From a virus, in the IMG/VR virus record IMGVR_UViG_3300027985_000286, positions 85,349 to 149,348 of that record: 64,000 bases of DNA. One strand, given 5' to 3'. A model generated the notes under the pieces. The model had not been told where the DNA came from and did not search any database. It saw nothing but the letters and a program-made list of their open reading frames with translations. Below, in pieces: positions 1-64,000 of this stretch. Within the stretch, counting starts at the first letter, position 1. Every line of letters starts with the position of its first letter. The position numbers were made by a program, and so were the translations under genes.

Positions 1-14
1 AACCCTAAATTTCT

Positions 15-22
15 ACTAAATA
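15..22 (+). promoter_or_regulatory. T4-like late promoter (CTAAATA variant of TATAAATA)
   Basis: ACTAAATA ~50 nt upstream of gp18. The same (C/T)TAAATA core precedes gp22, gp23, gp3 and other late genes. Confidence 0.65.
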
Positions 23-69
23 GGTTTAGATAACCAAGTTAGCATTCAAGAATAGAGAGGAATAACACC

Positions 70-1908
70 ATGTTGAATATGGCGTCTCCCGGTATCAAAT
101 CTACAGAACTAGACCTTAGCTACACTGTTCAGTCAGTTGCTGGCGTGTCTGGTGCTTTTGTAGGTGCTTTTCTTTGGGGCCCTGTTGAAGAGGTTTTGAA
201 CGTAACTGATGGCACACCAGGTATGGTTCAGCGTTTCTTCCAGCCCGATAACAACACTGCAATCTACTGGCTGTCTGTTCGAGATTACCTTATCTACAAC
301 AACAGCGCTAAAGTGGTGCGACTCGTAGGAGCTTCTGCGGTCAACGCCGTTCCCACTGGAGAGACTGCACTTCTCGTCAAGAACGAATCCCACTACGATA
401 CCTTAACCCTTACAGGTCTAAGCGTTATCGCCAAATATCCAGGTTCTCTGGGTAACGCTCTAGCTGTCCATGCGGCAGATAGCGTCGGGTTCACTGGATG
501 GGCTTACGCAGACGACTTTGAGTTTGCTCCTGCTGCGGGTCAGTTCAACATGGTTGTTGTTGATACTACCGGCGCATGGTCTGGCACTGCTGGTACCGTT
601 CTTGAGAAGTACGAGCTCATGACCAACGTGGCAGGGTCTAAGAAGACCGACGGTTCTTCTGCGTACGTCAAAGATGTGGTCAATCGTGGTTCAAACTATG
701 TTTGGATTGGTGATATTGATGCAATGTACTTCCTACAGGAAGCAACCGCGGCGGAAATCGTTTCTGGTGGTTCTGGTTACACTGCAGCTGATACACTGAC
801 TGTGACTGGTGGAACAGGTACGTCAGCAACGATTACCGTTGATACAGTCGATGGGTCTGGTGTGATCACGGGTATCACTGTTGCAACAGGCGGCTCGTAC
901 TCTGACATTCCAACTAACCCGGTTTCGGTGACTGGTGGTACTGGAACAGGTGCAACATTCAATCTTACGTTTGCTTCCATTACCGGGTTGTTTGATGCGA
1001 CTCTCCAGGGCGGTGTTGACGATAACACACTAACATCTCACGTGACAGGTTGGAACCTGTTCGACAACCCGTCAACCACTGACGTGTGGGAGTTGGTAGC
1101 CGTTAACCAGGCAACTGCAGATATTGACGCGCTTGTTACTATCGCAGAAGGCCGCGGTGATTGTGTTGGCTTCTTCAGCCCCCCTCTTGCCGCTGTGTTG
1201 AACAATGTTGGTAGCGAGGTAACCGACATCGTTACCTACAGAAGCACTACGACCAATAAGAACTCCTCGTACCTGATGATGGACGATAACTGGAAACAGG
1301 TGTACGACGAGTTTAACGACTTGTATCGCTGGATTCCGATGGCGCCGTCTAATGCAGGACTGCACGCGGTTACTGTCAACTCTTCACAGCCTTGGCAGAG
1401 TCATGCAGGTTACACTCGCGGTAAGGTAAAGAACATCATCCGCCTTGCCTGGAACAGTAACGAAGCATACAGAAACACGCTTTACAAGATTGGTGTGAAC
1501 TCGTTCATTTCTGAGCCTGGTGAGGGCGTGGTTCTGTACGGCGATAAAGTGCAGGTCCAGAACCCAACTGCATTCAGTCGCATCAACGTCAGAAACCTGT
1601 TCATTGTAATGCGCAAGGCGGTGTCTAGAGCTGCAAAGTATCAGCTTTTTGAGCTTAACGATTCGATCACTCGCAGCTTGTTCAGAAACCGTGTGTCTGC
1701 TTACCTGCAAGGCGTTCAGGCTGGTAGAGGTGTTTACGATTATCGAGTGGTGTGTGATGAGAGCAACAACACTGCTGAAGTGATTGACGCCAACGAGTTC
1801 ATTGCATCAATCTTTGTGAAGCCTGCAAGAAGCATCAACTTCATTGGTCTTAACTTTGTTGCAGTTGCTTCTGGTGTCGATTTTACTGAAATTGAAAACG
1901 CCATCTAA
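70..1908 (+). CDS. gp18: Contractile tail sheath protein
   Basis: SPGI..E.DLS and F.WGP at the N-terminus; GDK...SRINVR.LF, CDESNNT and KPARSINFI.LNF at the C-terminus; synteny. Confidence 0.97.
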   Translation: MLNMASPGIKSTELDLSYTVQSVAGVSGAFVGAFLWGPVEEVLNVTDGTPGMVQRFFQPDNNTAIYWLSVRDYLIYNNSAKVVRLVGASAVNAVPTGETALLVKNESHYDTLTLTGLSVIAKYPGSLGNALAVHAADSVGFTGWAYADDFEFAPAAGQFNMVVVDTTGAWSGTAGTVLEKYELMTNVAGSKKTDGSSAYVKDVVNRGSNYVWIGDIDAMYFLQEATAAEIVSGGSGYTAADTLTVTGGTGTSATITVDTVDGSGVITGITVATGGSYSDIPTNPVSVTGGTGTGATFNLTFASITGLFDATLQGGVDDNTLTSHVTGWNLFDNPSTTDVWELVAVNQATADIDALVTIAEGRGDCVGFFSPPLAAVLNNVGSEVTDIVTYRSTTTNKNSSYLMMDDNWKQVYDEFNDLYRWIPMAPSNAGLHAVTVNSSQPWQSHAGYTRGKVKNIIRLAWNSNEAYRNTLYKIGVNSFISEPGEGVVLYGDKVQVQNPTAFSRINVRNLFIVMRKAVSRAAKYQLFELNDSITRSLFRNRVSAYLQGVQAGRGVYDYRVVCDESNNTAEVIDANEFIASIFVKPARSINFIGLNFVAVASGVDFTEIENAI

Positions 1909-1927
1909 TAGGAACCGGAGAGAATAG

Positions 1928-2452
1928 ATGAAGATTTCTGAATTCAAAAAGAACCTTAGAGGCGGTGGCGCTCGTACCAACCTGTACCGGGTAGAAATTG
2001 ACTACCCGGTCTTTGCTGGCGGTGAAGCCGAAACCCGAAGAGGTACATTCCTAATCAAAGCTGCATCCCTTCCTTCTTCGGTCATCGGAGTGATTGAAGT
2101 TGGCTACCGAGGAAGAAAGTTCAAGCTTGCGGGTGATAGAACGTTTGAAGAGTGGTCAGTCACTGTACTGAATGATACCGTGTTTGACATCAGAGATGCT
2201 CTGGAGCGCTGGTCTAACGGTATTAATCAGAACGAGTCAAACATTGGCCTTGAGAACCCTGAAGACTATATGTCTACTGCAATGGTTCACCAGCTCAACA
2301 GAAACGGTGACGTGGTAAAATCATACCTGTTCCAAGACGTTTGGCCATCCAATGTGGGTATGATTCAGCTTAACCAGGATGACAGTGACACTGTTGAAGA
2401 GTTTGAAGTTACCCTTCAGTATTCACAGTGGACCAGCAACACTACTTCTTGA
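1928..2452 (+). CDS. gp19: Tail tube protein
   Basis: GGARTNLY, K.ASLP, GRKFKLAGDRTFEEW, WP.NVG.I.L, EEFEVT. Confidence 0.96.
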   Translation: MKISEFKKNLRGGGARTNLYRVEIDYPVFAGGEAETRRGTFLIKAASLPSSVIGVIEVGYRGRKFKLAGDRTFEEWSVTVLNDTVFDIRDALERWSNGINQNESNIGLENPEDYMSTAMVHQLNRNGDVVKSYLFQDVWPSNVGMIQLNQDDSDTVEEFEVTLQYSQWTSNTTS

Positions 2453-2488
2453 TATGCTAAACAGTGAAAACAGGTAAAGGAGTGAACA

Positions 2489-4093
2489 ATGCGCTGGGAT
2501 TCATTCTGGAATGGTTTCGGTTCTAAGAAGGAAGATAGAAAGCAGCAAACCATCGCGGCAAACACTGTTGTAGAAGAACAAGACGGTGCGATTGTCGTTG
2601 AAGGCGGTTTCGGTTACTACGGTCAGGCTTTTGTTGGTTGGGATGGTTCACCCACAAAAACAGAAGCAGACCAGATTTCTAAATACAGAAACCTGCTTCT
2701 TATTCCTGAAGTAGACTATGCAGTTGACGACATTACAAACGAGGCAATCTCAACTGATACGACAGATGTATCAGTTGAGGTTATCCTTGATGACGTTGAA
2801 GTTAGTGATAAGATCAAAAAGAGGATAGTTGAGGAATTTGAGACTGTCCTGTCTTTGATGAAATTTAGCGTTAGAGGTTATGAGTACTTCAAAGACTTTT
2901 ACGTTGATGGTAGAGTTGCGTTCCACAAGATTATTGATTCTTCCAAACCCAAGCAGGGTTTGATTGCCGTTAAGCAGTTTGAGGCTATCTGTCTGACTAA
3001 GGTCAGAGAGGTAAATAGAGATGGAGACGGCATTATCAAGGATTTTCGTGAATACTTCGTGTATGATGAAACACTCTTACCCTTCCATTCAAGAAGATCA
3101 AGATTCAACGGTAAGAAGGTTGAGATTCCTAAAGATTCGGTCACCTTTGTTATTAGTGGTGATGTTGATGTGAGAACAGGTATGGTTATCGGCCCTTTGC
3201 ACAAAGCTGTTAAGTGGGCTAATAACCTAACCATGCTAGAAGATGCCACTGTAGTCTATCGCTACAGCAGAGCACCAGAAAAGAGAATGTTTTATATTGA
3301 TACTGGAAACCTTCCACCAACTAAGGCGGAAGCGTTCGTTACTAAGATCATGAACAAGTTCAAGAATAAGATTGTTTATGATCCAATGACTGGTGGCGTA
3401 AAGGATCAGAAGAATCTCCTAAGCATGTACGAAGACTTCTGGCTTCCTAGATCTGCAACTGGTCGAGGCACTGAGGTAACTACTCTGCAAGGTGGTCAAA
3501 ATCTTGGAGAGATTGATGATATTCTTTACTTCCGTAAGAAGCTATACCAGGCACTTAATATCCCTACTTCAAGGGTTGAACAGGATGGTGTGATTCAGTT
3601 TGGTAAGCTTGCTGAAATCACCAGAGACGAGCTGAAGTTTTCAAAGTTCGTTGGTAGGCTCAGAAAGCGTTTCAGTGAGGTTTTTACTGACATACTTGGT
3701 ACACAGTTAATACTCAAAGGAGTGCTAACTGAAGATGAGTGGTTAAATATCAATGGAGATGTAAGGTACGATTTTGTTCAGGATGCCTACATTGCAAGAC
3801 AGAAAGAAAACGAGCTTCTGCAGTCTAAAGTTGACATTATGAGAGACCTTGAATCATATATTGGTAAGTTCATAAGCTACAAGTGGACGGCTAAGAATGT
3901 TTGGAGAATGTCAGATGAAGAGATTGAAGAGATGAAGAAAGAGATTATTGAAGAAAGGAGTGATGAGGTATACGGCCAGCCAATGAATGATGAGGGTGGT
4001 GATTTTGGTGGAGGCCAAACACCACCAGATAACAACTTTGGACAAGGTAGTAAACAACAAGATAACAACCAGGATACAGAGGAAGAGGATTAA
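2489..4093 (+). CDS. gp20: Portal protein
   Basis: PEVD.A..DI.NE, YVDGR, RAPE.R.FYID.GNLP..KAE, EDFWLPR, ITRDELKF.KF. Confidence 0.98.
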   Translation: MRWDSFWNGFGSKKEDRKQQTIAANTVVEEQDGAIVVEGGFGYYGQAFVGWDGSPTKTEADQISKYRNLLLIPEVDYAVDDITNEAISTDTTDVSVEVILDDVEVSDKIKKRIVEEFETVLSLMKFSVRGYEYFKDFYVDGRVAFHKIIDSSKPKQGLIAVKQFEAICLTKVREVNRDGDGIIKDFREYFVYDETLLPFHSRRSRFNGKKVEIPKDSVTFVISGDVDVRTGMVIGPLHKAVKWANNLTMLEDATVVYRYSRAPEKRMFYIDTGNLPPTKAEAFVTKIMNKFKNKIVYDPMTGGVKDQKNLLSMYEDFWLPRSATGRGTEVTTLQGGQNLGEIDDILYFRKKLYQALNIPTSRVEQDGVIQFGKLAEITRDELKFSKFVGRLRKRFSEVFTDILGTQLILKGVLTEDEWLNINGDVRYDFVQDAYIARQKENELLQSKVDIMRDLESYIGKFISYKWTAKNVWRMSDEEIEEMKKEIIEERSDEVYGQPMNDEGGDFGGGQTPPDNNFGQGSKQQDNNQDTEEED

Positions 4094-4095
4094 CA

Positions 4096-4350
4096 ATGAA
4101 TCTCTCAGAAGCAATTGAATCAAAAACACCGTCTCTTAAGATTGGAGAGATTGTGGAAGGTATCGCTGAAGCTACCCTATCTGGCATCATCAACGAGAAT
4201 TTCGAAAGCGTTCTTGCTGAGCATTCTTTCATTCTCGAGAAGAAAAAGTGCTCTGAGGAAGAGGACGACATGGAAGGCAAGGAAGGCGATGATGACAAAG
4301 GTGACAAGGAAGGCGATGATGACTCTGACGAAGACGAAGACGAAGAATAA
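4096..4350 (+). CDS. Acidic prohead core protein (gp67-like)
   Basis: Small protein with a D/E-rich tail, between portal and gp68. Confidence 0.65.
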   Translation: MNLSEAIESKTPSLKIGEIVEGIAEATLSGIINENFESVLAEHSFILEKKKCSEEEDDMEGKEGDDDKGDKEGDDDSDEDEDEE

Positions 4351-4377
4351 TTCTTCTCTCGTCAAGGAGTAGTCACC

Positions 4378-4629
4378 GTGGCAACAGGTAGAATTAAGAC
4401 CAGGGTTACGTCGAAAGGTCAGAAAATTAGACGTAAGTTCTGCGCAGCTGGTTTTCGGTTCAACCGAGAAACCAACACGTGCGAGAAAATGTCTGCTTCT
4501 GACAGAGCTCACAAAAAGCTAGCAATTAGAAAGGCTCTAAGAACAAAAAAGGCAGACTTGGGTGGTAAAAAGAGAGCCACAAGAAAACGTCTAAAGGCAC
4601 TCAAAAGAAGAAAGGCAATGGGGTTGTAA
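4378..4629 (+). CDS. gp68: Basic prohead core protein (gp68-like)
   Basis: K/R-rich, ends KRRKAMGL, directly before gp21. Confidence 0.75.
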   Translation: MATGRIKTRVTSKGQKIRRKFCAAGFRFNRETNTCEKMSASDRAHKKLAIRKALRTKKADLGGKKRATRKRLKALKRRKAMGL

Positions 4630-4633
4630 CCTA

Positions 4634-5305
4634 ATGGCACTCAAGCTTATTCAAGAATCGTCATTTCAGCTGAGCACTATCCGAGAAGATACATCTGAAG
4701 GCAAGAGGATGTACATTGAAGGTATTTTCGCTCAAGCTGAGGTTGTCAACGGTAATAAAAGATGGTACTGGAAGCCTGTTCTTGAACAGTCGATTGGGAA
4801 CTATATTGAAAACTTTGTAAAGAAGAACAGAGCAATCGGTGAAATTAACCATCCCGACTACCCAATGCCTAATCCAGACAACGCTGCGATTCGAGTGACT
4901 GAGATGCAGTGGGATGGCAATAACGTATTGGGAAGAGCCCTTGTTCTAAAGAACAATCAAGGTAAAAACCTCCAGAGTTTGATTGAGGATGGGTACCAAG
5001 GCGGCGTTTCTACTCGTGCTCTAGGTGAGATGAAGAAATCGAAGTCGATGAAGGGTGTTAATGAGGTCCAGATGGGTCTTATTACCACTGCAGTAGATTA
5101 TGTGTCTGACCCATCTGGACCTGATTGCTGGGTAAACGGCATTAACGAGTCTCTCTCAGAATGGGTTCAAGATGCCAAAGGCGCATGGGTTCGGCGACTT
5201 GTTGAAGAGCGGAGCCGTGAGGCATTTGAAGACATCGACCCTAAAACAAGAGAGGCTTTGCTGCTCGAGTCTCTTAAGAGTTACTTTGACAGCTTTAGAG
5301 CATAA
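4634..5305 (+). CDS. gp21: Prohead protease
   Basis: YIEGIF.QAE..N.N.R.Y, GE.NHP, GVSTRALG, D.V.DPS.PD. Confidence 0.96.
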   Translation: MALKLIQESSFQLSTIREDTSEGKRMYIEGIFAQAEVVNGNKRWYWKPVLEQSIGNYIENFVKKNRAIGEINHPDYPMPNPDNAAIRVTEMQWDGNNVLGRALVLKNNQGKNLQSLIEDGYQGGVSTRALGEMKKSKSMKGVNEVQMGLITTAVDYVSDPSGPDCWVNGINESLSEWVQDAKGAWVRRLVEERSREAFEDIDPKTREALLLESLKSYFDSFRA

Positions 5306-5388
5306 CAAGGAGACTCGCAAGAGTATCCTTTCTAACCGTATTCATTTGTTAAATAACAGAAACGCTTAGAAATACCAGAGGAAGAACA

Positions 5389-6123
5389 ATGAACGAACTG
5401 CTGAATATTTTTGAAGGCAAGGTTGAGCTCTCAGATGAACTGAAAACTGCTCTTTCCGCTCTTTGGGAGGCTAAGGTTGAGGCTGTTACCACAGAACTAG
5501 AAGCCAAGCAAGAGAAGTACATCACTGAAGAGGTCATTCCTTTTTACGAGCAGAAGGCTCAGAATTACATCGACGACGTGATTATGCCTGAGGTAAACGA
5601 TTACGTGACCGAGTCGGTCAAGGACTTTGCCAGAAAGCACGAAAAAGAACTGCGCAACTATGCAATCACCGAGGCTAACTCTTATTTCATCGGTAAGATG
5701 AAAGACCTGTTTGAAGGGATGTCAATCAAAGTTCCTGAAGGCAAGGTTAACGAGCTGAGCGACGCAATGGCGCGCATCGCTAAGCTGGAGGAGCAGGTAG
5801 AATCTGCAACTCAGGCCAAGATCATTGCCGAGAAGGCAGTTCTTGACATGAAGAAAGGTATTATCGTTGAAGACCTGAAAGACGGCATGAGCGAGCTACA
5901 GGCCGAGAAGTTCTCCAAGCTCATCGAGTCTATCGATTCGGACAGCCTAGAAACCTTCGAGAAGAGAGCTAACCTGATTAAAGAGTCTGTTACGGTGAAG
6001 GCCCCGGCTAAAGTCGAAGAAGGTAAGGATACACCACCTGCAAGTGTAATCAACGAAGACGGTATCACTGACCCCTGGCTCCGTAGCCTTGTTGATTCTG
6101 TGAAAAAGAATCCTAAGGCTTAA
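5389..6123 (+). CDS. gp22: Prohead scaffold protein
   Basis: Acidic coiled-coil between gp21 and gp23; late promoter GTTAAATA at ~5348. Confidence 0.85.
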   Translation: MNELLNIFEGKVELSDELKTALSALWEAKVEAVTTELEAKQEKYITEEVIPFYEQKAQNYIDDVIMPEVNDYVTESVKDFARKHEKELRNYAITEANSYFIGKMKDLFEGMSIKVPEGKVNELSDAMARIAKLEEQVESATQAKIIAEKAVLDMKKGIIVEDLKDGMSELQAEKFSKLIESIDSDSLETFEKRANLIKESVTVKAPAKVEEGKDTPPASVINEDGITDPWLRSLVDSVKKNPKA

Positions 6124-6179
6124 GGTTTAGACTGGCAAAAGAATTAAATACCAATAGAAAACACAAGACTTGAAGAGGA

Positions 6180-7478
6180 ATGACAATGGAACGCATTTTC
6201 GAAAATCTTGACCACGGTGAGGCCGTTTCTCAGTTGCTGACTGATGAAAAGGGTGCACCTCTTATCAAAGAGAACTACAAGAAGTTCGTCACAGCAACTA
6301 TGCTCGATAACCAGATTGACTTCCTGAAGGAGTCTGCTCCTCCTGTGAACGTTACTGGTTCGGCTATTCAGAATTGGGACCCCGTCCTCATTCAGATGGT
6401 TCGTCGGGCAACCCCTCAGCTGATGGCGTTTGACATCGCTGGTGTGCAGCCGATGACCGGTCCTACCGGTCTGATCTTTGCCATCCGCTCACGTTACACG
6501 TCGCAGACCGGTGATGAGGCACTCTATAACGAGGCTAACTCCGCGTTCTCGGGTACGGGTACTCAGGCTGGTGATACGTCAGGCTTTGCTGCTGACGCGT
6601 TCGGTACTGGTGACCCTGCTACTGGTACTTCTGCTGGTACTGGTATGGCTACGAGCGCTGCAGAGCTGCTGGGCACCACTTCTGGTACTGCCTGGTCAGA
6701 GATGGCGTTCAGCATTGAGAAGACCAACGTTACTGCTACGAGCCGCAAGCTGAAGGCTACCTTCTCGCATGAAATTGCGCATGACCTGCGTAAGATTCAT
6801 GGCCTGGATGCAGAGACTGAGCTGGGCAACATCCTGTCCACTGAGATCGTTGCAGAGCAGGACAGAGAGATCCTGCGTCGGCTGAACATCTCTGCTTCGC
6901 TGGGCTGCGTGACCGGTACCACTTCTCAGTACATCTACGACGTTGCCTCTGACTCTGATGGTCGTTGGCTTGTTGAGCGTTGGAAGGGACTGGTCTTCCA
7001 AATGGAGAAGGAAGCTAACGTGATTATGAAGGCTACGAGACGTGGCAAGGCAAACATTGTGATTTGCTCTGCTAACGTGGCGTCTGCGCTGAGCATGGTT
7101 GGCTTGCTGGACTCTAGCAACAACCCGCGTTTCAAGGGTGACCTGATGGTGGACGAGACTTCCAGCACTTATGCTGGTGTGCTGAACGCTCGTTACAAGG
7201 TCTACATTGACCCATTTGCGACCATTGATTACATCACAATGGCGTATCGCGGTCCTAACGCTTGGGATGCAGGCATTTATTACTGCCCGTACGTGCCGCT
7301 CGAGATGTACCGTGCAGTGGGTGAGGATTCGTTCCAGCCACGTATCGGTATTGCCACTCGGTACGGCATTGTTGCCAACCCGTTCGCTGCTAACACAGCA
7401 ACTGGTGAAAAGACTGGCAAGGGCCTTGGACAGGGTGAGAACCCTTACTTCCGCAAGTTCAAGGTGATCGGTATCTAA
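6180..7478 (+). CDS. gp23: Major capsid protein
   Basis: DPVLI..VRR, GVQPMTGPTGLIFA.R, DL..IHGLDAE.EL..ILS.EI, YYCPYVPL, FQP.IG..TRYG. Confidence 0.98.
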   Translation: MTMERIFENLDHGEAVSQLLTDEKGAPLIKENYKKFVTATMLDNQIDFLKESAPPVNVTGSAIQNWDPVLIQMVRRATPQLMAFDIAGVQPMTGPTGLIFAIRSRYTSQTGDEALYNEANSAFSGTGTQAGDTSGFAADAFGTGDPATGTSAGTGMATSAAELLGTTSGTAWSEMAFSIEKTNVTATSRKLKATFSHEIAHDLRKIHGLDAETELGNILSTEIVAEQDREILRRLNISASLGCVTGTTSQYIYDVASDSDGRWLVERWKGLVFQMEKEANVIMKATRRGKANIVICSANVASALSMVGLLDSSNNPRFKGDLMVDETSSTYAGVLNARYKVYIDPFATIDYITMAYRGPNAWDAGIYYCPYVPLEMYRAVGEDSFQPRIGIATRYGIVANPFAANTATGEKTGKGLGQGENPYFRKFKVIGI

Positions 7479-7503
7479 TACCAACAACCAGAGTAGTAAC
7501 ATT

Positions 7504-7531
7504 GAAAGGGCCTATTCGGCCCTTTCTTTTT
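7504..7531 (+). terminator. Rho-independent terminator after gp23
   Basis: GAAAGGGCC-tattc-GGCCCTTTC followed by a T-tract. Confidence 0.85.
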
Positions 7532-7829
7532 GGTTGTCTTTTCTGGGGATGGTAACGTCGATGAGATCTTGGGTTAGCTTATCGAGCTTATCCCTTTCAC
7601 TCTGTACTAGCTCACCAACAGTATTAAAGGTGCTGTTTTGGAAAGCAGGAACGTTCCTATAGACACTCTTAAGTGGTGTACTAGGATCCATACCAGAGAA
7701 GAGTATGGCATAGTGTAGTATGACACTTCTGGTGTCTTCGATCTGGGTTAAAAGCTCCTTGCGACGCTCCCCCATACCTTTCTTAGCACGTCTCTTCTTA
7801 AGGTTACCGTTCATACATTGCTCCTCCAA
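7512..7829 (-). CDS. Hypothetical protein
   Basis: Only ORF in this interval; the start may be the ATG at 7814 (GGAG upstream). Confidence 0.55.
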   Translation of the reverse strand: MEEQCMNGNLKKRRAKKGMGERRKELLTQIEDTRSVILHYAILFSGMDPSTPLKSVYRNVPAFQNSTFNTVGELVQSERDKLDKLTQDLIDVTIPRKDNQKERAE

Positions 7830-7874
7830 TTAGTAGCGCAAACACGTTAGCACAAAAATAAATCAGAATAAACC

Positions 7875-7948
7875 TTGTATCTTTGATATGTTCGTGTATA
7901 CTAACAACATACAAACAACACAGCACAACTTGAAGATAGGACTACACA
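7875..7948 (+). promoter_or_regulatory. Early sigma70-like promoter plus repeated leader
   Basis: TTGTAT-N16-TATACT, then CAACATACAAAC...TTGAAGATAGGACTACACA-ATG. Near copies at ~8395, ~13005, ~15160, ~59565 and ~59880. Confidence 0.75.
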
Positions 7949-8203
7949 ATGGCACGTAACAAAATCGCATCACCTCAGCGTGTAAAGTCTGTAATCAAAG
8001 AGCTGGTAGAATCTGGGTTTGAGTTTGTAGAATGGACCGAAGATAGTCCTTACGACTCTCCCAAAGTTCGCGTTAAAAAGAATGACATAACGTGGAGCGT
8101 GGCTATTGAAAAGGGTACCGTGCAAGCTCTTAGGATGAGCGACTGGTCTTGGGGCAAAAGCCATACCAACGTAATCGATATGATTGAAGAAATGGGGAGA
8201 TAA
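7949..8203 (+). CDS. Hypothetical early protein
   Basis: Strong RBS behind an early promoter. Confidence 0.75.
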   Translation: MARNKIASPQRVKSVIKELVESGFEFVEWTEDSPYDSPKVRVKKNDITWSVAIEKGTVQALRMSDWSWGKSHTNVIDMIEEMGR

Positions 8204-8205
8204 CA

Positions 8206-8388
8206 ATGACACCCGAACAGCAAACAGAAATCCTTGAATTCCTGCGTTCACGGGCAGATGAATGGCAAAACAAAGCTGAATCGTTCAGCGGTGACCCAGA
8301 TTTCGATGAAGGCGTGGTATCTGGAATGTTTCGCTGCGGTGACGAGGTTGAAACTCTACTACGACGCCTGGGCCTCTGCAGGCGTTAG
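8206..8388 (+). CDS. Hypothetical protein
   Basis: GGGGAG RBS, tight packing. Confidence 0.65.
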   Translation: MTPEQQTEILEFLRSRADEWQNKAESFSGDPDFDEGVVSGMFRCGDEVETLLRRLGLCRR

Positions 8389-8423
8389 TACACATAGCAG
8401 CACAACTTGAAGAGGACTACACA

Positions 8424-8723
8424 ATGGCACACAATGACAACGAAACTACTTTGGTCCTTAACCGAATTTTCACTGTTGCCAGCAAGTTCAACCTCATATT
8501 CGACGGCCCTGGTACTTCGAACTGGCGTCGTCGCAAAGGTGAGTACCACATCTACTTCCGCGCTGTAAACACAAAAGGTAACCCCACACTGAAGGAATTG
8601 TGGGTGAGCAAAGGCAATCGCATGGACTCGGAGCTCAGTAAAGAGCTCAGCAAGCACTTCAGCGCGGTAAAGTTTGAAGGTGGCTGCGCTGACCTTGGTG
8701 CTTCGTACAAGGTCAAGATCTGA
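8424..8723 (+). CDS. Hypothetical early protein
   Basis: Preceded by the repeated leader TTGAAGAGGACTACACAATG. Confidence 0.75.
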   Translation: MAHNDNETTLVLNRIFTVASKFNLIFDGPGTSNWRRRKGEYHIYFRAVNTKGNPTLKELWVSKGNRMDSELSKELSKHFSAVKFEGGCADLGASYKVKI

Positions 8724-8733
8724 GGGGATAACC

Positions 8734-8910
8734 ATGGACCGCAACTTGCTGAACATTGCTCGAGAGATTGAAGAAGACGGGTTGCTCTACGACCAAATCA
8801 ACGGGTTCCATCGCACTGTACTGGACGAGGTAATAATCAACACTGTGTCAAGGAGCATGGATCCTGACTGCACTGCATACTCGCAGTGGGTGTTGAACCT
8901 CAATCTCTAA
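8734..8910 (+). CDS. Hypothetical protein
   Basis: GAGGGG RBS before the ATG at 8734. Confidence 0.55.
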   Translation: MDRNLLNIAREIEEDGLLYDQINGFHRTVLDEVIINTVSRSMDPDCTAYSQWVLNLNL

Positions 8911-8913
8911 CGC

Positions 8914-8963
8914 TTGCGGAGTCCTTTGCTTAAATAGAGTTGTTCTAGCAAAGGACTCCGCAA
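8914..8963 (+). promoter_or_regulatory. 17-bp hairpin enclosing a late promoter and sequestering the gp3 RBS/start
   Basis: TTGCGGAGTCCTTTGCT (8914-8930) is the exact reverse complement of 8947-8963; TTAAATA at the loop edge. Confidence 0.85.
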
Positions 8964-9463
8964 TGTCATCATCTATACAAAGCGCTCTTAACAACCTTAC
9001 ACCTGATAAGTTCTTGATGAGGGTGTCTGTGTTGCCCAACTTATCTTTCCGGATAAAGCAAACTCAAATCCCCGGGTTGTCTGTTGCTGTACCTCAAATT
9101 GGAAACCGAGCAAGTCAGAGATTTAAACCCACTGCATACAACGTGGAGCTGAGTCCCCTCAATGTCACGTTTGTGGTAGATGAAGAGCTTAGGAATTGGA
9201 TGGAGGCCTTCAACTGGTTTAAATTGTGTACCAAGTCAGATGACCTCTTTGAGGATGGCATTCTAGCTGAAATATCCATCTTGGTACTAGACTCTGACCT
9301 TAAAGAGGTGTTGGAGCTGCAGCTACAAGATTGCGTACCAGTGTCCTTGAGTGATATCAACCTAGCAGTTGATGACGAGAGTACAACCCTTCTGGCAACT
9401 GTTACCATTGACTACTCTACCTACAAAATCAAAACACCCTTGTTTGAAGTGTCATATGATTAA
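8963..9463 (+). CDS. gp3: Tail completion/sheath stabiliser
   Basis: IPG.S, L.V.F.VDE.L.NW...F.W, P.SLS; position before uvsY. Confidence 0.85.
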   Translation: MSSSIQSALNNLTPDKFLMRVSVLPNLSFRIKQTQIPGLSVAVPQIGNRASQRFKPTAYNVELSPLNVTFVVDEELRNWMEAFNWFKLCTKSDDLFEDGILAEISILVLDSDLKEVLELQLQDCVPVSLSDINLAVDDESTTLLATVTIDYSTYKIKTPLFEVSYD

Positions 9464-9507
9464 TCCGCCTATCGTGCTATACTAAATGAGGTTCTACTAG
9501 AGGTAAG

Positions 9508-9960
9508 ATGATGACAACCGACTCGTTGTTCGACAAGAAGTTTGATGATCTTAAGAAAGAAGCCAACAATGACGTTAAGATCAACGTTGCAGACCTTGGA
9601 AGGTCTGCATCAGAAAATCCTAAACTGTACGTCAAGTACCTTGACAAGCTTTCAACAGAGGTTGTCCAACTCGATAAGCTAGAAAGAGAAAAGGCAAGGT
9701 TGTACAAGTCAAGATGGTCTTACTATATGGGTCATGCACCTGAGGAAGAGTACAAGAAGAGTCCATTAAGAGAGAAGATACAGAAGGCAGACATAAATAA
9801 ATACATTGACGCCGACCCTTTGATGCTAGAGATGAGCGCGCGCATCGACAGGCAGAAGGTGCTCGTAAGATACCTAGAAGATGTAATCAAAGCTATCAAA
9901 GATCGACAATTTTCCATCAAAGCTGCCATTGACTGGCAAAAATTCCAAAGCGGGGCATGA
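9508..9960 (+). CDS. uvsY: Recombination mediator UvsY
   Basis: P.LY.KYL, YY.G.A, YIDAD, R.F.IK.AI.W.KF..G. Confidence 0.92.
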   Translation: MMTTDSLFDKKFDDLKKEANNDVKINVADLGRSASENPKLYVKYLDKLSTEVVQLDKLEREKARLYKSRWSYYMGHAPEEEYKKSPLREKIQKADINKYIDADPLMLEMSARIDRQKVLVRYLEDVIKAIKDRQFSIKAAIDWQKFQSGA

Positions 9961-9961
9961 C

Positions 9962-10150
9962 ATGAAATCATTCAAAGAATTCGTCAACGAAGCCAAGTAT
10001 CAGGCATATGGTCCGTTCAAGACCAAAGAAGAAGCTATAGCAGATGCCAAAGAAGAGATTGGCGGTGGAACTCAAGGAAAGAACTTTTTCATCGAAAAGG
10101 AGAAAGATGGTTTCTACTGGTCAGAAACCAAGAAAGATGGGTCGATTTAA
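9962..10150 (+). CDS. Putative internal head protein
   Basis: Starts MKSFKEFVNE, resembling the T4 internal-protein capsid-targeting sequence. Confidence 0.7.
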   Translation: MKSFKEFVNEAKYQAYGPFKTKEEAIADAKEEIGGGTQGKNFFIEKEKDGFYWSETKKDGSI

Positions 10151-10578
10151 CCCCATCTTTCTTTAGCAGCAGCGAAAGCAGCCTTATCGGCAATTTCGTT
10201 GAAATGATCGCCGTTGTGACCGCGTACCCAGTTCCATTTGACCTTGTGCCTCTGCGATGCGGCTATTAGCCGCTTCCAGAGGTCTGGGTTCTTCACGTTC
10301 ACAAAATTCTTTCTTTGCCACCCAAGAACCCATTTCGTCATTCCGTTGACAACGTACTGGCTGTCAGAAACAATCTCAACTTCGCAGGGGTACGGTAATG
10401 CCTCTAAAGCAGAAATTGGACCCATCAACTCCATACGATTATTGGTAGACTGAGCATCGTCACTGGCACCAGTCAAAACCTTGTAGTTTCCACTCTCGAG
10501 AATGACAACTGCAGCCCATCCACCAGGGCCTGGATTCTTACGAGTACTGCCGTCAGTGTAAATCTTTATCTTGCGCAT
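10147..10578 (-). CDS. rnhA: Ribonuclease HI (bacterial type)
   Basis: IYTDGS..NPGPGG, TNNRMEL, SDSQYV, VKN.DLW, WV.GH.G...NE.AD. Confidence 0.97.
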   Translation of the reverse strand: MRKIKIYTDGSTRKNPGPGGWAAVVILESGNYKVLTGASDDAQSTNNRMELMGPISALEALPYPCEVEIVSDSQYVVNGMTKWVLGWQRKNFVNVKNPDLWKRLIAASQRHKVKWNWVRGHNGDHFNEIADKAAFAAAKERWG

Positions 10579-10638
10579 TTCTTTTCCTGTTAAATATGCT
10601 ATATTGTAGTGAAATTTATCTAAAGGAGCAACACTATC

Positions 10639-10923
10639 ATGAAAACACTAAAAGATTACCTCGGAGAAGAGGTGAAAGATCCTGCAGTCTTGAAAGCGTT
10701 CAAGGATGCTGGCATCCCAGCAGTGTCTTATGGCTTCATTGCCAGAACTGCAGCACAGGATAAGAAAATAGACGTGTTCTTGTCTGTTCTTAAGAAGTCT
10801 GGTTTTGATTACAGAGACCTAGGTAACGGTACGTACCAGTTTTTCAAAGGTAGGACTGTGGTAGGTATCCGTCCCAAGAACAAAATGAAGTTCCAGTCAA
10901 TTCTCGACATTGACGAGGCTTGA
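10639..10923 (+). CDS. Putative internal head protein
   Basis: MKTLKDYLGEE N-terminus; late promoter GTTAAATA at ~10589; AAGGAG RBS. Confidence 0.65.
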   Translation: MKTLKDYLGEEVKDPAVLKAFKDAGIPAVSYGFIARTAAQDKKIDVFLSVLKKSGFDYRDLGNGTYQFFKGRTVVGIRPKNKMKFQSILDIDEA

Positions 10924-10941
10924 GATGCTAGAGCTAGATGT

Positions 10942-12492
10942 ATGAGCGCAGACATCAAGGTAATCAAAGAGGACGAGTCAACCTTAATTGTTGTGCCTAA
11001 CGAGGCGCACATAATCGAGGAACTCTCTGATTACTTTGAGATTGAAAAGGAGAATTCGGTATACCAGAGAAGAAACCGTAAAGGTTGGGATGGTATAACG
11101 CGCCTTTACAGTAAGGCATCTGGAAGGCTCCCTGCTGGTCTCTTCCATCACCTTAAAAAATTCGCTTATGACTTCCAATACACCATGGATGTTGAAGAGT
11201 CAATCGACTCGAAGTTAGATATCAATAGAGAAGACTACGTTAAGTTCGTAAATGAGGATATCTGCCCCTACTCTAAGGGAAATCCAATCAAGCCGTACGA
11301 GTACCAGCTCTACGCTGCCTACTACGCTCTAAAGAATAAGAGAGGTACTTTGCTTGCCGCCACGTCAGCAGGGAAGAGCCTTATAATTTACATCATCAGC
11401 AGAATTATGGAACTAAGTGATGAGAAAGGAGTAGGTAAGCGCATCCTTATCACAGTACCCACAACGTCTCTGGTTGAGCAGCTCTACAATGACTTTGTTG
11501 ACTACGCTAACAACCACAAGAAGGACTGGGTAGTTGGTAACCACGTCCAAAAGATATCAGGGCAGTATGAGAAAACTGTAAACAGAAACATTGTGATTTC
11601 GACATGGCAGTCTGCAATCAAGCTCTACAACTTGAACCAGTTTGGTGTCTGGATCAACGATGAGACCCACAACGGTAAATCCTCATCAATCAAAGAGATT
11701 GGCAAGAACCTATCTGAGTGCGCGTTCAGGGTTGGCCTTACAGGAACACTTGACGGAGTAGAACTACACAGCCTAGAGATACAAGGCGTTTTCGGTCCGG
11801 TGAAACAGATTGTGAAAGCAAAAGAGCTTCAAGATATGGGTAGAGCAGCAGAGACTAAGGTGTTTGGTATCCTTCTTGAGCACCCAGAGTCTGCCAAACG
11901 GTTGCTAAGAAACCTCCAAAACGAGGATAAGAAGGTCAAAGGCAGTAAATCTAACCCTTACGAGATTGAGATGCAGTACCTTATGTCATGCCCTCTAAGA
12001 AACGACTACTTAACCAGACTTGCGTCCGAGCTGAAAGGGAACACAGTGTTCCTAACTGGTAGAATTGATGCACACTTGAAACCACTAGAAGAGAAGTTCA
12101 AAGAAGCAACAGACAAGCCAATATTCGTTATTCACGGTGGCGTAGGTGCAGACGAGCGAGAAGTCATCCGAAACATCCTAGAGACCCACGATAACGCTAT
12201 CATCCTTGCTTCTTACGGAACTATGAGTACTGGTGTTAGTGTCAAGAACCTGCACAATTTGGTATTTGCATACCCACTGAAGGCTAGAATCAAGATCTTG
12301 CAGTCAGTAGGAAGAATGATGCGGATGCACACATCTAAGAGCCACGCTAAAATCATAGATATTGGTGATAACTTGAAGCTGGGTGGTAAAGCAAATCACA
12401 CCATGGAGCATATGAGAAAAAGATTTGAACACTACATCAGCGAAGGATGGAAGATCAAGTTTCTTCAAGTACCGTTAACAAATAAGGGATGA
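10942..12492 (+). CDS. uvsW: SF2 RNA-DNA helicase UvsW
   Basis: WDG.TRL, ATSAGKS, VPTTSLVEQ, DETH, GLTGTL, STG.S.KNLH, LQS.GR. Confidence 0.96.
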   Translation: MSADIKVIKEDESTLIVVPNEAHIIEELSDYFEIEKENSVYQRRNRKGWDGITRLYSKASGRLPAGLFHHLKKFAYDFQYTMDVEESIDSKLDINREDYVKFVNEDICPYSKGNPIKPYEYQLYAAYYALKNKRGTLLAATSAGKSLIIYIISRIMELSDEKGVGKRILITVPTTSLVEQLYNDFVDYANNHKKDWVVGNHVQKISGQYEKTVNRNIVISTWQSAIKLYNLNQFGVWINDETHNGKSSSIKEIGKNLSECAFRVGLTGTLDGVELHSLEIQGVFGPVKQIVKAKELQDMGRAAETKVFGILLEHPESAKRLLRNLQNEDKKVKGSKSNPYEIEMQYLMSCPLRNDYLTRLASELKGNTVFLTGRIDAHLKPLEEKFKEATDKPIFVIHGGVGADEREVIRNILETHDNAIILASYGTMSTGVSVKNLHNLVFAYPLKARIKILQSVGRMMRMHTSKSHAKIIDIGDNLKLGGKANHTMEHMRKRFEHYISEGWKIKFLQVPLTNKG

Positions 12493-12922
12493 ACTGAAGT
12501 AGCAACAGAGTTCAGGGATGATTCAAAAAGTCATAGGTCCCCTAAAGCGACTATCCAAAACATCATTGCCCGTAGCCATACGGTTTTTGGTTTTGGGTTA
12601 CACTAACTGAGTTCAGTACACGACCCCTTCAGTCAGAACGTGAGCATGACCATAAAGGTGAGTAGGCGGTCAGCCTGTACCTACTTCTTACCTTGCTGTT
12701 GTCTGAGTGTTAACACTCACTGACGGTTTGTATCACTGCAGGATGCTCACGTTCCAACTATCCTGCAGTTCGGGTAACCCCGATCATTTGTTTCTCGGCT
12801 GTTTGCTTTAAGGTGCCTGAGTGCTTGTTAGTACAATGAGGTACCACACTCCCTAGGGCTACTCTCCAAGCCACAATGTTGCTGTGCCACTGCTTGGAGG
12901 GTCACCAGGTATAGTCAACCTG
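12493..12922 (-). ncRNA. Putative ~430-nt structured ncRNA convergent with uvsW
   Basis: ORF-free interval with many helices, including a 10-bp stem (12735-12744/12760-12769) and a 12-nt long-range pairing (12636-12647/12743-12754); own minus-strand promoter. Confidence 0.65.
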
Positions 12923-12928
12923 CCTTGC

Positions 12929-12957
12929 ATTGTATATAGCGTTTTGTGTTTTGTAAA
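12929..12957 (-). promoter_or_regulatory. Sigma70-like promoter for the antisense RNA
   Basis: Minus strand reads TTTACA-N17-TACAAT. Confidence 0.7.
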
Positions 12958-13035
12958 GATGCGAGAAGATGTCTTGCTATTCTTAATCAATGGTGCTATG
13001 TTTACAACATACAAAACGTGATGAGAGACAATACA

Positions 13036-13572
13036 ATGACAAACCCAATCGTAGAAGCCGTAAGTCCTCTCAAGAACAGTGCAATGGACCGCGCTGAACA
13101 GCATGCCAACTCGTTGATCAATCGTGTGAAGAAAGAACTCGAGATTGGTGGGTGGGACCTTAATGCGGTCGCTCCTTACCCCAGAGCATGGGGGGCTAGC
13201 AAGAAAAGTTACGCAGAGGCGCGGAGCCGGAACGCAATGTTTTGGGCGTTGGTTGTACCTGCAGGAGAGCAAGCTTCACGTATAACTGGCAAGCCGTATA
13301 TTGTGAAGTTGAGCGACACTAAAATCCAGAAGTTTGTTGATTCTGCTCGCAAAGATGCAGCTGAGCAGTATGACTCCTTCGTGGCCAAGCTTGTGTCGAA
13401 GATCGGTGAGGTGGAAAAGGCTTCGTTGATCGGAGACCATGTGTGGTCTCATTCAATCTTAGTTGTCTCCAAGAGGGACGGTTCGGTTGAGCGTTGGAAG
13501 ACCCAGATGATCATTAACGTGTCCAAGCTGGGCAATCTCTTCAATCAGTGGCCTACTCGTAAGGTCAAGTGA
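13036..13572 (+). CDS. Hypothetical early protein
   Basis: Early promoter TTGCTA-N17-TATGTT (~12974) plus CAACATACAAA leader; start moved to MTNP. Confidence 0.75.
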   Translation: MTNPIVEAVSPLKNSAMDRAEQHANSLINRVKKELEIGGWDLNAVAPYPRAWGASKKSYAEARSRNAMFWALVVPAGEQASRITGKPYIVKLSDTKIQKFVDSARKDAAEQYDSFVAKLVSKIGEVEKASLIGDHVWSHSILVVSKRDGSVERWKTQMIINVSKLGNLFNQWPTRKVK

Positions 13573-13585
13573 GGAGGGCTAGACT

Positions 13586-13963
13586 ATGGCAAGGCGCAGG
13601 TCGGTAAACGTGCATTCTTGGGAGTACATCACCAAAGGCGCAACAGAACCGCACGTGAGATGGACTAACTCTGAGCTCGCCAAGTTTCACTACATGAACA
13701 AGAACGGTGTTTACTTTGAGCACCGTCGGATGGTTCATTTAGTCGGTATGGCAGTGAAAGCTGGATTCATAAGAAGCGGTTGGTACTTGGCATATTGTAT
13801 GAGTACCCAACCTGATACCCTGAGCAAGTACGCAAGGATGAAAAAGGTAAAGGCAACCTCTCTGCACGTCACTGTTCAAATGATAAAGGAAAACACCGCC
13901 AAGGCTCTTTCGAGGTTACAAGAAGAAGGTTTCGATATCAACCAAGAGGTACCCAACCTGTGA
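13586..13963 (+). CDS. Hypothetical protein
   Basis: GAGGAGG RBS. Confidence 0.7.
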   Translation: MARRRSVNVHSWEYITKGATEPHVRWTNSELAKFHYMNKNGVYFEHRRMVHLVGMAVKAGFIRSGWYLAYCMSTQPDTLSKYARMKKVKATSLHVTVQMIKENTAKALSRLQEEGFDINQEVPNL

Positions 13964-14156
13964 GGTCTTATGGTACTGTATAACTGTATGCAAGAGGCGT
14001 GGATTGATACTGATGACGATACGTTCAATGTAGACATGACGCCGTCTATGAATGTCCGTGATGAGGACCTAGAGTTTTGCGATCAGGCTGCTTTCTGGGT
14101 ATGGTATAACGGTGAGTAGGTTAAATACACTAGTCCCTTTTCAGAGTATACCCGCA

Positions 14157-14393
14157 ATGAGCAAGTTCACAAAGTACCTTTCTGAGTCTGCAGTGAGAGT
14201 CAACGCTGACGCCTTGGCTCTCGTTATCTCTAACACTGGAAATATTCCCAAAGGCACTGCGTTGGCATTGGCCAAGCAGATCGCGATTAGGGTGGAAGGT
14301 GGGAGAGCATGGGAGCGTCAGGTTCTCAACAACGTCGACGATAACCCAGACAAGGTTATAGCTCAGATCAAAGCAATTCTGGCCAAACCTTGA
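14157..14393 (+). CDS. Putative internal head protein
   Basis: MSKFTKYLSE N-terminus; late promoter GTTAAATA at ~14120. Confidence 0.65.
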   Translation: MSKFTKYLSESAVRVNADALALVISNTGNIPKGTALALAKQIAIRVEGGRAWERQVLNNVDDNPDKVIAQIKAILAKP

Positions 14394-14812
14394 ACATACA
14401 ACAAGTCTTAGAGCATGTAAACCAAAAGTATCAACCTGGCCCAGTCTATCAGTACGTAGAGGACCAGGTTGACTACTGGCAGTCACCAGACGAGTTTGAG
14501 GAAAGCAAGGCCGGGGATTGCGAGGATTTCGCCATTGCCAAGTTTTTTGCCTTGAAGGGTGTGGTAAAGGACAAAGGAAAGCTAAGCCTAGCCCATGTAT
14601 CTCTAGCGAACGGTCAACAGCATATGGTCTGCATGTACGGTGACATGGTGCTAGACATACGCACTTCTCTTGTAGTCGATATCAAGCACCGTCCTGATAT
14701 AGCCCAGCTCATCTACAAGTTCAACGAAGACAGTCTCACGATAGGGACCACTGTTATGAAAGGTGTTCCTAATATCAAGCCTTGGAAGGAAGTTCTTGCA
14801 CGTATGAGTTAG
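14390..14812 (+). CDS. Transglutaminase-like cysteine peptidase (BTLCP/LapG-like)
   Basis: DYWQSP.E, GDCEDFAIAK, HMV, VLD (C-H-D triad). Confidence 0.85.
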   Translation: MNIQQVLEHVNQKYQPGPVYQYVEDQVDYWQSPDEFEESKAGDCEDFAIAKFFALKGVVKDKGKLSLAHVSLANGQQHMVCMYGDMVLDIRTSLVVDIKHRPDIAQLIYKFNEDSLTIGTTVMKGVPNIKPWKEVLARMS

Positions 14813-14916
14813 ACGTGTTAGCTTGTAAAGATACTTAGAGGATTAAAGCTTAAACCCAAGACGAGTTTTAGATTTGGTACAACAGTTGATTACATCATAC
14901 TCAGGGAGGATATACA

Positions 14917-15126
14917 ATGGCTAAGATTATCGTTCTTAAGGAAATTGAGGTCCCTGAGGGTGACTACTGCTTTCTCAATAATAGGCCTGAAATCTGTATC
15001 AACCTCGACCCTTATACCCTGAATTGGGTAGAACCTCAGTGCGACCACGGGTTTTGTTGCCTTGAAAAGGATGAGGTAGGACTGAAGAAGTCACCCGAAT
15101 GTAAGAAACTCCGTGTTTTGAAGTGA
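14917..15126 (+). CDS. Cys-rich small protein (GDYC family, copy 1)
   Basis: EVPEGDYC...C...C..GF...K...C..L. Confidence 0.7.
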   Translation: MAKIIVLKEIEVPEGDYCFLNNRPEICINLDPYTLNWVEPQCDHGFCCLEKDEVGLKKSPECKKLRVLK

Positions 15127-15194
15127 GTTGTTGCGTTTCTTCGTCAACGGTGCTAGAGTAACAACATACAGAAGCACTTGATGAGGACTAGACA

Positions 15195-16355
15195 ATGAAG
15201 CAGACCTTCAAAGTTCCTACCAGCAAGATGGATTGGGTCAAGGCCAGGGTTGCCAAGCTCAATAAGCGCGCTTCAAAGCACAGTTTGCCTGGTCTTTACC
15301 TGACAGTGACGGGGACTCACGTTGAGCGCATAGTAGCTGACCCTTCTGACCCGCATAGTCAAAAGATCTGGGTAGAGTACACTGATTACACCGTAGAAGG
15401 TGAAACTCCTATCATCAAGGGTTGGGAGTTTATTGGGCGTATTGACCACGTTGATGGTCATAACATTACGCTCAGTGTACCTGGTTGCGATACCCAAATA
15501 CCCGATGAGTTCAAAGATAGAGCTCCGTTTTGCGACCATTGCCGGACGCACCGTCTTAAGAAGAAGTCGTACATCATTACAAGAGACGGAGAGTTCATGC
15601 AAATTGGCTCTGCGTGCTTGAAAGAATTCTTCGATCGTCCTGTGGAGCAGCAGGTTCACAGGATGTCGGTGTTTGATGACATCGACCAGATGAATCAGAG
15701 CTGGGGGTTCAATGACTTCCGCCAGCCTTTGATGACCTCACTTGCGGTTGCGGCTGCGTCTATTCGGCAGTTTGGGTTCCAGAAGTCAGATTCTGAGAAT
15801 CCAACCAAGCAGGACGTTATCACGTGGTTTAGCAGGGTTGGATGGCAGCATAAGGAACACCTCAAGCCTACTGTCAATGACCGCCGCATTGCTCGCAAGA
15901 CTGTAAAGTGGGTGCGTCAGCAGAAAGCTAACAGCGAATTCATGCAGAACCTGCAAGCGTTTACGACTATGCGGTATGTGGACTTGAAGTACGCTGGGTT
16001 CCTTGCTGCTGCGGTTAACTCGTTCCTGCGGTCTGAGGCAGAGAAGAAAGAAAAAGAGGTTGTTGACAGTCATTGGGTTGGCAACATCAAGCAGCGCCTG
16101 GATCTGGATCTCACTTTGCAGCGAATGATTATCCGTGAGAACGAAGGTCACTATGCTTACGCCTACGTTCCTAACTATACCTACATCCACATCTGGGTAG
16201 ACGATGATGGAAATCGTTTCGTGTGGTTCGGTTCCAAGATCATTAGTGACGTGCCTGGAGAGCGTGTTAGCGTAAGGGGTACCGTTAAGGATCATAGTGA
16301 GTACAAGGGAATCAAGAATACGGTGCTTACCAGGGTTGTTGCCAAAGGGGCATAA
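15195..16355 (+). CDS. Conserved phage protein with CxxC motif and OB-like C-terminus
   Basis: CDHC..R, QIG..CL, C-terminal GTVK.H.EY.G...T.LTR; early promoter and leader. Confidence 0.7.
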   Translation: MKQTFKVPTSKMDWVKARVAKLNKRASKHSLPGLYLTVTGTHVERIVADPSDPHSQKIWVEYTDYTVEGETPIIKGWEFIGRIDHVDGHNITLSVPGCDTQIPDEFKDRAPFCDHCRTHRLKKKSYIITRDGEFMQIGSACLKEFFDRPVEQQVHRMSVFDDIDQMNQSWGFNDFRQPLMTSLAVAAASIRQFGFQKSDSENPTKQDVITWFSRVGWQHKEHLKPTVNDRRIARKTVKWVRQQKANSEFMQNLQAFTTMRYVDLKYAGFLAAAVNSFLRSEAEKKEKEVVDSHWVGNIKQRLDLDLTLQRMIIRENEGHYAYAYVPNYTYIHIWVDDDGNRFVWFGSKIISDVPGERVSVRGTVKDHSEYKGIKNTVLTRVVAKGA

Positions 16356-16356
16356 T

Positions 16357-16674
16357 ATGAAACACATCATTGACATCGATACAGAGGCTCTTATCAAAGA
16401 AGCAGCGAGGTCAGCAGAGGCTGTTGCTCGTAAGTCAATCTCTGCTAACTTAGCACATAGGTTCCGTGGCCCACTAGGTTTTTGGGATTCCCCTGGTGGT
16501 GGTGATCTCTACGACCTTATGCTAGACAAGGTGAAAGACCTTGTCTCGAGCGATGAGTTCGACCAGATGATCAACCGAATCATTCGGGAGAAGATGGAAG
16601 CGGCGGCTGACAGTGCAGTTAAAACGGCGTTGAACCATCTTGCTCGTAAAAAGGTTTTCCTGGAGAGAGTCTAG
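16357..16674 (+). CDS. Hypothetical protein
   Basis: Coupled to the upstream stop codon. Confidence 0.65.
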   Translation: MKHIIDIDTEALIKEAARSAEAVARKSISANLAHRFRGPLGFWDSPGGGDLYDLMLDKVKDLVSSDEFDQMINRIIREKMEAAADSAVKTALNHLARKKVFLERV

Positions 16675-16676
16675 CC

Positions 16677-16973
16677 GTGTTTAACCTTTCTGAAATACCA
16701 GCTTGGCCTCAGCGACAAGATTCGCTTGCTGAACAGTTGTCAGACCTTCAAATGGTTGCAGTTCGTCTTGGTATGTACGACGCAGCAGATGCCATTGTTC
16801 AGATGTACCCGAATCTTCCTAACCTGAAGTACGGCTGTCATTGTTGTTTAGGCACAGATAAAGAAGAGCCTGACGGTTGTGTTTTGGATGGTGGTTCAGT
16901 ACGCTACTGTTTCTTAGCAACACAGTACGACAAGAAGGAAAAGTGCCCGTATTGGAAGATAGTCACTTTGTGA
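16677..16973 (+). CDS. Cys-rich hypothetical protein
   Basis: GCHC...PDGCV.D...C......K..CPYW. Confidence 0.65.
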   Translation: MFNLSEIPAWPQRQDSLAEQLSDLQMVAVRLGMYDAADAIVQMYPNLPNLKYGCHCCLGTDKEEPDGCVLDGGSVRYCFLATQYDKKEKCPYWKIVTL

Positions 16974-17002
16974 CTAGTCTTGAAACCTTAGAGGTATTGG
17001 TT

Positions 17003-17416
17003 ATGAAAACGAAGAAGGTTACTCTTGAGGTTGAGGTTTCCGGCGGTGACTACTGCTTTGACGAGGACTTTAACGGATGCCCTCATCTTACGTTGAGTTC
17101 TAACTCAACTTGCGCGCTTGGGTTCAAGCCGGAAATCGTCGATTTCCTTCACATCCGGAAAGATAGGGCTTGCGCAAACCTTCCGGATTGCCGCAACGAC
17201 GATGCAGTGGATAATCAGAAGGAGTACCTGGTCTGTCACCCTGAAAAGGGGTTCTTTCGCGCATTCAGCAGTGTGGACATTGATGGATTTTTCCCTGAGC
17301 AGTGGACAGCTGATGAAGAGAAAGCGAAGGTTTTCACGGGTCGTCAGATTAACGGGATTGTAAGGCTACACCCAAACCTGTTTGAGTTGTGCATGTTCAA
17401 GGTTAAGGAGGGCTGA
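17003..17416 (+). CDS. Cys-rich protein (GDYC family, copy 2)
   Basis: EVSGGDYC...C...CALGFKP...KD..C..L; GAGG RBS. Confidence 0.7.
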   Translation: MKTKKVTLEVEVSGGDYCFDEDFNGCPHLTLSSNSTCALGFKPEIVDFLHIRKDRACANLPDCRNDDAVDNQKEYLVCHPEKGFFRAFSSVDIDGFFPEQWTADEEKAKVFTGRQINGIVRLHPNLFELCMFKVKEG

Positions 17417-17419
17417 CAC

Positions 17420-17743
17420 GTGGAATTCCAGCAAGTTGCTTTAAAGACTGCAGTTGTACCTAAAGGGGACTACTGTTGGTCGGACGGGTCAGGGTGTAGG
17501 TGGTTCTGCCACGATTCTCCTGTAGAGAATAGGTGTTTGAGAGGGTTTAAGCCTTCAGAACCAGAAGACCCGTTCGAGATCATTAAAGACCCGGAATGTG
17601 CAAGGTTAACTGTCATTCGACCCCGTATCTGCTTGGCGAAACCTTTGCGTTCTATTAAAAAGGCTTTACACTACTGGAAGCCGACAAGGCTTACTCTAAA
17701 GGTAAACCCAAGAATTCACGCTTGGCTTTGGTGGAACTTCTAA
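17420..17743 (+). CDS. Cys-rich protein (GDYC family, copy 3)
   Basis: VVPKGDYC...C...CLRGFKP...KD..C..L; GGAGG RBS. Confidence 0.7.
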   Translation: MEFQQVALKTAVVPKGDYCWSDGSGCRWFCHDSPVENRCLRGFKPSEPEDPFEIIKDPECARLTVIRPRICLAKPLRSIKKALHYWKPTRLTLKVNPRIHAWLWWNF

Positions 17744-17757
17744 GGAGACATTACATC

Positions 17758-18210
17758 ATGAATAGCATCAAGAAAGAGGATATGACACCTGGTTGTACTA
17801 TCTTTACCGTGCATGCCTTTTTGGATGGCGGTTCTTACATTGAAGAGCTCCGGGTAGTCAACCTCACGTCGAAGGATAGTCACTTTTTCGTTGATGGTTC
17901 TGAGTCTGAAAGGGCCTCTCGTAGCCAAGATTTTTTCGATGCTGTGCACGTTGGTAATGACAGAAGAGAGCAGTACACCTTTTTTGTGTCCTACCTGGAC
18001 ATGAACATTGTTCCCAACGGTTACAACAACCACAGAGCCTTTGCTACCAGGGAGGAGGCAGAGCACTACAAGAATCACCCTGAAATCTGGAGTAACGGAC
18101 AAGGTGGCGTATCTGCTGATATGCGCGATAGCTTCCTTGATGATCTTTGGGATGACTACGAAGAGGCGTACCCCTTCGACCGATTCGACGAACCCGATAG
18201 CACTGTGTAG
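17758..18210 (+). CDS. Hypothetical protein
   Basis: AAGGAG RBS before 17758. Confidence 0.65.
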   Translation: MNSIKKEDMTPGCTIFTVHAFLDGGSYIEELRVVNLTSKDSHFFVDGSESERASRSQDFFDAVHVGNDRREQYTFFVSYLDMNIVPNGYNNHRAFATREEAEHYKNHPEIWSNGQGGVSADMRDSFLDDLWDDYEEAYPFDRFDEPDSTV

Positions 18211-18226
18211 GCCCCGGCCCAGAAGT

Positions 18227-18290
18227 CGTGGCAGAACGCCTCTCAGGCAGTCTGCCACGTATTGCTGTTGTATGCCAGCGCTGCTAAACT
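18227..18290 (+). promoter_or_regulatory. Stem-loop followed by a sigma70-like promoter
   Basis: CGTGGCAGA/TCTGCCACG stem (18227-18259), then TTGCTG-N17-TAAACT. Confidence 0.6.
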
Positions 18291-18318
18291 ATGCTGGAAA
18301 ATACACCAGGGAGGCACA

Positions 18319-20175
18319 ATGAGCGATAACCTACACTCGAAGTACAAGATGCTGGACGAGCGCGAGCACGTCCTTATGCGCCCGGGGCGTTACGTAGGAA
18401 GTATCAAAGACCACGAAGGGATGTGCTGGGTGATGGATACCTCGAAGAAGAGGTTCCATCACCAGATAGCAAAGTACAACCCAGCGTTCCTCAAGCTCTT
18501 CGATGAAATCATTACCAACTCAGTGGACTTCAGCAAGACACCTGAAGGTAAGCATCTAGATACCATTGAGGTGACCTGTAACGCAGAGGATGGCTTGATT
18601 GAGGTGAAGGACAACGGTGGCATTCCTGTTGTCGTGCACCCAGATTACGGAGTGTATGTGCCAGAGCTGATTTTCTCCAACCTGCGCGCCGGGTCGAATT
18701 TTGACGATACTGAGGACTCTGTAGGAGCAGGGCAGAACGGAGAAGGTGCTGCCCTGGTGGCAATCTTCAGCAAAGAGTTCCGTGTGAAGACTTGTGACGG
18801 AAAGAACTCTTTTGTCCAGGAGTACACTGAAAACCTGCTCTACAGGACAGCGCCTGTAGTAACCAAGTCTGGCGAGCGTGGTACTACCATCAGTTACCGG
18901 GCGGACTGTAGTACCCTAGGTACCAGGTTCGAGGATAGCGTTCACGCTATTGTTCGTCGGGTGTATGATGTTGCAGGCACTAACCCTAAACTCAAGGTGT
19001 TTCTTAACGGTCAGCGAATCGGACCGTTCAAGAGTTTTGGTGATTACGTGCTCCACTGCTACGGAGGCGGTGACGCATCTGACCTTGTGTTCGAAGAGCA
19101 GAAGGACTGGCGAGTGGGGGTTAGCGTATCTGACGATGGCTTCCAGCACATTTCATTTGTCAACTGTACTGAGACCAAAATCGGTGGTTCTCACGTTAAC
19201 CATGTAGCCTATGGTATTGCAAACAAGTTGCGTGACGTGATCTTGAAGAAGCACAAGGTTGATGTTAAACCGCAACAGATTATGCAGTACATGCGCATCT
19301 TCATTGATGCTACTCTGGTTCGTCCTCGTTATAGCTCTCAGACCAAGGATGACCTTATTACCGAGGAACGCGAATTCCAGAGCAAGTTCACCCCAACAGA
19401 TAAGTTCATTAATCAGGTTTTCACCAGCCCTGTTGTTGAGTCTGTTATGAACTGGGTAATGGCAAAGCAGAGAGCGGAAGAGCTTGCAGAGCTGCAGAAG
19501 AAGCAGAAGCAGAAGAAAAAAGAGAGGATTGCGCAGCATATTGAGTGTATTGGAAAGGGAGGCCCCAACAAGCCCCGAGCCTTGCATTTGATGGAGGGGC
19601 TGTCTGCGTGCAACAATTTCATCAACGTCTACAACAGTGACATCCACGGCGCATACCCTCTGCGCGGTAAGGTCCTTAACGTTCGCGAAGAGAAGCTCTC
19701 GGTAATCGCAAAGAACGCTGAGCTGATGAACATTATGGGCATCATGGGTCTCCAGATTGGAAAGCCGGCAACTGGGCTGAACTACGAGATCATCAGAATT
19801 ACCACAGACATGGACTACGATGGTATATCCATTGCAGCCATGCTTATTAACTTTTTCAGCTTCTGGCCAGAACTGTTTGACGATGGTCGTATACAGGTCC
19901 TTCAGTCCCCGTTGTACGTTGCTTCTAAGGGTAAGAACGTTCTGCGCTACTACTCGACCGAGGAGTACATGGATGATGTGAGCAAGGGTAAGCTCAAGGG
20001 GTATACTGTAAACCACATGAAGGGGTTGGGAAGCTTGTCTACTGACGACTACGACGAGATGATCAACAACCCTCGTTTCATTATTGTACGTCGTGACCAA
20101 GAGGCTGAGAAGTACCTTGACATCGCCTTTGGTAGTGTTTCCCAGAAGCGCAAGAAGTGGTTGATGGAGAATTAA
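18319..20175 (+). CDS. gp39: DNA topoisomerase II large subunit (gp39+60 in one ORF)
   Basis: EHVL.RPG.Y.GS, DEIITNS.D, DNGGIP, G.NG.GA, EGLSA, PLRGK, TDMDYDG, KGLGS. Confidence 0.96.
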   Translation: MSDNLHSKYKMLDEREHVLMRPGRYVGSIKDHEGMCWVMDTSKKRFHHQIAKYNPAFLKLFDEIITNSVDFSKTPEGKHLDTIEVTCNAEDGLIEVKDNGGIPVVVHPDYGVYVPELIFSNLRAGSNFDDTEDSVGAGQNGEGAALVAIFSKEFRVKTCDGKNSFVQEYTENLLYRTAPVVTKSGERGTTISYRADCSTLGTRFEDSVHAIVRRVYDVAGTNPKLKVFLNGQRIGPFKSFGDYVLHCYGGGDASDLVFEEQKDWRVGVSVSDDGFQHISFVNCTETKIGGSHVNHVAYGIANKLRDVILKKHKVDVKPQQIMQYMRIFIDATLVRPRYSSQTKDDLITEEREFQSKFTPTDKFINQVFTSPVVESVMNWVMAKQRAEELAELQKKQKQKKKERIAQHIECIGKGGPNKPRALHLMEGLSACNNFINVYNSDIHGAYPLRGKVLNVREEKLSVIAKNAELMNIMGIMGLQIGKPATGLNYEIIRITTDMDYDGISIAAMLINFFSFWPELFDDGRIQVLQSPLYVASKGKNVLRYYSTEEYMDDVSKGKLKGYTVNHMKGLGSLSTDDYDEMINNPRFIIVRRDQEAEKYLDIAFGSVSQKRKKWLMEN

Positions 20176-20495
20176 CAGTGGCTTCAATGGTAATAGACAG
20201 GTACAACAGCAGTGAGCTCAAGGTTTACGTCCAGGGTGAGCTTGTCGCCGATATGCACGTTTCGAAAGTTGGCAAGGCTGCGCTAACCAGAGCCTATAAG
20301 TCCGCAGTCAGTATGGCAACGGCTTTGGGCATGGACCTAGTCATCAACGATAAACCTGAATGGCTGGTTGTCAATTTGGCTAGTGAGTTACTAGGTGCAA
20401 TGAACAACCCTACAGGTTCCAGGAGGCAGAGCGACATCATTGCTGACCTTGAGAGTGCAATGAAGGTTGCCTCAGCCAATAATCCTAGGAAGTAA
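20157..20495 (+). CDS. Hypothetical protein
   Basis: Fills the gap after gp39; true start probably ~20178-20187. Confidence 0.6.
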   Translation: MVDGELTVASMVIDRYNSSELKVYVQGELVADMHVSKVGKAALTRAYKSAVSMATALGMDLVINDKPEWLVVNLASELLGAMNNPTGSRRQSDIIADLESAMKVASANNPRK

Positions 20496-20497
20496 CC

Positions 20498-20866
20498 ATG
20501 GCGAAATACTGCAAGACTAGGAAGGCAGCAAAGAAGCTAGGCAGGCTCTACTACAAGACAGGAGAGGCATGTTTTCGCGGCCACAATGCTCCTCGGTTTA
20601 CGTCAACAGGTAAGTGCGTTGAATGCGATAAGCTCTACAAGGTCAGCCGCAGGAACGCAATCAAACTGGCAACACCACCTTGGGCAGACCTAGGAAAAAT
20701 CCAGGAGTTGTATGACGAGTGCTTTGATAAAGGGCCAGACTATCATGTAGATCATAATATACCTCTACAGGGTGATCTTGTGTGCGGACTGCACACCCAT
20801 GATAATTTGCGTATTCTTCATGGGAGTGTTAATATGAGTAAGTCCAATAGATACGAGGTGGAGTGA
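20498..20866 (+). CDS. HNH endonuclease-like protein
   Basis: TG..C..GH...R......C..C, ATP.WAD, HVDH.IPL....VCGLH...NL......N..K.N. Confidence 0.85.
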   Translation: MAKYCKTRKAAKKLGRLYYKTGEACFRGHNAPRFTSTGKCVECDKLYKVSRRNAIKLATPPWADLGKIQELYDECFDKGPDYHVDHNIPLQGDLVCGLHTHDNLRILHGSVNMSKSNRYEVE

Positions 20867-22242
20867 TGAGCGGACTTGACGATTTGCTTGATGACAACAT
20901 TGAGAGTCCTTTGACGGGTGGGCCTGACTGGCCGAGATTGAGCACAGTCAGCCAGTACATTGATTGCAATTACCGAGACTACGCCAACTATGTGGTGTAT
21001 TCGAGAGCAATCCCTCACATCATTGACGGGTTTAAACCCAGTCAGCGCAAGATCTTCTTTACCGCCCTTAGCCATGCGTTGAACAGCGATGTCAAGACCG
21101 CTTCTCTTAGCGGTATGACTATTGCGTACTCCAACTATCATCATGGAGACGCCTCACTCAACGAGGCAATCAACGGTCTCACCGCAGAGTACAACAACAA
21201 TCTTCCGGTTCTTAAGGGGAAAGGGTCGTTTGGTTCGCGCCTTGTTCAAGAGGCAGCTCAGGCAAGGTATACGAACGTACAAGTGAACAAGGAAGTCTTG
21301 AAGTATTTCATGGACTTTGAAATCTTGCCTCCGAGCGCAGACTCTGAAAACCCTGAACCTGAGTACTACCTACCAATCATTCCTTGGGTCCTGGTAAACG
21401 GAGTTCGAGGGATGGCGATTGGGTTCGCAACATCAATTCTACCGCGCAGCCCTGAGAACCTCAGTAAAGCATGCCAGAGCTTTTTGAAAGGTGATGATAT
21501 TGATCCTTCTCTCTTGGTCCCTGTGTTCCCCAATTTTCGAGGAACTGTAGATCAAGATCCATCAGACCCGCTCAGGTGGTTTGTGAAGGGGTCTTTTGAG
21601 AGGCAGGGTAAGACAGGCATACTCATCACAGAGGTTCCTTACGGTTACGATAGGGCCTCGTACATCGAGAAGCTTGAGTTACTGCGCAGTAAAGGGCGCA
21701 TTACATCTTATGTTGACCGATGCAGTAAGGTGGGCTTCCGGTTCGAAGTCCGCATGAACGGCTTGGATAAGATGAGTGATGAAAAGGTTCTTAGTGACCT
21801 GTACCTGGTTAAGTCGTATAAAGAGAACATTGTTGTCATCAGCCAAGACACCAGCGTTCATGTGTTCGATAGTGCAGAGAGCCTGCTCAAGCAGTTTTGC
21901 ACTGCTCGCTTGGAATTCTATTCTACTCGATACCAGTACCGCATAAAGAGAGATACCGAAGATCTCGAAAAGACTGATGCCAAGATCAGGTTCATTGAAA
22001 TGATCTTGGACCAGAGGATTACCATTGAAGGAAAGACTAAGGCCCAGCTGATGAAGGAGTTGGCAGGTAGGGGTTTTGGTACTAACGTCCTAGACACACT
22101 CTTGTCCATGCCAATATATCACTTGTGCAAGGACAAGCTTGATGAGCTGAAGAGGAAGAGCAAGTCTCTGAGCAAAGACATTGTGACGTGGAAGAACACG
22201 AATAGTACCAAGGCATTCGTTAAAGACCTAGAAGGGGTGTGA
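20863..22242 (+). CDS. gp52: DNA topoisomerase II medium subunit
   Basis: RAIP...DGFKP.QRK, YHHGD.S, G.FGSR, A..RY (catalytic Tyr), EP..YLPIIP..LVNG..G...GF. Confidence 0.96.
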   Translation: MMSGLDDLLDDNIESPLTGGPDWPRLSTVSQYIDCNYRDYANYVVYSRAIPHIIDGFKPSQRKIFFTALSHALNSDVKTASLSGMTIAYSNYHHGDASLNEAINGLTAEYNNNLPVLKGKGSFGSRLVQEAAQARYTNVQVNKEVLKYFMDFEILPPSADSENPEPEYYLPIIPWVLVNGVRGMAIGFATSILPRSPENLSKACQSFLKGDDIDPSLLVPVFPNFRGTVDQDPSDPLRWFVKGSFERQGKTGILITEVPYGYDRASYIEKLELLRSKGRITSYVDRCSKVGFRFEVRMNGLDKMSDEKVLSDLYLVKSYKENIVVISQDTSVHVFDSAESLLKQFCTARLEFYSTRYQYRIKRDTEDLEKTDAKIRFIEMILDQRITIEGKTKAQLMKELAGRGFGTNVLDTLLSMPIYHLCKDKLDELKRKSKSLSKDIVTWKNTNSTKAFVKDLEGV

Positions 22243-22299
22243 TATGTGGCCTTTACGGGATTCTGCGGTATTTGCGCATTCTCAAGTTGACGGGACAGA

Positions 22300-23334
22300 A
22301 TGCTCTGGTTAGACACCAAGTACGTTAACCTGGTTTCGTTTCATCTTCAGGGGTTTGTCCAAAAAAAGGTAAACCTCTGGAACTCCTGGTGCTTGATTTG
22401 TGGAGACGATGACCATAAAAAAGGCAAGCGTTTCTACATACACCAAGGAAAGAGGGACCACTCTCAGGACTTGATGTGCACGTGTCATAACTGCGGATAC
22501 CATAAGGAGCTACGCTGGTTCTTACGCGACGTAGACGTGCTGCTTTACAGAGAGTATACACTAGAGCGCTTTACACAAGAAGTCGCGGCAGAACGCTTCT
22601 CAGGCGGTCCTAGCTACACTGTTAAGCAGACTGCTAGCACGCTTCCTGCTGTAGGCGACGACATCCTAACTGGGTTGCAGCGCATTAGCGAACTGCACCC
22701 CAACCATAGCGCAAGGGTTTACTGCGTTGAACGCAAGATTCCTGACTTCGCGATGGACGAGTTTCGTTGGAGTGATGATTTCAAAGCTGTTGCATCGAAG
22801 CTGAATGCCGAGTCGGCTAGAGATCTTCGAGAGAATGATCCCAGGATTGTTATACCGTTCCTTGACGCTGATAACGATGTTACAATAATACAGGGCAGAA
22901 CGATCGACCAAATGGTCAAGCCCAAGTACATAGCGATCAAGATGAACGACAGTGTTGACAAGGTTTACGGTCTATCACGGGTCGACAGGAGCCGACCAAT
23001 CATAGTCCTAGAAGGACCCGTCGATAGCCTATTTGTTGATAACGCTGTTGCTACAGGTGATAGCGACTTGACTAGGTTTAGTGCAGGATCGTCTTATGTC
23101 TTTGACAACCAACCTAGGAGCTACGAGATTGTCAAGAAGGTTCAAAGGGCTATTAGCCAGGGATACCCGGTTTTCCTATGGTCGTCTGCTATGCTTGGTT
23201 TCGACGGCAAGGACATTAACGACCTTGTAAGAGAAGGAAAGGTAGAAGCTAAGGATCTGCATAACATCATTATGGACCACACTTACACTGGAATGAAGGC
23301 AAGGATGGAATTTATACGATGGCGCAAAGTGTGA
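22300..23334 (+). CDS. gp61: DNA primase
   Basis: C.ICGD...CHNCG zinc finger, IPF, QGR, EGP.DS.F, DN.PR, KDIND. Confidence 0.95.
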   Translation: MLWLDTKYVNLVSFHLQGFVQKKVNLWNSWCLICGDDDHKKGKRFYIHQGKRDHSQDLMCTCHNCGYHKELRWFLRDVDVLLYREYTLERFTQEVAAERFSGGPSYTVKQTASTLPAVGDDILTGLQRISELHPNHSARVYCVERKIPDFAMDEFRWSDDFKAVASKLNAESARDLRENDPRIVIPFLDADNDVTIIQGRTIDQMVKPKYIAIKMNDSVDKVYGLSRVDRSRPIIVLEGPVDSLFVDNAVATGDSDLTRFSAGSSYVFDNQPRSYEIVKKVQRAISQGYPVFLWSSAMLGFDGKDINDLVREGKVEAKDLHNIIMDHTYTGMKARMEFIRWRKV

Positions 23335-23368
23335 GTTAAAATAACGCGTCAGTCAAAGGATAGAACCA

Positions 23369-24892
23369 ATGCTTTTTTGTCCAAAGTGCGGAAGTAATAA
23401 CCTAGCTAAGAGTGGTTTCACACCATCAGGCAAGCAAAGATACCGGTGTAGTGTATGTCATATAAAGACGTCATCACCTGCAGGCCACGATCATGTTGAC
23501 GTGGTATTTGATAGAAAGGCCATTAGCAACCATATCAAGAAGAAGTCTGAAGTTTTTGTAATCACGTCTGCTCAGAACGCTACCCCTGTTAACAGTCCAT
23601 TCCTGAACTCGTTGTTGTCATTCTGCAACCATAAGAAAGCAAAACTCATGGTTGTGCCGTACAGGTATAAAAACCCAACCTCAGTGTTTGTGGATAAGGA
23701 TCACGACTGGTGGGATAGTAGCATTATTCCTTATATCGTTGACGAGAACGTGTCCGTCACTGATTCTTTGTGGGTGATGGGAGACATCAAAATCCAGCCT
23801 ACTGCATCAAAACCTCTATCTGGACTCGAGTCCATGACCGGCGTTGAGAGCGCAGTATTCGGCCATCCTAAGGTTCAGCTTCGTTCTATTGCCACTCAAG
23901 CGGGTGAGATGGCAAAGATTATGACTACGACTGGCAGTGTAACCATTCCTAATTACACTAACTCTAAGGCGGGCAAGAAAGGACAGCACCATCACTCGTA
24001 CTCAGCTGTTATAGTTGAGAAGGATGGCGACGAGTTCCACCTTAGGCATGTCACTGCAACAAAAGACGGACAGTTCATTGATCTAGAATATGAATACAGA
24101 CCTGATGGAACGGTTGCTGCCGCACCTCCTGCTCTTGCTCTTGTCATGGGGGACATACATGCAGTCTTTATGGAGCCTCTAGTTGATAAGGCAACCTTTG
24201 GTACCAAAGGCATCGTTCATGCTCTAAAACCAGAAAAGGTTGTTATGCAAGATGTGCTAGACTCGTACGCTGTTTCTCATCACGATAAAAGCGACCCGTT
24301 CAAGCGAGTCAAGAAGTTTTATTCTGGTATGTCTAACATTGAAGATGAGATGAAGAAGACAGTGAAGTACCTGAAGGATAGAGATCACCTTGCTAACATT
24401 CACATCATCTCTAGTAACCACCATAATCACCTTAAGCGTTGGCTTATGGAGACAGACTGGAGGAATGACCCTGAAAATGCACAGTTCTACCTTCACAGCG
24501 CATTAGCTATTGTTGACGGATATCACCAAGGTGTAGATGTCAACCCATTTAAGATGTGGGTCGAGAAGAGTGGTGTTAAAGCAACATTCCATGGTGATAA
24601 CGAGGGGTTTCGAGTTGGCAAGTTTGAGTTAGGTTTTCATGGTGATGTTGGCCCTAACGGCGCCAAAGGTTCCCTGAGTAACTTATCTAAAATTGGCAGA
24701 AAGGTGATTATAGGGCACTCTCACTCCCCAGGACGCGAGGATGGCAGTATTCAGGTTGGTACGTCGTCTAGGCTAGATCTCGACTACGCAAAGGGTCCCA
24801 GTTCCTGGATGCACAGCCATGCGGTTATCTACGGAAATGGTAAGCCTACTCTCATAATGATACTGAGCAACGGAAGATGGAGAAAAGGATGA
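23369..24892 (+). CDS. Metallophosphoesterase with N-terminal zinc ribbon
   Basis: CPKCGS..L.K.G....GKQRY.C..C; GDIH, D..D, SNH, HGD, GHSH. Confidence 0.8.
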   Translation: MLFCPKCGSNNLAKSGFTPSGKQRYRCSVCHIKTSSPAGHDHVDVVFDRKAISNHIKKKSEVFVITSAQNATPVNSPFLNSLLSFCNHKKAKLMVVPYRYKNPTSVFVDKDHDWWDSSIIPYIVDENVSVTDSLWVMGDIKIQPTASKPLSGLESMTGVESAVFGHPKVQLRSIATQAGEMAKIMTTTGSVTIPNYTNSKAGKKGQHHHSYSAVIVEKDGDEFHLRHVTATKDGQFIDLEYEYRPDGTVAAAPPALALVMGDIHAVFMEPLVDKATFGTKGIVHALKPEKVVMQDVLDSYAVSHHDKSDPFKRVKKFYSGMSNIEDEMKKTVKYLKDRDHLANIHIISSNHHNHLKRWLMETDWRNDPENAQFYLHSALAIVDGYHQGVDVNPFKMWVEKSGVKATFHGDNEGFRVGKFELGFHGDVGPNGAKGSLSNLSKIGRKVIIGHSHSPGREDGSIQVGTSSRLDLDYAKGPSSWMHSHAVIYGNGKPTLIMILSNGRWRKG

Positions 24893-25080
24893 TTGAGGTT
24901 TTGGTGTTGATTATATTCTTAAACGGCGGTGCAGTGTACTTTGATGAGTATACGCACAACCCAGGTAGGCTGTCTTGCTCTGAACTAGCTAGAGACATTG
25001 CAGAGCAGCACATCAGAGTAGAGGACCGAGCTAAAGTCCTCTATACAAATCAGGTTTGCAAACCTATGGTGACCGCATGA
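24889..25080 (+). CDS. Small hypothetical protein with hydrophobic N-terminus
   Basis: ATGA overlaps at both ends. Confidence 0.55.
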
Positions 25081-25985
25081 AACAGTACCAGGATATGCTA
25101 CGCTACATCTTGAATTCCGGCGTAGACAAGGAAGACCGTACAGGCACAGGAACTCGGTCTATCTTTGGACACCAAATGAGGTTTAACCTACAGGAAGGTT
25201 TTCCGATTGTTACAACCAAGTTTACCCCGTTTCGTCTTGTTGTGACTGAACTGCTCTGGTTCCTTAAAGGCAATCCAGACATTAGTTATCTCCACAAGCA
25301 CAACAACCATATCTGGGATGAGTGGGTAAAGACGGACGGTACGTTTGGACCCATCTACGGGAAGCAGTGGCGTTCGTGGCCAGTGTGTGATGGTCAGAAT
25401 ATTGACCAGATTACTAACGTCATTGAGACTCTCAAGAAGAATCCTGACGACCGACGAATGATCGTGTCTGCATGGAACGTCGCTGACGTAGAGAGTGGTG
25501 AGATGGCACTTCCACCATGTCACGTTATGTTCCAGTTCTACAGCGCACCGATGAGCATCAGCGAACGAATAAAGATTGGAGACGAAGAAGGCAAGCTCTT
25601 TAGCCGATCGTTTTACGACGACCTTCAGCATTCTTTCCTTGATCAGGTTGGCATTCCACGCCGCAGGCTTTCCTGCCAGCTCTACCAGCGCAGTTGCGAC
25701 ACGTTCCTGGGTGTGCCATTCAACATTGCGTCTTATGCTTTACTGACCCACATGGTTGCTCACTTGACTGATCATGCAGTAGGGGACTTTATCTGGACGG
25801 GTGGTGACACACATATCTACAAGAATCATTTTGGCCAAGTGGTTGAGGTTCTTTCAAGAGACCCTCTTTCCTTGCCTCGACTCGTTATGACGCCCAGGGA
25901 TAGCATTGATGCCTTTATTCCTGAGGATTTTCGTCTCGATGGGTACGAGCACCATCCTGCGATCAAGGCTCCGGTGGCTGTATGA
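25077..25985 (+). CDS. thyA: Thymidylate synthase
   Basis: [49 protein letters not shown]. Confidence 0.98.
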
Positions 25986-26135
25986 GGGCTTGGAATATCG
26001 GTCAGCCTCCGACACCCTGGCCAAAGGATTGGGAACGCAACTGGTGGAAACCAACATCACGGAAGAGAGATTTGATTAAGGCTGCAAGCTCTCATTATCG
26101 CTGAGATTGAGCGGCTCAATAGAACAGAGAGATAA
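25982..26135 (+). pseudogene. Frameshifted small phage protein (WWKP...ALI.AEIERL family)
   Basis: WP.DW...WWKP..R.RDL.KAA continues as ALIIAEIERLNR only after a 1-nt shift near 26087. Confidence 0.55.
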
Positions 26136-26176
26136 AACCAAGCTAAACAGCGGCAACTAACAAAGGAGTTGCCGCT

Positions 26177-26329
26177 GTGGCATATATCAAGTATGAATTT
26201 GCTTGTCACGAATGTGACAACGACATTACAATCTTCTTAAAGGATGATGTTGAAGATGAGCCAACCTTTTGCCCCGTCTGCGGAGTTGCCATTCGATCTA
26301 ACGAACCTGTCGAGGATGATGGAGAATGA
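26177..26329 (+). CDS. Small zinc-ribbon protein (not in the ORF track)
   Basis: GTG start, AAGGAG RBS; ACHEC...FCPVCG; overlaps the next ATG. Confidence 0.65.
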   Translation: MAYIKYEFACHECDNDITIFLKDDVEDEPTFCPVCGVAIRSNEPVEDDGE

Positions 26330-26910
26330 TTCTCGCAGGGTTGGACTATTCAATCACTTCTCCGGGGTTGACGATTGTAAATACACAGAAACCTTTAAGG
26401 TTCGAGAACATGGAAATGTTCTTCGTGACAACAAAGAAGGCGTTGGTAGGAGACTTCAAGAACCTACACGGGTTTCAGTATCCAGAGTGGAAGTGTGCAG
26501 AGGAGAGGTACCACAAGTTAGCCCAGATGTACTTCGGCATATTGAAGAGGTTTGGCGTAGACGTTTTGATGCTGGAAGATTACTCCTACTCCAGCAGCAA
26601 CCAAACACTCAATCTTGCAGAAGCACTATCGGTGCTGAAACAGTTCATGTGGGAGTCTGGCTTGAACTATTTCTCTATTCCACCCTCAAAGCTAAAAAAG
26701 CAAAGTACCGGGAAGGGAAACGCAGACAAATCTACAATGATCCGCTCGTTCTATTCACGTGAGAAGTGCCAAACGTTTAATGAAATACTTGGCATCAAGA
26801 GTGAAAAGGTTGACGCTAAGCCTATTGACGACTTGGTGGACTCCGCGTGGCTGGCCATTGCACTATATGAGTCAGATCTTTGGAAAACAGTTAACAGAGA
26901 AGGAAAATAG
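26326..26910 (+). CDS. RuvC-like Holliday junction resolvase
   Basis: GLDYS.TSPG, LEDY, P...KK..TGKGNA.K..M, DD.VD. Confidence 0.85.
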   Translation: MILAGLDYSITSPGLTIVNTQKPLRFENMEMFFVTTKKALVGDFKNLHGFQYPEWKCAEERYHKLAQMYFGILKRFGVDVLMLEDYSYSSSNQTLNLAEALSVLKQFMWESGLNYFSIPPSKLKKQSTGKGNADKSTMIRSFYSREKCQTFNEILGIKSEKVDAKPIDDLVDSAWLAIALYESDLWKTVNREGK

Positions 26911-26914
26911 AATA

Positions 26915-27376
26915 GTGACTATCAGAATCCCTACTAGAGTTGCACGGTACGATATTTCAGAAATCTTCGATCTGCTGAACTCGGATAAAGTTCAGACAGA
27001 AGAGGATGCGCGAATTGTACTATCTTCGTATAAAACACCAGAGCTGATGTGGTTTCTCCGGACCATGTACGCGCCAGACGTCAAGTGGAAGTTTGGAACC
27101 ACTCTACCCAGATGGAAGCCATCTACCCATATTCGCGGTAACACCTATTCGACCTTGTTCCACCAGTTGTCTAGGTTTGAGAGTCTAATTGTTGGGCAGG
27201 GAACAGAGATGACAGATAAGAAGGCTAGAGAAGTCTTCTTGAATGCAATGGAGGTGATCCATGCTGACGAGGCTCGTTGGGTGGGTCATCTGGTTAGAGG
27301 TAACGCTGAGAAAAAGATTAAGTTCATGTCTAGAGACCTTGTTAACAGAACGTTTGTAGGACTTATCAAGACTTGA
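26915..27376 (+). CDS. Conserved T4-like hypothetical protein (DUF6433-like)
   Basis: ISEI...,W....P.WKP, F...ME..H..EA; GTG start assumed. Confidence 0.6.
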   Translation: MTIRIPTRVARYDISEIFDLLNSDKVQTEEDARIVLSSYKTPELMWFLRTMYAPDVKWKFGTTLPRWKPSTHIRGNTYSTLFHQLSRFESLIVGQGTEMTDKKAREVFLNAMEVIHADEARWVGHLVRGNAEKKIKFMSRDLVNRTFVGLIKT

Positions 27377-27432
27377 CTTTGTGTGAGTTTTGTGTAATCA
27401 TACGATATATGCAATGAACAGGAGGTAGGTCT

Positions 27433-28818
27433 GTGCAAATTAACGAGTATTGCAGAAACAAGTTCTCTGAGATTGAGAACACTTCTTCGAGGTTGGCTAA
27501 AGAGGCAATCATCAAAGAAGTGATGGAGAACCACAGTAAGGAGAGCCAGGTCTTCCTCGAGCTGGTTCGCCTCTCCCTAGACCCTACGATCACGTTTAAC
27601 ACCAAAACGATGCCTGAGGGGTTTGGGATTACGGCAAACCATGCAGTAGTCAGCGCAATGTCGTTTGACGAGGTTGCTGACAAGCTTGTGACGCTGTCCT
27701 CTCTTCGTGGTGCAGACAATGCTCGACTGCTGTCTGCTATCCTGTTCAGTCTTTGCGTTGAGGATGCCTTTATCATTTCCAGGGTAGTAATGAAGGCCCC
27801 TCGAATTGGCGCAACAGCAACCACCTTCAACAAGTTCCGTCCAGGGTTCATCTACCAACACCCGTATATGCGGTGCTCAAGCTTCGACTCTAAAATCATA
27901 GGAAAAAGTATCACTCTTCCTGCTTACAGTCAGCTCAAGGCAGATGGTAGATACAACGACACTGTCATCAACAACGGTACAGTGACCTTCAGAGGCAGAA
28001 GCGGCCTGTTTGTTGATATTGTAAAAGGCAGTAAGATCCTTACTGTGCTCGAGTCCATCGCCAGCGGGTTATCTGTTGTTCTTATGGGCGAGATGATCGC
28101 CCTAGACGAGAATGGTCAGGAGTACCCAAGAGAGAAATCCAATGGCATGCTGAACAGTGATGAGATTGTCACTGAACTAGCGTACCATGATCGTATTCGA
28201 TTCTATCTTTGGGATTGCGTTCCGTACTACGATTGGAGCAAAGGTCGTTGCGAAATCCCATACAAGGAACGCTTCTCTACTTTGCAAAAGATTGTATCTG
28301 GACTGGACGACAACATCCGAGTCGTAGATACCAGATTCTGCGTGGAGGTTGAGGATCTTATTGATCACTTCACGTCCAAGATTAAGGCAGGACTGGAGGG
28401 CACCGTTGTAAAGGACCAGAACCTAATCTGGGAAGACGGCACCTCCAAGAAGCAGATGAAGATGAAGGTTGAGTTCGTGGTTGAGCTGGAAATCATGGAG
28501 GTGAAAGAGGGAAAGGGTAAGTTCAAAGATATGGCCGGGTCCCTTTTGTGCAAGACATCTGATGGCCTCCTTGAAGTGGGTGTATCCGGGATGACCGATA
28601 AGGTGAGAAAGGATTTCTGGGAGAGTAAGCTAACGTCTCCAGGCAGGGTGATAAGTGTGCGTGCAAATGGTATTACTAACGCCGGCGATACGTATAGCCT
28701 TTACCTTCCACGGTTTAATGGTGAGCGCGATGATAAGCTCGTCGCTGATGATCTCCCAAGGGTTAAGGAGCAGTTTGCAGCCTTTGTCAACACGGTCAAA
28801 GTCGCGTTCGGAGTGTAG
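27433..28818 (+). CDS. gp30: ATP-dependent DNA ligase
   Basis: QLKADG.Y, MGE, WD, EG.VVK, MK.K, SLYLPRF...R.DK..AD. Confidence 0.95.
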   Translation: MQINEYCRNKFSEIENTSSRLAKEAIIKEVMENHSKESQVFLELVRLSLDPTITFNTKTMPEGFGITANHAVVSAMSFDEVADKLVTLSSLRGADNARLLSAILFSLCVEDAFIISRVVMKAPRIGATATTFNKFRPGFIYQHPYMRCSSFDSKIIGKSITLPAYSQLKADGRYNDTVINNGTVTFRGRSGLFVDIVKGSKILTVLESIASGLSVVLMGEMIALDENGQEYPREKSNGMLNSDEIVTELAYHDRIRFYLWDCVPYYDWSKGRCEIPYKERFSTLQKIVSGLDDNIRVVDTRFCVEVEDLIDHFTSKIKAGLEGTVVKDQNLIWEDGTSKKQMKMKVEFVVELEIMEVKEGKGKFKDMAGSLLCKTSDGLLEVGVSGMTDKVRKDFWESKLTSPGRVISVRANGITNAGDTYSLYLPRFNGERDDKLVADDLPRVKEQFAAFVNTVKVAFGV

Positions 28819-29008
28819 CAAGAAGATGGATTTTAGTCTTCTACCATACAATACGGATAGGGTGTACGTGATTGGTGTCGACAAGTCTGGCACTAAGGTA
28901 TATGTGCCTATTCGCGATTTGGGTACAGTGTACCAACAAAGTGCCAGGGAAGAGCTTCAAGAGTATTTGGACACACAACCTGCTCCGGCCAGAGTAAGGA
29001 AGAAGTAG

Positions 29009-29269
29009 ATGCCTCTGTACGATTACAAGTGTAAAAGCTGTGAGCACGAGTTCTCACAATGGCTCAAGTCTCAGGAAAACAAGCTGCCAGAATCTATGCC
29101 ATGCCCTCAGTGCGGTGAGTCTGAGGTACAACAGGTTCTCGGGGCTACGGCAATGTCTTACAGAGGTGCTACTAAGACCGTTAGTGATGATTTCAACTAC
29201 CGCGTTAAGGAGATGAAGAAGAGGTACGGTAAATCGGAGACGCAGCTGGATGGAATCACAAAGAATTGA
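29009..29269 (+). CDS. FmdB-family zinc ribbon protein
   Basis: MPLYDYKC..C.HEF...CP.CG. Confidence 0.85.
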   Translation: MPLYDYKCKSCEHEFSQWLKSQENKLPESMPCPQCGESEVQQVLGATAMSYRGATKTVSDDFNYRVKEMKKRYGKSETQLDGITKN

Positions 29270-29552
29270 CTTTGATGTGCTTTCCAAGCAGCAAAGCCAG
29301 AAGAGCCTGAAACTGTTTTTGGTTGAAGGTCTTAGACGGTTTATCTCTTCCGTGCACAGCAAAGTAGACCGCATGACATTGGATGACTTCTACGTTTCAA
29401 TAATGGATTCTGTGGGAGAGACTATAGGTCTTAGGGTAGTAGGTAAAGTCAACGAGTACATGGAAGCTAATGATCTTGTGACTGCCAAGGATGCGCTCAG
29501 ATCTTTGAATAAGTTTGTGCTGGATTTTGAAAAAGAGGTTCCTACCATTTAA
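29250..29552 (+). CDS. Hypothetical protein
   Basis: ORF in operon context. Confidence 0.6.
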   Translation: MESQRIDFDVLSKQQSQKSLKLFLVEGLRRFISSVHSKVDRMTLDDFYVSIMDSVGETIGLRVVGKVNEYMEANDLVTAKDALRSLNKFVLDFEKEVPTI

Positions 29553-29651
29553 GTCTTGCAAGTACCAGTTTTAGGTGTTAAAATTAGCTATTGCTGAGCT
29601 CTTTTATAAAATGAAAGGTCAAAACAATGAACAAACAAGGAGTGAGCTCAA

Positions 29652-30176
29652 TTGGAAAAAGCACTTGTTACCGTTCGAGCGAGGTTGGTTTTACTAGAAG
29701 CTGATAGAATTTGGCAAGATGTTTTGGGTGGTAGTACCTTTTCCAGACAAGCAAAAATTGAGTTTTTTAGAGATTCGCCCTTCTCTGGGATAGCGTACCC
29801 TTGGGACATGAAGGTGAGCTTCAACCTCGATTACGTCGAGTGTTATGGCATCAAAGCCTTCAATGACACCATTATCCACGAGATTTCCCACCTTGTAGCT
29901 GAAACCATCTACGGTGATTCTATCACCGACCATCATGGAAAGGAGTTTGTTGACTGCTGCACTAAGCTAGGAGGTACGGGTGTGGCTCATCACACCTTTG
30001 ACATCCAGACTTCTTTGAATCGAAAGGCTTTTAAGAAGCACTACACTTCACTATCCTGTCCTCATTGCAGAAGCAAAACCTTCATCCGTAGTAGCGATGC
30101 CAGGAGAGTCCTTTACAATGGTTGCCTTGTGTCTTGCCAGCATTGCGGTGTGAACTTTACGTACCAACAGAGGTAA
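29652..30176 (+). CDS. SprT-like zinc metalloprotease
   Basis: HEISH, HHGKEF, C-terminal CxxC...CxxC. Confidence 0.8.
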   Translation: MEKALVTVRARLVLLEADRIWQDVLGGSTFSRQAKIEFFRDSPFSGIAYPWDMKVSFNLDYVECYGIKAFNDTIIHEISHLVAETIYGDSITDHHGKEFVDCCTKLGGTGVAHHTFDIQTSLNRKAFKKHYTSLSCPHCRSKTFIRSSDARRVLYNGCLVSCQHCGVNFTYQQR

Positions 30177-30178
30177 CC

Positions 30179-30679
30179 ATGTTTAATCTATACACCAAGC
30201 TTGACCGTTTCTTTAGCTCTGTGAAAGGCATGATAGATAGCCACCAGTCCCTTAGAGAAGAGTACGACCAGAAAACGATAAAGGGTATGGGTGGTTACTC
30301 CTACGTGAACAGAGTCTGCACGCTGGGGTTTCAAGTACCAAGGTCTCTTGGTACAACAACGTTCCTAAAAAATCTAATTAACTCGAATTACTTTGGTGAC
30401 CGTGAGGTGTTTGTTTCACCTCATAATGATCAAAGGTACGATAGGATGTTTCATAACCAGGACGTCCTATGGAAGAAAAGCAAAGGTCCTTCCTTCAACG
30501 TTGAATCGTGGTTTAGCGGCAAGCGATTTGAAAAGGGTGTTGTGTTCATTTTCACTGAATACAACCCTCAGCATGTAGAAGCACATCGTAAGTCTCAAAT
30601 CGATTCTATTCTTATTCAGCTAGGAAGACTTGCTGATAGCGGTATGAAAGACATTACTGTTCTTTTCTTTTCAAGTTGA
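30179..30679 (+). CDS. Hypothetical protein (degenerate P-loop-like)
   Basis: PRSLGTTT; GAGG RBS. Confidence 0.55.
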   Translation: MFNLYTKLDRFFSSVKGMIDSHQSLREEYDQKTIKGMGGYSYVNRVCTLGFQVPRSLGTTTFLKNLINSNYFGDREVFVSPHNDQRYDRMFHNQDVLWKKSKGPSFNVESWFSGKRFEKGVVFIFTEYNPQHVEAHRKSQIDSILIQLGRLADSGMKDITVLFFSS

Positions 30680-30686
30680 GGCAATC

Positions 30687-31637
30687 ATGGATATTCGTTA
30701 CGGTAGAAAGCGTTCTGGCATTCGTAGAGAAGTTCAGGCAAAGGTTAATGACTGGCTAGAGTCTATCAAAGATGAGGATCTGCGCGAGGCTGCAGAGAAG
30801 GATGTGATTGTGACTGGTGGCGCAATTGCTTCCATGCTCTTAGGTGAGCGCGTTAATGACTGGGATTTCTACTTTCGTACCAGGGAAACGACAAGGGCAG
30901 TTGCTGACTACTATGTCAATATGTTCAATGAGGCCCATAAGCTAGAGGTCAGCAAGGGAGTTAAGAACTGTCAGCCTCTTGTTAGAGAAGAGGATATTAA
31001 GAACATCCGCGGAGAATCAGAAAGGCGAGTTGTAATCTTCATTCAGTCTGCAGGTGTTGCCTCAGAGACACAAGAAACATACTCCTACTTTGAAGGTATG
31101 GGCGTTAACGATGCAATGGACTTTGCAGAGACCGCAATCAAAGAGCGGGAAGAAGAGGAGAAGGGAGAGAAGTATCGCCCGGTATTCATGTCTCAGAACG
31201 CTATTACACTGAGCAACAAGGTTCAGCTAGTTACCCGGTTCTACGGAGAGCCAGAAAAGATTCATGATAACTACGACTTCATCCACGCAACCAGTTATTG
31301 GGACCACGCCAAGAAAGAACTTGTGATTCCTGCTGCTGCGATGGAGTCACTTCTCAGTAGAACTCTAGTGTACCGAGGTAGTCTCTACCCTGTTGCTAGC
31401 ATCTTTCGAGTCAAGAAGTTCATTGAGCGGGGATGGAGAATTACTGCAGGCCAACAGCTCAAGATCATGTGGCAGATTAGTGAGATTGATCTATCTGATT
31501 ATGATGTCATGAGAGAACAGCTTACGGGAGTTGATATGGCCTATATGTGGCAGTTGATTGAAGCTCTAAAGGGAGTTGAACCAGACAAAGTCAACTCTTC
31601 GTACATTGGGGCAATCATCGATAAGATATTCGATTGA
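30687..31637 (+). CDS. Pol-beta-type nucleotidyltransferase-like protein
   Basis: VTGGAIAS......NDWDFYF, YDFIH, R..KF..RGW. Confidence 0.7.
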   Translation: MDIRYGRKRSGIRREVQAKVNDWLESIKDEDLREAAEKDVIVTGGAIASMLLGERVNDWDFYFRTRETTRAVADYYVNMFNEAHKLEVSKGVKNCQPLVREEDIKNIRGESERRVVIFIQSAGVASETQETYSYFEGMGVNDAMDFAETAIKEREEEEKGEKYRPVFMSQNAITLSNKVQLVTRFYGEPEKIHDNYDFIHATSYWDHAKKELVIPAAAMESLLSRTLVYRGSLYPVASIFRVKKFIERGWRITAGQQLKIMWQISEIDLSDYDVMREQLTGVDMAYMWQLIEALKGVEPDKVNSSYIGAIIDKIFD

Positions 31638-31649
31638 GCACAGCCTGGT

Positions 31650-31904
31650 ATGGACAGAGATCTGCAAGCGTTGATCAACCAAACGATCTTTGAGAACGAA
31701 GAGCTCAAAAAGGATAAGCACAACCTTGAGTTAAAGGTGCGTGGTTTACAGAAGAGTCTTGCTAGGGCGTGGTTTTATGCCCTAGAAGATATAATAGATG
31801 ATATGGAGAAGGATTTGGCTTTCAGAGAAGAACTACGCCCTTTAGTCGAGAAGATTGTAGAGTTTGAGCACAGCAAGATAAAGGTTGAGCGGTGTTTTTT
31901 GTGA
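31650..31904 (+). CDS. Hypothetical coiled-coil protein
   Basis: ORF. Confidence 0.55.
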   Translation: MDRDLQALINQTIFENEELKKDKHNLELKVRGLQKSLARAWFYALEDIIDDMEKDLAFREELRPLVEKIVEFEHSKIKVERCFL

Positions 31905-31968
31905 CGATGTCTTGAAGTCTACTCGTGTCGGTGCTAAGCTATAGACACACTAACAAGGGTACTACACT

Positions 31969-32235
31969 ATGTCACGCAGAACTAACAAACAGATCCTCAA
32001 GCACGTTTGCCGTGTTACCCTTATCATGGACTTCAGCAACTACACTCTCTTGGATTGGATGGATGATGAAGACGTCCAGAAGATGCACAAGATGAAGGAC
32101 GAGGGGCTGATCCAGTACGTTGAAGGTAAGGGTTGGCGAGCAACTGCTGGTGGGCTAGTTCGGTGTTACCCGATGATGAGCACAGACCTTCTCAAGGTTT
32201 ACATTGAGGCAGATGAACGGAACGGGGTGGCTTGA
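31969..32235 (+). CDS. Hypothetical early protein
   Basis: Promoter TTGAAG-N17-TAAGCT upstream; terminator downstream. Confidence 0.65.
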   Translation: MSRRTNKQILKHVCRVTLIMDFSNYTLLDWMDDEDVQKMHKMKDEGLIQYVEGKGWRATAGGLVRCYPMMSTDLLKVYIEADERNGVA

Positions 32236-32251
32236 CCACCCCCTTTCTTTT
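32224..32251 (+). terminator. Rho-independent terminator
   Basis: GGGGTGG-cttga-CCACCCC followed by a T-rich tract. Confidence 0.7.
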
Positions 32252-32297
32252 CTGTTACAGTAAACCACGACATTACAAGTAATCTTGGAGGTTGACG

Positions 32298-32681
32298 ATG
32301 GACACCATCGTATACATTGCTATCGACAAGCTCTACACTGCTGATGACTTCAACGTTGGTGACGAGGTTGTTTTGGCGTATCTCTTTCCTGGTAACGTGA
32401 AAGGCGAGTACACTTTCAACCCTTTGGCTCATAACAGAAAGGTTTTCCCTGACCACGAATGCAGGGGTAAGATAATTAAGAAGATTGGTGACCGTGTTCA
32501 CGTGGATAGTGACGACTACCCTATCACGGTTGGTCATACCTGTGGAAAGTTTGATTTCAGCCCGTTTATTGCAGCGTTTCCGGTGGACGTTGCAAAAGAG
32601 ACCTACCGCAAGTTCTTGGAGGCTCAGCCTAATTCCTATGTAAAGCGAGAGCTTATTGATACCTGCGTCAATGGACTGTAA
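32298..32681 (+). CDS. Hypothetical protein
   Basis: GGAGG RBS. Confidence 0.65.
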   Translation: MDTIVYIAIDKLYTADDFNVGDEVVLAYLFPGNVKGEYTFNPLAHNRKVFPDHECRGKIIKKIGDRVHVDSDDYPITVGHTCGKFDFSPFIAAFPVDVAKETYRKFLEAQPNSYVKRELIDTCVNGL

Positions 32682-32697
32682 AGGAGACCCATCAGAT

Positions 32698-32904
32698 ATG
32701 GCAAGAAATAGGAAAGATTTCGTCAACGGTTGCCCCGGAGAAGAAGAGGGAGCGCACGACTACCTAAAAGAGGTTCTTGATGAGATTGAGAACAGAGTCA
32801 ACTTAATCAAGGATCTTTTAGAAAACATCAAAGGCGTGCGTGACCTAGGTCAAGCGGAAGATGCTATGAGAGAGCTTGATGACCTTTCAGAGGATCTGTA
32901 CTAA
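32698..32904 (+). CDS. Hypothetical acidic protein
   Basis: AAGGAG RBS. Confidence 0.6.
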   Translation: MARNRKDFVNGCPGEEEGAHDYLKEVLDEIENRVNLIKDLLENIKGVRDLGQAEDAMRELDDLSEDLY

Positions 32905-32913
32905 GGAGGCTAT

Positions 32914-33138
32914 ATGAAAGAGGTGGTGTTGCCATTTGCAAGTGCCTTCAGGTTGGCGGTCAAGGAAAACATCGAACGAGATCAGAGGAAGGGGTTGATC
33001 TCTAAGGTTCACGGTGACGTTGCTGACCTCTACGAAGAGGAAGCACGGGATGTACTAATTCGTACAGGGGCGAACTACAAGCCTGAGTACCCTGATCACC
33101 ATTTCATTAAGGTAGAGGGGTTTATTGATGAACGTTAG
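32914..33138 (+). CDS. Hypothetical protein
   Basis: AAGGAGG RBS. Confidence 0.65.
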   Translation: MKEVVLPFASAFRLAVKENIERDQRKGLISKVHGDVADLYEEEARDVLIRTGANYKPEYPDHHFIKVEGFIDER

Positions 33139-33334
33139 TTTGGTTATACCTAAGTCCACTTTTGACCAATTTCGTAAATCTAACCCCAATCTTCGGTGGG
33201 GTCAAGAATTCTACACGTTTATGCAACTGCATAAGGTTAAGTCTGAACGTGTCTTTTTCGACAGGTTGTATAACGAACAGTCCGACGAAGTAGCCAAGAA
33301 GATGGTATTAAGCATAGTAGACCACACCCAGTGA
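33125..33334 (+). CDS. Hypothetical protein
   Basis: P.LR.GQ.F motif common in phage small proteins. Confidence 0.6.
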   Translation: MMNVSLVIPKSTFDQFRKSNPNLRWGQEFYTFMQLHKVKSERVFFDRLYNEQSDEVAKKMVLSIVDHTQ

Positions 33335-33580
33335 CTGGGAGGTTGGTGTTGACGATGAAGCAATTGTATCTGGTGACTACACTCTAGTGAAGAGTTTTGG
33401 CATAGGTACAAAGGACTCGAAGACGAGGTACAGCCTTATGATTTTCGATAATGATAAGAAGGTTGTAAGGTGAAACCAGATACTCCTCTAGTACAGGAGT
33501 AGGGGTTAAATAATCTTGCTAGAGGAGTTCTAGCTTAGTACAATACGTGTAACTAGCAGTTCACTACATTGGGGAGTCCA

Positions 33581-34621
33581 ATGATGCAAAGTAAGCCTTA
33601 TGACCTTATCGTTTACATCGGTAGGTTCCAACCTTTTCACTTTGGTCACTACAAGGTTGCGCGCTACGCGCAAAGTATTTCAGAGAACCTTCTGATTCTG
33701 ATTGGTTCTTCTGAGTCTCCTAGAACACCCAAGAACCCCTGGACATTCTTAGAAAGGGCTGAGATGGTACGCTGTTTACCATCACTGAACCTGTACATCA
33801 GACCCGTTCCGGATGTCATGTACGATGATTCAGCTTGGGTTGCCATCGTTGATGGCTGCATTGAAGAAATCAAGAGCCGAACTAATGCCAAGAAGATTGG
33901 CATTATAGGTTTCAATAAGGACGAGTCCTCCTATTACCTAGACTACTTCAAACAGCGGACGACATTTGTCCAGGCTCCTGAGTTTTCTGCAGGTGACCAA
34001 CCGCTGAGCTCTACTGACATCAGGTCGTCTATGTTCAACGGTCTTCACGTCTTCACTAAGTCCGTTCTTCCGATTGATGTGTACTCCAAGTTCGTCGAGA
34101 ATTTCGTCAAAACGTACCACTTCGAAGATCTGAAGAAGGACTACCAAGCTGTTTCGGATTACAAGAAGGCTTGGGCTAACAGTCCGTACCCACCAATTTT
34201 TACGACGGTTGACTGTGTTGTCGTACAGTCTGGCCACATCCTCTTGGTAAAAAGAGGAGCGTACCCTGGTAAGGGTTTGTGGGCATTGCCTGGCGGTTTT
34301 GTTAACCAGAATGAGCATATCCTGGATGCTGCAATCCGAGAGCTCAGAGAAGAGACTGGATTGCACGTTGCGGAAAAGGTTCTGCGCGGATCTATCCGAA
34401 AAGTAAAGGTGTTTGATAACCCGGATAGGTCAAGTAGAGGAAGAACCATCACTCACGTACATGGTATCCGTTTGGACGACAAGAAGGACCTTCCAAGGGT
34501 TACCGGTGGTGATGATGCAGTAGAGGCAAAGTGGTTTTCTTTCGGCGAGTTCTACGGTATGCAGAGAGTGATGTTCGAAGACCACTATTTCATCGGCCGT
34601 TCAATCGTAAGTCAAATCTAA
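33581..34621 (+). CDS. nadM: Bifunctional NMN adenylyltransferase / ADP-ribose Nudix hydrolase
   Basis: IGRFQPFH.GH, IGS, KNP, KD.SS.YL; Nudix box ALPGGF......AA.REL.EETGL; FEDH. Confidence 0.95.
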   Translation: MMQSKPYDLIVYIGRFQPFHFGHYKVARYAQSISENLLILIGSSESPRTPKNPWTFLERAEMVRCLPSLNLYIRPVPDVMYDDSAWVAIVDGCIEEIKSRTNAKKIGIIGFNKDESSYYLDYFKQRTTFVQAPEFSAGDQPLSSTDIRSSMFNGLHVFTKSVLPIDVYSKFVENFVKTYHFEDLKKDYQAVSDYKKAWANSPYPPIFTTVDCVVVQSGHILLVKRGAYPGKGLWALPGGFVNQNEHILDAAIRELREETGLHVAEKVLRGSIRKVKVFDNPDRSSRGRTITHVHGIRLDDKKDLPRVTGGDDAVEAKWFSFGEFYGMQRVMFEDHYFIGRSIVSQI

Positions 34622-34634
34622 GGGGAGCCCGAAG

Positions 34635-36035
34635 ATGCGCGTTAATCCTATTCTTAATACTGATAGTTACAAGTACAGCCACTACCTGCAATATCCGCCA
34701 AGAACCCAGTACGTTACTTCGTACATCGAAGCCAGAGGGTCTTACGACCCTGACTATAACGAAACTGTTTTCTTCGGATTGCAAGCATTCCTTATGGAAT
34801 ACATGATGCAACCGATCACTATGTTTGACGTGATGGAAGCCAATTTCATCGTGTCAGCGCATGGTGAGCCCTTTAACCTGGAAGGTTGGAAGAAGATCGT
34901 AAACAAGCACGGCGGTTTCCTCCCTGTCAAGATTGAGGCGGTACCGGAGGGCACTGCTGTTCCTCTGCGCAATGTCCTGGTGCAGGTGACCAACACTGAT
35001 CCAGAACTCCCTTGGGTGACTACCTTTGTTGAGACTGCAATCCTCAGGGCAGTGTGGTACCCCTCAACCGTGGCCACCATTAGCATGAAGATTCGCAACA
35101 TGCTCAAAGAGTATGCAGCGAAGTCTGGTTCTGTTGAAGGTGTTGACTTCAAGCTACACGATTTTGGAGCAAGAGGCGTTTCGTCTAACGAGTCTGCAAT
35201 GCTCGGAGGCTTGGCCCATCTTGCTACCGGGGCGATGGGGACTGACACCGTCATGTCATTGGTCGGTGCTCTGAACTACTATGACCAGCCAGATGCTGGG
35301 TTTTCAATTCCAGCAGCAGAGCACAGTACCATCACTTCCTGGGGCCCTGACCACGAGATTGATGCGTATCGGAACATGCTCCAGCAGTTCGCCAAGCCTG
35401 GGTCCCTTGTAGCGGTTGTTTCTGACTCGTACAATATCTGGAATGCAGTTGACAATCTCTGGGGCGAAGAGCTCAAGAAGGATGTCATCAATAGCGGAGC
35501 AACTGTTGTTGTTCGCCCAGATAGCGGTGACCCAACTACCGTACCGGTTGAGGTGATAGAAAGACTGATGCTGAAGTACGGTTATACCGTGAACGAGAAA
35601 GGGTACAAGACTCTTCCGAAGTGCATTCGAGTTATCCAAGGTGACGGAATCAACAAGGATTCTATCAAGCAAATCCTTGCGAATATGGATGACAAGAAGC
35701 TTTCGCTAGACAACATCGCGTTTGGTATGGGTGGTGCGTTGCTCCAGAAGATGGACAGAGATACGTTCATGTGGGCAATGAAAGAGAGCAACATTGTCGT
35801 TGATGGCAAGTCCCGTGACGTTTTCAAGAGCCCTGTAGGCGACGCAGTGAAGGCATCCAAACGCGGACGTTTGAAGCTGGTGCGTAACCCTCAGAACAAT
35901 ATGTTCACTACCATGAAGGAGTCTGTTGTGCACTTTGCTGGTGATGTGTCTGTCATGCGTGATGTCTACGAGGACGGTGTTCTCTACAACAAAACTACAC
36001 TGAAAGAGGTTCGTGCGACTGCAAATGCTTCTTGA
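34635..36035 (+). CDS. nadV: Nicotinamide phosphoribosyltransferase
   Basis: TDSYK.SH..QYP, LHDFG.RG, SIPAAEHS, VSDSY, VRPDSGDP, IQGDG, FG.GG.L. Confidence 0.97.
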   Translation: MRVNPILNTDSYKYSHYLQYPPRTQYVTSYIEARGSYDPDYNETVFFGLQAFLMEYMMQPITMFDVMEANFIVSAHGEPFNLEGWKKIVNKHGGFLPVKIEAVPEGTAVPLRNVLVQVTNTDPELPWVTTFVETAILRAVWYPSTVATISMKIRNMLKEYAAKSGSVEGVDFKLHDFGARGVSSNESAMLGGLAHLATGAMGTDTVMSLVGALNYYDQPDAGFSIPAAEHSTITSWGPDHEIDAYRNMLQQFAKPGSLVAVVSDSYNIWNAVDNLWGEELKKDVINSGATVVVRPDSGDPTTVPVEVIERLMLKYGYTVNEKGYKTLPKCIRVIQGDGINKDSIKQILANMDDKKLSLDNIAFGMGGALLQKMDRDTFMWAMKESNIVVDGKSRDVFKSPVGDAVKASKRGRLKLVRNPQNNMFTTMKESVVHFAGDVSVMRDVYEDGVLYNKTTLKEVRATANAS

Positions 36036-36091
36036 CCTCCAGGGTGAGAAGCGTTATAATGAGCAAATTGTAAAGAGGAGGGTTACTCAGG

Positions 36092-39025
36092 ATGAAGGTT
36101 GCTTTTGACGACTCAGAAGTGCTGATTAGTGGAGAGAGAGAAACGCAGGATTTTCGGTTCAAGGCCTCTGGCCATGCGTTTAAGATTATGTCAGACACGC
36201 TGTACTCTGACAAAGTCAGGGCAATCATTCGTGAGTTGAGTACCAATGCTTGGGACTCGCACAAGGACGCAGGGAAGGAGGACGTCAAGTTTGACGTCCA
36301 CTTCCCTACGATCTTTGATCCCTACTTCTACGTGAGAGACTACGGCACCGGGTTGTCACATAGTGATGTGATGAACCTCTACACCACATTCTTTGAGTCT
36401 ACCAAGACAAACAGCAACGACTTTGTGGGCGCGTTGGGGCTGGGCTCTAAGAGTCCTTTTGGGTACACTGACCAGATTGTGGTGGATAGCTGGTTTGATG
36501 GGAATCACCGTAGTTACTCTACGTTCATAGGAGACGCCGGTATTCCGAAGTGTGTTCTTCTATCCACCAAGAAGTGTGATCCTGATGAGACGGGTATCAA
36601 GGTAACTATTCCTGTGGAAGAGAAGGACTGCCATTCTGGTGGCGTTTTCTTCCAGAAGGCTCTTTTGGTATTCCCTGTGTTTGAGGTTTTGCCTAATCTA
36701 CTAAACCTCGAGAAGAACTACTTAGAGCAGATCGAAGAGGATCATCGGTTGTTCTGGGAAGAGTGTCCAAAGCTAGGAGAATCAGAGTACACCAAGAACA
36801 CCTTGAACTTCCATAAGATTAGCGCGTTTCCTTGGTACGTAAGACAGGGTAACGTCATTTACCCTGTCAGCGTTAACGACATCAAGATTAACGATGATAA
36901 CGCCGAAAAAGAGAAAGACACCAAGCAGTTGGTTGAATGGTTTAGCAAGTATCTTTTTTCCGTTCTAGGTACCAACAGGTACTCGAGCAGTCATGCTTGC
37001 TTGATATCAAACGTCGAAATCGGACAGGTATCTGTCGCCCCTTCTAGAGAGGCTTTGAGTTACGACGACGTTACGTCAAGTTTCATTATGAGTCAAATCA
37101 GTAAAGTTACTCAAGCCATGGTTGATTCTTATACAGAATCGTATCGTGCGTACGAGAACCCAGATGATTTGTTTGCTGCAGTAAGCGAGCTGAAAAGAAA
37201 GGTTGTTGTTGTTCCGGAATGGCTTGAGACTAGAGTAGCTGAGTCACCTTACAAAGCCGACGGCCTTGATAAATGGCTGATGCTCAGCCTTACTAACAAG
37301 TTCCCTCAGTTTTCCAAAAATTATCAAGGAACTATCGTCGAGACTGTCTCTGAGGTTTTGTGTAACACTATCCCTGACAGTCTAAGGCAAGATGTTTTGA
37401 TCAAGCCTAAGGATCATGTTATTGAGGCCATGGTCTCCGGAGGAGTCGAACCCAGAGTCATAGAAAAGACATCAAAGGGCACATCTACTCCTATACTCTT
37501 CAATCTTCACGAAGTGAGCTCTAAGGAATCGTACAACTCGAAAGATTCATACCCTACCTACAACGGTTACGGTAGTAGTGTTAGCTCTATTATGAGCCTT
37601 AGGACTCGACTCAGTAACGAAAAGAAAAACTACCCTAGCAACAAGAAAGAGATAGTTACAGTAATTCTTGTTGATGACTTCAAGACCATCAGCGCTGGTA
37701 ATAAGATCGCAAAGCTCATTAGAGACTACTCAGACGATCTTATTCTGTGCGGAGAGATTTTTGTTTATCGACCTGCAAACTCGTCGATTAGAGGTTACAA
37801 AGATAATCTGAAGATGGTAGGTACTACCGGGTCATCGTATATAGAGCAGGATATTGACGCTGACAAGGTGTACCAGTACTTCAAGGACACTGTTGTTCCT
37901 GTGATGGAATGGATCACTGGTGGAAAGGCAGTTATTTACTCTGATATCATCGAAGGCCTTGAGAAGAAACGCCGCGATGAGATGAAGAAGGCTAAAGCTG
38001 CGTCCAACCAGAATACTTTCCCTGTGAAGTGTCTGGGTGTTGGTAAGAGTGCGTGGTCGACTGGAGTAGAGGATATTCTGGAGTACGCGCGTAAGCACCA
38101 AAATATCTTTGTGGTGTACACAAAAGGTTCAATGTACCATTTCATCGACGGCGTAAAGGAATCTATTGCTTATAGCTCAGGTACCGAGATCATTGAACGG
38201 TTCCGAAGAGCGTTCAATTTCAAGGATAAGGTATTCTTCCTTAACCAAGTAGATACTAAGTCTGTCAAAAAGGCGGGGCTGGCTGACAGGTTGATTAATT
38301 TCTACGATTGGATGTCTGTAACGTTTAGCACGTTCTCCGAACGGCACCCGTTGGCGTATGCCATGGCAAGGATTGGTCCGTCCAAACAGCCAGTGTCTCA
38401 TAGAATCGTTCAAAGGGCTGCATCTCTTATTAGCGATGACTTCTTCGTTAAGAACTTCGAAGAACTTTTCGGTCATAGCGGTTTAAGACTTAAGAACTCT
38501 TCTGTGATCGATACGTTTATCAAAAAGGCTTCAGTCTTCAGGCTAGTACCTGAAGAAATGAGTCCTCTAGGTAAACCAAGTGCAACGTCGGTAAGAAACG
38601 CATCTTCATTGATTACAAAGGATACTCTTGCTGATGAGGTCGGAGAGGCTGCTGCCAACCTTGACATGCTGAAGAAGGTGAAGGACAAGATTAGGTTCTT
38701 CGTTAATCATCGGTACGAGTTGCTAAGCTTGAATAGTGTAACCAAGTCCAACAGGTTTATGCCAAGGAGCAAGATCGCGTCTGATATCAAAGACTCTGCA
38801 AATAAGGTGATTCAGCTAGTAAAAGGTGAGCCAAGCCAGATGGGTGGGTTCTTGCACAAGGTTTATGAAAGGTACCCTCTCTTGAACGGTGTTGTGGTGT
38901 CAGCCATACCAGAAGATTTAGTCTTAGACCACATGAAGTTTTACATTTCAGCGGTTGACAAGGCTGCAGAATGCGTGCAAAATACGCAGACCCTAAACAA
39001 AGGAGACGAGAATGTCACTCTATGA
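36092..39025 (+). CDS. rIIA: RIIA protein
   Basis: LYSDK..A..REL..NA.D, DYG.G, STK..SN...G..GLGSKSPF.Y; promoter TTGACC-N17-TATAAT at 36032. Confidence 0.93.
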   Translation: MKVAFDDSEVLISGERETQDFRFKASGHAFKIMSDTLYSDKVRAIIRELSTNAWDSHKDAGKEDVKFDVHFPTIFDPYFYVRDYGTGLSHSDVMNLYTTFFESTKTNSNDFVGALGLGSKSPFGYTDQIVVDSWFDGNHRSYSTFIGDAGIPKCVLLSTKKCDPDETGIKVTIPVEEKDCHSGGVFFQKALLVFPVFEVLPNLLNLEKNYLEQIEEDHRLFWEECPKLGESEYTKNTLNFHKISAFPWYVRQGNVIYPVSVNDIKINDDNAEKEKDTKQLVEWFSKYLFSVLGTNRYSSSHACLISNVEIGQVSVAPSREALSYDDVTSSFIMSQISKVTQAMVDSYTESYRAYENPDDLFAAVSELKRKVVVVPEWLETRVAESPYKADGLDKWLMLSLTNKFPQFSKNYQGTIVETVSEVLCNTIPDSLRQDVLIKPKDHVIEAMVSGGVEPRVIEKTSKGTSTPILFNLHEVSSKESYNSKDSYPTYNGYGSSVSSIMSLRTRLSNEKKNYPSNKKEIVTVILVDDFKTISAGNKIAKLIRDYSDDLILCGEIFVYRPANSSIRGYKDNLKMVGTTGSSYIEQDIDADKVYQYFKDTVVPVMEWITGGKAVIYSDIIEGLEKKRRDEMKKAKAASNQNTFPVKCLGVGKSAWSTGVEDILEYARKHQNIFVVYTKGSMYHFIDGVKESIAYSSGTEIIERFRRAFNFKDKVFFLNQVDTKSVKKAGLADRLINFYDWMSVTFSTFSERHPLAYAMARIGPSKQPVSHRIVQRAASLISDDFFVKNFEELFGHSGLRLKNSSVIDTFIKKASVFRLVPEEMSPLGKPSATSVRNASSLITKDTLADEVGEAAANLDMLKKVKDKIRFFVNHRYELLSLNSVTKSNRFMPRSKIASDIKDSANKVIQLVKGEPSQMGGFLHKVYERYPLLNGVVVSAIPEDLVLDHMKFYISAVDKAAECVQNTQTLNKGDENVTL

Positions 39026-40265
39026 CGAACATAAGTATTCTTTCGCTATCGCTTATGCTGTATACGCAGGCGCGCATGTAAGTCTGTCTGACCTAGAGCG
39101 GTTTGGCAGTGTTGATTGCAGTCGGAAGACCTACTCGAAGGTTTTTAACGATGCTGACAAACGTAACGAGATGGTCGGAACCCTGCTTACTGAGGTTGAG
39201 GGATACGAAGACCAGCTTGAAGAATCGCAGGTGTTTGACGATATCACTGCTCTCCTTGATGACATTGGCGGTGACAGTGAAGGTAAGGATGTAAAGTCTA
39301 TCCTTAACGCTATTGGTGTTAGCCTTCCTGGAGAAGACGACGATGTGGACGACGTAGACGACGACCCCTCAGAGCACGTTGACGTCGCTTACGAGGAAGA
39401 GGATGAGCCCGCCCAGGAACAGGTTGAATACATCGTTACTCGTGAGACTATTACCCTGACTCGTGGTAACGAGACTCGCACTATCAAGAAGAGCATGGGT
39501 GTATTCGATGACGTTCGTGATCTCATTCTGGAGGATGACCTCGAAGGTGCTTGGTCTTCGGCATCGCCCAAAGAGTCCCTGATGAAGGCTACTGCTGGCT
39601 TCATTACCATCGAGGGAAACCAGGTCTTGTTCCAGGGTGTTCCTCTGAAGAACGAGATGGCGAATCGAGTCATCTCACTCGTCACGCGCCATGGATCGAA
39701 GTATGTCGGCCATCTTGCGAATTTTGCAAGTCGCTGCATGGAGAACACGTCTTTCCGGGCAATCAACGAGCTCCTGAGCTTCATGGAGAAGAACACTCTC
39801 CCTATCACCGCTGATGGGTGCTTCTTGACTTATAAGAAGGTGAATCCCAAGTACATGGATATTCACTCAACGAGTGTCTGTAACATGCCTTGGGACGTTT
39901 ATACCAAGTCCTTTAACGGTTCGAAGCTCGAATACCCTGTGCTCTTGAAGGGCGGCAAGAACGATGAGGTGACCACCATCTACACTGAAGACGGTTGTGC
40001 GATTGTTAGCACCGATCGTCGTAACGTGGACGATAACTACAATCAGACCTGCTCTAACGGTCTGCATGTTTGCGGGTATAGTTACCTTGGACACTTTGGT
40101 TCTCATGAGTCTGGCACAGACAAGATCTTGGTCTGCAAGGTAGACCCGAAGAACGTGGTTTCTGTTCCTCGTGATTACAATGACCAGAAGATGCGAGTTT
40201 GTGAGTACGAGATTGTAGGTACGATCCTTCCGGGTAGTCAGGTCAAGGATATGTTTGTGGATTGA
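39012..40265 (+). CDS. rIIB: RIIB protein
   Basis: EL..F, DG.F..YK.V...Y.D.H, VDD....TCS.GLH, VVSVP.DYN..K.R.C.Y. Confidence 0.94.
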   Translation: MSLYDEHKYSFAIAYAVYAGAHVSLSDLERFGSVDCSRKTYSKVFNDADKRNEMVGTLLTEVEGYEDQLEESQVFDDITALLDDIGGDSEGKDVKSILNAIGVSLPGEDDDVDDVDDDPSEHVDVAYEEEDEPAQEQVEYIVTRETITLTRGNETRTIKKSMGVFDDVRDLILEDDLEGAWSSASPKESLMKATAGFITIEGNQVLFQGVPLKNEMANRVISLVTRHGSKYVGHLANFASRCMENTSFRAINELLSFMEKNTLPITADGCFLTYKKVNPKYMDIHSTSVCNMPWDVYTKSFNGSKLEYPVLLKGGKNDEVTTIYTEDGCAIVSTDRRNVDDNYNQTCSNGLHVCGYSYLGHFGSHESGTDKILVCKVDPKNVVSVPRDYNDQKMRVCEYEIVGTILPGSQVKDMFVD

Positions 40266-40277
40266 TTTGACCGACAG

Positions 40278-40304
40278 CTTGGGGTGGGGATAACCCACCC
40301 CAAG
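40278..40304 (+). promoter_or_regulatory. 11-bp GC-rich hairpin after rIIB, overlapping the next RBS
   Basis: CTTGGGGTGGG/CCCACCCCAAG, no U-tract. Confidence 0.55.
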
Positions 40305-40312
40305 GAGGGTAC

Positions 40313-40675
40313 GTGGAAAAAGAATATGAGAAACTAGCGTACTTTGCGCGTCCTGTTGTAAACTTTGGTACTGAACAGGATAAGAAAGACATTGAGATGA
40401 TTGAGTCTTTGGGCTATACTGTGATTGACATCACAACCCCAGAGGTAAAATTGATGTATCAACTTCACGGAATGTCCGTATTCGAACCTCTGGTTAAGAA
40501 GTCAAGCGTAGTCTTTTTTAGAGCGTTTCTAAGCGGTTCTATAGGAGCAGGCGTATACAAGGAGGTATGTTGGGCTAGAGACGCTAGGAAGCCTGTCCTA
40601 GAGCTTCCTACAGGGGTTTCTGACAGAGCTTTAACAGTAGAACAAACCAGGTTGAAGCTGAGGTACAATGACTGA
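40313..40675 (+). CDS. Nucleoside 2-deoxyribosyltransferase-like (NDT/TIR-like fold) protein
   Basis: YFA.P...F, G.GV..E...A...KPV. Confidence 0.6.
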   Translation: MEKEYEKLAYFARPVVNFGTEQDKKDIEMIESLGYTVIDITTPEVKLMYQLHGMSVFEPLVKKSSVVFFRAFLSGSIGAGVYKEVCWARDARKPVLELPTGVSDRALTVEQTRLKLRYND

Positions 40676-40685
40676 GGTAATCTGA

Positions 40686-41177
40686 GTGATGACTTCAAGT
40701 GAACTGGTGTATATCTATAGGGTAGAGGATAATGACGGTGCAGGTATGTACCAGGTTTATCCATCATTCACCAAACTCATGTATATGTTCAACGAGGGTA
40801 TTGACTGCGTAAACGATGACTATGAATACCTGGAAGAGCCCAACAAAGATAGCCACCCGGTCCCTAACGATGATATCCTCTGTTGGAAAGATCTAGATTT
40901 CGGCTTGAAGGAACAGCATTTCTTTGGTTTTTGCTCTGTGAAGCAACTGATGAATTGGACTGTCAATGCACAGCTGCGAGCCTTTATTGAGAGCAAGTAC
41001 CAATCTTTGATGATTAGCATATACTCTGTACCAAAAGAGTTTGTCATGTACGGTGGTAAGCAAGTAGCGTTCATCAGAGAAAAAGCTACGCTAGAGGAAA
41101 GAAAACCGTTGACTTGGGCAGATAAGGCTGCTAAAATAACTGAAAGTTTACAAAGCGCCCGTAGCTCAGTTGGATAG
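40686..41177 (+). CDS. Hypothetical protein (IYRVE...G.Y, HP.P, FGF.S..QL..W, QV.F family)
   Basis: Recurrent phage motif; 3' end runs into tRNA-Arg. Confidence 0.65.
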   Translation: MMTSSELVYIYRVEDNDGAGMYQVYPSFTKLMYMFNEGIDCVNDDYEYLEEPNKDSHPVPNDDILCWKDLDFGLKEQHFFGFCSVKQLMNWTVNAQLRAFIESKYQSLMISIYSVPKEFVMYGGKQVAFIREKATLEERKPLTWADKAAKITESLQSARSSVG

Positions 41178-41231
41178 AGCAACGGCCTTCTAAGCCGTGG
41201 GCCGCAGGTTCGAGTCCTGCCGGGCGCGCCA
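41155..41231 (+). tRNA. tRNA-Arg(TCT)
   Basis: Cloverleaf; ACGGC-CTTCTAA-GCCGT; CCA encoded. Confidence 0.95.
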
Positions 41232-41273
41232 ATTTACGTGATGTGTAAATAATACACATCACGGAGAAAGACG

Positions 41274-41501
41274 ATGGCCAACGACCAACACAGTAGGATT
41301 ATAGGTCACACAGAGATCGAAGAGATCAACATTCTTACAATCAACAAGATCAAGTCCATCGGACAAGAGCTTGGTCATACGATTGATGACATTGGTAGTA
41401 GAAAGGATGTTGACCAAGAAGCTGTTAATCACGCACGTCAGTACCTGCAAACGTGCTTGATGTGGGCATGTCGTGCTGTTGCAAAGCCGGAGGGTTTCTA
41501 A
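41274..41501 (+). CDS. acb2: Acb2/Vs.4-like anti-CBASS cyclic-nucleotide sponge
   Basis: QH..I.G..., N.IK..G, LQT..MW..RAVAKP..F. Confidence 0.85.
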   Translation: MANDQHSRIIGHTEIEEINILTINKIKSIGQELGHTIDDIGSRKDVDQEAVNHARQYLQTCLMWACRAVAKPEGF

Positions 41502-41639
41502 TGGTCCTGAAGTTTGTTGTGAACGATGGCAACGATGTTGTAGTCCTTGGAGCGTACATGAACGCAGTTGTGCACAAGGATGATCTCAAACGATACGTGA
41601 AGATGTTCCCTATCCATTGGATTGTGGTTTAACCTCTTA

Positions 41640-41715
41640 GGGCCAGTAGCTCAGTTGGTAGAGCATCGGACTTTTAATCCGGGTGTCGAGGGTTCGAGTC
41701 CCTCCTGGCCCACCA
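41640..41715 (+). tRNA. tRNA-Lys(TTT)
   Basis: Cloverleaf; TCGGA-CTTTTAA-TCCGG; CCA. Confidence 0.95.
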
Positions 41716-41770
41716 ATTACAATCTCCTGGCTTAAATACGATTAGTTAACTACAGCACAGGGGATATTAT

Positions 41771-44170
41771 ATGGAATTGGTTCAGTATAGAGATTTCTTG
41801 AACGAATCTCTAGATAAATTCTACCCCTTCGCGGTAAATACAGAAAGCCTTGCAAGCTGGGTAAGGGCTCAATATGAGTTCAACGTCGGCTCGAGTACCT
41901 TCGCTCTTAGAGTGATCAAATCTTTTAGACCAGGGACTTTTGCTTACCAGGTTCTTCTAGGTAGACTGGTGAGTAAGAAGGTATCACCCAAGCTTGTAGG
42001 TGTTACCAATTTTAAGATGTTCTTCTCAACTCTGGTTAATATCCTTTTAGAGATTCACGATAATCCAGTCCCAAAACTGAAGACTGTCTTTGGTATGGCT
42101 ATACGAATTGATGCAGATGCGTACGATAAGCACAAATCTTTGATTGTTAGAGCGGTAAGGATGAAGCTCAAAGGTAAATACCGATTGATGGAGGGGGTGA
42201 GTAAAGATTACATTGATGATGGCAGCATGAAGGTCCTGTATATCTACCAGTTCGGAAAAACCTTTAAGCAAGTCTTCGACAAGCTACCTTCGGACTTTCT
42301 TGATAGCGTACCTGACGAAGGGCAGGATACCACAAACCCTCAACCTGAGACGGACACTCTTTCTTCTGTAGCTAAGCCTATAGAAAAAGCTGCTCCGGTA
42401 CTAACAACCCCTTCATCTGTTGTTTCTAAAGGTACCGAGAAAGAAAAGGACGTTAGCCCTACTTTCAAAAAGGTTCCTGTTGTGGTAGAGCCTGTCACGA
42501 AGCCTGAACCTTTGAGTAAGACTGGTGACTTTAAGAGTTTTGTTAAAGCGCCAGAAGATGTTAAAGATGATAAGAAAGATCCTATTGATAGGGTTTTGTC
42601 TCCTTTGGGCTCCAACTTGTCTGAAAAAGATGTCGCTGAAGGCTGGAAGCTCTATGTGGCTAGAGTCTTAAGCAACAAGTTCGGCAAAACTGATACCTAT
42701 ATCAACGGTGATAAGAATAAGATTATTACCATGATGGCCGCTTTATCGAGTGATGGAATAAAAGACAGAATTCTACCAGATGTTGTTGCTCTCTATGTTC
42801 TTAATAAGGCAGGTATCAGAACAGGTCACGTTTACGATTTCTACAATAACGGTAACACTATATACGATACCGAATGGAACAAGTTTCTGAAGAAATCAGT
42901 TAAGAGTAGTAAAAAGAGAGGGTACTGGAATTACATCAAGTCACCTAAAATCACTGACGATTCTTTCCCGCAGGATTCTAGGTCAATTAATGACGTCTCT
43001 TATGAAGAGCTGTTCAAGATATACGAAGGTGGCTTACCTTTGGAGGTAGACATAACTTACAAGTATTACCGTGAGCCTAACGATATTGATGCGTTCACTG
43101 CTCTTGACAATAAGGTCTTGGAAAGCATGAGCGTTGAAGAGAAGAAAGACTTGTTCTTGTCAGTAGCAGCATCGATGAAAAGGGATAAGCCAAACTTTTC
43201 AAGAAAGTTTAAAGAAGATGACGATGGCGGTAGTAAGCATATTCACTTCTCTGAAGTGTTTCCGGGTGATAATAGATCATTTTCTGTTAATTATTTAGGT
43301 GACAGCCTGTTTAATAGTATGACGTCATCTCAGATTGATGATTTTGTCCAAAACATGGACCCGATCTTCGCGTCCTGCATTGACAGTGGGTTCTACGTTA
43401 ATGATTTAGAACACTTCAAGGCGAACTGGGTAAGCAGCTGGACAATTGCTGGTGGTAGCAATGCGCAGGATTGTGCGTTCGCATGGGTGTCTGAGTTCGG
43501 TGAGCATAACACTGCAGAAAAGCCTCTGTGGCAAGGGGTCAAAAACATTTTCTCTGAGAAAGGCATCTCCGGTAACGGTTTGAAGAACTTTAGTGCAATC
43601 TACGCAGAGACCCAAGCTTTCCTTAAGGGTAAAATGAAGAAGAAGTATGACACAAAGCTAATTACGATATACAGAGGAGTCGGTATACCTTCTTCGAAGG
43701 TAATGAACTACGTCCCTGGAGCGTTAGAGTCCTGGACCACGCAGCTAGGAACAGCCAGCACTTTCGCGAAGATGATGAGCGATCCCAGAAGTAAAGATGG
43801 TGGTACAATTCTTTATGCAGAGGTTCCAGCGTCTGCAATCTGGGCGACATACGAATCCCTCTCAGGATGGTTTCCTGCAGAGAAGAACCTTAAGGGTAAG
43901 AAAGAGCACATTGTTCTAGGTGGCGTGTTTGCAAAGTACCCGATTAGAGTGTATAATCCCAAAACAAAGAGTCCTACTGATACTTTGATATCTTTTTCTG
44001 AATGGAAAGATACAACAATGGTAACAGAACAGAATAGAACAGAAGTAGAGGTCATTTTTACAGATGACCCGAGTTTTAATGATATCATTGCAGATAAGAA
44101 CACCGTGACAGGTAGAAAGGTAGAACCTGAAGGTGATCTTGTTAATACTGATGATGACGAAGAAGAATAA
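41771..44170 (+). CDS. Alt-like virion protein with putative divergent ADP-ribosyltransferase domain
   Basis: N-terminus paralogous to 55860; C-terminal IYRG...ESWTT...KKEHIV (R-S-E); late promoter CTTAAATA at 41731. Confidence 0.7.
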   Translation: MELVQYRDFLNESLDKFYPFAVNTESLASWVRAQYEFNVGSSTFALRVIKSFRPGTFAYQVLLGRLVSKKVSPKLVGVTNFKMFFSTLVNILLEIHDNPVPKLKTVFGMAIRIDADAYDKHKSLIVRAVRMKLKGKYRLMEGVSKDYIDDGSMKVLYIYQFGKTFKQVFDKLPSDFLDSVPDEGQDTTNPQPETDTLSSVAKPIEKAAPVLTTPSSVVSKGTEKEKDVSPTFKKVPVVVEPVTKPEPLSKTGDFKSFVKAPEDVKDDKKDPIDRVLSPLGSNLSEKDVAEGWKLYVARVLSNKFGKTDTYINGDKNKIITMMAALSSDGIKDRILPDVVALYVLNKAGIRTGHVYDFYNNGNTIYDTEWNKFLKKSVKSSKKRGYWNYIKSPKITDDSFPQDSRSINDVSYEELFKIYEGGLPLEVDITYKYYREPNDIDAFTALDNKVLESMSVEEKKDLFLSVAASMKRDKPNFSRKFKEDDDGGSKHIHFSEVFPGDNRSFSVNYLGDSLFNSMTSSQIDDFVQNMDPIFASCIDSGFYVNDLEHFKANWVSSWTIAGGSNAQDCAFAWVSEFGEHNTAEKPLWQGVKNIFSEKGISGNGLKNFSAIYAETQAFLKGKMKKKYDTKLITIYRGVGIPSSKVMNYVPGALESWTTQLGTASTFAKMMSDPRSKDGGTILYAEVPASAIWATYESLSGWFPAEKNLKGKKEHIVLGGVFAKYPIRVYNPKTKSPTDTLISFSEWKDTTMVTEQNRTEVEVIFTDDPSFNDIIADKNTVTGRKVEPEGDLVNTDDDEEE

Positions 44171-44173
44171 CAC

Positions 44174-44247
44174 GCGGGTATGGTATAGTGGCCGTGCCTC
44201 GGCCTTCCAAGCCGATGACGTGGGTTCGAATCCCACTACCCGCTCCA
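44174..44247 (+). tRNA. tRNA-Gly(TCC)
   Basis: TCGGC-CTTCCAA-GCCGA; TCCA end. Confidence 0.95.
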
Positions 44248-44261
44248 GATTGGAAACCAGA

Positions 44262-44423
44262 ATGACAGGTCGGTCCGTTAAGTGCAAGAAACGCAAGTAC
44301 AAGACAAAGATTGACGCAATGCTTTGCCTAGCTACCCTAGTGAACAGCAAGAAAGGTAAATACACTGAGCGACGCTTTTACTGGTGCACTGATTGCAAGG
44401 CGTTCCACACCACATCAAAGTAG
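44262..44423 (+). CDS. Small basic zinc-finger protein
   Basis: C.KR.Y.....A...R.Y.C..C..FH.TS. Confidence 0.65.
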   Translation: MTGRSVKCKKRKYKTKIDAMLCLATLVNSKKGKYTERRFYWCTDCKAFHTTSK

Positions 44424-44607
44424 GTCTTGCTCTTTTCCTTGAATGCTATATACTGCGTTAGAGTTTAAAGAGGAGGGTACACTATGGACGACTTCACTAA
44501 GGCAAAGATAGGTGCGTTTGTTGAAGGACTGGGTCTTGTTTTGATTACGTTTGATCCGTTCTTTCATCTAATGAAGTTGGGCGTGTGTGTATTGCTCGCA
44601 GGGATGA

Positions 44608-44949
44608 TTGCAGGAAACTACTACTTCGTACAGGGGAAGAAGGGTGTCAAACCCACGTTCTAAAATTGAACGGTCTACTGCGAAGGATTTGAGGCAAACC
44701 CCTGTCTCAGATTGCACCTTGAGGTTTGGTAAGAAAAGCAAGAGAAACAAACCGTTCGAGGTGTGGAACTGGAACCACTTCTTTTTTCGTATGTTACTTA
44801 ACGGTGGTTGGACAAAGAGCGGGAAGTTTGAAAAGATCGAAGATGCTAGAAAATATGTTGCAAAGGAGATTCGTTCATGTTACTTTAACAGCATGAACAG
44901 TGAAGCAAGAAGAAAAGACTACCTGATAATTGGTTACATCAACGACTAG
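44608..44949 (+). CDS. Hypothetical protein
   Basis: ORF; start uncertain. Confidence 0.5.
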   Translation: MQETTTSYRGRRVSNPRSKIERSTAKDLRQTPVSDCTLRFGKKSKRNKPFEVWNWNHFFFRMLLNGGWTKSGKFEKIEDARKYVAKEIRSCYFNSMNSEARRKDYLIIGYIND

Positions 44950-44958
44950 GATACGAAA

Positions 44959-45237
44959 ATGAAAAAGACTCGCGTTTGGCCGTTTATGATCAGTGCAGTG
45001 TCTCTCATGTTTGCGTTTGGTGTTCTCCTGTACTCTGCGGTTACGAGCGCTGGCCTCTTTTCGTCGATGGTAACTTCCGACTGGGAGACGAGGTCTTCGG
45101 TCCAGTACAAGCTGGAGACTTACGGATACGACTCCAGAGTGTACGAGTTCGACTCGAAGGACGGTTCGATGCACTGTGTCGTTATGTACTCCGGTGGGGA
45201 GCAGGGCGGCATGGATATGGAGTGCATCAAGAAGTAA
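44959..45237 (+). CDS. Secreted or membrane-anchored hypothetical protein
   Basis: Signal-like N-terminus; RVYE......CV...C. Confidence 0.65.
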   Translation: MKKTRVWPFMISAVSLMFAFGVLLYSAVTSAGLFSSMVTSDWETRSSVQYKLETYGYDSRVYEFDSKDGSMHCVVMYSGGEQGGMDMECIKK

Positions 45238-45248
45238 GTGCAGTTCAC

Positions 45249-45324
45249 GGGGCCATAGCTCAGCTGGGAGAGCGCTAGCTTTGCAAGCTAGAGGGCGTGG
45301 GTTCGAACCCCACTGGCTCCACCA
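45249..45324 (+). tRNA. tRNA-Ala(TGC)
   Basis: CTAGC-TTTGCAA-GCTAG; G3:U70; CCA. Confidence 0.95.
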
Positions 45325-45370
45325 ATTTAGAAGTAAGAAGCAGCTTGATTTGATTCAAGCTAAGCAGTAT

Positions 45371-45440
45371 CAGCAGATAGTTCAACGGTAGAACAGCCGG
45401 GGTGGCTCGGAAGACGAAGGTTCGACTCCTTCACTGTCGT
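45371..45440 (+). pseudogene. tRNA-like element with intact D and T arms but no valid anticodon loop or CCA
   Basis: GTTC-AACGGTA-GAAC and GAAGG-TTCGACT-CCTTC. Confidence 0.6.
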
Positions 45441-45449
45441 TTATTTCAT

Positions 45450-45525
45450 TGGCATATAGCTCAGTTGGTAGAGCAGGTGGCTGTTAACCACCCGGTCGGA
45501 GGTTCGAGCCCTCCTATGCCAGCCA
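45450..45525 (+). tRNA. tRNA-Asn(GTT)
   Basis: GGTGG-CTGTTAA-CCACC; GCCA. Confidence 0.95.
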
Positions 45526-45540
45526 TTTTAAGGTGATGAG

Positions 45541-45747
45541 ATGATTGCAAATGGGACGCAATGCACTATTTGGCACACCAACTCGGCGTTAGACGGTATT
45601 CGTGTTAAGGTGTGCGGGGTTGGTATGATGTTCCCGGGAGGTCTTGGTGATATCTACATCATCAAAAGAGATGACGGTTTTGAAGTTTTTGATAATGGGT
45701 ACGAAACCATTCTGATGGTTTCTAGTTGCCTACGTGAAATCTTTTAG
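45541..45747 (+). CDS. Hypothetical protein
   Basis: ORF between tRNAs. Confidence 0.6.
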   Translation: MIANGTQCTIWHTNSALDGIRVKVCGVGMMFPGGLGDIYIIKRDDGFEVFDNGYETILMVSSCLREIF

Positions 45748-45831
45748 GGTGTGTGGCAGAGCGGTCGAATGCGGCGGGCTGTAAACCCGTTTCCTCTGGA
45801 CTCGGTGGTTCAAATCCATCCGCACCCACCA
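45747..45831 (+). tRNA. tRNA-Tyr(GTA)
   Basis: GCGGG-CTGTAAA-CCCGT; long variable arm; ACCA. Confidence 0.95.
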
Positions 45832-45849
45832 TATTGAGGAGTTGACTAA

Positions 45850-46221
45850 ATGTCTGTTGTTGAAGAGTTGACAGAATACCAGTATCAGTCTGCTCTGGTG
45901 CCCGAAAGCCTTCGGTTAGTTATGCAGGCATTAGGGCACGAAAACGATAGTGTTGAGATTGTTAGCATTACAGACGACACTTGCAGAATTCGAGTTTTGT
46001 GGACTGCGAGGAGCTGTCAGCAAGGTTGTGAGTATGTCTTGCCTTTGTCTGTACTCTGCGCAAGCAATGTTATCAAGGCTACACTAACTTGGGATGAAGA
46101 ACAGAGATGTACGGAGGCAGAGTTTCTTATTCTAAGGTTGCAGAATCAGCTCACTGCCGCTAAAGACAGGCTGAAGCAGTTCAAATGCAGACTGGAAGAG
46201 TTAAAGAAAATGCCCGATTGA
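45850..46221 (+). CDS. Hypothetical protein
   Basis: GAGGAG RBS. Confidence 0.65.
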   Translation: MSVVEELTEYQYQSALVPESLRLVMQALGHENDSVEIVSITDDTCRIRVLWTARSCQQGCEYVLPLSVLCASNVIKATLTWDEEQRCTEAEFLILRLQNQLTAAKDRLKQFKCRLEELKKMPD

Positions 46222-46317
46222 TGGTGATTTTATGAAGGTTGAGATCACAAAGAGCGAAGCCATTCGTGTGGCAGCCCCTTAGTTCTAAGTATGGAGAAGA
46301 ATGTGAGCAGGAACATC

Positions 46318-46346
46318 TTGCATTTTTCGTGGAAGTAGCTTAGAAT
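46318..46346 (+). promoter_or_regulatory. Sigma70-like promoter upstream of the ncRNA/tRNA-Pro block
   Basis: TTGCAT-N17-TAGAAT. Confidence 0.65.
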
Positions 46347-46369
46347 ACTGCTTATAGAACAAGTTATAC

Positions 46370-46473
46370 GTGCCGAAAGGCTAGGGCTGGTATCCCGAAT
46401 TCGAACCAATACCAGGGTGGAGTAAGAGCTGTCTGACAGGTTGAAGCGCTGCCCGCGTGGACTTGACAGCTCA
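46370..46473 (+). ncRNA. Putative structured RNA upstream of tRNA-Pro
   Basis: GCC-GAAA-GGC, CTGGTAT/ATACCAG and GAGCTGTC/GACAGCTC stems. Confidence 0.5.
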
Positions 46474-46477
46474 CATT

Positions 46478-46554
46478 CTCGGTATAGCGCAGTCTGGTAG
46501 CGCCCCTGCTTTGGGAGCAGGTTGTCGGGGGTTCAAATCCCTCTACCGAGACCA
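46478..46554 (+). tRNA. tRNA-Pro(TGG)
   Basis: CCTGC-TTTGGGA-GCAGG; ACCA. Confidence 0.95.
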
Positions 46555-46687
46555 AATAAAATTGGACCGGTTTCTTGAAACCGTTGTGCTATAGGTGATT
46601 TACCTAGTCCGAGTGTCATGAATGGTTGCACACCTTTTGTGAGTTTGCTGACATTGGCGCGTCAGCAACACTAGAAGCCAGAGTTTT

Positions 46688-47091
46688 TGTTGGTGATGGG
46701 AGGTTGGCTTAGAAGCAGCCATCCTTTAAAGAGTAGGACTAAGGCTGGTACCAAGAACACTTAGGTTGGCGATGCGGCAGGCAACCGCTCTTGAGTCAAC
46801 TGAAAGCCCGATAGCCTGTGGTAATTAATTCGGCTTTGCATACCGTAAAAGCCACAGGGTCAGAGAAAGGAAAGTAAACGGAGCATGGGAACAGGTGACA
46901 CGTTGAAACGTACTGCAGATACCGCACCGACTCTGACCATAGCACCAAGGCATTCAACGCTAGGATGCCGAAGGAATGGGGTAGCTCCCCTGGGGGTGAT
47001 TGGGCCAGGTGCCACTTACGAAGTAACCAGGCACCCCGGAAACGGTAAGGCTGAGGTTTCCTTTTGGCGTAACAGCACACCATCATCAACA
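46688..47091 (+). ncRNA. ~404-nt ncRNA containing a split mimic of the 23S rRNA GTPase-associated centre (H43-H44)
   Basis: 12-bp closing stem; GGAGGTTGGCTTAGAAGCAGCCATCCTTTAAAGAGT (46699-46734) and GCGTAACAGCACAC (47067-47080) match 23S ~1055-1104; 332-nt structured insert between them. Confidence 0.85.
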
Positions 47092-47311
47092 TTCTATTTG
47101 AGGGTTAGATGAAATGAGTTTACCGACCAGAGCAGTGTTCTACAAGGATGGGTGCGAGATTGCTCATGCTTTTACCAACGTTGGATGGGTGATGGATGAA
47201 CAGAACATTCCTTCTTGCGTGAAAAGATCCGCAAGCAATGTAGGTCTCGTAAGAGACGACTGGGACACTGTGAAGCTTTACGGTAAAGAGTACACTGTAG
47301 GACAGATTTAT

Positions 47312-47402
<91 letters not shown>

Positions 47403-47605
47403 TTTTAGAACTCTTGACAGGCAGATAGAACAGAAATGTTGAACCCGACCATCAAAGGAATCACTATGAACGAGATAGATAATATCAGAGCAAGCGAAGT
47501 AGAGATTCCTGAAGAAAAGAAAAGCTTCTGGCAGGAGTACAAGAGGAAGAAGCTGGTCAAGAAAGTCAAGAGACAGATTAAGAGATACAAGAGAAACGGT
47601 TACAA

Positions 47606-47690
47606 GTAGTGGTAAGCAAGCGGCCAAAGCAGCTGGGCCTTCAACCCAGTCCTTTACGGTTCACGGGTTCGAATCCCGTCCACTACGCCA
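47606..47690 (+). tRNA. Atypical class II tRNA with loop CCTTCAA (reads as Glu TTC with C33, or shifted TCA)
   Basis: GTAGTGG/CCACTAC acceptor, G73, CCA; GCTGGG-CCTTCAA-CCCAGT; long variable arm. Confidence 0.8.
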
Positions 47691-47694
47691 ATTT

Positions 47695-47814
47695 CTAGAT
47701 GGATTGGTCTACAAACTGACTGGACCGGCAGTAAACCGGGAGTGATAGGAGCAATGTTCCACGGAACACCTTGAGCGTGCCTTGCTCGGGCTAGAGATGG
47801 AACCAGCCATCAGA
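47695..47814 (+). ncRNA. Putative ~120-nt structured RNA between tRNAs
   Basis: Closing stem GATGG.TTGGT/ACCAGCCATC with three internal hairpins. Confidence 0.6.
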
Positions 47815-47821
47815 GCATTCT

Positions 47822-47896
47822 GGGTGGGTAGCCAATAGGTTACGGCACCGGGTTTTGATCCCGGCATAGTAGGTTCGATTCCTACCCCATCTGCCA
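47822..47896 (+). tRNA. tRNA-Gln(TTG)
   Basis: CCGGG-TTTTGAT-CCCGG; GCCA. Confidence 0.9.
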
Positions 47897-47922
47897 AATA
47901 CGAAACAGCAGGGGCCGGTCAA

Positions 47923-48417
47923 ATGAACTTCAGCAAAATCACAATTCTTGCATATCGTCCTAGCTATAACGACTATTGTCGTAACTGCTTGATGACAAGC
48001 ACGGACAGTGATCTTGAAATTTACCATGCAGTTGACTTCAATGACGCAGTGAAGGTTTACGCTCAGTACCTGTATATGAACAAGGTCAGAGAAAGAGAAT
48101 TCGCTCCTTGGGAGCTAACCCTCTTTCTTGATGGGAAGGACGATGACTTTTACGATGAGAATGACCCTGAACCCAGATACACTGTTGAAAAAGACCACAA
48201 AAACCAGGAGTCTGAGGTATCTGTCAATGCAACGTATGGTGAACATCTCTTGTCGATTCGTGATGCTGCTCTGATTCTTGTTGATGAGCGGTTGGCAGAG
48301 AAAGTAAAGTCCGAAAAAGAGAAGGCGGCTAGAAAGGAAAAGGCCGAGTTACTGGAACAGAAAAAGAAGGACCTTGAAGAGCTGCGTCGACTTCAAGGCC
48401 TGTATCCAGGCGCATAA
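47923..48417 (+). CDS. Hypothetical protein
   Basis: ORF with CxxC and coiled-coil C-terminus. Confidence 0.7.
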   Translation: MNFSKITILAYRPSYNDYCRNCLMTSTDSDLEIYHAVDFNDAVKVYAQYLYMNKVREREFAPWELTLFLDGKDDDFYDENDPEPRYTVEKDHKNQESEVSVNATYGEHLLSIRDAALILVDERLAEKVKSEKEKAARKEKAELLEQKKKDLEELRRLQGLYPGA

Positions 48418-48428
48418 ACACACCAAAC

Positions 48429-48505
48429 GCCGGTGTAGCTCAGTTGGCCAGAGCGGCTGATTTGTAATCAGCGGGTCGGAGGTTCGAATCCTCTCGCCGG
48501 CTCCA
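48429..48505 (+). tRNA. tRNA-Thr(TGT)
   Basis: GCTGA-TTTGTAA-TCAGC; TCCA. Confidence 0.95.
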
Positions 48506-48518
48506 TTTTAGGATACAC

Positions 48519-48935
48519 ATGATAACATCTTTTAGTGGTAATTATCGTTGGCTGAGCAACTTCTTCCCTTCTCAGGTGTATCTAGACGGAATTGAATACC
48601 CTACTGTGGAAAACGCATACCAGGCTGCGAAGTGCCGAAACCTTTTTGATAGAAAGAAGTTTGTTGATGTTGCACCTTATGTGGCAAAGAGTCTAGGTAA
48701 AAGAGTACTGCTGGTTAAGGGATGGGAGTTGAAAAAGATAGGGGTAATGAAGATGTTGTTACTCCAAAAGTTTGAGCTTGGCAGCGCTCTAGGTGATATG
48801 CTCTTGGCTACAGGGGAAGAGGTTTTGGTTGAGAATAACACCTGGGGTGATACATTTTGGGGAAAGTCCGACGGTAAAGGTAAGAATATCTTAGGTGTTC
48901 TCCTCATGGACATAAGAGAAGCCTTGCATCAATAG
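48519..48935 (+). CDS. NADAR (YbiA-like) family hydrolase
   Basis: LSNF, YPTVE.AYQAAK, AK.LG, W, KF, LLATG...LVE...W.D..WG, G.N.LG..LM. Confidence 0.93.
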   Translation: MITSFSGNYRWLSNFFPSQVYLDGIEYPTVENAYQAAKCRNLFDRKKFVDVAPYVAKSLGKRVLLVKGWELKKIGVMKMLLLQKFELGSALGDMLLATGEEVLVENNTWGDTFWGKSDGKGKNILGVLLMDIREALHQ

Positions 48936-48985
48936 TCTCTTTTTGCTAGTATGCTTGCATGGATTATCACTTGAGGGTTTATACA

Positions 48986-49519
48986 ATGACAGAGCAAGAG
49001 CTTTTTGATATGGTTGAAGAACGAGTTCATTGGACTCTAACCAAGCTCAAGCAGAAAGGCTACCCGGTCATTGATGTGCACTACCAGCTAAAGAGCTTTA
49101 AGAAAGCAGGCCTGGCTGGTGTTGGTACGTATTACACCAAAAAGAACAGCGGTCTGATTACAATCTCTCGCGAATACCTGAAAGAAAACACCGAGCAGAT
49201 GATTGAGGTTACTGTTCCTCATGAGGTTGCTCACATCTACGTGGGAGCGTACTACAAGAATGCCAAGCAGGTTCACGGTCCTGAGTTCAGACACGTTATG
49301 AGGCAGATTGGTGTCGACCCGTCGACACACCATAGTATGAAACGTCCGGAAGGACTCGGGCGATCTATGACAAAGTTTGTGTATACCTGCCCGTGCCATA
49401 AGGAGTTTTTCCTTTCTCCCCGTTTGCACAAGGGTATTCAAGATGGCAACACCAGGTATTGCAAATCTTGCAAAAAGGACATCATTTGGACAGGAACCTC
49501 TAAGAAAGTGGTTCGATAG
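48986..49519 (+). CDS. SprT-like zinc metalloprotease
   Basis: AG, VPHEVAH, HG.EF...M, Y.C.C, C..C. Confidence 0.9.
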   Translation: MTEQELFDMVEERVHWTLTKLKQKGYPVIDVHYQLKSFKKAGLAGVGTYYTKKNSGLITISREYLKENTEQMIEVTVPHEVAHIYVGAYYKNAKQVHGPEFRHVMRQIGVDPSTHHSMKRPEGLGRSMTKFVYTCPCHKEFFLSPRLHKGIQDGNTRYCKSCKKDIIWTGTSKKVVR

Positions 49520-49530
49520 GAGGGTTTATC

Positions 49531-49986
49531 ATGTCAAAGAGAAATCATATCGTTCCTCAGGTTGGCAAGAATGGATTCGGAACCTGGACCGTCACTACTC
49601 AAGGTGACGAAGAAGGAAGGACTACTCGTCACCTAGGTACGTACACCGGAACTATTTCTGAGATTGCGTTTGCTTTGGCTGGTTCGTGTTACTACTCTCT
49701 CACGTTCAAGATTTCAGACCACCTTCCTTCCCGGGCAACCGGTTACGAAGTGAACGTGATCGTCGATCATATGTACGACAATCACAGAGACTACGATGAT
49801 ACAGAAAACCTTCTGAAGGACATGCAGGATCTGGTAGGTGATCATGTTACTGTGGAGAAGTCAAACTACTACCATTGTGTCAAGCTCATCATGAATCAAG
49901 ATGAACAGGATAAGCTTAAGAAGATGAAGGCTCTGGACAAGCTCACCGAAGAAGAAAAGGTTTTGCTTGGTATCAAAGGTATCTGA
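49531..49986 (+). CDS. Conserved phage hypothetical protein
   Basis: W.VTT.GD.EGRT...LG...G....IAF.LA....Y.L.F; ends KALDKLT.EE...LG. Confidence 0.75.
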   Translation: MSKRNHIVPQVGKNGFGTWTVTTQGDEEGRTTRHLGTYTGTISEIAFALAGSCYYSLTFKISDHLPSRATGYEVNVIVDHMYDNHRDYDDTENLLKDMQDLVGDHVTVEKSNYYHCVKLIMNQDEQDKLKKMKALDKLTEEEKVLLGIKGI

Positions 49987-49997
49987 GGGGTAGACTA

Positions 49998-50315
49998 ATG
50001 ACACACACAACCAGCGTTGAAGCTTGCATGAAACTTGTTGACGAGTTGAATGAAGGCTTGTTTGAAGTTGCAGATGGTGATTTCGGTGGGTGTTATGATG
50101 GTCAGGTTCTTTTTCAATTCTACTACAGCACCTATTCTTATGGCATTACGTTGTTCAATCACACATGGTTGTGGGACAGCGAAAGTGGGCCGTACTTTGA
50201 CGAAGACGACCAGGATGGCAACCTCAAGGATTACATCTTGGGTCAGTTAGACAATACCGCCACTATCATGAAACAGCTACAAAAACTTCGCGGTAAGCTC
50301 AATGAGCAGGGATAA
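49998..50315 (+). CDS. Hypothetical protein
   Basis: GAGG RBS; LWDSE motif. Confidence 0.65.
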   Translation: MTHTTSVEACMKLVDELNEGLFEVADGDFGGCYDGQVLFQFYYSTYSYGITLFNHTWLWDSESGPYFDEDDQDGNLKDYILGQLDNTATIMKQLQKLRGKLNEQG

Positions 50316-50706
50316 GAGGTTAGGTGTTGCCAACAACCCATACCAGGGTAAATACAAGAAGGTGCTCTGTGTATGTAGTGTTGGTGTTCTACGATCACCC
50401 ACAGCAGCATGGGTTCTCTCAAACCCACCATTCAATTTCAACACCAGGGCAGCAGGTATCAACGAAGAGTTTGCTCTAATCGTGGTGGATGAGGTTCTGT
50501 TGGAATGGGCTGATGAAGTCGTCTGTATGGATATGCTCCAGATGCACCAAATCGCTGATATGGGATTTGAGCGCCAAATTGTGGTGCTTGACATACCCGA
50601 CGATTACAACTACCGAGACCCTATTCTGGTTGATATGATCTCAGCAAGGTACAAGGAAAGCTTGGAGTCTTTTCCAGGTAGTAAAACTCCCTTGCCTGTG
50701 CTATAG
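50302..50706 (+). CDS. Low-molecular-weight protein tyrosine phosphatase-like protein
   Basis: KVLCVCSVGVLRSPTA (CX5R), R.AG, WAD, LDIPDDY. Confidence 0.88.
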   Translation: MSRDKRLGVANNPYQGKYKKVLCVCSVGVLRSPTAAWVLSNPPFNFNTRAAGINEEFALIVVDEVLLEWADEVVCMDMLQMHQIADMGFERQIVVLDIPDDYNYRDPILVDMISARYKESLESFPGSKTPLPVL

Positions 50707-50741
50707 TTCTTGCACGTGATCAGTAGGTAGGGGACTAGACT

Positions 50742-51158
50742 ATGGCCACAGCAGCACAAGATAAGGCACAGAGACAGGGACCATCCCGTGAGAACGTGTC
50801 CTGCGAGGACCTCCGAGCCCATTTTGACCGCCTCATCCAGTTTACCGTGTTTGTTGCTTCTGCTGAGTGGTGCGAGTTCAAGGGGCAAGCCAAGCTCTAT
50901 CAGGTTGAAGATTTGATCGAACTAGCAAGCATGTCCTTAACTCAGGCTCAGAAGGAAGGTCCGGTCGACATTGATCGATTCAAGAGTGTCAGGTGCCCTG
51001 TTGTAGATCCCAATACGGTGACCTTCACTCTAATGGACACCGATGATCTTGAGAAGAAGGCTTTGGCGGCGTGCCTTACTGTAATCCAGCACGTCATGCA
51101 AGGAGACGAAAATGCAGTCTCCAAGATCGCAAGGTTAATGGTTAACCATGTGAAGTAA
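50742..51158 (+). CDS. Hypothetical protein
   Basis: RBS, ORF. Confidence 0.65.
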   Translation: MATAAQDKAQRQGPSRENVSCEDLRAHFDRLIQFTVFVASAEWCEFKGQAKLYQVEDLIELASMSLTQAQKEGPVDIDRFKSVRCPVVDPNTVTFTLMDTDDLEKKALAACLTVIQHVMQGDENAVSKIARLMVNHVK

Positions 51159-51220
51159 GTATTGTTTCGCATAGGCAACTGTGCTAAACTGCTTTTACAC
51201 ATTGAAGGAGGACTGCTAAG

Positions 51221-51412
51221 ATGAAACAGGTTACTACGCTCGCTTCAGCTGTTATCATCGCTCTCTTTGTTTTCATTCTCTGGCGGATGACTGCTGTTCC
51301 TGTGGTGGAGTGGAGTACTGCAGAGGACAAGTGCGTTCGTGTGGTCGGTGGTGAGCAGCACAATAGCTGCGCTGACCTTCCTGCAAAGTACGAAAAGGTC
51401 TGGGTGCGGTGA
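51221..51412 (+). CDS. Small membrane-anchored protein
   Basis: TM segment, P.V..S.....CV.V...C..LP.KY..VWV. Confidence 0.7.
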   Translation: MKQVTTLASAVIIALFVFILWRMTAVPVVEWSTAEDKCVRVVGGEQHNSCADLPAKYEKVWVR

Positions 51413-51666
51413 TGAGCAAGCCATCGGGAGTCCAGTTTGCCATCAACCTGTACAAGAGTAATGACCAGTACCGGGACGGATCTCTACGCAGAGCGGCTGA
51501 TCTTTTCGAGGCGACCGAGTCGGAAGGCGTGATCTTTGATGTCGGTTCCTGGGGCACGCCTTGTTACTTTGAAGTACCCAACAAGGCTCTCGAGATCTTC
51601 CGTGAACTGCTCAAGGACTCAGAGCTGGTTTGTGTGTCTGAGTGGCCAACCTTTAAGGCGTTTTGA
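51409..51666 (+). CDS. Hypothetical protein
   Basis: Coupled ORF. Confidence 0.6.
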   Translation: MMSKPSGVQFAINLYKSNDQYRDGSLRRAADLFEATESEGVIFDVGSWGTPCYFEVPNKALEIFRELLKDSELVCVSEWPTFKAF

Positions 51667-51669
51667 TGT

Positions 51670-51864
51670 ATGGCATCCATATCCGTACTGGATCGGTCGA
51701 GAAGAGCAAGAGAAGAAGCGGACTTTCAAGATGCTGTGTATGAGCTATTGAAGCAGTTGCGAGCACACCATAACTCGCAAGCAAAACCTACCAGAACAGA
51801 ATGCAGCTTTTCGTATCACAGCAGTCTTGTGAATAAGATCGATAAGGTCTTGTTTGGAAAATAA
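51670..51864 (+). CDS. Hypothetical protein
   Basis: ORF. Confidence 0.55.
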   Translation: MASISVLDRSRRAREEADFQDAVYELLKQLRAHHNSQAKPTRTECSFSYHSSLVNKIDKVLFGK

Positions 51865-51865
51865 C

Positions 51866-51951
51866 GCCCGATTGGTGGAATTGGTAGACACGCTGGGTTT
51901 AAATCCGTGTGGTCTTAGACCGTGGGGGTTCGAGTCCCTCATCGGGCACCA
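51866..51951 (+). tRNA. tRNA-Leu(TAA), imperfect anticodon stem
   Basis: Leu-type D-loop, long variable arm, ACCA; CTGGG-TTTAAAT-CCGTG. Confidence 0.8.
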
Positions 51952-51978
51952 TGTATCTAGTGAATAGGAGAGTATGCA

Positions 51979-52323
51979 ATGATGAATCGCATCCGCAGTA
52001 TGATGAGTTGGGTTTGGAACAAGATGAAGCGCAACCAGGAAAAAGATTACTTTAACGGGCAGCGTGGCTATAATGGCCCTCTGTACCTGGAACGAGTCCG
52101 CCGGCAGAAGAGGATTGACTCAATCTTCTCCCTGTTATCGTCGATTGCAATTGGTAGTTTCATCGCTCTTATTTTTGGTGGGTATGCTCTCAACATATTC
52201 AAGCTGGTAAAGCTTGACTTTGAAGCACCCTACAAGGCAGAAATCATTCGTACGGTAGGCGTGTTTGTTCCTCCAGCTGGTATTGTTGCTGGTTGGATGA
52301 CTATTGGTGACCGTTCGGAGTAG
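51979..52323 (+). CDS. Membrane protein
   Basis: TM segment; GY..NI.KL, IR..G.FVPP.G...GW. Confidence 0.7.
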   Translation: MMNRIRSMMSWVWNKMKRNQEKDYFNGQRGYNGPLYLERVRRQKRIDSIFSLLSSIAIGSFIALIFGGYALNIFKLVKLDFEAPYKAEIIRTVGVFVPPAGIVAGWMTIGDRSE

Positions 52324-52326
52324 AAC

Positions 52327-53331
52327 ATGGGCGGTAATGCAATCAAAATGTCTCGGAGACATGAAGTCTCCGAGTACACTAAGAAGTCTGATGAGGTGGT
52401 ATCAATTCTCACCCGACTCTTCCCTGGTCATCGTGTGGAGGTTACTGCTGCATACGGCGCAAAGACATCTTTTGGTGACTGTGATGTGCTGTTGGTGTCT
52501 GACAACATTCCTGGTGACTGGATCGAGAAGGTCACTGCTGCGTTTGGGTCAAGAGAGGTGTTCAAGTCAAAGAACAGCCCGGTTTGCTCTTTTGAGTTCA
52601 AAGAGATGCAAGTCGATGTCATCCTAATGCCTAGCAAGCATTTTGACTTCTCCTTGAAGTACTTCAGCTGGAACGACCTTGGAAACTTCATCGGGCGCAC
52701 TGCACATCGTGCTGGTTTCAAGTTTGGCCATGATGGCATGTGGTATGTCATGCGTGATGGAACCTATGTCTATCAGACACTGTTGGTCACCGATGACTTC
52801 GACTCCGCACTAACCTTCCTTGGCTATGACCCAGACAGGTACAACCGTGGTTTCATTACCATGGAGGAGATCTTCTGGTTTGCATCGTCCTCTGTGCATT
52901 TCCAACCAGATTCCTTTGCACTGCACAACAGGAGATATCGTGACAGAGTGCGTGATTCCAAGCGCGCATCTTACCGGGCATTCCTGGAATGGATGGATGG
53001 CAGAACGTTCGGCCCAATGTGCGTTCGGTCCAAAGAGGAGTGGTTGACAGCAGCATACAAAGCCTTCCCTAAGTTTCATGCAAATCACATCAACGCCATT
53101 GATGATTACAGACGCGCCCAGGAGCTCAAGAAGAAGTTCAATGGAAATTTGGTTCGAGGGTGGACTGGCCTAGAAGGCAAGAGTCTTGGCAAGCTGATGG
53201 GAAAGATCAGAGGATCTTTCCTAAATGATACTACGCTGACAGACTTTATGCTAAAATACAGCGCAGACACCATTAAAGAGTGGGTCTTGCAAGAGAAGTG
53301 GAAGATGGACGTAGAAGAAGGTAGATGTTAA
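52327..53331 (+). CDS. Nucleotidyltransferase-like protein (MGGNA family)
   Basis: MGGNA, K.SFGD.DVL, QVD.I, NDLGN..G. Confidence 0.75.
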   Translation: MGGNAIKMSRRHEVSEYTKKSDEVVSILTRLFPGHRVEVTAAYGAKTSFGDCDVLLVSDNIPGDWIEKVTAAFGSREVFKSKNSPVCSFEFKEMQVDVILMPSKHFDFSLKYFSWNDLGNFIGRTAHRAGFKFGHDGMWYVMRDGTYVYQTLLVTDDFDSALTFLGYDPDRYNRGFITMEEIFWFASSSVHFQPDSFALHNRRYRDRVRDSKRASYRAFLEWMDGRTFGPMCVRSKEEWLTAAYKAFPKFHANHINAIDDYRRAQELKKKFNGNLVRGWTGLEGKSLGKLMGKIRGSFLNDTTLTDFMLKYSADTIKEWVLQEKWKMDVEEGRC

Positions 53332-53334
53332 AAT

Positions 53335-53419
53335 GCCTTGGTGGTGGAATTGGTAGACACGCAGGATTTAGGTTCCTGTGGTTTCGGCCGTGAGGGTTCG
53401 AGTCCCTCCCAAGGCACCA
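53335..53419 (+). tRNA. tRNA-Leu(TAG)
   Basis: CAGGA-TTTAGGT-TCCTG; ACCA. Confidence 0.95.
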
Positions 53420-53437
53420 AACAGTTCATTCAGTATT

Positions 53438-53522
53438 GCCCGGGTGGTGGAATTGGTAGACGCGCTGGTTTCAAACTCCAGTTCCGAAAGGAGTGTGGGT
53501 TCGAGTCCCACCCCGGGCACCA
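53438..53522 (+). tRNA. tRNA-Leu(CAA)
   Basis: CTGGT-TTCAAAC-TCCAG; ACCA. Confidence 0.93.
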
Positions 53523-53530
53523 TTTACTAA

Positions 53531-53620
53531 GGAAGAGTGGCCGAGTGGTTTAAGGCAGCAGACTGCTAATCTGTCGGCCTCTTGTAGGCCGCGAGGGTTC
53601 GAATCCCTCCTCTTCCGCCA
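53531..53620 (+). tRNA. tRNA-Ser(GCT)
   Basis: GCAGA-CTGCTAA-TCTGT; GCCA. Confidence 0.95.
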
Positions 53621-53638
53621 ATTAAAGAAGGTTGCTAC

Positions 53639-53920
53639 ATGGATTATCTAGACTTTATCAATGCGGGGTTTGAGTTAGGCGGTTCTATTGTTGCATGGTC
53701 AAGCGTGTTCAAGATTCTGCGTGATAAAGACGTCAAAGGGATCTATTGGCAAGGTGTGCTTTTCTTTTCTGCCTGGGGTTATTGGAATATCTTTTACTAC
53801 CCGTCGTTAGGGCAATGGTTGAGCGGAGTTGCTGGGATGATTTTGGCCATGGGTAACAGTGCCTGGGTAATTCTAGCAATCCACTATATCAGCAAAAAGA
53901 GGAGAAGGGAAAATGCTTAA
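53639..53920 (+). CDS. 3-TM PQ-loop/SemiSWEET-like membrane protein
   Basis: Three hydrophobic helices with K..KG..W linker and late N. Confidence 0.6.
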   Translation: MDYLDFINAGFELGGSIVAWSSVFKILRDKDVKGIYWQGVLFFSAWGYWNIFYYPSLGQWLSGVAGMILAMGNSAWVILAIHYISKKRRRENA

Positions 53921-54191
53921 GAGTTACGACGACAAGATCATAGGTTACGAACACGGTGCTCTTCATGGTGTTGCTTCAACGAAAATGTCCTACATTGACA
54001 GGGTGAAGAGAAACTTCAATACCTTAACCAGAGAGTTTTCCAATATCCCTGTCTGGCAGCTGTTCATTCCTGGCATTGCTGTGGTGGCACTATTCCACCA
54101 TCATGCACGAAGCGTTTCTGCATCCATCCTTATGGCATCCGCGGTGTCTTTTGTTCTTTACAACGTAGTCTTGGCATGGGCGATATTGTAG
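53913..54191 (+). CDS. Membrane protein
   Basis: Two C-terminal TM segments. Confidence 0.55.
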   Translation: MLKSYDDKIIGYEHGALHGVASTKMSYIDRVKRNFNTLTREFSNIPVWQLFIPGIAVVALFHHHARSVSASILMASAVSFVLYNVVLAWAIL

Positions 54192-54263
54192 GCAGGTCTC
54201 TGGCAATTGCGAGCGATGATAGCTAAATAAGGTTACCGCTTGCCCTACCACGAGAACGCAACA

Positions 54264-54698
54264 ATGAAAAAGATTAAGAGTTTTGAGACCTTCGTCAACG
54301 AGAGACTGAACATCGCTACCAACAACTTGCCTTCAGTTGAAGTTCTTGTTGGTTACCTCCTAGCCCTGAGAACTCAGTTCCATGTTTACCACCTGCTCAC
54401 CCTGTCTTACGCAGAGCATATGGCTATTGGTGAGTTCTACGATTCACTCACAGGCCATATTGATGGTATCGCGGAGACTCTGATTGCTCTGGGTGGAAGT
54501 ATCAAGATTGAGCCCTACAACTATGTCAGCATGTATAACAAACACGAGATGATGAATCAACTCACTATGTTTCGCTCTTCTGTTGTGAGCCCTGCTCTTG
54601 ACGAGACCAATCGAGTCAGCTTTATGTCTATCAACGATAAAATCATTGCTGTTCAGCAGTCAGTTGATACGCTGCTCTACAAGCTGGACCTGTCATAA
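54264..54698 (+). CDS. Ferritin/Dps-like four-helix protein (DUF5856-like) with capsid-targeting-like N-terminus
   Basis: H..HL.T.SYA.H.A...FYD.L....D...E...YKL; MKKIKSFETFVNE; late promoter GCTAAATA at 54222. Confidence 0.75.
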   Translation: MKKIKSFETFVNERLNIATNNLPSVEVLVGYLLALRTQFHVYHLLTLSYAEHMAIGEFYDSLTGHIDGIAETLIALGGSIKIEPYNYVSMYNKHEMMNQLTMFRSSVVSPALDETNRVSFMSINDKIIAVQQSVDTLLYKLDLS

Positions 54699-54708
54699 GA
54701 GGTAGAAA

Positions 54709-55032
54709 ATGGCATACCTTCTTTTGGAATCTAACGGTGTAACCCCTGCACAGTCTGTTACCTTGACCGTGGGGGAGACGTCTGACGCAATTCTAATCAA
54801 AAACACGTCCCAGCGTACTTCGATTGCCATTCATCCAGTAGTGTCTGGTACTGGCAAGGCTCAGATTAGTGTCTCTCCTAGAGACTCTATCATTGCTGGT
54901 ACTGCCAACTGGTTTGACTGGGCTCAAGGTGAGGTTGCAGCATCAACTCTAGATGTTGCGGTTGGACCAATTACAGCGGTGCGTGGAGTTTGTACTGCGG
55001 GTGATATTATCCTGGAGGTTGCAGCGTCTTAA
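54709..55032 (+). CDS. Putative virion protein
   Basis: Late operon; small and beta-rich; A.W.DW..G.V. Confidence 0.55.
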   Translation: MAYLLLESNGVTPAQSVTLTVGETSDAILIKNTSQRTSIAIHPVVSGTGKAQISVSPRDSIIAGTANWFDWAQGEVAASTLDVAVGPITAVRGVCTAGDIILEVAAS

Positions 55033-55796
55033 CCGACGTTGTTCTCCAGGTACCCTGCCCAAGAAGCGGTCACATAGGCTGTTTTACTGTCTGTCATGCT
55101 TGCCTGCATGAGGATCACTGTACCTTCATGAAATACAAGGGGTGTTCCTGGGTTCGAGGTTTCTGAGTTATCCTGTAGCGCCGTTTCGTCTAGAGGGAAG
55201 AAGATGTTACGGTACTGTCTTCCGTTCATCTCCGTTGCAGCAACTTTGACAGTAACGCTGGTTGCTGCAGTGCCGCTTGTAGAACCACCAACCAAGTCTG
55301 TAATAACAAGCCTCTTTCCTTTCGGCACCATTCTAGCAGATGACGCGCATCTAACTTCACCAGCTGGAATGCGACTGAACTCTACCGTATCTTCAATAAT
55401 GATGTCACCAACAGCAGATCCGGTTGCCCCAACCCTATCAGCGTGCATACAATTGATGAATATGAGATCATTACCAACAAGTACCTGAGTTGTACCGTTG
55501 AGTTCAATCTCGGCAACACCTGCGTTGAGGTCTTTGTCAATGGTGTATACAACGATAGCCTGTATGCCTAAGCCTGTGGCGCTGTCTGCCGGGTCGGTAC
55601 TGCGCACGTACATAGGCACGCCCCCGACCGGTCCAACCGGGTGTGTGAGCGTAGGACCTGGCCAAATAGTGTGATTCTTCACAGGCCCAACGAGGAGCAT
55701 CTCGCCGAAGGCGGCAAAATGCTGAGCGCCTGGCACGCAGCCACAAGCGATGAGTTCTGAATACGATTTAGCGTGTTGCGATTGCCAGATTACCAT
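55029..55796 (-). CDS. Putative virion structural protein
   Basis: ST...D...G.G...I...D, E..LNGT..V, G...G.I. Confidence 0.6.
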   Translation of the reverse strand: MVIWQSQHAKSYSELIACGCVPGAQHFAAFGEMLLVGPVKNHTIWPGPTLTHPVGPVGGVPMYVRSTDPADSATGLGIQAIVVYTIDKDLNAGVAEIELNGTTQVLVGNDLIFINCMHADRVGATGSAVGDIIIEDTVEFSRIPAGEVRCASSARMVPKGKRLVITDLVGGSTSGTAATSVTVKVAATEMNGRQYRNIFFPLDETALQDNSETSNPGTPLVFHEGTVILMQASMTDSKTAYVTASWAGYLENNVG

Positions 55797-55859
55797 AGCT
55801 TTCCCCTTCTGTACTTTGGATATTTAATAAATACTCAAAACAGATAGAGAGACCAACCA

Positions 55860-58361
55860 ATGACAATTCCCTTTAACCGTTACATTTCCGAGTCATTCGA
55901 CAAGTTCTACCCGTTCGAGAAGACTAAACCGTCTGTTGCCTACGTAAAGGCCCAGTACCAGTTTGAAGCTGGTTCTTATACCTATGGTGTAAGGTACAAT
56001 AAATCTAAACTTGGTTCTATGGTCAGTGATGTTGTTATTGGTAAATTTACAGGAATTAAGTTTTCTTATGCTCAGCTTACTGTAGTTCCAAATTTCAAGA
56101 TGTTCCTGTCCACTGTTGCTCAAATCCTAAAAACAGAGGCAGATGACAAAAACACCAAGGCTAAATGGAAGAAAGGCATCGTTCTAACCATGAATTCGTC
56201 TTTCTTCGAAAAGGCCAAGTCCCTTATCATGAGAATCATCAAGCTCATGCTTCTTGGTCAGTATAAGGTGAAAGACGGGTTTCATTGGAATGAGGACCCT
56301 GACCTAAGATCAATCTATATCTACAAGCAAGGTGCGATGTTTTCCCAGGTCTTCAAGAACATTCCAGAAGATCAGATGTCTGCTGCGTTAAACGCCAACA
56401 CTGTGGATTCGTATTCGGTTAAAACGACAGAGGCACCGAAAAAGAGCGATAGCACTAGCGCGTCAGATGTGTTTAACGATGTTAAAAAAGATGCTGATGT
56501 TACCAAACCTCAGCCTTCGATGCCTTTTGCTGACGGGTTCTATAAGTTTAAGGGCGAGCTGATGTACTTCAAGGTATCTTCTAAGGATGAATATACCGTG
56601 TACCGTCAGTATCCTTGGGGAGAATCAAAATACAAGTTAGAGACGATGAAGACCGCGTTCTTAGGTGCGGCACCTTCTAAGTTCTTCAACGAAGGTTCTG
56701 TATGGCCGAATTGTATTTGGCATTCTGGTATATCTGGTAACTGGGACGATGTTCTGACTCTATCTGACTTTCCGGGTTCGGTTTGGGCTTTCAACTTTAC
56801 CACAGTTGGTCTAGGTGCAACTAAGCTGACCGTAGAGCAGGCACTTAGTAAAGGGTGCTTCCCGTCAACAATCAGTAAGCCTACATACGAAGCACCGCTT
56901 TTTGGCATAGTGAAGGTTAACGGGTCCGGTAGTATTAAGCTGTCTGCTTTCAAGGTAATGACCAACCCTAACCAAAATATCGCCAAGTCTTTCGTAGTAG
57001 GCACCCAGCCTTCGAATACGGCAAGTCTGCCACTAGCCATGTTTCCTATAAGGCACGCTACCGCTATGAACATGGTTGCCTCTGGGTTGATACCCAGTGA
57101 TGGCCCTTTGATGCAAGCAATCTCAGATGAGTTTCACATCCTATCAAAGCAGAGTTCTGGGCAGGCTAAGCCTGCACCTGTTATCCCTGCTGTACCAACC
57201 CCAGATAAGGAAGATAGTCCTAGTTTGGCGTCTATCAAGAAAGGGCCTCCCATGCCCTGGACGTATGAAGCAGTGAAAAAGGTTCCCAAACTGTCCGACA
57301 AGGTAAAGCCTGAAGTTATTGAGCGTACTCTTGATCTATTCAACGTCAGGAGCAGCTCCACAAGGAACAAAGCGGTTGACATCGGACCTATGAGCATCAA
57401 GTTAGGTGGTAGCCTGGTAGAGGTCAGAGAGACATTTGAAAAGATTGCCAATATGTCTCAAGGAAAAAGAACGGAGATGTACGCTGCCATTGACAGGTAC
57501 CTACAAAAAACCAACAATTCTGCTTATGGTGCCTCTATTTGGCTTAACGAGAGTACAATCAAAGACGGCAAACAGTTTAAAGATAAAGGTATGGTAAAAG
57601 CCCTTCAGTCATACACTGGGAGCGGTTACTCTGAAATCAATAAGTTCCTTAGACAAAGTACGAAACCCTTGGACCTTGACCTTGTTAAAGAAAGGATTGC
57701 GAAGCTGGACGCGCTATTTCTTGAAGGGGGTGTTCGTCTACCCAAAGATACCGTTGTGTACCGAGGGCAGTCTTTGTATGATAGCGAAATTGCTGATTTG
57801 AAAGGAGGTGGTGTTGTTCATAATCCAGCGTACATGTCAACCACTTTGAACTCAAACACTGCCTCTGGGTTTTTGGGTGCTTACTCTATTTCTTCTGCGA
57901 GCTTTATTGCTGGATCTTCGAAAACAGACTATTCCGACAAGATGATTCTTGCTGGAAAAAACAAGTCTAAGGTTCTGATGAGCATTGACGGAACAGAAAA
58001 GGTTCCGGTACTTGTTCCAGGTAAGCTATCAAACCATGAAGGTGAATCTGAGGTTGTTCTTCCTAGAGGAACCATTCTTAGATTGTCTAGTGCACCAGAT
58101 AGCTTGGTTGAGGTTGACGAACGAGTGTACCTTGGTCACTTTACTGTGGAAGGGTTGTATGGTGTTCCTGAATCACTAGCAGAATACCGTACTCAAAGGT
58201 TGACTTCTTTCAGAGCTATGTTAGAATCAATGGATACCAAATCTAATAACATGGTGAACAGCCTTTATGCTGCAATGATGATGGCAAGAATTGCCGCCAC
58301 GGCGATGAGCCCTGCTGAGAAGGAGGAGCTCTACAACTTTTATCTTAAGATGGACTCTTGA
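55860..58361 (+). CDS. alt: Alt-like NAD:arginine ADP-ribosyltransferase
   Basis: YT..GY..IN..LR, VYRG, YMSTT, ESEVVLPRGT (R-S-EXE); late promoter ATAAATA at ~55826. Confidence 0.85.
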   Translation: MTIPFNRYISESFDKFYPFEKTKPSVAYVKAQYQFEAGSYTYGVRYNKSKLGSMVSDVVIGKFTGIKFSYAQLTVVPNFKMFLSTVAQILKTEADDKNTKAKWKKGIVLTMNSSFFEKAKSLIMRIIKLMLLGQYKVKDGFHWNEDPDLRSIYIYKQGAMFSQVFKNIPEDQMSAALNANTVDSYSVKTTEAPKKSDSTSASDVFNDVKKDADVTKPQPSMPFADGFYKFKGELMYFKVSSKDEYTVYRQYPWGESKYKLETMKTAFLGAAPSKFFNEGSVWPNCIWHSGISGNWDDVLTLSDFPGSVWAFNFTTVGLGATKLTVEQALSKGCFPSTISKPTYEAPLFGIVKVNGSGSIKLSAFKVMTNPNQNIAKSFVVGTQPSNTASLPLAMFPIRHATAMNMVASGLIPSDGPLMQAISDEFHILSKQSSGQAKPAPVIPAVPTPDKEDSPSLASIKKGPPMPWTYEAVKKVPKLSDKVKPEVIERTLDLFNVRSSSTRNKAVDIGPMSIKLGGSLVEVRETFEKIANMSQGKRTEMYAAIDRYLQKTNNSAYGASIWLNESTIKDGKQFKDKGMVKALQSYTGSGYSEINKFLRQSTKPLDLDLVKERIAKLDALFLEGGVRLPKDTVVYRGQSLYDSEIADLKGGGVVHNPAYMSTTLNSNTASGFLGAYSISSASFIAGSSKTDYSDKMILAGKNKSKVLMSIDGTEKVPVLVPGKLSNHEGESEVVLPRGTILRLSSAPDSLVEVDERVYLGHFTVEGLYGVPESLAEYRTQRLTSFRAMLESMDTKSNNMVNSLYAAMMMARIAATAMSPAEKEELYNFYLKMDS

Positions 58362-58416
58362 TTTGCTGGTAGTCCTGTGCTAAGCTTCTATTATGTAAAA
58401 GTGAGGAGGAAAAACT

Positions 58417-58659
58417 ATGGATACCAAGCTAGTTCCGCGAGACGCAGCCAAGAGCCTCGATAAAAAGTGGCACAACATATTCCTGCGTTACGGTTACGCA
58501 GAACACATTCCGCATGGTCATCTCTTGGAGAGGTTCAACCTAATCCTCGGAACCATTCAGGCTTTTGGTGGTTTTGATATCGATGATCCTGAAGATGACC
58601 TCTACAACAACATTGCTGTTGCACTGTGCCTTCGTAAGGTGATGCTGGAGGGGAAATGA
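58417..58659 (+). CDS. Hypothetical protein
   Basis: Promoter TTGATT-N17-TAAGCT; GAGGAGG RBS. Confidence 0.65.
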   Translation: MDTKLVPRDAAKSLDKKWHNIFLRYGYAEHIPHGHLLERFNLILGTIQAFGGFDIDDPEDDLYNNIAVALCLRKVMLEGK

Positions 58660-59546
58660 TCTCCCCTAGGATCAGGAAGATTGACAGGATTAAGGGCATG
58701 CTTTGGGGTGCGCTCATCGGAGATTCCTTTGGGGCTCTGTTTGAGTTCACACCTCGAAGCAAGATGCCCATCCTTGATGGTGACTATGTCATTGACATCT
58801 ATCAGCACTCTGATCTTGTCAATAACGTTTTCGGGTATCCTGTAGGCACGATTACAGACGATGGAATTCAGATCATGATTACCATCGAGAGTCTGCTGCA
58901 GAACAACATGCACATCAACATCCGGGATATTCGGTTCAAGTTCCGTGATTGGTACTACGAAGGTTACTGGACTCCTGATGGCGAGTGCTTTGACATTGGC
59001 GGTACCACTCTAGAAGGGTTGCTGTTTGCTGGAAACCCGCTATTTCGAATCAAGGCAACCAAGAAGAGCGAAGGCAACGGATCTCTAATGCGACTGCCTG
59101 CGATTGCAGGGCTAAAGACGCTCCACCTGGAAGACATTATCAAGTTCATTCAAATTACGCATAGGACAGAGAGCAAGGATTTCTACCGGGTCCAGGTTGA
59201 CTACGTTAATACGCTGCGTAACATCCTGTCTGGAAAGATTCCTAAGAGGGTGGGCACCAAGTCGCTCATGACCACTAAGCGGTATCAGCCCACCGGTGAT
59301 GCAATGTCCACTGCAAGGTTGGCTCTGACGGTATTCCGTTATGGCCCAGAAAGCTACTTGGACGGTCTGTGTAAAGTAGTGTCGTTTGGAAATGACACCG
59401 ATACCAACGGATGTGTCTACGGTGCGCTCAAGGGTGCAGCGGTTGGATACAGTAACATCCCTAAGTGGATGATAGATCCTATGTGGAACAAGGACAAAAT
59501 TTCTGCTCTAATTGAAGAATTTGCAGAAAAAGCTTGCACATCTTAA
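58656..59546 (+). CDS. ADP-ribosylglycohydrolase (DraG/ARH family)
   Basis: GALIGDS.GA..EF, TDDG, FDIG.TT, GNGSLMR, TH, G.DTDT...V.G.L.GA..G. Confidence 0.93.
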   Translation: MISPRIRKIDRIKGMLWGALIGDSFGALFEFTPRSKMPILDGDYVIDIYQHSDLVNNVFGYPVGTITDDGIQIMITIESLLQNNMHINIRDIRFKFRDWYYEGYWTPDGECFDIGGTTLEGLLFAGNPLFRIKATKKSEGNGSLMRLPAIAGLKTLHLEDIIKFIQITHRTESKDFYRVQVDYVNTLRNILSGKIPKRVGTKSLMTTKRYQPTGDAMSTARLALTVFRYGPESYLDGLCKVVSFGNDTDTNGCVYGALKGAAVGYSNIPKWMIDPMWNKDKISALIEEFAEKACTS

Positions 59547-59602
59547 TCAATGGTGTAATACTAGCAACATACAAACAATGCAGCATTGAAGAGGACTACA
59601 CA

Positions 59603-59872
59603 ATGAGCTTCCAAACTGATGTTGACTCCCTGCTTAACGAACCCTTTCGGAACATCATTGTCAACCTTTACGGTCGTTGGTTGGACGAAAGGGCCTACGA
59701 GGACATCAACGAATACGGCGAGTTTCTGAAGAAACACCTCCCTCCCAAGATGACTATGTTAAAGATGACCAAGCGCCCGTTCGGCTTTGCGTTTACGTAC
59801 CAAGGCCGACCCGGTAAAGAGTACGCCTTTTTCATTAAGAGTACCTCGATCGGGTGGAAGCGGACGAAGTAG
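59603..59872 (+). CDS. Hypothetical early protein, copy 1
   Basis: MSFQTDVDSL...; early promoter and leader. Confidence 0.8.
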   Translation: MSFQTDVDSLLNEPFRNIIVNLYGRWLDERAYEDINEYGEFLKKHLPPKMTMLKMTKRPFGFAFTYQGRPGKEYAFFIKSTSIGWKRTK

Positions 59873-59919
59873 GAGCCTGCAACATACAAACAACACTGCA
59901 TTTTGAAGAGGATTACACA

Positions 59920-60183
59920 ATGAGCTTCCAAACTGATGTTGACTCCTTGTTTAACGAACCCTTTCGGAGCTTCGTCTGCGACCTTTACGGTTGTTGGTTG
60001 GACGAAATGGAGGACATCAATGAATATGGCAAGATTCTGATGAAACTCCTCCCACCCAAGATAACTATGGTAAGGATGACCGAGCGCCCGTTTGGCTTTA
60101 CGTTCACACACCAGGACCGGCCAGAGTGCGAGTTCGCGTTTTTCGTTAAAAGCAACTCGTTTGTGTGGAAGCGGACGAAGTAG
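59920..60183 (+). CDS. Hypothetical early protein, copy 2
   Basis: Paralog of 59603. Confidence 0.8.
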   Translation: MSFQTDVDSLFNEPFRSFVCDLYGCWLDEMEDINEYGKILMKLLPPKITMVRMTERPFGFTFTHQDRPECEFAFFVKSNSFVWKRTK

Positions 60184-60367
60184 AGGGGTGACTAACAATG
60201 AAGGTCAGCTATTTCGACAAGAGCTCTTGGTCTGCAATGGCTAAGAGCCTGGGATTCACGGTAATTTGCGACCCCTGCCACAAGGGAAACGCAACCGCAT
60301 ACCAGGGAACCAAGGTAAGGGGTTCCTGGAGCGTGAACAAGGGTGAAGGTTATCTGATTGAGAGGTA

Positions 60368-60865
60368 TTGATTATGACTTCCATTACTCGCATCCTTCGG
60401 CGTGTTCGCCGCTCGGATTGTACCACTGATGAAGGCAAAGCGTCGCTCGTGGAAATGCTGCGGAAAGAGTTCAATGCCATGGCAGACCACATCACCACCT
60501 TGCAGCTCACCATCGAGCGAATGAATCGGAGGTGCGTACCCTTGGAAGAGCGGTACGTGGAAGCGGTAAACGCTGAGGGTACAACTAACAAGCTCACTGT
60601 CAATCCGGTGAGTGGCCGTATTACCCTCAAGCTTGGTAGGGGCTGCCGTGGTACTGCTGCTTTCCATCTGATTGCCTTGGCCAATAAGGTCAAAGACCTG
60701 GAGTTCGACCCCATGACCGTCCGGGGTCGCATCCAGTGGCACGAGTCTGACAAGTTCTATTCGTGCAACCTCATTTCGGATAGTAAGAAAATGAGCTACA
60801 GGCTCACGTACTATACCGAAACCGGCTACACCTGCATGGAAAAGGTTCCTGCTCTTCGGGGGTAA
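60368..60865 (+). CDS. Hypothetical protein
   Basis: GAGG RBS; probable ATG at 60374. Confidence 0.65.
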   Translation: MIMTSITRILRRVRRSDCTTDEGKASLVEMLRKEFNAMADHITTLQLTIERMNRRCVPLEERYVEAVNAEGTTNKLTVNPVSGRITLKLGRGCRGTAAFHLIALANKVKDLEFDPMTVRGRIQWHESDKFYSCNLISDSKKMSYRLTYYTETGYTCMEKVPALRG

Positions 60866-60867
60866 TC

Positions 60868-61077
60868 GTGGAAAGACTTCGCTATCGAGCTGAACTGTGG
60901 TCCATTCTCAAGCATATGGACCCCGACAAGGTTTTTGAGACACTGTGCTACGTGAGTGAAGGGTACAAACCACTCCACGCCATTAAAAAAGTCTTTGGGA
61001 CAACGTATACAGGTGTTATACTTGCAAGGACGTTTGCTTTACACGTTATTGCAAGCCAGCCATTCTTCGGAGGATAA
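60868..61077 (+). CDS. Hypothetical protein
   Basis: ORF. Confidence 0.5.
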   Translation: MERLRYRAELWSILKHMDPDKVFETLCYVSEGYKPLHAIKKVFGTTYTGVILARTFALHVIASQPFFGG

Positions 61078-61083
61078 ACTACT

Positions 61084-62406
61084 ATGAGTAACTATGCCGC
61101 AACCATCGTGAAGTTGGAAAAGGTCTGGAAGCATTCAAATGCTGACCGTCTGCAGTGCACCCACATCTTTGGGAACAACGTCATTGTTGGGCTCAATGCC
61201 AAGGAAGGGGACATTGGTCTGTTCTTTCCTCTGGAGTCCCAGATTGGGGCGGAATTTGCAGTTGCCAATGACCTAATCCGTCGGAAGGACCCGACCACGG
61301 GCAAGGCTGCTGGAGGTATGTTCGACTCCAATCGTCGTGTTCGTTGCCAGAAGTTCCGTGGTGAAGAGAGCATGGGATTCTGGATTCCTATCAATAGCCT
61401 TCTGAAGACCCCCGGGTTCGAAGACATCACGCCCAGCGTGGGGTTGGAGATTGAAGAGCACAACGGCATCACTCTCTCCAAGAAGTATATCCCCGAGCAC
61501 GTACGCACGCGCAGAGCATCTAGGTCCTCTGGTAATCGTTTTCAGTCTGCTTCTCGTCTCATCCCCGAGCAGTTTCATTTTCATTATGACACTGCTCAGC
61601 TGGGTAAGAACATCCACAACATCAACCCCAACACTCTGATTTCTCTGACCTGGAAGCTTCACGGTACGTCTGCTATTGCCTCCAAGGTCCTTGTCCGGGA
61701 TGAGTACCAGGGGTTCAAGCGACTGGTCAGCAAGATTGCCGAATGGTTTGGAGTGGAGACGGTTAACTCCACGTACGATACCCTTTACGCCTCCCGGAAC
61801 GTGGTGAAGAACGGCAAGGAAGAGCAGCCCGCATACGAGATTACCGGGTACGACCTGTGGACTGATTCTGCCAAGCAGTTCGACTTCAAGCTTCACAATG
61901 GTGAGACTGTCTACTATGAGATCGTAGGCTACGATTCTAAGGGTGGACGACCCATTCAGAAGATGGGTGGTTACAGCTTTGACTACGGTTGCAACCCTGG
62001 TGATTATGAGATTTACGTCTACCGAATCACCCACACCAATGTGGATGGTATAGTCCACGAACTGGCTTGGCCTCAGGTAATTGAGCGCTGCGGGCAGCTT
62101 GGTCTGCGACACGTTCCGTCTATCTTTTACGGTTACGCAGCGGACCTGTTCGAAATCCCCCTGAACAACACCAAGGAATGGCGTGATAAGTTCCTCAGTA
62201 AGATCTTTGAGGTGTATGCCGGCCCGCAGGACTCTATCTTCTGCAACAACCCTGTTCCTGAAGAGGGTGTTGTACTGCGTATCGAAGGTCTCAACGTGAA
62301 GGCATTCAAGGCCAAGTCCTTCCGTTTCCTGAAGGGCGAGACTGAGATGCTTGACACTGGTGAAATTGATATTGAGACCGAACAGTCTGAGGAGGAAGCA
62401 GCATAA
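61084..62406 (+). CDS. RNA ligase (DRB0094/Rnl2-like) with N-terminal OB-like domain
   Basis: H.NADRL N-terminal domain; motif I KLHGTS, YYEIVG, EEGVV.R, KAKS..FL. Confidence 0.88.
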   Translation: MSNYAATIVKLEKVWKHSNADRLQCTHIFGNNVIVGLNAKEGDIGLFFPLESQIGAEFAVANDLIRRKDPTTGKAAGGMFDSNRRVRCQKFRGEESMGFWIPINSLLKTPGFEDITPSVGLEIEEHNGITLSKKYIPEHVRTRRASRSSGNRFQSASRLIPEQFHFHYDTAQLGKNIHNINPNTLISLTWKLHGTSAIASKVLVRDEYQGFKRLVSKIAEWFGVETVNSTYDTLYASRNVVKNGKEEQPAYEITGYDLWTDSAKQFDFKLHNGETVYYEIVGYDSKGGRPIQKMGGYSFDYGCNPGDYEIYVYRITHTNVDGIVHELAWPQVIERCGQLGLRHVPSIFYGYAADLFEIPLNNTKEWRDKFLSKIFEVYAGPQDSIFCNNPVPEEGVVLRIEGLNVKAFKAKSFRFLKGETEMLDTGEIDIETEQSEEEAA

Positions 62407-62645
62407 TGAATACCTTCCGGATTGACCATATCATCAAAGAACAGTTTATTGGTAAGAAACTCGTTGCACTTGAGTTCAATGCCAACGAACCTTACGAGGG
62501 TTCGCGAAAGGCAGAGTTTGGCCAGGTAATCAAGCACGCCTATGTTGACTGTTACGATGACAACGACGTTGTCATCCATCTGGTTATGGATGACGGCAGT
62601 CGAACCTGGGTCTACGACAACGAAATGGTTACACTAGAAGACTAA
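62406..62645 (+). CDS. Hypothetical protein
   Basis: TAATG coupling. Confidence 0.65.
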   Translation: MNTFRIDHIIKEQFIGKKLVALEFNANEPYEGSRKAEFGQVIKHAYVDCYDDNDVVIHLVMDDGSRTWVYDNEMVTLED

Positions 62646-62664
62646 CAACGGGAGAGCGTAAAAC

Positions 62665-62889
62665 ATGAGTAAAGACCTTTCCGAAGAGACCAAAACTCAT
62701 CTGAACCTGATCTATCAGACCTGCGTGGCTCATCGCAATCACTACACATCTCTTTCTCCTGAGGAGGTAACCCCGGACGATGAGAGTCTCAATATCCTGG
62801 GTTCCGCATTTGTCCTGCTGTACCGAAATTACGTCATGAGTTCGGAGAGCAAGGAGGCAGAGAAGAAGCGCCGTGAAACTCTCAACTAG
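62665..62889 (+). CDS. Hypothetical protein
   Basis: GGAG RBS. Confidence 0.6.
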   Translation: MSKDLSEETKTHLNLIYQTCVAHRNHYTSLSPEEVTPDDESLNILGSAFVLLYRNYVMSSESKEAEKKRRETLN

Positions 62890-63136
62890 AACTAGGGTCA
62901 AGAGAATCAAGCAGAAGTTGTTTCTCCTCCAGAGTGAACTGGAGGTGCTGCAAGAACAGTGTAATCACCTTGAAGAGGTAGAGGTGAAGTACGTTAATTC
63001 GGGAGACGGTTTTCATCCGTCTTCGTTTGCAATATTCTGGCATTGCATCGAGTGTGATAAACGATGGTCAACTGACCAAGAATACGAAACCGTGAGAAAA
63101 CTCAGAGACATTAAGATTGTCAGAAGGGTTCGTTGA
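62873..63136 (+). CDS. Zinc-binding hypothetical protein
   Basis: C.H...C..C.K.W. Confidence 0.6.
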   Translation: MKLSTRTRVKRIKQKLFLLQSELEVLQEQCNHLEEVEVKYVNSGDGFHPSSFAIFWHCIECDKRWSTDQEYETVRKLRDIKIVRRVR

Positions 63137-63510
63137 TGAAGGTTATTATCGCTGGCTCTAGAACGATAAATGACTACGAAGCCGTAAAGGCATTCGTAGC
63201 AGAGTCGGGGTACGATATAACCGAAGTGGTTAGTGGACATTCCCCTGGGGGTGGTGTTGATCTGCTAGGGGAACGGTGGTCAGAAGAGTTCCTTGGTAAA
63301 AAGGCTAGACTATTTCCGTACCCGGTGTTAATGGGTGTGACTGGTGGGTACTTTAGAAACAAAAAGATGGCGGTTTACGGAGATGCGCTGATTGCAATTT
63401 GGGACGGCGAATCTAAAGGCACCAAAGACATGATCAATCAGATGAAGCGTCTTGGTAAACCACATAAGGTGTTTGTCTTGAGACCTGGGCAAGCATCGCT
63501 TCCTTGGTAA
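63133..63510 (+). CDS. YspA/DUF2493 SLOG-family protein
   Basis: KVIIAGSR, VVSG...G.D.LGE, RN..MA...DALIA.WDG.S.GT..MI. Confidence 0.9.
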   Translation: MMKVIIAGSRTINDYEAVKAFVAESGYDITEVVSGHSPGGGVDLLGERWSEEFLGKKARLFPYPVLMGVTGGYFRNKKMAVYGDALIAIWDGESKGTKDMINQMKRLGKPHKVFVLRPGQASLPW

Positions 63511-63528
63511 GCTACTGCAGGAGAAGAC

Positions 63529-63741
63529 ATGGAAGAGTATGCTGTTGTTGTGGGGTATGTGGTGCTAGTTGGAGAGGTTGAACCTGTCATCAGCATCACT
63601 CAAAGAGAATACCGTAATCTTCTTAAGGCCCGTCTGAGACTGGAATGTATGGAGGCCATGGGTGTGGACTCTTGGTCTTGCTACGACGATGCAGTCAACC
63701 TTTACGTGAAGGAGCTTGCCCGTGGACGAATTGATGGATGA
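63529..63741 (+). CDS. Hypothetical protein
   Basis: I...EY..L......L.C.E..GVD.W..Y. Confidence 0.65.
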   Translation: MEEYAVVVGYVVLVGEVEPVISITQREYRNLLKARLRLECMEAMGVDSWSCYDDAVNLYVKELARGRIDG

Positions 63742-63905
63742 GCATATCACACTAGCAGAAGAGCTGCTAGAGTCTTTCAGAACTACCCCGAATAACGGGT
63801 ACGTTTCGATTGAGGACATGAGCAAAATCGTCAAGGTTCTGGAGTTCTTTGTTGACCGTGGGGTCGAGCTAGACCTCCGCTCGTAACCCCTGCTAGGACT
63901 GTGCC

Positions 63906-63963
63906 AGGCGCTGCCTGCTGCGACTTCTTTTATTGCGCGTGCACTTACATGCAGGCAGCGCCT
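63906..63963. promoter_or_regulatory. 13-bp inverted repeat ahead of a probable early promoter
   Basis: AGGCGCTGCCTGC/GCAGGCAGCGCCT; TTGTAT at 63981 is cut off by the window edge. Confidence 0.55.
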
Positions 63964-64000
63964 AGCAGCTTAGAACGCGGTTGTATCTTCTATTTCTAGG

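Follow-up and report, generated by a model that had tools for sequence, protein, structure and literature searches.

A stand-alone phage RNA, one of an apparently undescribed family, that probably imitates the GTPase-associated centre of 23S rRNA away from the ribosome

Among the translation components known from phages are tRNAs, tmRNAs and a few ribosomal proteins; phage tRNAs are also deployed against RNA-directed defences. Large structured RNAs named GOLLD and ROOL are found near tRNA genes in phages and prophages, where they are free of open reading frames and of unknown function. A different principle, mimicry of rRNA that binds a ribosomal protein off the ribosome, is displayed by the leaders of ribosomal protein operons (the L10 leader RF00557 and the L1, S8, S15 and L20 leaders), which regulate cellular operons in cis as 5' UTRs and as a rule bear only a loose resemblance to rRNA. 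That a phage RNA can serve as a decoy in counter-defence is known from pseudo-ToxI (PMC3475682). In 23S rRNA itself L11 and thiostrepton contact helix H43, and L10 needs nearly all of H42, which has a conserved core (PMC1635324). Here we explore a 404-nt non-coding RNA gene, located amid the tRNA genes of a T4-like phage, at positions 46688-47091 (+ strand) of the window, a 64,000-nt stretch of IMG/VR record IMGVR_UViG_3300027985_000286.

The element contains the H43/H44 secondary structure and the conserved unpaired nucleotides of the uL11-binding domain, and shares with the 23S GTPase-associated centre (E. coli 1051-1108) the covarying pairs, including 1082:1086. Unlike that centre, it stands alone in a tRNA array outside any 23S gene, has a generic helix, without the H42 conserved core, in place of H42, and holds a structured arm between positions 1090 and 1091 that is joined to the rRNA-like part by a conserved 4-nt linker; its family moreover has its own states at 1089, 1090 and 1101 and is relaxed at 1067, 1068 and 1070. 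It differs from ribosomal protein leaders in being a near-base-for-base copy that is neither upstream of a ribosomal protein gene nor followed by a conserved downstream gene, and no Rfam leader model matches it. With GOLLD and ROOL it has in common that it is a structured, ORF-free phage RNA in or near a tRNA array, but the present family consists of much smaller RNAs built around an rRNA domain, whereas no rRNA resemblance is reported for GOLLD or ROOL in the motif-catalogue and structure literature. Like pseudo-ToxI and phage tRNAs it is phage-encoded, mimics an RNA of the host or of a defence system and is co-located with tRNA genes; unlike these it copies an rRNA domain and has no known cognate defence system. 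Apparently no functional domain of rRNA has so far been described as a stand-alone copy, since such an RNA was not found in the searchable literature, among which two large catalogues of motifs and the structure paper on GOLLD and ROOL. We consider the element one member of what is a large and, it appears, undescribed family of phage-borne non-coding RNAs that stand alone.

The annotated E. coli 23S gene (L245) and a genuine 23S piece in a Paenibacillus phage record (L005) were used as rRNA references. Relatives were collected by blastn among cultured phages and by three pattern scans. The first scan of IMG/VR was performed with an exact 19-mer from H43 and yielded 63 contigs; the second, with the 3' junction pattern only, yielded at least 120 matches, mostly on new contigs. 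Upon removal of identical copies at least 127 non-identical viral elements were obtained, and the 111 of these that were sufficiently collinear were used for position-by-position counts. The third scan, with the 3' junction pattern in one genome per prokaryotic species, yielded 69 matches of which 68 could be scored. As the bases of the search pattern are fixed in each scan, conservation of H43 was read from 67 members found via the 3' junction, among the matches listed, and conservation of H44 solely from 44 elements found via H43. The collinearity filter fixes position 1077 and constrains 1087-1090. Covariation was scored on an alignment of 21 elements of the class to which the window's insert belongs (class I, see below), with the rRNA structure imposed; this alignment is hereafter referred to as A1.

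Identity to E. coli 23S is 32/36 for positions 1055-1090 and 12/14 for 1091-1104, together covering H43, H44 and the top of H42. The preliminary description of the window, made from the letters only, had reported strings for both halves, which are indeed present at the positions given there, and had compared them with an E. coli 23S sequence, an identical string of which occurs in the annotated E. coli gene. Its assignment to bacterial H43-H44 is further borne out by the bacterial LSU rRNA covariance model (RF02541), which aligns approximately 46697-46753 to its H42-H44 region with 28 bits and an E-value of 6e-8 for the 149-kb genome. The match is local (model positions 1094-1147) and, given a 50-bit cut-off, below the gathering score; the same model also matches the element in three relatives. 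Differences between the window and E. coli are found at 1058/1080 and 1090/1101, which are compensatory as had been proposed, as well as at 1089 and 1097. The H43 loop of the window is the complete rRNA loop. Both loop adenines that had been singled out as retained, at 46711 and 47071, are in place and separated by 28 rRNA positions; in the 2898-nt E. coli 23S copy the same adenines are gene positions 1063 and 1091, which we take to be canonical A1067 and A1095. The 149-kb genome is without any rRNA gene and has the element as a single copy. When the region was screened with Rfam 15, both at the gathering scores and at E <= 10, only tRNAs were identified and neither GOLLD, ROOL nor any other family; of the models that had been named beforehand for such a screen (LSU rRNA, GOLLD, ROOL and group I introns) only LSU rRNA matches the element, with the sub-gathering score given above. 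The coordinates of all features are provided in Table 1.

Table 1. Features of the element and its direct surroundings, in coordinates of the window
Feature	Position	Strand	Remarks
tRNA-Pro, flanking	46478..46554	+	ARAGORN and Rfam
Closing helix, 5' strand	46688..46699	+	Replaces top of H42; 46699 = G1055; pairs 12/12 with 47080-47091
rRNA-like 5' half, 23S 1055-1090	46699..46734	+	H43 and its loop (A1067 = 46711), 1082-1086 turn, 5' strand of H44 base
Expansion arm, class I insert, 332 nt	46735..47066	+	Between 1090 and 1091
Insert-closing helix, 5' strand	46735..46738	+	Pairs with 47059-47062
Two hairpins, window-specific part of insert	46949..46990	+	46949-55/46963-69 and 46978-81/46987-90; comparison with L162
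Class I module	47021..47058	+	Purine-rich joiner, helix 47030-32/47050-52, hairpin 47036-47045 with GAAA loop, invariant UAAGG
Insert-closing helix, 3' strand	47059..47062	+	Pairs with 46735-46738
4-nt linker UUUG between insert and G1091	47063..47066	+	Conserved in family
rRNA-like 3' half, 23S 1091-1104	47067..47080	+	H44 hairpin (A1095 = 47071) and its 3' strand
Closing helix, 3' strand	47080..47091	+	47080 = C1104; covaries in family
tRNA-Ser, flanking	47312..47401	+	ARAGORN and Rfam

The search of phage databases for both halves at variable spacing, another step proposed in the preliminary description, recovered six cultured phages in addition to the IMG/VR relatives. Pseudomonas phages Astolliot, pf16, UNO-G1W1 and Milchi, Aeromonas phage 4_4572 and Xanthomonas phage XacN1 all have both halves in one order and strand, with spacing that differs, and their elements all sit in unannotated gaps that mostly adjoin tRNA genes. 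These cultured carriers make the family experimentally accessible. A megablast screen of cultured phages with another part of the window identified no close relative. Among the scorable matches in prokaryotic genomes, 39/68 have the 5' half where it is expected; the remainder is attributed to chance, as approximately 70 chance matches are expected for that pattern. The 39 assemblies are labelled as Bacillota, Bacteroidota, Pseudomonadota, Chloroflexota, Actinomycetota, Nitrospirota, Bdellovibrionota, Planctomycetota and candidate-phyla bacteria, and their elements often adjoin arrays of tRNA and tmRNA genes.

The minimum free energy of the whole element is ordinary (z = -1.41) and the rRNA-like fold lies approximately 6 kcal/mol above the unconstrained minimum when tertiary terms are ignored. 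Since this thermodynamic signal is not significant, the evidence for structure is comparative. For each Watson-Crick pair of the rRNA domain, 95-100% of the 111 collinear elements have a standard pair, with compensatory changes. The pair 1058:1080 is standard in all 111 and comes in six types (G-C, U-A, A-U, C-G and both wobbles), 1057:1081 is A-U in 102 and C-G in 9, 1064:1074 is C-G in 106 and A-U in 4, and 1062:1076 is also maintained via compensatory changes in the relatives. The tertiary-type pair of the connecting turn, 1082:1086, is U-A in 75, C-G in 24 and A-U in 10 elements, and the non-standard juxtapositions U1060/U1078 and G1093/A1098 are kept rather than repaired. The closing helix, already recognized in the preliminary description as a 12-bp helix foreign to rRNA, is fully complementary in the window and covaries in the family, with up to six standard pair types per position and 82-100% standard pairs in the 111 relatives. 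In A1, 96.3% of the cells pair, whereas shuffling yields 78% and sliding of the partners 38-50%; changes on both sides are found for 20 of the 31 pairs, among which 9/9 counted pairs of the closing helix, and the covariation score of 0.546, versus 0.187, was reached by none of 500 shuffles. RNAalifold recovered the closing helix, H43 and H44 from the 21 class I elements unguided.

In the unbiased sets little or no variation is seen at G1059, U1060, G1071, C1072, A1084, A1085, G1091, G1093, U1094, A1095 and A1098, with G1093, U1094, A1095 and A1098 strictly invariant in the 44 elements found via H43, in which 1092:1099 covaries. A1088 also seems invariant but is constrained by the collinearity filter. 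The listed invariant nucleotides presumably are those that build the tertiary core in the solved uL11-rRNA structures. The loop that faces translation factors and thiostrepton is relaxed: among the 67 members listed that were found via the 3' junction, A1067 is retained in 79%, G1068 in 70% and A1070 in 81%. Positions 1096 and 1097 are freely variable in the unbiased set, and G1089, U1090 and A1101 are states specific to the family. To judge from this comparison the rRNA-like fold is under selection in the family, and the pattern of conservation suggests that selection is for the uL11-binding fold. The earlier proposal of a selected ribosome-mimic RNA, as opposed to rRNA debris, is thus substantiated by family-wide covariation that preserves the rRNA fold including its tertiary-type pair.

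The interruption of the domain is, as far as comparison of the sequences goes, a lineage-variable structured expansion arm. The insertion site between 1090 and 1091 is common to nearly all relatives, and among the elements listed the inserts have a median length of 136 nt and a maximum of 369 nt; L048 has no insert (0 nt) and the next shortest has 29 nt. In some members A1077 is followed by a second arm. The ends of the insert are shared: each insert begins and ends with a strand of the insert-closing helix, whose pairs 1-3, of five to six types, are standard in 110/110, 109/110 and 102/110 elements, a slid partner lowers pairing to approximately 55-62%, and in A1 all four pairs are altered on both sides. 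Of 43 elements that had been identified independently of the linker, 33 have UUUG and 6 have UUUA. Beyond these ends, clustering resulted in one class of 35 inserts, several small classes and 57 singletons that are otherwise unrelated. The constancy of the rRNA-like part, as opposed to inserts that are unrelated or absent, argues for selection on the constant part.

The window's insert joins 34 others in class I by means of its 3' part of approximately 45 nt. The columns of the class I module are invariant or nearly so in 21 elements of the class, and both its helices are predicted by RNAalifold and kept via compensatory changes. For the other approximately 280 nt of the insert L162 is the sole detectable relative; each of the two hairpins in this part shows one compensatory change with respect to L162, which, in a comparison of two sequences, supports them weakly. 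All five insert helices listed in the preliminary description are complementary as listed, but one of these, 47008-13/47030-35, is not supported: it is not conserved in L162, the nearest relative, and competes with a class-conserved pairing. The pseudoknot 46866-73/47057-64, which had been put forward as possible, consists of 8 complementary base pairs but requires the 3' bases of the family-conserved insert-closing helix and was therefore dropped.

The phage of the window is a T4-like myovirus with tail sheath, portal, UvsW-type helicase, topoisomerase II, RIIA, an Alt-like ADP-ribosyltransferase and NAMPT. The location among tRNAs, noted from the start, holds: the window has 15 tRNA genes, all on the + strand like the element, which is flanked by a tRNA-Pro and a tRNA-Ser gene. 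Within 4 kb of the 127 elements listed, 601 tRNA genes were counted on the same strand and none on the opposite strand, and a tRNA gene is found within 30 nt upstream in 30/127 and within 30 nt downstream in 30/127. Given this same-strand location in tRNA arrays, co-transcription with the tRNAs and release by tRNA processing is the simplest inference. The sigma70-like promoter that had been placed at 46318 was not recovered, a consensus scan of 45800-47700 giving zero sites. No protein family recurs beside the elements, the most frequent being found at no more than 6 of the 127 listed loci, and there is no ribosomal protein gene near the element. A cis-regulatory leader for the ORF at 47114 was considered and rejected as an explanation for the family at large, as the relatives are mostly flanked by tRNA genes and have no common downstream gene. 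Five carrier genomes were screened for phage-encoded uL11 or bL12 and have neither, which suggests that the partner is host-encoded. The genome of Astolliot contains a sub-threshold L12-like stretch of 16 bits, against a cut-off of 25.9 bits.

The RNA probably is an off-ribosome imitation of the site formed by the 23S GTPase-associated centre. As to its role we lean, with slightly better than even confidence, towards a decoy of that centre which would most likely be occupied by host uL11. According to this model the RNA, the two ends of which meet to form the 58-nt uL11-binding domain (top of H42, H43 and H44), would be transcribed along with the tRNAs and excised by tRNA processing. Folded like the ribosomal domain, it would be bound by host uL11 or another recogniser away from the ribosome, and would thus offer a decoy surface to a factor whose usual place of action is the ribosome, for instance a toxin or defence effector aimed at the centre or a ribosome-bound signalling factor. 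Binding of uL11 is compatible with the retention of H43 in the mimic, in which H42 has been replaced by a generic helix that varies in sequence. The site has been attacked elsewhere: Tre23 ADP-ribosylates H44 at nucleotides 1095-1098 and impairs the GTPase activity of EF-G (PMC8661411). The title of reference 28 in PMC11229360 describes the CRISPR effector Cami1 as captured by the ribosomal stalk. The decoy role is favoured because the site is a known target, as Tre23 exemplifies, because the stalk is used by a CRISPR-associated effector and because of the location among tRNAs. A number of considerations weigh on the other side. Tre23 is an interbacterial toxin, and we know of no defence system that targets this rRNA domain during phage infection. 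Sequestration of uL11 could harm the phage's own translation and, since ribosomal proteins are abundant, a decoy would need high expression. The relaxed H43 loop (1067, 1068 and 1070) additionally implies that a partner reading those bases cannot be universal.

More tentatively, and with less than even confidence, the family could represent the first virus-encoded class of RNA in which a functional ribosomal centre is reconstructed off the ribosome, acting when loaded with uL11 as a decoy in counter-defence or host takeover that captures a factor directed at the centre, with lineage-specific arms tuning the catch. The captured factor may be a toxin, for instance one that ADP-ribosylates rRNA, or else a stalk-dependent effector or RelA, and the arms, including the sarcin-ricin-loop copies of some relatives, may select which factor is caught. 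If the decoy model is true there would be an unrecognised class of host factors or defences acting on the GTPase-associated centre or, alternatively, a new way by which phages control the stringent response or ribosome composition. Irrespective of function, the family constitutes a natural set of GTPase-associated-centre domains with tolerated insertions and substitutions, which is useful to RNA structural biology.

The main rival, which we hold to be unlikely, is that the RNA would soak up newly made host uL11 and deprive ribosomes or RelA of it, the aim being a blunted stringent response or a changed ribosome composition rather than the diversion of an attacker. Conservation of the complete uL11-binding domain, but not of the part of H42 needed by uL10, fits this sequestration model, as does the lack of a phage uL11 gene. 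uL11 is required for RelA activation, as appears from the relC phenotype, and some phages encode enzymes with a presumed (p)ppGpp-lowering activity, both of which can be counted in its favour. The cost to the phage argues against it, since ribosomes without uL11 translate poorly, and no sequence feature separates sequestration for its own sake from the decoy role.

We regard it as improbable that the rRNA-like domain is a mere folding scaffold or processing handle for a functional variable insert, comparable to a tRNA scaffold with cargo. The inserts are structured and some classes are conserved, as witnessed by the class I module, and two relatives (L017 and L100) have a sarcin-ricin-loop-like hairpin in their insert. 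However, it is the rRNA-like domain that is constant, whereas the inserts are unrelated between classes, with the 57 singletons mentioned above, shrink to 29 nt and are lacking altogether in L048. The near-invariant non-helical rRNA nucleotides also exceed what a scaffold needs.

Still less credit is given to a free-standing imitation of the factor-binding site that would engage EF-G, EF-Tu, IF2 or RF3 directly. The domain does belong to the GTPase-binding site, and L017 and L100 additionally have their sarcin-ricin-loop-like hairpins, but these two are the only ones among the 161 inserts listed. The window's element is without a sarcin-ricin-like core: no copy, defined as bulged-G motif plus GAGA-type tetraloop with complementary flanks, was identified in 46688-47091, and the count of loose sarcin-ricin motifs among the 161 listed inserts, reached by 16/300 shuffles, is not enriched. 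The loop of the class I hairpin varies, unlike the invariant rRNA loop. Finally, the factor-facing A1067 varies in 21% of members, and the relaxation of the H43 loop as a whole argues against translational GTPases as the general target.

The preliminary description had also entertained an excisable intron, in which case the two rRNA-like halves would be exons split by a self-splicing intron whose removal results in a mini-domain of approximately 72 nt. We find this very improbable. The window's insert follows a U and ends in G, and a 6-nt stretch located 53 nt into the insert is complementary to the last bases of the exon. Nevertheless, at E <= 10 the window's insert gives no match to any Rfam intron model, and in seven other inserts of 313-369 nt neither an intron nor another Rfam family was detected, although the same scan did identify, as a positive control, a group I intron (70 bits) in a tRNA gene of contig L151. 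Insert lengths range down to zero, and inserts of 29-66 nt are too short for self-splicing. A group I intron requires a terminal G, whereas 7/43 inserts (about 15%) end in A in the set that is unbiased for the 3' half. The ends of the insert moreover consist of a covarying helix and a conserved linker, as in an expansion arm. The L151 intron lies approximately 5 kb from the element of that contig.

The chance that the element is debris left from rRNA, was recently captured from a host or results from a chimeric assembly is next to nil, for despite its high identity to 23S rRNA and the occurrence of genuine rRNA pieces in some phage records (L005; H10-H13), the same split architecture is found in at least 127 non-identical viral elements and 39 genome contigs of many phyla, these share the family-specific states G1089, U1090 and A1101, covariation is incompatible with decay, and one copy of the element but no rRNA operon is present in the genome to which the window belongs, so that the comparative data already refute this reading.

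The rRNA-domain mimics, the family of phage RNAs to which the 404-nt element of the window belongs, vary in both the presence and the location of the arms that expand the uL11-binding domain. The family's smallest natural form, in which the domain is contiguous and has no insert at all, occurs in a 190-kb viral contig (L048). Two further relatives (in contigs L017 and L100) carry inserts with a hairpin that is identical to the core of the sarcin-ricin loop at 11/14 positions and has complementary flanks; some family members therefore unite the two halves that RNA contributes to the GTPase-binding site of the ribosome. At the H43 base lies a second expansion site, directly following A1077, where an additional hairpin or arm either replaces the 1090/1091 arm or coexists with it (contigs L164, L074, L095, L103, L122, L123, L141, L147, L161 and L166).

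Coordinates of architecture variants and of features near the element
Feature	Location	Strand	Remark
ORF-poor stretch	46360-46477	+	strong hairpins; one side of tRNA-Pro
ORF-poor stretch	46555-46687	+	strong hairpins; other side of tRNA-Pro
78-aa ORF	47114-47350	+	GAGGG ribosome-binding site
~313-nt insert, class other than the window's	L017:3711-4023		sarcin-ricin-like hairpin
~313-nt insert, class other than the window's	L100:7762-8075		sarcin-ricin-like hairpin
Contiguous domain, zero insert	L048:1599-1650		between tRNA-Glu and tRNA-Met

Downstream, the 78-aa ORF starts 22 nt past the end of the element and its 3' part overlaps tRNA-Ser (from 47312). Its match to PHROG 12830, a profile with the label major head protein (E = 2e-12), spans profile positions 1-58 out of 128, so the ORF may be a truncated, or a short conserved, phage gene. 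Upstream, neither ARAGORN nor Rfam made any call in the two ORF-poor stretches. A stem-loop at approximately 46389-46413 has a loop that resembles a tRNA T-loop on the minus strand. Between tRNA-Pro and the element, at approximately 46645-46669, lies a hairpin of 8 bp.

A long contiguous stretch of genuine, unannotated 23S rRNA occurs in the cultured-phage record of Paenibacillus phage Pd_22F (L005, MZ092003.1 82477-85512), and is either co-carried host DNA or an assembly artefact.

Suppressor-type tRNAs and tmRNAs are frequent in the carrier contigs, in arrays shared with the mimic, which hints at stop-codon reassignment or a wider manipulation of translation by these phages. The anticodon CUA is found in L041, L062, L068 and L181, the anticodon UUA in L240, and tmRNA in L181 and L213. 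In another carrier contig a tRNA gene of a phage tRNA array is interrupted by a group I intron (L151:2941-3164, Rfam RF00028, 70 bits). Finally, one phage array with an rRNA-domain mimic also contains, immediately 5' of a tRNA, a stretch that matches the Y RNA-like YrlA family below threshold (L037:512-644, 42.9 bits versus a 69-bit cut-off).
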